Shown: positions 1-16,613 of the stretch, piece after piece | Position numbering within the stretch: position 1 is the first letter of the stretch | How the letters are laid out: every line of letters begins with the position of its first letter | Assembly (NCBI GenBank): GCA_004524535.1 | Contig: SDNY01000078.1 | Location: 1-16,613, forward strand | Reading direction: 5' to 3' | DNA length: 16,613 bases | Origin: Promethearchaeota archaeon | GTDB lineage: Archaea; Asgardarchaeota; Lokiarchaeia; Sigyniarchaeales; SOKP01 | Notes under the pieces: generated by a model | The model's input: only the letters and a program-made list of their open reading frames with translations | Database searches by the model: none | Told to the model about the DNA's origin: nothing | Translations under genes and position numbers: made by a program

Positions 1-143
1 ATTGCAACTAAAAGGGCACCATCATAAGTGGCTCTGGAATAAAACCATGGATCGATTTTAGCAATAAATTCATATATTAATTTTTCAAAGGCATCTTCAA
101 TGAAATTTCCTATTCCGCCAATAGCTTGGCTTATTAATATTAT
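1..143 (-). CDS. Partial unknown protein running off the left edge (IILISQAIGGIGNFIEDAFEKLIYEFIAKIDPWFYSRATYDGALLVA...), possibly a membrane protein with an ATA start
   Basis: Manual translation: open minus-strand frame from an upstream TAG to the window edge, with protein-like composition. GGAGATGAT (RBS-like, as before the ATG at 2441) directly precedes ATA at 143. No in-frame ATG/GTG/TTG. Co-oriented downstream of rps26e. Confidence 0.45.
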   Translation of the reverse strand, partial: MILISQAIGGIGNFIEDAFEKLIYEFIAKIDPWFYSRATYDGALLVA

Positions 144-283
144 ATCATCTCCTCTCGAGTAACTTTCTTCCTATTAGCGTGTTTGGTTAATGAAAGTGCT
201 GTTTTTGTTATTAAAAACTTCTTTCTTCAAAGAATCAAGAGATTATGATATAAATAAACTAAAAGAGAAATAAGTTTTTAATT

Positions 284-559
284 CTAATCAGTTCTTCTTT
301 CATCTTTTGCTCTTTGGGCATACATCCTCTTATGTATGCTACAACTAATACAATAGTATGCTTTTGTCGACCCTCCCATAATTATTGTCCCAGATTTTTT
401 TAATTCTCCAAACATTCGAGAGTCAACAAGATTTGTTCTTCGAGTCACTGCTTTTGCTTTACTACGGGCAACGAAACGCCCACAGTTCACACATTGCACT
501 TTTCCAAAATTCCCCTTACTGCTTCCAGTCTTCCCACCACTCTTACGTTTTTTGGGCAA
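284..559 (-). CDS. rps26e: 30S ribosomal protein eS26 (S26e)
   Basis: Basic N-terminus MPKKRKSGG, CxxCGR (CVNCGR), KAK, and YCISCSIH zinc-binding motif, characteristic of eS26 (TACK, Asgard, eukaryotes). Confidence 0.95.
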   Translation of the reverse strand: MPKKRKSGGKTGSSKGNFGKVQCVNCGRFVARSKAKAVTRRTNLVDSRMFGELKKSGTIIMGGSTKAYYCISCSIHKRMYAQRAKDERRTD

Positions 560-695
560 TATATCAACCTTTTTTATTCATATTTTCTCTGTTCTTAGTG
601 ATTAAATGATTGAAACCTTAAATAATTTATTTCTAGACAGTAAATTTGAAGAAGAATAAGTCTATCAAGTTATGAAAATATTGAATCACACTATT

Positions 696-1388
696 TTATT
701 CTACTTTAACTTCAGATTTCCTTAAGGCTTTATAGGTAAATACAATTCTCTGTCCTATTGTTAGAATGAGTAAACCCGTAAAAACTAATATAAAAAATAG
801 AAAGAAATACTCAGTAAGAAATAATAAAATAAGATTTTTAACGAAAATTAGTGATAAAAAGTAAATCCAATTTTCAAAACTTAGAATAAACATTATATAT
901 ACTAATCTTTCAGCTCTTTCCATGAGTCCTACACCTTTCATGTCAACATCTTCGTTTTCAGCTCTTGAACGGGTGTAAGATATCATTAAAATTAAGAATA
1001 AAATAAAAAATCCTAATAGAAAATGAATTAAATTACCATAAATCATTCCCAAAATAATCGCTGCATCAGAAAGCCTGTCTAAATTTGAATCAAGAAAAGC
1101 ACCAGCTTGCGTTTCTTCACCTCTTTTTCTCGCAACTTCTCCATCAAAAACATCAAATACTCCTGACCAAAAAATTAGAAATGGAGCAGGCCAAGCAAAC
1201 CAAATAGGAAAATAAGTTGCTCCAATTGCTATAAAAAAGGCAGCAGCTAATGAGCAAAAAAATCCTATATAGGACAATAAATTCGGACTAATATTATGGC
1301 GTACCAAGAAATCCACTGGACTATCTATAAATTTCTCTAAAGTCTCCCTTTGACGCTCTCGTTTATTTTTTGCTTCTAAACTATTCAA
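696..1388 (-). CDS. pgsA: CDP-alcohol phosphatidyltransferase (archaetidylinositol-phosphate synthase / PgsA-like)
   Basis: Signature DxxDGxxAR...GxxxDxxxD (DVFDGEVARKRGEETQAGAFLDSNLDRLSD), SPN motif, SYTRSRAE and GLMERAER; multiple TM helices; TTG start. Confidence 0.9.
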   Translation of the reverse strand: MNSLEAKNKRERQRETLEKFIDSPVDFLVRHNISPNLLSYIGFFCSLAAAFFIAIGATYFPIWFAWPAPFLIFWSGVFDVFDGEVARKRGEETQAGAFLDSNLDRLSDAAIILGMIYGNLIHFLLGFFILFLILMISYTRSRAENEDVDMKGVGLMERAERLVYIMFILSFENWIYFLSLIFVKNLILLFLTEYFFLFFILVFTGLLILTIGQRIVFTYKALRKSEVKVE

Positions 1389-1460
1389 AACCTTTCTAAT
1401 TTCCTAAATTCTATAAAATAATTTATTATAATTTAAAAGTTAATTAAAATAAAAAATTTA

Positions 1461-2063
1461 TTATAGATTTGCTATTAAGTATAATTTAATTAATCGAATT
1501 ACTGACGAAGCTAAATATGATGATTGAGTCCCTAAGCTAACATTTGTAAAATTCAACGCTAATAAATCTTTTGAATTAATAACATCGCCGCTCTGGCTTC
1601 CAATAACAAAAATTACTTCTTTATTCGAACGTAATTCTTTAAAATGTGTGAATATATCTTCGCCCCTTTCATTTAAAACAAAAATAGTGTAATTTAGGTC
1701 CTTAAATTGTTTTAATGCTTCAAATATGCCTATTTTTGAGATTTGTACCGCTCTCAATGGATTATCCTTCAGTTTAATAATTGAATCTCTATTTCTGATT
1801 AAATTAACAAAATAATTAGAAAATAATAATTCATTTTTAGGAAAATTATCGTATTCGAATCGTTCTGAATCAAATATAAATGTACCATAGTTTTCTAAAA
1901 AAACCCAAATATGAACATTTTTTTCAAAATTATTTTTATTTGTTATCGCTGCTAACACACATCTAGAAATTAAATCTAATCTACCTGAAGAACCTGGAAG
2001 ATCTTTAATATTGTATTTACTAATGTCCACACTAGTGGATTTAATGAAAAAAATTATACTCAA
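1461..2063 (-). CDS. trmY: tRNA (pseudouridine54-N1)-methyltransferase TrmY-like, SPOUT family
   Basis: DLPGSSGRLDLISRCV motif; C-terminal SPOUT knot elements LNERGEDI, FVIGSQSG, VSLG..SYLASSVI; TTG start. Confidence 0.85.
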   Translation of the reverse strand: MSIIFFIKSTSVDISKYNIKDLPGSSGRLDLISRCVLAAITNKNNFEKNVHIWVFLENYGTFIFDSERFEYDNFPKNELLFSNYFVNLIRNRDSIIKLKDNPLRAVQISKIGIFEALKQFKDLNYTIFVLNERGEDIFTHFKELRSNKEVIFVIGSQSGDVINSKDLLALNFTNVSLGTQSSYLASSVIRLIKLYLIANL

Positions 2064-2440
2064 TTAAAATTAAACGACTCAATTGTTTAATGGTATTAAC
2101 TAATTTAAAAACATCTTCAATTTTAAGATTATTATTTTTTTACTTAAAATTAACGTGTCGAATTATTAAAAAAATGAGAATTACCTTAGACATAATTAAA
2201 TTCGATCTAATAATAAATTATTGTTATTATCGTGTACTTTATTTTCATATATCGTATTAGATGTTTAAAAAAAAGATGGGATTTAATTTAATAAAAATAT
2301 ATAAAATTAGTAAAATAATATATTTTAATACAAAAAAAAAATAAAAAAAACACTTCATTTGAAAAAAAGCTTCAACTAAGATATATTTTATAATACTTTC
2401 GCAAGATAACTATTATTTTTTATTAAATTGGAGATGAAAT

Positions 2441-2977
2441 ATGCCGATAGAGAATTATGTAAGGAAGAATTATTTTAAAATCGTAATTGGGGGCGACGGA
2501 GCGGTGGGAAAAACAACGCTCAGTAAGAGATTGACAGGAACCATAAAAGCAGACGAAAATATAGAAATGACGCCAGGAGTTGACTTTCATAGCTTGAAAA
2601 TTAGAGGGGAAACCGTGAACTTACAACTATGGGACCTTGGCGGGCAAGAACAATTCAGATATTTTCAACCGGACTTTTTCGGAGGCGCAGCAATCATAAT
2701 ATTAATCTTCAGTGTGGATGCCTACAAAACCTTTAAAGGCCTCTCTGCTTGGTTAGCATTTGTTCCCAAAGAAATGTACAAAAACATATATCTTATAGGA
2801 AATAAAATAGATACTCCTGAACGATCTGTAAAAATCGAAGAGGCTTTAGAATTTGCAGAGAGTCACGAATTCCGAGGATATTATGAAACTTCTGCGTTAA
2901 ATGCAGTAGGTCTCGACGAGTTCGAATTAGACTTAGTTAAAACCATCCAAGAAATTTATATTGCTCGAAAAAAATAG
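2441..2977 (+). CDS. Rab/Ras-like small GTPase
   Basis: G1 GDGAVGKT, G2 MTPGVDF, G3 WDLGGQ, G4 NKID, G5 ETSAL; no C-terminal prenylation Cys; GGAGATGA RBS-like motif upstream. Confidence 0.92.
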   Translation: MPIENYVRKNYFKIVIGGDGAVGKTTLSKRLTGTIKADENIEMTPGVDFHSLKIRGETVNLQLWDLGGQEQFRYFQPDFFGGAAIIILIFSVDAYKTFKGLSAWLAFVPKEMYKNIYLIGNKIDTPERSVKIEEALEFAESHEFRGYYETSALNAVGLDEFELDLVKTIQEIYIARKK

Positions 2978-3084
2978 ATTTCTCTGGGAGTTTTAAATTT
3001 TCTAACTTAATTTAGGGATTTAAATTAATAAATTAAAAAAAAGATATGGAAATCTCCGCTTAGCAGCTCTTTATATTTAAATAT

Positions 3085-4761
3085 TTGAATGTCATTGATC
3101 TTATTAGAGATTTAGAAATTAAGAAAATTTTTTTATATCAAATAATAATGAAAATCCCTAAACAAGAACAAGAAGCACCTGACAAAAATTTTACAGGACA
3201 TGTTAGAAATTTTATATTAGATATGGTAAAATTGAAACAAAAGAAGTTACACTATGTTAAAACAAGTAGAACTACTGAAGAATTAGAGAAAAATCTTTCT
3301 GACAGAGTACATTTATCAGATTTAGAATTAACAGAGGATTTAAAGAATAATGAAAAGAATATGTTAAGAGATTTAATTAATGAAGGAAACTTTATTCCCA
3401 TTTGTATTTTTAATGAAGAGGGACACATAACTTCTCTCTCAATGGGAATATATGGCAAGATCCATGAGCATATTCATTTTCCATATTTACGTAATTTATC
3501 TATATCTTATAAGGTGTCTGAACACATAAATTTTGTGTGTAAACATAAATCATCATTAAAAGTTCTAAAATTAATCAAAGAAGATTTAGAAGAAATCCCT
3601 AAATTATCTGATTTTATTCATCTTGAAGAGTTGGATCTTTCTAGAAATAAAATAGAGAATGTGAATTGGTTTGGAGATTTGCCTCATTTATGGTATTTAA
3701 ACGTTAGTAAAAATCAAATCACCTCACTTAAGGGTTTTAACGAACTCATCGGATGCCTAAACATAGAAGAGATTGATTTGTCAGGAAATTATATTTCTGA
3801 GCTCTATGGATTCGAGCCACTCAGACATTTTCCCAATTTAAAAACGATTAATTTAAAATGTAATAAAATCAAGAATTTAAATATCATTCACGACATTCCA
3901 AAGCTTAAGAGATTAGAACTAGCGAATAATCAGATTGAACAAATCACCGCTATTAAGAATCTTTCTAATGTTAAGATTATAGATTTATCAAATTGGTCAA
4001 AATCTTCTACAGACTGCCATAATCAAAATGAAATTACTAAAATTGAGAATCTTTATAATCTCCCAAATTTAAGTGAAATACAAGTTAAAGGAAATCCCAT
4101 AATATATTTCTCAGGAATTGAAAATTTACCTAATCTTGAGACAATTTGCTGTATCCAAAAAGAATTTTTACCAAAAAATTTTATTCAAGACTGGAAATTA
4201 TATTTTAAAAACCTAGGATTTAAGTTTTATTGGCCTCAAGATGGCTCTAATTCTCTTTTAATTATGAAACCCGAAATCACTCCTTTAAAATTTAAAATAA
4301 ATGAATTTCTCTCTTTGAAGCTTGATTCAGACACTGGTGAAACGATTATTCGTGTAGATGGTAAAAATTTTATGATTTGTAAATCATTGCTTTTACAGAT
4401 TCCAACTGATAACATTTACACATTCAATGAGATTCAATCTATTGATGAGCTAGAAGATATCATAGAATTTTATGACCAAGATTATGAGATCTCTCCCGAA
4501 ACGGAGTTTAGGGGACATTGCTCTAACCTTCAAGCTTGGTATGAAAATGACTATGATACCCGAATTCTTGTTAAACATATTGCTTTCCCATTATTGAAAA
4601 AATTAACTGAGGCCGGAGACTCTCTTGCTAAAAAAGTTTTTAAGGAAGAAATTGCCTCTCGATATGCATCAGGGTTCCCTACAGTTGTTGAATATCTTAA
4701 AAATGAAGGGTATTTGAATTACCTAACTGAAAATGAACTTAAATCATTGAATATTGAGTAA
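3085..4761 (+). CDS. Leucine-rich repeat protein with a C-terminal Lokiarchaeia-type conserved domain; true start may be ATG 3148
   Basis: SDS22-like LRRs (LEELDLSRNKIENV, LWYLNVSKNQITSL, IEEIDLSGNYISEL, LKRLELANNQIEQI). C-terminal FKINEFLSLKL...EFRGHCSNLQAWYENDYDTRIL...AFPLLKKLTEAGD..AKKVFKEEIA block, recalled from Lokiarchaeal paralog families. Confidence 0.85.
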   Translation: MNVIDLIRDLEIKKIFLYQIIMKIPKQEQEAPDKNFTGHVRNFILDMVKLKQKKLHYVKTSRTTEELEKNLSDRVHLSDLELTEDLKNNEKNMLRDLINEGNFIPICIFNEEGHITSLSMGIYGKIHEHIHFPYLRNLSISYKVSEHINFVCKHKSSLKVLKLIKEDLEEIPKLSDFIHLEELDLSRNKIENVNWFGDLPHLWYLNVSKNQITSLKGFNELIGCLNIEEIDLSGNYISELYGFEPLRHFPNLKTINLKCNKIKNLNIIHDIPKLKRLELANNQIEQITAIKNLSNVKIIDLSNWSKSSTDCHNQNEITKIENLYNLPNLSEIQVKGNPIIYFSGIENLPNLETICCIQKEFLPKNFIQDWKLYFKNLGFKFYWPQDGSNSLLIMKPEITPLKFKINEFLSLKLDSDTGETIIRVDGKNFMICKSLLLQIPTDNIYTFNEIQSIDELEDIIEFYDQDYEISPETEFRGHCSNLQAWYENDYDTRILVKHIAFPLLKKLTEAGDSLAKKVFKEEIASRYASGFPTVVEYLKNEGYLNYLTENELKSLNIE

Positions 4762-4888
4762 ATAAAACTAAGTATTTTGATAGACTTCCGTTTTTTCATA
4801 TCGTTTCTTTTTCCAAGTATTATATTCTAATGATTGCCGAATACGAAGAATCCTTAAATAATTGAATAGATAACAGATTTAGAAATAG

Positions 4889-5089
4889 ATTAAATTAATT
4901 TCATATCCAGATGGCAGAATTGTTTTTGTTTGCCCCCATCACAGAAAAGACTACGAACACGACAGAGATAATGATGAATGCATAATCGAAACTATAATTT
5001 TTGAGCAACGCTGGATAATCCTATGCGAACAACAACAACAATCCTTAAAACTGATTGATTTAACCAATACATTGATAAGAATAATTTAA
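4889..5089 (+). pseudogene. Start-less ORF fragment (IKLISYPDGRIVFVCPHHRKDYEHDRDNDEC...), probable decayed small gene
   Basis: Manual translation: open frame after TAG 4886-4888 with a protein-like CPHH segment; several stops upstream and no canonical start near its 5' end. Confidence 0.25.
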
Positions 5090-5289
5090 GTGACAAGATC
5101 ATAAGAGTTACAGAAAAAAACAGCAAAGACCACCTTATTCATATGGAAATAGTAATTGATATGTTTAAAAATTTAAACCTTCCTCAGCAGAAAGCAATTA
5201 AACAAGAATTTATATCAATGGAATTTAAAGCCGAGAAATTTTTAATTTATTTCACAAATAGGAACGATCAAATGCCCCGAATGTTTTAA
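5023..5289 (+). pseudogene. Disrupted small protein gene, possibly of viral/mobile-element origin (MRTTTTILKTD*FNQYIDKNNLSDKIIRVTEKNSKDHLIHMEIVIDMFKNLNLPQQKAIKQEFISMEFK...)
   Basis: 88-codon frame from ATG 5023 with a single internal TGA (5056-5058) at a position where Trp fits; amphipathic, protein-like sequence. Confidence 0.5.
5028..5041. repeat. (AAC)4 microsatellite
   Basis: AACAACAACAACAA read directly from the sequence. Confidence 0.7.
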
Positions 5290-5362
5290 CCTATTAGAAC
5301 CAGACGCGGATGATTGTTCTTGTTGTTGGAAAAACCCTTTAAGACAATTCGGATTAATATAG
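5246..5362 (+). pseudogene. C-terminal fragment of a small zinc-ribbon protein (FISQIGTIKCPECFNLLEPDADDCSCCWKNPLRQFGLI*)
   Basis: CPEC-x4-EPD-x3-CxC-x-WKNPL-x3-GLI pattern; no canonical start after the upstream TAA (5243-5245); T-run after the stop. Confidence 0.55.
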
Positions 5363-5371
5363 TCTTGTTTA

Positions 5372-5387
5372 TTTTTTTTAATTTTTT
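5372..5387 (+). terminator. Oligo-T terminator candidate after the zinc-ribbon fragment
   Basis: T8 plus T6 runs about 10 nt downstream of TAG 5362; archaeal intrinsic terminators are oligo-T tracts. Confidence 0.4.
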
Positions 5388-5438
5388 AGAATTCTATTTA
5401 AAAGGATTTTAGGATTACCTAATAACTCCGAAAAGGAT

Positions 5439-5455
5439 AAAAAAAAAAGAAGAAT
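5439..5455 (-). terminator. Oligo-T terminator of the precursor peptide gene
   Basis: Minus strand reads TTCTTC-T10 about 20-35 nt downstream of the peptide stop codon (plus-strand A10 at 5439-5448). Confidence 0.55.
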
Positions 5456-5472
5456 TAAGAATTTGTTCCCAT

Positions 5473-5535
5473 TTAACAGGAATCGCCACATTTGCATGCA
5501 GCGCTAGCTCTTTTTACTTTCTTTACTATTTTCAT
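5473..5535 (-). CDS. Putative RiPP precursor peptide, 20 aa, MKIVKKVKRASAACKCGDSC (not in the ORF track)
   Basis: ATG 5535 to TAA 5473 translated manually. Basic/hydrophobic leader plus a Cys-rich core ending in Cys; locally GC-richer than its flanks; own TATA-like box and T-tract; divergent from a radical SAM/SPASM gene 204 bp away. Confidence 0.8.
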   Translation of the reverse strand: MKIVKKVKRASAACKCGDSC

Positions 5536-5587
5536 TATTATCAAATCTATATGTAATTTTTGATCAAAGAAATATTAATTTTTTACT

Positions 5588-5595
5588 TATTTAAA
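5588..5595 (-). promoter_or_regulatory. TATA-box candidate (TTTAAATA) for the precursor peptide gene
   Basis: Matches the archaeal TTTAWATA consensus, about 52 nt upstream of ATG 5535 and preceded by purines (AGAGAA, BRE-like). The AT-rich background limits certainty. Confidence 0.4.
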
Positions 5596-5739
5596 TTCTC
5601 TGGTTATTAGGTATTATAAATATGATAATTTTAGAGTCCAGTATGAAAATTCAAGGATTAATTTTTGATGAATCTTTTCTCTTCGTGATTTTTATTTCAT
5701 TACATTAAACTTTTTATTTTCTTACTTCAATAATTACCT

Positions 5740-7080
5740 ATGAACCATGAATTTTTTCCATTTATTCCTAAAAATATTGTGTTAAGAAGATATGATGCAA
5801 TTGATCTCCTTAACTTAGACACTAATGAAGATTTTACAATTGATGAGGAAGCCTATGAATTATTAAAAAAGGTAAATGGAAAAATTCGTATCGTAGATAT
5901 AGTAAAAAAATATAATGACACTGAGGGTAAGAAAGTCCTTGAAGCTCTCGAATTTTTTGAAGAAGAAGGTATTATAAAATTAAGCGATACTGAGATAATT
6001 GATAAAACCGTAAATTCACTTAATCATTTGCATCTTCCAGAGAAGAATCCTTTTGATCCTCCCTATCTGAAATTCCTTATGATCAATATCACAGAAAAGT
6101 GTAATTTAAATTGCAAACACTGTTATATTACAGATAAAAACCAAGTAGATTTTTCTTTTGATAAATTAAAGGAATTAATTGAGGAATTCTATAATTTACA
6201 GGGAGAAAAGATTGTTTTAACAGGTGGAGAACCTTTCCTTTATGAAAAACTTGAAGAATTATTAGAATTTCTAATAGATATTCCATTAAAAAAAGTATTG
6301 TTAACAAATGGAGTATTAATTGAAAAGAAAAAACACTTGTTAGATTTAATAAAGGAGAATAATTTTGAAGTATTTGTAAGTATTGATGGTTTAGAAGATA
6401 CTCATAATGATTTTCGTAATGCGAATTGCTTCAACAATTCTATTCATGGAATACAATTGATGCTCAAAAAGAATATAACCGTTTCGATAAATACTATGGT
6501 TCATAAACAGAATTTAAAAGAATTTGATGAATTATCTGCTTTTCTAAAATCGTTTAGCAGCATTAAGACTTGGAACGTCGAGGTACCTACATTCGATGAC
6601 TCAACTCCTCAAAATATATTAGAAAAATATGATATTTCCCCAGAAGAAGGAGGTATAATCATGAGAGATTATTGGTGGGGAGAATCTTATGATTCTAGTG
6701 GAGCTTCTTTTGGGACTCTATCTGAAGATGAATCCACTGAGGATCTATTAACAGAAGATCAAGGGAAACCTATGGGCTATGCTTGTGGACCATTTTTAAT
6801 GGCTATTGATGTTTTAGGTCAAGTATCTAAGTGCGGTTTTTTTACAGAAAAAAGTCCTGGTAATGTATTTGATTTAGGAATCAAAAAAAGTTGGGAAGGA
6901 ATTCAAAAAAATTCTGTTTGGAATATTCAAGATCTGAAATGCAGTGAAATTAATTGCGATGTTATTGAAGAGTGTCGTGGAGGTTGTAGATATCGTGCCT
7001 TAAAACACACTAAAGATCTTTATGGAGTAGATGCCTTTAAATGTATTGCATATAATAAAAATCATACCAAACTAATTTAA
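5740..7080 (+). CDS. Radical SAM/SPASM-domain protein with an N-terminal PqqD/RRE-like domain; putative peptide maturase
   Basis: CxxxCxxC (CNLNCKHC, 6100-6123), LTGGEP, LLTNG, VSIDG; seven-Cys SPASM C-x15-C...C-x4-C-x5-C-x3-C-x18-C with CRGGC; ~85-aa N-terminal extension with three short beta-like segments followed by helices, RRE-like. Confidence 0.9.
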   Translation: MNHEFFPFIPKNIVLRRYDAIDLLNLDTNEDFTIDEEAYELLKKVNGKIRIVDIVKKYNDTEGKKVLEALEFFEEEGIIKLSDTEIIDKTVNSLNHLHLPEKNPFDPPYLKFLMINITEKCNLNCKHCYITDKNQVDFSFDKLKELIEEFYNLQGEKIVLTGGEPFLYEKLEELLEFLIDIPLKKVLLTNGVLIEKKKHLLDLIKENNFEVFVSIDGLEDTHNDFRNANCFNNSIHGIQLMLKKNITVSINTMVHKQNLKEFDELSAFLKSFSSIKTWNVEVPTFDDSTPQNILEKYDISPEEGGIIMRDYWWGESYDSSGASFGTLSEDESTEDLLTEDQGKPMGYACGPFLMAIDVLGQVSKCGFFTEKSPGNVFDLGIKKSWEGIQKNSVWNIQDLKCSEINCDVIEECRGGCRYRALKHTKDLYGVDAFKCIAYNKNHTKLI

Positions 7081-7106
7081 TATAATTATAATTTAAGGTT
7101 AAAATA

Positions 7107-7352
7107 ATGGCTAAAAAACACACAATTTTAAGAACTGAAGAAGATATAAGCCCTTTAAATAGGCAGCTAATAAACGCCGTTTGCCATAAATGTAATTTCT
7201 ATGCTGAAGACCAGGAATATTGGGAAAGAGAATATGAATGCGCCGCCTATAAATTCATTCGACAAATGGTAAAAGAGAAAAAAATAACCATAGATCAGAT
7301 CGAAGAGATTTTTAAGGGAGTAGACTTAAATCCAGAGAGAGATTTAAAATAA
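7107..7352 (+). CDS. Small Cys-containing protein co-transcribed with the radical SAM gene (CxxCxFY...ECxAY)
   Basis: 26 bp downstream of the rSAM stop on the same strand; AAGGT RBS-like motif; CHKCNFY...YECAAYK, a potential metal or Fe-S ligand set. Confidence 0.8.
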   Translation: MAKKHTILRTEEDISPLNRQLINAVCHKCNFYAEDQEYWEREYECAAYKFIRQMVKEKKITIDQIEEIFKGVDLNPERDLK

Positions 7353-7354
7353 AA

Positions 7355-7885
7355 TTAAATAAATCTGGCTTTTTCCATCATGAACCGAGCAATTTTATTG
7401 AAGATTTCTTCCACATTCTCACCCGTTTTTGAAGAACATTCCAGATAATCATAAAATTGAAATTCTGATGCAATATTCTCAGCATCAATCCGAGATATAG
7501 TCCGTCTTTCATTTAGGTCCAGCTTTCCTCCAACAATTATCATTGGAACCTCTTCCACTTCTTCTTCTTTAAAACTCTTTTTAAACACATTTAGCCATTC
7601 ATTCACACTATTAAGACTGGTATATCGCGTAATATCGAACATAAAAATAACGCCATTTGCGCCCTTTGCATAACTGGGCAATAGAAATCTAAATCGATCC
7701 TCACCCGCAAAATCCCATATTTGCAATGTCACTTTTTTTCCCTCTATTTCAACAGCTTTTATGTGAAAATCTACACCAATCGTTATTGTCCCTTGAGCAA
7801 ATAATCCGGTTAGATATCGATTTATTAATGTGGTTTTACCAACCCCTCCATCCCCAAAAACGAGTACTTTAAACTTAAATGACAT
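7355..7885 (-). CDS. Rab-like small GTPase with a variant G3/G4
   Basis: G1 GDGGVGKT, G2 ITIGVDF, G3 WDFAGE, RFR (RabF-like), G4 GGKLD, G5 CSSKTGENV. Confidence 0.93.
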   Translation of the reverse strand: MSFKFKVLVFGDGGVGKTTLINRYLTGLFAQGTITIGVDFHIKAVEIEGKKVTLQIWDFAGEDRFRFLLPSYAKGANGVIFMFDITRYTSLNSVNEWLNVFKKSFKEEEVEEVPMIIVGGKLDLNERRTISRIDAENIASEFQFYDYLECSSKTGENVEEIFNKIARFMMEKARFI

Positions 7886-8059
7886 CTAAAAGCGCAATTT
7901 TTAATTATTTTTATTAAACATAAAGAAGAAGTATTTAAAAAACTAATTTATAATAATCCAAATATTACATCTTTATATACTATGTTAATATGTTAAATTT
8001 GAAATTATAATAGCTTTTTAGTACTAAAGAAATTTGTGAATGTAACTCATAAAAAATTC

Positions 8060-8070
8060 AAAAAAAAAAA
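8060..8070 (-). terminator. Oligo-T terminator candidate downstream of the acyl-CoA ligase
   Basis: A11 on the plus strand (T11 on minus), about 45 nt past the stop at 8114. Confidence 0.45.
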
Positions 8071-8113
8071 TATTTGCTTAAGTTTTTAACGATTAAAAAG
8101 GCAATAAAAGCTT

Positions 8114-9805
8114 CTATTGTTTTTCTGATTCCATTTCTCTTAATTTTCTTCGAAATATTTTACCGACGGCGGTTCGCGGTAATGATCTTAGGAACTCCAC
8201 TTTCCGTGGATACTTATATCCGGCCAATTTTTCTTTAGCCCAATTTATGATGTCGCTTTCATTGACTTTTCCATCTCTATATTCGCTCTTTAGAACTATA
8301 AATGCCTTAATAGTTTCACCAATATTTGGATCTGGAACACCTATTGCTCCGGCTTCTAGAATTGCAGGATGCTCCATCAATTTCTCTTCCACTTCCCTTG
8401 CCATTACCTTGTAACCCTTGTATTTAATCATATCTTTGGTTCGGCCTTCAATATAGAAGTATCCTCGTTCGTCCATTCGTGCAAGATCGCCTGTCCTTAG
8501 CCAACCATCCACAATATCTTGTTTCGTAGCTTCTGGGTTTTTCCAATATCCTTTCATTATTTGAGGTCCTTTAATCAATAGTTCCCCAATTTCGTTGGGT
8601 GGGAGTTCCTCTAAATTATCGGGATTGACTATTTTTGCATCAGTATCGATAATTGGAACGCCAATACTTGCTGGTATTGTTTCTGGCATCCATCCTGCAG
8701 CCGTATGTGAGAAGGACGATGTCTCTGTCATACCGAACCCCTGTCCTACAGGCCCCACGACTTTCTCCCATCTATCAGCGAGCTCCGGAGCTAATGCTGC
8801 TGAACCAGAGGCAGTTCTTTCAATGCTAGAGAGATCTCGCTCTGTAAAATCAGGGTGATTGATCAGCATTTGAAACATGACAGGGACACCTACAAATAGT
8901 TTAATTTTATAATATTCAATTGCTTCCAAGATTTCAGCCGGATTAAAAGAATCAAACATTACCATCATTGGGACTAAATAGAATGTACAAATCATTATTT
9001 CGAATCCAAAAACATGGCATAATGGCAAGATTGATAGACCTACCCCATTACCTATATTCTCTTCAATTTCTTCCTCAGCCATATAAAGCATTGAAAGAGC
9101 ACTATGAATTATATTATCATGTGTCAGCATAACCCCTTTAGGCAAACCAGTTGTGCCCCCGGTAAACATTAAAGCAGCAATATCATTAGAAGGGTCAATA
9201 TCCAAGGAAGGTGGTTTTGGTGGGCTTCCGTTTATAAATTCTTCAAGAGTAATAGTATCTGGTTTTGCGTCTTGAGTACCTAGTAAAATTAAATTCTTGA
9301 TTTCAACTTCTTTTCCTGCTTTTTTGATTGTTCTATAATTGGCTTTATGGGCAAAAATGGCTTTAATATTGCCAGCTTCCCGAATTATATGAGTCACATC
9401 TGATTCTTTAAGAAGAGGATTTATAGGCACTACCGTAGCTCCAGATTCTATTATACCTAGGAAACAAAATATAAACTCAGGGCAATTTATAGACATTACA
9501 CCTACAGCATCCCCTTTTGAAACACCTAATTCGGATAGTGCGTTTGCAATCTTATCAGCATAATGTAATAATTCTCGATAAGTATATTTTTTATCTGTAG
9601 GTTTATGATAGAGAAATACATTATTTGGGAATTTGCTCACTGATAACCTTATAAATTCGCTGAGTGGAATTGGATCAAACCTTATCGTTTTCGCCACTGT
9701 GGAAGGGCGATATTTTAACCATGGTCTATTTAGATTCACATACGGCGAATCATTCTCGTAATCTATAATTGGTTTCCATTCTGAATAATCTTTTATAAAA
9801 ATCAC
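8114..9805 (-). CDS. fadD: Long-chain fatty-acid--CoA ligase (ANL adenylate-forming family)
   Basis: AMP-binding signature FTGGTTGLPKG, GFGMTE, GWLRTGDLA, GRTKDMI, LPRTAVGKI; GTG start. Confidence 0.9.
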   Translation of the reverse strand: MIFIKDYSEWKPIIDYENDSPYVNLNRPWLKYRPSTVAKTIRFDPIPLSEFIRLSVSKFPNNVFLYHKPTDKKYTYRELLHYADKIANALSELGVSKGDAVGVMSINCPEFIFCFLGIIESGATVVPINPLLKESDVTHIIREAGNIKAIFAHKANYRTIKKAGKEVEIKNLILLGTQDAKPDTITLEEFINGSPPKPPSLDIDPSNDIAALMFTGGTTGLPKGVMLTHDNIIHSALSMLYMAEEEIEENIGNGVGLSILPLCHVFGFEIMICTFYLVPMMVMFDSFNPAEILEAIEYYKIKLFVGVPVMFQMLINHPDFTERDLSSIERTASGSAALAPELADRWEKVVGPVGQGFGMTETSSFSHTAAGWMPETIPASIGVPIIDTDAKIVNPDNLEELPPNEIGELLIKGPQIMKGYWKNPEATKQDIVDGWLRTGDLARMDERGYFYIEGRTKDMIKYKGYKVMAREVEEKLMEHPAILEAGAIGVPDPNIGETIKAFIVLKSEYRDGKVNESDIINWAKEKLAGYKYPRKVEFLRSLPRTAVGKIFRRKLREMESEKQ

Positions 9806-9897
9806 CTTAAAAATATCTGTATTATTATAATTTTAAATTATTTATATTTGGTTTATGAATATTAATAAATATTTCGTTGACTTAAATGAGTAGCTCT

Positions 9898-10457
9898 CTA
9901 ACTGCGATTCACATAATTCAAAAAAGCCTTAACGACCATATGAAATCTGGGATCGGGAACAACAGTTAGATGGTCTCTACCTTGGATCTGAAAATGACAT
10001 GCTCCAGGTACTAATTTTGCGAATAAAGTTTTAAAGCATCAATTACAGATTTGTATCTAACCGTTGTATACTTATTACTTGGAGGTAGTACAAATCCTCC
10101 CAGAATTGCACAATTAATACGGTTAGGTTCACGAATTAGCAAATTCAATGTAATTCAAGAGCCCATAGAATACCCAAAGAGATTAGCTTTTTGGATGGAT
10201 AAATGGGCCATTAATTTTATAACATCTTCCCCCATTTTTATACCGTATTGAGCAGGAACTGTAGGCTTATCGCTTTTTCCGTGTCCTCGACAATCTATCA
10301 GAATTAAACGATTCTCATCCTTGAGATTCTTTATCCAATTTGATACTTTCCAATTGATTTCAATATTTGCTGCAAATCCATGAATCATAACTAAATTTGG
10401 ACCTTTTCCTTCAATTTCATAGTAAATTTTAACTCCCTCATTATCAAAATATGGCAT
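9898..10457 (-). pseudogene. Alpha/beta-hydrolase pseudogene with a premature TGA, internal deletion and frameshift
   Basis: HGF oxyanion motif, DCRGHGKSD, and nucleophile GYSMG followed by S and then TGA (10155-10157). The frame continues ITLNLLIREPNRINCAILGG. After a frameshift near 10030, the C-terminus FAKLVPGACHFQIQGRDHLTVVPDPRFHMVVKAFLNYVNRS* ends at 9898. The cap region and catalytic-acid strand are missing. Confidence 0.85.
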
Positions 10458-10691
10458 GATTATCCGCTTCTATTTTATTTTACTATTAAATAATTAATGA
10501 GATAAAATCATATAATAAATTTATTAAGACTTAAGAAAAAAACGAATGTAATGGGGACTCTATTTGGTTTTTAGTAATATCAAATTTGTATTAAAAATAA
10601 ATGAATGCAAAATACTATTAATGATCATTTTTATATGCGGAATATATATATTAATTAATAATATTATTTATCGAATAATGGGTGGTTTTTT

Positions 10692-11624
10692 TTGGAATTT
10701 CTTAAAAAAGAGGGATCAGAGAGGAAAAAAATACTTTTTACGGGTTTGGATTATGCAGGAAAATCCTCAATTATATTGTCGTTTAGAAGAGAAATAGAGA
10801 AAATTGCCGTAGCTAAGCCTACATTGGGTGCAGAGAGAAGAAATTTTGAATTTATGGGAAAAGAAATTAGTGAATGGGATTTAGGAGGGCAAGAATATTA
10901 CCGTATTTCCTATTTAAAAAATCCATCCAGATACTTTGACAAAACTGAAATTGCGATTTATGTTATTGATATTCAGAATCCTGATCGATTCTCAGAGGCT
11001 CTTTCTTACTTAAGTGATGTTGTTAAACAATTTAAAAAACTTAAGATTGAACCTCCAATTTATGTGTGGTTCCACAAAGTGGATCCGGATATTTACAAAC
11101 ATCCAGATGCGCAATTAGTAAAAGCTGCGACGAATTTAAAAAATAAGATTGAAAAAGAGATTAAGTATAAAAAAATCAATTATTTCAATACAACAATATT
11201 TGATTTATCTACAATAATTAATGCGATGTCTAAAATTTTTCAGACCTTATTCACTAAAGCAGAGTTTGTTGATCAAGCTGCAGAAGAATTCGCAAAAAAG
11301 TTTAATGCAGAGGCCGTTGAGCTTGTGGATGATAATTCACTTATTATTGGCTCATATTATAAGAATTCCGAAGTGGAGAATATTTTAAAAGAATCTACAC
11401 CTTATTTCCTGACGTTAAACGATAGACTAGATACTGCACAAGTAAAAGATGAAAATCCTGAAGATGTTATGATGGTCCGTAGATTAGGGAAAAACTTTTT
11501 ATTCAAACGATTTGTAATTGAAAATTCTCCGCCATATTATCTTTTAATGATTAAAGATGACCCTACCTTTAGTAAAGAAGAACTTGATGTATTTATTAAT
11601 TTATTAAATGAAATTCTATTCTAA
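10692..11624 (+). CDS. Arf/Rag(Gtr)-like small GTPase with a C-terminal roadblock-like domain
   Basis: G1 GLDYAGKS, G2 PTLG, G3 WDLGGQ, G4 HKVD (Rag-type), G5 TTI; ~120-aa C-terminal alpha/beta domain (AVELVDDNSLIIGSY); TTG start after GGTGG. Confidence 0.85.
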   Translation: MEFLKKEGSERKKILFTGLDYAGKSSIILSFRREIEKIAVAKPTLGAERRNFEFMGKEISEWDLGGQEYYRISYLKNPSRYFDKTEIAIYVIDIQNPDRFSEALSYLSDVVKQFKKLKIEPPIYVWFHKVDPDIYKHPDAQLVKAATNLKNKIEKEIKYKKINYFNTTIFDLSTIINAMSKIFQTLFTKAEFVDQAAEEFAKKFNAEAVELVDDNSLIIGSYYKNSEVENILKESTPYFLTLNDRLDTAQVKDENPEDVMMVRRLGKNFLFKRFVIENSPPYYLLMIKDDPTFSKEELDVFINLLNEILF

Positions 11625-11789
11625 TAAAGATTTTATCGAATACCACTCAAGAAATCACCCTCATTTATTATTACTTTTTTTTCCTACTAATCAACAGTTA
11701 TTAATAACTTGGAAAAAAATTTTTAGGAAAATTATATGAAATATTAAAAACTAAATTTTAATACCAGTTGGGTATATATGTGAAATTAT

Positions 11790-12671
11790 ATGAAAATGTC
11801 CATAAAAAAAAAGGAAAAATCATTAACAGCTCAATATTCTTCTCAAGTTCACTCTTTTTTTATCCTTTTAAATACAGGTATTTGTATATATAGTAGAGAT
11901 TTTACAAAAAGATTAAAGAAGGTTGATACATATTTACTTTCTGCTTTACTCTCGGCTTTATTTTCTTTTTCCAAAGAACTTACATCAAAACAATTAGATG
12001 CTATTGAAATGTTTGATTTAAAGCTAGCCTTTAAAAGAAAGGACAAATTCATCTTCGTTATTATTTCAGACGAAACTGTAAGTCAAATATTTTTATTCGA
12101 TTGTTTGGAAACAATATCTTCTCATTTTTTGTATTTTTACGAGAAATTGGGCCCTTCACGAGACTACGAGGTTATTAAAGACAAAAAAGTAGATCTTATA
12201 ATTGATTCAATCGCTAAGGGCCTCATAGATCCTCTATTTTATCGGTCTCCCCAAAAAATCGAAAATTATTTTAAAAATTTAATCATGGATAATGAGATTA
12301 TAGGAGCAGCCATGTTATCCATAACAGGAAGAATTTATTACTCCTCTCTCCCCAAAAAAATATTAATCAATTCTCTAAAAGAATTAGAAAATATTTCTAA
12401 AGAAGTATTAAATGAAGTTTATGAAGTTTATGAAGTTTTAGAAAAGCGAAGATCCGTAAAAACTATAAGAGAGATAATTAAACGGGGGTATCCTAAAGTT
12501 TCGATATCCGTTTTAAAGAATGGACAGAAAATATTCTCGAAACAAGTTTCTCATAAAAAACTTTTGAGTAGAAATTACATCATCATAATTTTATACGATT
12601 CAAAAGTTAAGTTAGGAATCGCAGAACTAAGCCTAATGAAAATAGCCAAAAATATTAAAAAGCTCTTATAA
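11790..12671 (+). CDS. Longin-like plus roadblock/profilin-like two-domain protein
   Basis: N-terminal VHSFFILLNTGICIYSRDF...LLSALLSALFSFSKEL...FIFVIISD matches the longin pattern; C-terminal IIGAAMLSITGRIYYSSL...VKLGIA is roadblock-like. Confidence 0.7.
   Translation: MKMSIKKKEKSLTAQYSSQVHSFFILLNTGICIYSRDFTKRLKKVDTYLLSALLSALFSFSKELTSKQLDAIEMFDLKLAFKRKDKFIFVIISDETVSQIFLFDCLETISSHFLYFYEKLGPSRDYEVIKDKKVDLIIDSIAKGLIDPLFYRSPQKIENYFKNLIMDNEIIGAAMLSITGRIYYSSLPKKILINSLKELENISKEVLNEVYEVYEVLEKRRSVKTIREIIKRGYPKVSISVLKNGQKIFSKQVSHKKLLSRNYIIIILYDSKVKLGIAELSLMKIAKNIKKLL
12412..12438 (+). repeat. Perfect 9-bp tandem repeat (ATGAAGTTT)x3 inside a CDS, encoding EVY-EVY-EVL
   Basis: Read directly at 12412-12420, 12421-12429 and 12430-12438. 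Confidence 0.9.
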
Positions 12672-12739
12672 TCCTAAACCCTCGATTAAGAAATGTTTTT
12701 AATTTCCAGAATCATTTATTTTATATAATTTTATAGGAT

Positions 12740-14149
12740 GTGAAATATGTTATGGGTTGGGAAGAAGGACCACCAGGAAAGCTGAGCAATAAAAATCTAT
12801 GGGGGTATGCTTTAGGATCTGTTCCAACAGTTATATTGGGTTTCGTATTTGGCTTAAAATATGTTCAATTCTTTTACGATGATTTGCGGTTACTTCCAAT
12901 ATATTTTATAATTGGTCAAGTAATTTACATGACAATTAACGCTATAAACGATCCATTATCTGGGCAACTTTCGGATCGCACGAATAGCGAAAAATGGGGT
13001 TCTAGAAGAATTATTTATATAAAATACGGCGGACCTATATGGGCATTGACCTTCCTATTAGTATGGTTTCCATGGAGCTTCGATAATCAATTCATAATAT
13101 TCCTTCATTATGTTATTAGTATTTGTCTCTTTGACACGCTTTTAACCCTTGTTGTTCTTGTGTGGCTTGCGACGCTTCCAGAAATGACACCAGATTTGGA
13201 CCAACGGAATAAGGCGCATTTCATCTCTATCGTCTTAGGTACCATAGCTTTCGTCGTAGCATTTATTATTCTTTTTCCCATGAGTCCAAGTTCCCAAGAA
13301 TTTCGTTTTTCTACAATTGTAATTGCAATCATATCGACGATATTTCTTCTTCTGGTAGCTCATATGTGTGAAGAAAAACCAGAATTTCGAAAAGATGAAA
13401 AATTTTCATTAGGTAAATCCCTGAAGGAATGTTTTAAATCAAAAACTTTTGTAATATATACTCTATTTAATTTCGCAATGGTCTTGCTGGGAAATCTGGC
13501 ATTGAGTTATGTATTTATTTATGTCCTCCTACTAGAAAGAGTCTCACCGGGAGCTGCAGTGGCATACTATTTTCTCATATATATTCTTGTTGGATTCGGC
13601 GCTAATATATTATGCATGTGGTTACGTCCAAAATGGGGTATGAGAAAAATTATATTGGTCTTTGGCACATGTCGCGTGATTGGAGTCTTAATTTTATTTA
13701 TGATTATCCTTGATCCTGCCTTGGAATGGTTTATTTGGATTGGCTTTTTATGGACTACCTTTTTTGGTGGGTATGGTATTTTTCAAATTCCTATGAATTT
13801 CTTAGCAATTGACGAGGATGAGGTTAAAAATGGAACGCGAAGAGAAGGGATGTTTATGGGCATCAATGCTTTAATAACAAAACCAGCAGCAAGCCTAGGT
13901 CCTATAATTGCTACATTAATTTTAGTATATTTTGGCTACATCCAAGGAGCTCCAGGTGCTGAGCAACCTGAAAGTGCGTTTTTAGGGATAAAAATTTTAA
14001 TGTTTGTGGTTCCTGCGATAGTCGTTTCTTTAAGCCTCATTCCTATGTATTTTTATCCGCTGCATGGAGAGAGCCTAAAGGAAATGAAAGAAAAATTAAA
14101 AGAGATACATCAAATTAAACGTAAAAAATTTTTAGAAAGCATTGCTTAA
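12740..14149 (+). CDS. GPH-family (MelB-like, MFS_2) glycoside:cation symporter; alternative start ATG 12752
   Basis: About 12 hydrophobic segments; NAINDPLSGQLSDRT..KWGSRR, LPEMTPD..QR and IDEDEVKNGTRREGMFMG motifs. Confidence 0.9.
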   Translation: MKYVMGWEEGPPGKLSNKNLWGYALGSVPTVILGFVFGLKYVQFFYDDLRLLPIYFIIGQVIYMTINAINDPLSGQLSDRTNSEKWGSRRIIYIKYGGPIWALTFLLVWFPWSFDNQFIIFLHYVISICLFDTLLTLVVLVWLATLPEMTPDLDQRNKAHFISIVLGTIAFVVAFIILFPMSPSSQEFRFSTIVIAIISTIFLLLVAHMCEEKPEFRKDEKFSLGKSLKECFKSKTFVIYTLFNFAMVLLGNLALSYVFIYVLLLERVSPGAAVAYYFLIYILVGFGANILCMWLRPKWGMRKIILVFGTCRVIGVLILFMIILDPALEWFIWIGFLWTTFFGGYGIFQIPMNFLAIDEDEVKNGTRREGMFMGINALITKPAASLGPIIATLILVYFGYIQGAPGAEQPESAFLGIKILMFVVPAIVVSLSLIPMYFYPLHGESLKEMKEKLKEIHQIKRKKFLESIA

Positions 14150-14224
14150 ATGTTCTCTAATTAATTTTATTTATCGAAAATAACGAGCTCAGAAAGTTGT
14201 TTTTTAACATTTTCGTCAATTCGA

Positions 14225-14256
14225 TTTTCATACTTTTTTCTAATTTTTTCATACTT
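14225..14256 (+). promoter_or_regulatory. Candidate metal-responsive (NikR-like) operator: TTTTCATACTT direct repeat with 21-bp period
   Basis: TCATAC at 14228-14233 and 14249-14254, just upstream of the TATA-like TTTTATAT (14259-14266) and of the Ni/Co transporter. TCATAC is the E. coli NikR half-site. Confidence 0.4.
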
Positions 14257-14328
14257 GTTTTTATATGATCTTTAATTTTCAATTTTAAATTTCTTAAAAA
14301 AAATAGAAAAAAAAGGTGTTTAATAAAA

Positions 14329-15000
14329 ATGCATATACCTGATGGGTTGTTAGATCCTGTAACAACTGTAATATTATGGATAGTAGCTGTTTTAGTGTTG
14401 ATTATTGCGTTTTGGAGATTAAATATATTATTTCAAGACGAAGAATCGGAGAGACTTATTCCATATATAGGAGTCCTCGCCGCAACGATATTCGCTTTTC
14501 AATTTGTAAATTATCCTGTACCAGGTGGTACATCTGGGCATTTAGTTGGTGGTACTCTGGTAGGAGTAATTCTTGGTCCTTGGGCAGCAGTTATTGTATT
14601 ATTCATGGTATTGGTTGTACAGAGTTTATTTGGTGATGGAGGAATTACGGCTCTTGGCGCAAATACTTTCAATATGGGAGTAATTGGTGGCATTGTTGGC
14701 TTTTATATAGTAAAAGCACTTCTCTTGATTTTTAATAAAACTGAACTGAAAAAAGAAATAAAAGTCCCGATCGCTACTGCCATTGGTTCTTATATCGCTA
14801 TAGTATTAGCTGCGTTTATATGTGGTATTGAGATTGGAATTGGAGGCATTATTCCTATGGATATTGCGATAGCTGCCATGGTTTTCTGGCATGTTCTTAT
14901 TGGAATAGGAGAAGCGATTATATCTGGTCTAATTGTGTGGTTCGTTTATAAAACAAAGCCTGAATTAATCATTACAGAAAAAATGCTGGGGGTGGCTTAG
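14329..15000 (+). CDS. cbiM: ECF Ni/Co transporter substrate component CbiM/NikM
   Basis: N-terminal MHIPDG metal-binding motif, PVPGGTSGHLVGG, QSLFGDGGITALGAN, HVLIGIGEA. Confidence 0.93.
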   Translation: MHIPDGLLDPVTTVILWIVAVLVLIIAFWRLNILFQDEESERLIPYIGVLAATIFAFQFVNYPVPGGTSGHLVGGTLVGVILGPWAAVIVLFMVLVVQSLFGDGGITALGANTFNMGVIGGIVGFYIVKALLLIFNKTELKKEIKVPIATAIGSYIAIVLAAFICGIEIGIGGIIPMDIAIAAMVFWHVLIGIGEAIISGLIVWFVYKTKPELIITEKMLGVA

Positions 15001-15002
15001 AA

Positions 15003-15320
15003 TTGGTTGAATTGGAAAGATATAAATGGCCTATTATTTCAATTATCGTTATAATTGGAGTATTAATGCTAATGATTGCAATTGGATTTATGTTAGGGAT
15101 ACTCTCAGAAGATCCAGATGGTCTTGAAAGAGCATTAATTGATATTCGAAGTGAAGAATGGTTAGAAGGACTAGCTTCTCCATGGGAACCAATTTTGGGC
15201 TGGATTGATAATGATTATATTGCTGGTATAATAGGTATATTATTAACTATTTTCCTAATTATCGCTGTATTTTCATTAATCTCCCATATAAGCAAAAAAA
15301 TGAAATCCAAAAATGAATAA
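15003..15320 (+). CDS. nikN: PDGLE-domain protein (NikN-like accessory component)
   Basis: Two TM helices flanking SEDPDGLE; 2 bp after the cbiM stop; TTG start after GGTGG. Confidence 0.85.
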   Translation: MVELERYKWPIISIIVIIGVLMLMIAIGFMLGILSEDPDGLERALIDIRSEEWLEGLASPWEPILGWIDNDYIAGIIGILLTIFLIIAVFSLISHISKKMKSKNE

Positions 15321-15329
15321 CTAAAATTA

Positions 15330-15344
15330 TTTTTTTTTTTTTTT
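15330..15344 (+). terminator. T15 tract after nikN, terminator candidate
   Basis: 15 consecutive T starting 10 nt after the stop at 15320. Confidence 0.55.
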
Positions 15345-15531
15345 AAAATGAAATCTTACGGATTAATAAAGTAAATTAATTAATCAATAATTTAAATTTG
15401 GAGAGTCTTGTTTCCTCCTTTTTTAGAATAGAGATTTTACATAATTTTTGTTTTATAAAGAAAATTAATTTAAAATAAAGAGATATTATTAATTTATAAT
15501 AAAATATGAAAACTTTTGGAGCCATTAGGAA

Positions 15532-16329
15532 TTGGAAACAATTTTACCATTTAGGCACGAAGACGAGAAAACACTTTTAAATAAAGTGCATCCTACAGTT
15601 AGGATAATATTACCTTTTATTTTTGTAATTCCATTTCTTCTTATCAATAGTATTTACTTAATATCCACCTTCATAATAATTACATATTTCTTTAGCGTGA
15701 TCGCATGTTTACCTCTTTTGAGAATTATCTCCCGGTTAAAGAATATAATCCCTTTCATAATTTTAATTACCGTTTTTATTCCATTTTATATAGGAGAAAC
15801 TATAATCTTTCGAATTGAAATAGGAATTACACTTAATATTTATAAAGAAGGATTATCGCGAGCGTTATTATTATTTATGAGAATTTTTGGAGCCACATTT
15901 ATTTTTATGTCATTCTTTTCATCCTTAACATATTCAGAGTTTATTGAAGCTCTAAAAACTATGAGGCTTCCTTCTTTTTTTGTTGGTAGTTTCATTATAA
16001 TGCTTCATTATATTCCAATCATAGCCAGTTCAAATAAAAAAATATTAGAGGCTCAAGAACTCCGAGGTAAAAAAATAACGAATTATTGGGAAAAATTAAA
16101 AGCCCATGCTTATGCAATGGGAAAAAGTCTTGTAGCGAACATGGAACGTAGCGAAAAATTATACGAGAGTCTAAAAATGCGAGGGTTTACCGGTAAGCTA
16201 ACGTTTGCGTCGAGGAGAATTAAAATAATTGATATAATGCTGTTGCTACTCTTTCTTGCTATTGCTGTATATTTTATTTATTTTATAAATCTAGTAGAAT
16301 TATATAAAGAGGTTTTTGCTCTATTTTAG
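15532..16329 (+). CDS. cbiQ: ECF transmembrane T component CbiQ/NikQ
   Basis: LNKVHPTVRI, ALKTMRLP, AQELRG and SEKLYESLKMRGF coupling-helix motifs; TTG start after GGAG/AGGA. Confidence 0.9.
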   Translation: METILPFRHEDEKTLLNKVHPTVRIILPFIFVIPFLLINSIYLISTFIIITYFFSVIACLPLLRIISRLKNIIPFIILITVFIPFYIGETIIFRIEIGITLNIYKEGLSRALLLFMRIFGATFIFMSFFSSLTYSEFIEALKTMRLPSFFVGSFIIMLHYIPIIASSNKKILEAQELRGKKITNYWEKLKAHAYAMGKSLVANMERSEKLYESLKMRGFTGKLTFASRRIKIIDIMLLLLFLAIAVYFIYFINLVELYKEVFALF

Positions 16330-16613
16330 CTGTAGAAATAAAAAATTTGAATTTTAGCTATAAAAATGGTTTTAGTGTTCAGAACTTATCGTTAAAAATA
16401 GAAGAAAACTCAATTTATGCTTTAACGGGAAATAATGGTTCAGGTAAAACAACATTATTAAGGTTGTTAGTTGGGTTATTAAAACCAAAATCTGGAACAA
16501 TCAAGATTTTTGATGAAGTCCTTACGAGAAATAGAAAGCAATTATGGAAGGTTAGGCAAAACATTGGATTTTTATTCCAAAATCCCGACGATCAATTATT
16601 TGCTCCAACTATA
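16323..16613 (+). CDS. cbiO: ECF ATPase CbiO/NikO, partial (runs off the right edge); probable ATT start
   Basis: Manual translation ILAVEIKNLNFSYK...GNNGSGKTTLL (Walker A)...IGFLFQNPDDQLFAPT (CbiO Q-loop); overlaps the cbiQ stop. Confidence 0.9.
   Translation, partial: MLAVEIKNLNFSYKNGFSVQNLSLKIEENSIYALTGNNGSGKTTLLRLLVGLLKPKSGTIKIFDEVLTRNRKQLWKVRQNIGFLFQNPDDQLFAPTI

Follow-up and report, generated by a model that had tools for sequence, protein, structure and literature searches.

A conserved 20-codon gene accompanies a radical SAM/SPASM enzyme and a small three-cysteine protein in Asgard archaea, probably as part of a widespread peptide-maturation cassette

Introduction

Does a 20-codon open reading frame, skipped by gene callers, encode a genuine peptide in an Asgard archaeon, and is this peptide the substrate of the radical SAM/SPASM enzyme that is encoded beside it? 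RiPP clusters have been predicted in Asgard, TACK and DPANN archaea, but the number of archaeal RiPP products identified so far is small (PMC12144867). In the passages available, the literature on Asgard RiPPs describes predicted clusters in general terms only. The window analysed here, which is the whole stretch of 16,613 nucleotides, carries the short reading frame, the gene of the enzyme and the gene of a small three-cysteine protein, named p81. Here, we describe this locus and its relatives in Asgard genomes and in metagenome contigs. The comparison indicates that the window probably carries the form that a widespread and unnamed peptide-maturation cassette takes in Asgard archaea of the Lokiarchaeia type, and that the peptide would be the substrate of the enzyme.

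Results

The peptide gene lies on the minus strand at 5473-5535. The radical SAM/SPASM gene, which encodes 446 amino acids, is on the plus strand at 5740-7080, and p81, an 81-residue protein, is encoded on the same strand at 7107-7352, its reading frame starting 26 nt past the enzyme stop. The ATG of the peptide, at 5535, and that of the enzyme are 204 bp apart in a head-to-head arrangement. An element resembling an archaeal TATA box, TTTAAATA, is located at 5588-5595 on the minus strand, 53-60 nt upstream of the peptide ATG. An oligo-T tract at 5439-5448 of the same strand (T10, ten A on the plus strand) lies 25 nt past the peptide stop and is terminator-like for an archaeal gene. Re-reading of the window confirmed the coordinates, the divergent layout and the downstream 81-residue gene of the initial annotation, as well as the TATA-like box and the T10 tract, both of which have counterparts at homologous loci.

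The reading frame at 5473-5535 translates as MKIVKKVKRASAACKCGDSC, followed by the stop codon. The product can be described as a basic leader of 13 residues, MKIVKKVKRASAA, and one C-K-C-G-x-x-C core, in which the C-terminal cysteine is the last residue. At a G+C content of about 29%, short reading frames are abundant. Those of at least 20 amino acids that overlap positions 4700-7400 number 33, so that the micro-ORF, taken on its own, is not beyond chance; it might be a chance reading frame or belong to a regulatory, non-coding element between the two divergent genes. No RNA cover was obtained for it. Metatranscriptome run X24 has contigs from a relative that lie over parts of the enzyme gene (6103-6138 and 6214-6446) and over p81 (7113-7278, with 4 differences) and cover no part of 5473-5535; since they represent a small share of the words, they have no bearing either way on transcription of the micro-ORF.

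However, several features of the micro-ORF are at odds with a chance origin. Translation of the 3.66-Mb genome in six frames gives just 14 frames with C.C...C directly before the stop, and the micro-ORF is the sole one among them with an ATG that yields 15-60 amino acids. Homologues are found near orthologous radical SAM genes, and conservation of the amino acid sequence extends to at least 17 distinct sequences from Asgard archaea and 26 from elsewhere. In 13 homologues, both synonymous codons are in use for the invariant cysteine, lysine and glycine residues, and T-runs are present 3' of the stop codon. Besides the window, L009, L011, L012, L014, L020, L021, L038 and L044 have the TTTAAATA box in identical or nearly identical form and at a comparable distance. 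Rfam gave no match in positions 4600-5800 at E up to 1. Because the micro-ORF is unique in its genome, has homologues near orthologous enzymes and varies at synonymous positions, we conclude that this unannotated 20-codon frame is, by comparative sequence evidence, a real gene. A chance or purely regulatory origin is very improbable.

The Asgard homologues are composed of a basic leader of 13 residues and one to three CKCGxxC units. Asgard and non-Asgard peptides have in common positions M1, I/V3, K/R5, K8, C14, K15, C16 and C20, and the window peptide matches the 20-residue pattern (M1, K8, C14, K15, C16 and C-terminal C20) position by position. No NCBIfam family was found for the window peptide (E up to 1) or for four longer homologues (E up to 10), and no Pfam family above threshold was found for the peptides.

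An ortholog of the enzyme is present in 22 of the 60 Asgard genomes searched, including the genome of the window (G000); the four relatives with single-contig genomes (G043, G044, G049 and G054) gave no match. A 23rd match, in G033, is a paralog with 31% identity and was set aside. The relatives are labelled Promethearchaeota, Hodarchaeota, Helarchaeota and Borrarchaeum, in agreement with the Asgard setting that had been proposed. The peptide profile matches 18 of the 60 genomes, with at most one or two matches in each. All 18 are among the 22 enzyme-bearing genomes, and none of the 38 genomes that lack the enzyme has a match. Four enzyme-bearing genomes have no profile match; in one of them, G059, a variant was seen by eye. 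The proposed tie of the micro-ORF to the enzyme and to the 81-residue protein is thereby borne out.

The position of the peptide gene varies among these genomes. It is head-to-head with the enzyme in the window, L009 and L026, and co-directional and just 5' of the enzyme in L010, L014, L020 and L021. In other Asgard loci it is 0.8-10.5 kb from the enzyme, and in G004, G010, G030, G031 and G057 it is on a different contig. This frequent separation by kilobases or by contig weighs against the peptide being the substrate of the enzyme. As the position varies, the linkage goes beyond frozen synteny.

The cassette is not Asgard-specific but occurs in many sequences of other anaerobes, and the Asgard form is one branch of a cassette that is common in metagenome contigs. 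In the metagenome set, 313 p81-like matches were confirmed and 80 loci were retained. Of these, 76 have a p81-like gene directly 5' of a homologous enzyme; the remaining 4 loci break off no more than about 330 nt from the p81-like gene. In every locus where the enzyme is complete and 120 nt or more of sequence remain 3' of it (52/52), clustering of small reading frames revealed a gene on that side for a 20-residue peptide that fits M[ST]IKKV.KKFS..CKCKASC. These metagenome contigs have a G+C content of about 47%, and the source names of the non-Asgard relatives include Thermodesulfovibrionales and Archaeoglobus; a p81-like gene is present in the genome of the cultured Archaeoglobus sulfaticallidus. 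The enzyme of the window has 33-37% identity to P0093-P0121 over 96-98% of its length, the N-terminal domain included. Purifying selection acts on the micro-ORF, and its tie to a dedicated enzyme extends from Asgard archaea to the sequences with the labels Thermodesulfovibrionales and Archaeoglobus.

The two forms of the cassette differ in several respects. In Asgard genomes p81 is 3' of the enzyme and the peptide gene is divergent, distant or upstream, whereas the non-Asgard order is p81-like gene, enzyme and peptide. Core position 17 is glycine in the window form and lysine in the non-Asgard form. Among the Asgard relatives of the window, the core is expanded to two or three units in tandem, compared with the 20-residue non-Asgard form. 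Furthermore, the p81 of the window has an N-terminal extension of 13 residues relative to its non-Asgard counterparts, and the enzymes of its subclade alone (alignment A2) have an acidic insertion, absent from the non-Asgard enzyme, which corresponds to residues 317-344 (6688-6771, plus strand) and is modelled with low confidence (pLDDT <50).

A match to PF04055 of 81.5 bits (cut-off 29.5) identifies the enzyme as a member of the radical SAM family. The radical SAM core, residues 115-268 (6082-6543, plus strand), has the CxxxCxxC motif made of C121, C125 and C128 and the segment G162-G163-E164, all invariant in alignment A2 of 37 sequences. The SPASM domain (6772-7059, plus strand) matches TIGR04085 with 31.5 bits (cut-off 27), and its seven cysteines, C349, C365, C401, C406, C412, C416 and C435, are invariant in the same alignment, as is D35 of the N-terminal domain. 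This domain, residues 1-90 (5740-6009, plus strand), belongs to an AF2 model with a pLDDT of 88.8 and consists of strands 6-8, 13-17, 21-25 and 30-34, followed by helices 36-42, 51-55 and 60-75. In this model it has an RRE-like fold. The structural alignment with SuiB covers it, and profile alignments extend into the N-terminal domains of TigE, CteB and SuiB. However, Pfam gave no PqqD match for residues 1-110, and nothing below E 0.09, which is a point against the preferred reading. The RRE that the initial annotation had placed at the N-terminus thus stands as a predicted fold with modelled leader binding.

The top structural matches of the enzyme are peptide maturases and anSME. The best Foldseek matches are SuiB (5v1s, E 2.5e-15), CteB (5why, E 6.4e-15) and SkfB (6efn, E 3.3e-14). 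VIA-align superimposed model residues 109-441 on anSME (4k38) with a Z of 25.0 and an rmsd of 3.2 over 305 residues, and model residues 5-443 on SuiB (5v1q) with a Z of 24.1 and an rmsd of 4.5 over 386 residues. In NCBIfam, the enzyme matches no equivalog: the best hit has 103 bits where 525 are required, and none among the 25 best reaches its cut-off. Distant homologues of the enzyme are likewise without equivalog. PADLOC matches to pVip, the anti-phage viperin-type radical SAM enzyme (E 7e-21), cover residues 115-279 only, which is the generic radical SAM core; p81 has no PADLOC match.

Leader binding was modelled with the enzyme of G008, an ortholog with 81% identity, and its own 42-residue peptide, not with the 20-residue peptide of the window. 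The complex scored 0.77, versus 0.12 for the best of 3 controls; among 80 solved complexes 58 attain that mark, and among 110 mismatched pairs 2 do. Separate runs share at least 46% of contacts, and the partner has a pLDDT of 42-44. On the enzyme side, the modelled interface is formed by residues 30-35, 37-38, 41, 65-66, 69, 72 and 76 of the N-terminal domain and by residues 309-317; on the peptide side, it is formed by residues 1-6 and 8-13. The model places the leader only, the core being unplaced, and the partner's own fold is uncertain. Two solved leader-RRE complexes, SuiB-SuiA (5v1t) and ChlB-ChlA (9gm3), appear among the PDB matches of the enzyme, and the passing score may reflect likeness to them. 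This, together with the use of the G008 pair, tempers the support that the model gives to the peptide as substrate.

The small protein p81 is directly downstream of the enzyme in 22/22 Asgard loci examined. Across these loci its identity is 73-95%, compared with 47-80% for the enzyme. Residues C26, C29, F31, E37, C45 and K49 are invariant. A p81 profile matched 77 representatives (E ≤1e-3), and the wider family keeps the motif C-x2-C-x-FYK...LECGA[FY]K: p81-like proteins have C-x2/3-C followed by a further cysteine, with FY after the second cysteine and CGA[FY]K at the third. Tandem-fused forms exist, as in the 145-residue protein of L026 and in P0241, and would suggest that p81 forms a dimer. 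The 424-residue P0317, listed as a cluster 'member', is unrelated once its sequence is read. Pfam has no match for p81, NCBIfam has no equivalog for p81-like proteins, and the ESM Atlas returned 'hypothetical protein' clusters only. The predicted fold of p81 is a three-helix protein; against 48,161 PDB representatives, the best Z was 3.7, with no usable match.

The initial annotation described a minimal three-gene pathway. This is doubtful, as a CrtI-like FAD oxidoreductase, of the CrtI/amine-oxidase type, co-occurs with the cassette and is often adjacent to it. It is found in 21 of the 30 longer metagenome loci and directly adjoins the module in G013, G016, G024 and G029. In the genome of the window it sits on another contig (C138:63860-65383).

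p81 is better conserved than the enzyme that it constantly accompanies, and could therefore be the substrate itself rather than a 'partner', either as the real or as the ancestral one. Its three invariant cysteines would then be cross-linked to nearby conserved acidic or aromatic residues, the recurrent flavoprotein would finish a protein-derived cofactor, and the 20-residue peptide would be an accessory (a metal donor, a regulator or a competing RRE ligand). Such a pathway would resemble the QhpC/QhpD/QhpG system, and the tandem-fused forms and the motif kept across the wider family are consistent with it. However, the leader-plus-core peptide is as faithful to the enzyme as p81 is, both in metagenome loci and in Asgard genomes (18/22 versus 0/38), and the modelled ligand of the RRE-like domain is the peptide. 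Moreover, p81 is predicted to be folded, without a leader and core arrangement, and the likeness to QhpC/QhpD is one of gene content, with no homology seen. We consider p81 as the substrate an unlikely reading.

The core of the peptide also resembles metallothioneins, so that it might bind metal unmodified. In that case the peptide would be a metal or cluster ligand that serves the enzyme and p81 as scaffold or carrier when they assemble or deliver a metal centre, and no covalent cross-link would form. The C-K-C-G-x-x-C units occur in one to three copies, and a 42-residue homologue gave sub-threshold Pfam matches to the metallothionein families PF02068 (13.8 bits, cut-off 31.8, E 0.076) and PF01439 (10.1 bits, cut-off 23, E 1.7). 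In the window, L043 and L050, the module has CbiM/N/Q metal-uptake genes close by. A conserved protease or exporter gene is missing from its flanks, which bears out the absence noted in the initial annotation and would suit such a ligand. However, the metallothionein matches are far under the cut-offs, and two other homologues have none. A single-unit peptide has just three cysteines, and the one or two copies at most per Asgard genome are confined to enzyme-bearing genomes. The conserved 13-residue leader, together with the RRE-like domain, is characteristic of peptides that an enzyme is directed to modify. An unmodified ligand is less probable still than p81 as the substrate.

Discussion

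Our preferred reading is that the 20-residue product is a precursor peptide of which the lysine-rich leader, in the model, docks as a β-strand on the RRE-like N-terminal domain of the enzyme. We infer that the enzyme would then modify the C-K-C-x-x-x-C core. The most likely modification would be a sulfur-to-carbon (thioether) cross-link, made with the help of auxiliary clusters held by the seven-cysteine SPASM domain. p81 would be an obligate partner, acting as an accessory or carrier protein or as a second substrate, and the CrtI-like oxidoreductase, although unlinked in the genome of the window, probably contributes a further step. With no conserved protease or exporter gene next to the module, the product probably stays inside the cell, where it may be metal-binding or cofactor-like. 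Taken with the constant p81 and the recurrent flavoprotein, this absence points to a cellular role, in a cofactor, metal handling or redox, rather than to an antibiotic.

A more tentative reading joins these elements. From the peptide, the cassette might make a new cofactor or metallophore that strict anaerobes use inside the cell. The radical SAM/SPASM enzyme would cross-link the seven-residue core, and the CrtI-like flavoprotein would subsequently oxidise or desaturate it, possibly at the invariant C-terminal cysteine. p81 would serve as the dedicated carrier or apo-protein, and Lokiarchaeia-type Asgard archaea would have multiplied the core to two or three units. We regard this combination as possible but improbable in full.

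The peptide is among the shortest candidate RiPP precursors. The cassette would offer a first handle on post-translationally modified peptides in Asgard biology; its three small genes lend themselves to expression in E. coli, with mass spectrometry as the readout. A literature search found no paper on the cassette; supplementary tables of genome-mining papers may list such loci as 'ranthipeptide' clusters.

Comparison with known systems

The cassette is probably a variant of RRE-dependent radical SAM/SPASM peptide maturation, apparently undescribed. The maturases of the SCIFF/ranthipeptide system (CteA-CteB, PDB 5WGG/5WHY), SuiB, SkfB and TigE have the same radical SAM core and seven-cysteine SPASM domain and bear an RRE, to which the predicted fold of the N-terminal domain corresponds, and CteB, SuiB, SkfB and TigE are among the best structural or profile matches of the enzyme. 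As in SCIFF-type systems, the precursor is short and cysteine-rich with a basic leader, which is here modelled on β3/α3. SCIFF peptides occur as a single conserved copy per genome and are not known to have a dedicated protease or exporter, and the cassette is alike. Unlike in SCIFF, the peptide and the maturase fall below curated NCBIfam cut-offs. Moreover, the precursor has 20 residues with a seven-residue core ending in cysteine, a small three-cysteine protein is always paired with the enzyme, and a CrtI-like flavoprotein recurs.

In VIA-align, the catalytic and SPASM part of the enzyme has its highest Z with anSME (PDB 4K36-4K39), a match that reflects a shared fold only. anSME has no RRE domain such as that predicted for the enzyme of the cassette, and its substrate motif, C/S-x-P-x-R, is absent from the cassette. 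The QhpC/QhpD/QhpG system, which matures the gamma-subunit of quinohemoprotein amine dehydrogenase inside the cell, likewise combines a small cysteine-containing protein, a radical SAM/SPASM enzyme and a flavoprotein. In contrast, the flavoprotein of the cassette is CrtI/amine-oxidase-like, a separate 20-residue peptide is present, and there are no dehydrogenase subunits. With metallothioneins, the peptide has in common the C-x-C and C-x-x-C spacing, lysine beside cysteine and units in tandem; unlike them, it has a conserved leader, a strict coupling to a radical SAM enzyme and Pfam scores below the cut-offs.

Gene layout and the 20-codon gene

The contig, which constitutes the entire window, is 16.6 kb long with a G+C content of about 29%, and the genome totals 3.66 Mb. 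The micro-ORF (5473-5535, minus strand), which translates to MKIVKKVKRASAACKCGDSC, has its ATG 204 bp from that of the gene for a 446-residue radical SAM/SPASM enzyme (5740-7080, plus strand). The gene for p81, a protein of 81 residues (7107-7352, plus strand), starts 26 nt past the enzyme gene. A TTTAAATA box (5588-5595) is located 53-60 nt 5' of the micro-ORF ATG, and a T10 tract (5439-5448) lies 3' of the gene. Our reading of the window thus bears out the arrangement given in the initial annotation. The stretch of about 710 bp between an LRR gene and the micro-ORF (4762-5472) has no ORF of at least 60 aa, and Rfam gave no match within 4600-5800. Family searches identified Ras/Roc- and Gtr1/RagA-type GTPases, the LRR protein and a weak longin-domain match; two Ras/Roc-type GTPases, the Gtr1/RagA-like GTPase and the weak-longin protein are encoded at 2441-2977, 7355-7885, 10692-11624 and 11790-12671. 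Such GTPases and longin-domain proteins are typical eukaryote-like Asgard genes. Close homologues of the enzyme and p81 come from sources named Promethearchaeota/Promethearchaeia, 'Lokiarchaeota', Hodarchaeota, Helarchaeota and Borrarchaeum.

As 33 ORFs of at least 20 aa overlap 4700-7400, the micro-ORF by itself is not beyond chance. Judged from sequence comparison, its uniqueness, homologues and coding signature nevertheless show that it is a true gene, and we regard a chance ORF as highly improbable. Genome-wide, 14 six-frame translations end in C.C...C-stop, and only the micro-ORF has an ATG giving 15-60 aa. Conserved micro-ORFs near orthologous radical SAM genes, which the initial annotation had suggested looking for, are present in relatives: they encode the same 13-residue basic leader (consensus MKIVKKEK.T.AA in Asgard peptides) and, C-terminal to it, between one and three C-K-C-G-x-x-C units. 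Two class-level relatives have a single-unit 20-mer resembling that of the window. A profile built from 13 such peptides matched 18 of the 60 Asgard genomes searched, all within the 22 that carry an enzyme ortholog, and none of the 38 others, a contrast that overstates independence because the genomes are kin. Still, within one genus, peptide and enzyme are both present in four of eight genomes and both missing from the other four. The profile search did not find the peptide in four enzyme-bearing genomes (G013, G022, G058 and G059); a variant peptide that the profile missed was spotted by eye beside the enzyme gene of G059. Across the homologues, both synonymous codons are used for the invariant Cys, Lys and Gly residues, and most often the genes share two flanking elements, a box resembling TTTAAATA and a run of T downstream of the stop codon.

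The peptide gene of the closest relative, G008 (L009:3092-3220), has three core units, while that of the window combines the start of the first unit with the end of the third and last, in frame. Compared with G008, the one-unit gene looks like an in-frame repeat contraction; possibly, it is an assembly collapse of the repeat. The peptide match in another genome (locus L067, G030:C162:470-583) is interrupted by a TAA, with fragment frames containing CVCGGGC units, and this copy may be decayed or mis-assembled.

The enzyme and its N-terminal domain

The enzyme scored 81.5 bits against Pfam Radical_SAM and lies above the cut-off of the SPASM model TIGR04085, while no curated NCBIfam equivalog came near its cut-off. 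Aligning 37 homologues showed no variation at C121/C125/C128, at the GGE motif (162-164) or at seven C-terminal Cys. In the AF2 model (mean pLDDT 88.8), residues 6-75 form four short strands and three helices that precede the catalytic barrel. The top Foldseek matches comprise the peptide maturases SuiB, CteB, SkfB and TigE, as well as BlsE and anSME. With VIA-align, anSME was the best match to the catalytic part (Z 25.0, rmsd 3.2, 305 aligned), and SuiB aligned over residues 5-443 (Z 24.1, rmsd 4.5, 386 aligned), a span that therefore takes in the SuiB RRE domain. Alignments from a profile search of PDB sequences reach into the N-domains of TigE, CteB and SuiB. The Pfam PqqD model found no match in residues 1-110, and for that reason we term the RRE proposed in the initial annotation RRE-like on account of its fold, and not a proven member. 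An acidic insertion of low model confidence (residues 317-344, window 6688-6771) is found only in the subclade of the window (P0002-P0009 in the enzyme alignment).

Modelling of the peptide with the enzyme, a check put forward in the initial annotation, needs at least 30 residues, so the G008 enzyme, 81% identical to that of the window, was modelled with its own 42-residue peptide. The complex scored 0.77 (runs 0.79, 0.77 and 0.76) against 0.12 for the best of three controls. Of 80 solved complexes, 58 attained the mark of this complex, as did 2 of 110 mismatched pairs. At least 46% of contacts are common to the runs, with a partner pLDDT of 42-44. Peptide residues 1-6 and 8-13 make confident contacts with enzyme residues 30-35 (the final N-domain strand), 37-41, 65-76 (its third helix) and 309-317. 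The acidic insertion adjoins this last segment, which contacts the Lys-rich leader. The model places the leader only, not the core, and supports a putative binding of the leader to the RRE-like domain. The docking follows the same classical leader-on-RRE mode as solved complexes, and since such complexes are already solved, the score may in part reflect likeness to them.

The partner protein p81

The p81 gene directly follows the enzyme gene in all 22 Asgard loci examined. In close loci p81 is more conserved than the enzyme (identities of 73-95% versus 47-80%); in four distant Asgard loci its identity is 32-41%. Residues C26, C29, F31, E37, C45 and K49 are invariant. Structure prediction gives a small protein of three helices (pLDDT 85.8); a PDB structure search with this model gave no usable match (best Z 3.7), and Pfam and NCBIfam contain no family for it. 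By analogy with the QhpC/QhpD/QhpG logic, p81 itself might be the substrate of the enzyme, which we consider rather unlikely.

When 1.84 billion representatives were searched with a p81 profile, 77 proteins matched at E ≤1e-3, among them Asulf_02007 of Archaeoglobus sulfaticallidus. They share C-x2-C-x-FYK...LECGA[FY]K and have 47-90 aa, or 110-146 aa where tandemly duplicated. Helarchaeota- and Borrarchaeum-type relatives have the domain in tandem, as a fusion of 134-145 aa or as a pair of neighbouring copies (L026:677-1114, minus strand; protein P0241; L091 and L092 near 9780-10171). The existence of tandem-fused forms suggests that p81 may function as a dimer. In one Promethearchaeota genome, a copy with a TTG start lacks the first ~13 residues (L089:10031-10207); it has no enzyme gene within 10 kb and, judged by eye, is flanked by purH-like and nucleotidyltransferase/HEPN-like genes. 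A 120-residue metagenome protein, P0274, has a stretch like the initial strands and helix of the RRE-like domain, N-terminal to a p81-like domain; either a genuine fusion or an error in gene calling could account for it.

The cassette beyond Asgard archaea

A metagenome scan with non-Asgard p81-like proteins gave 313 confirmed matches, from which 80 loci were kept. The p81-like gene lies immediately 5' of an enzyme homologue in 76 of them, and the remaining four loci end within ~330 nt of it. The enzymes of these loci are ~47% identical to homologues P0111 or P0114, which are 33-36% identical to that of the window. Screening the loci for Cys-rich micro-ORFs with at least 4 Cys found none; small-ORF clustering of the flanks brought out a 20-aa gene immediately downstream of the enzyme in 52/52 loci, counting those in which the enzyme is complete and the sequence continues for at least 120 nt past it. 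This peptide type, M[ST]IKKV.KKFS..CKCKASC, is identical to the window peptide at M1, I3, K5, K8, C14, K15, C16 and C20. Because non-Asgard loci carry a p81-like gene, the enzyme and a position-matching 20-aa peptide, the trio is, as far as sequences tell, ancestral. By the same comparison, the single-unit 20-mer is the standard form of the peptide, and the cassette extends far beyond Asgard archaea and is not specific to them. The Asgard branch differs in gene order, in having Gly instead of Lys at peptide position 17, in a core that has grown to 2-3 units in many genomes, and in the N-terminal extension of p81.

Neighbouring genes

In agreement with the initial annotation, which had noted no adjacent protease or exporter, family searches of the Asgard loci and the window found no protease or transporter conserved beside the module. 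Among 30 metagenome loci of at least 6 kb, 14 encode an ATP-grasp-like protein and 21 a CrtI/amine-oxidase-like FAD protein. This flavoprotein family also directly adjoins the module in four Asgard genomes (G013, G016, G024 and G029); the ortholog in the window's genome is on a separate contig, C138. Of 17 genomes among the 60 that have the flavoprotein, 14 carry the module, and the other three belong to the same genus and are 71-82% complete. All matches at E ≤1e-60 fall in the five genera g1, g3, g4, g6 and g9, each containing module carriers, and none was found in eight carriers (G011, G012, G017, G026 and G056-G059). The flavoprotein is probably a fourth component, although not a universal one.

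Cobalt/nickel uptake genes (CbiM with a small gene behind it, plus CbiQ in the window) lie no more than a few kb from the module in three Asgard loci (window 14329-16613; L043:16038-17032; L050:7435-8383), which may reflect synteny among kin or a metal-handling link. Four Asgard loci (L038:12842-13738; L040:12453-13313; L042:3284-4177; L044:11123-12016) have, downstream of the module, a gene for a DUF1848 protein that also gives a weak radical SAM signal.

Proposed function and comparison with known systems

We consider it fairly probable that the enzyme, guided by its RRE-like domain, would modify the C-K-C-x-x-x-C core of the peptide. With seven auxiliary-cluster Cys instead of eight, the enzyme described here would have one iron open to a substrate thiolate, as in CteB. 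The only non-Cys residues conserved in both branches are K15 in the core and M1, I/V3, K/R5 and K8 in the leader. Thioether cross-linking is the leading option for the core chemistry, although a tentative one. That the peptide instead serves, unmodified, as a metal ligand and scaffold seems quite unlikely. The carriers appear anaerobic from their source names, and this, together with the lack of an export or cleavage gene and the single copy per genome, points to an intracellular role of the cassette.

According to the accessible part of one paper, predicted RiPP clusters, radical SAM types included, are spread over Asgard, TACK and DPANN, and the number of RiPP products identified from archaea is small (PMC12144867). 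The accessible parts of two further papers (PMC13635244 and PMC13036324) and of a 2026 bioRxiv preprint about archaeal bacteriocins deal with other systems only. Our literature searches found no title or abstract describing the peptide, p81 or the cassette; supplementary tables might list the loci as generic 'ranthipeptide' clusters. The enzymology class, peptide maturation by radical SAM/SPASM enzymes, is already familiar; noteworthy in this system are the overlooked 20-codon gene, the orphan partner protein p81 and the broad conservation.
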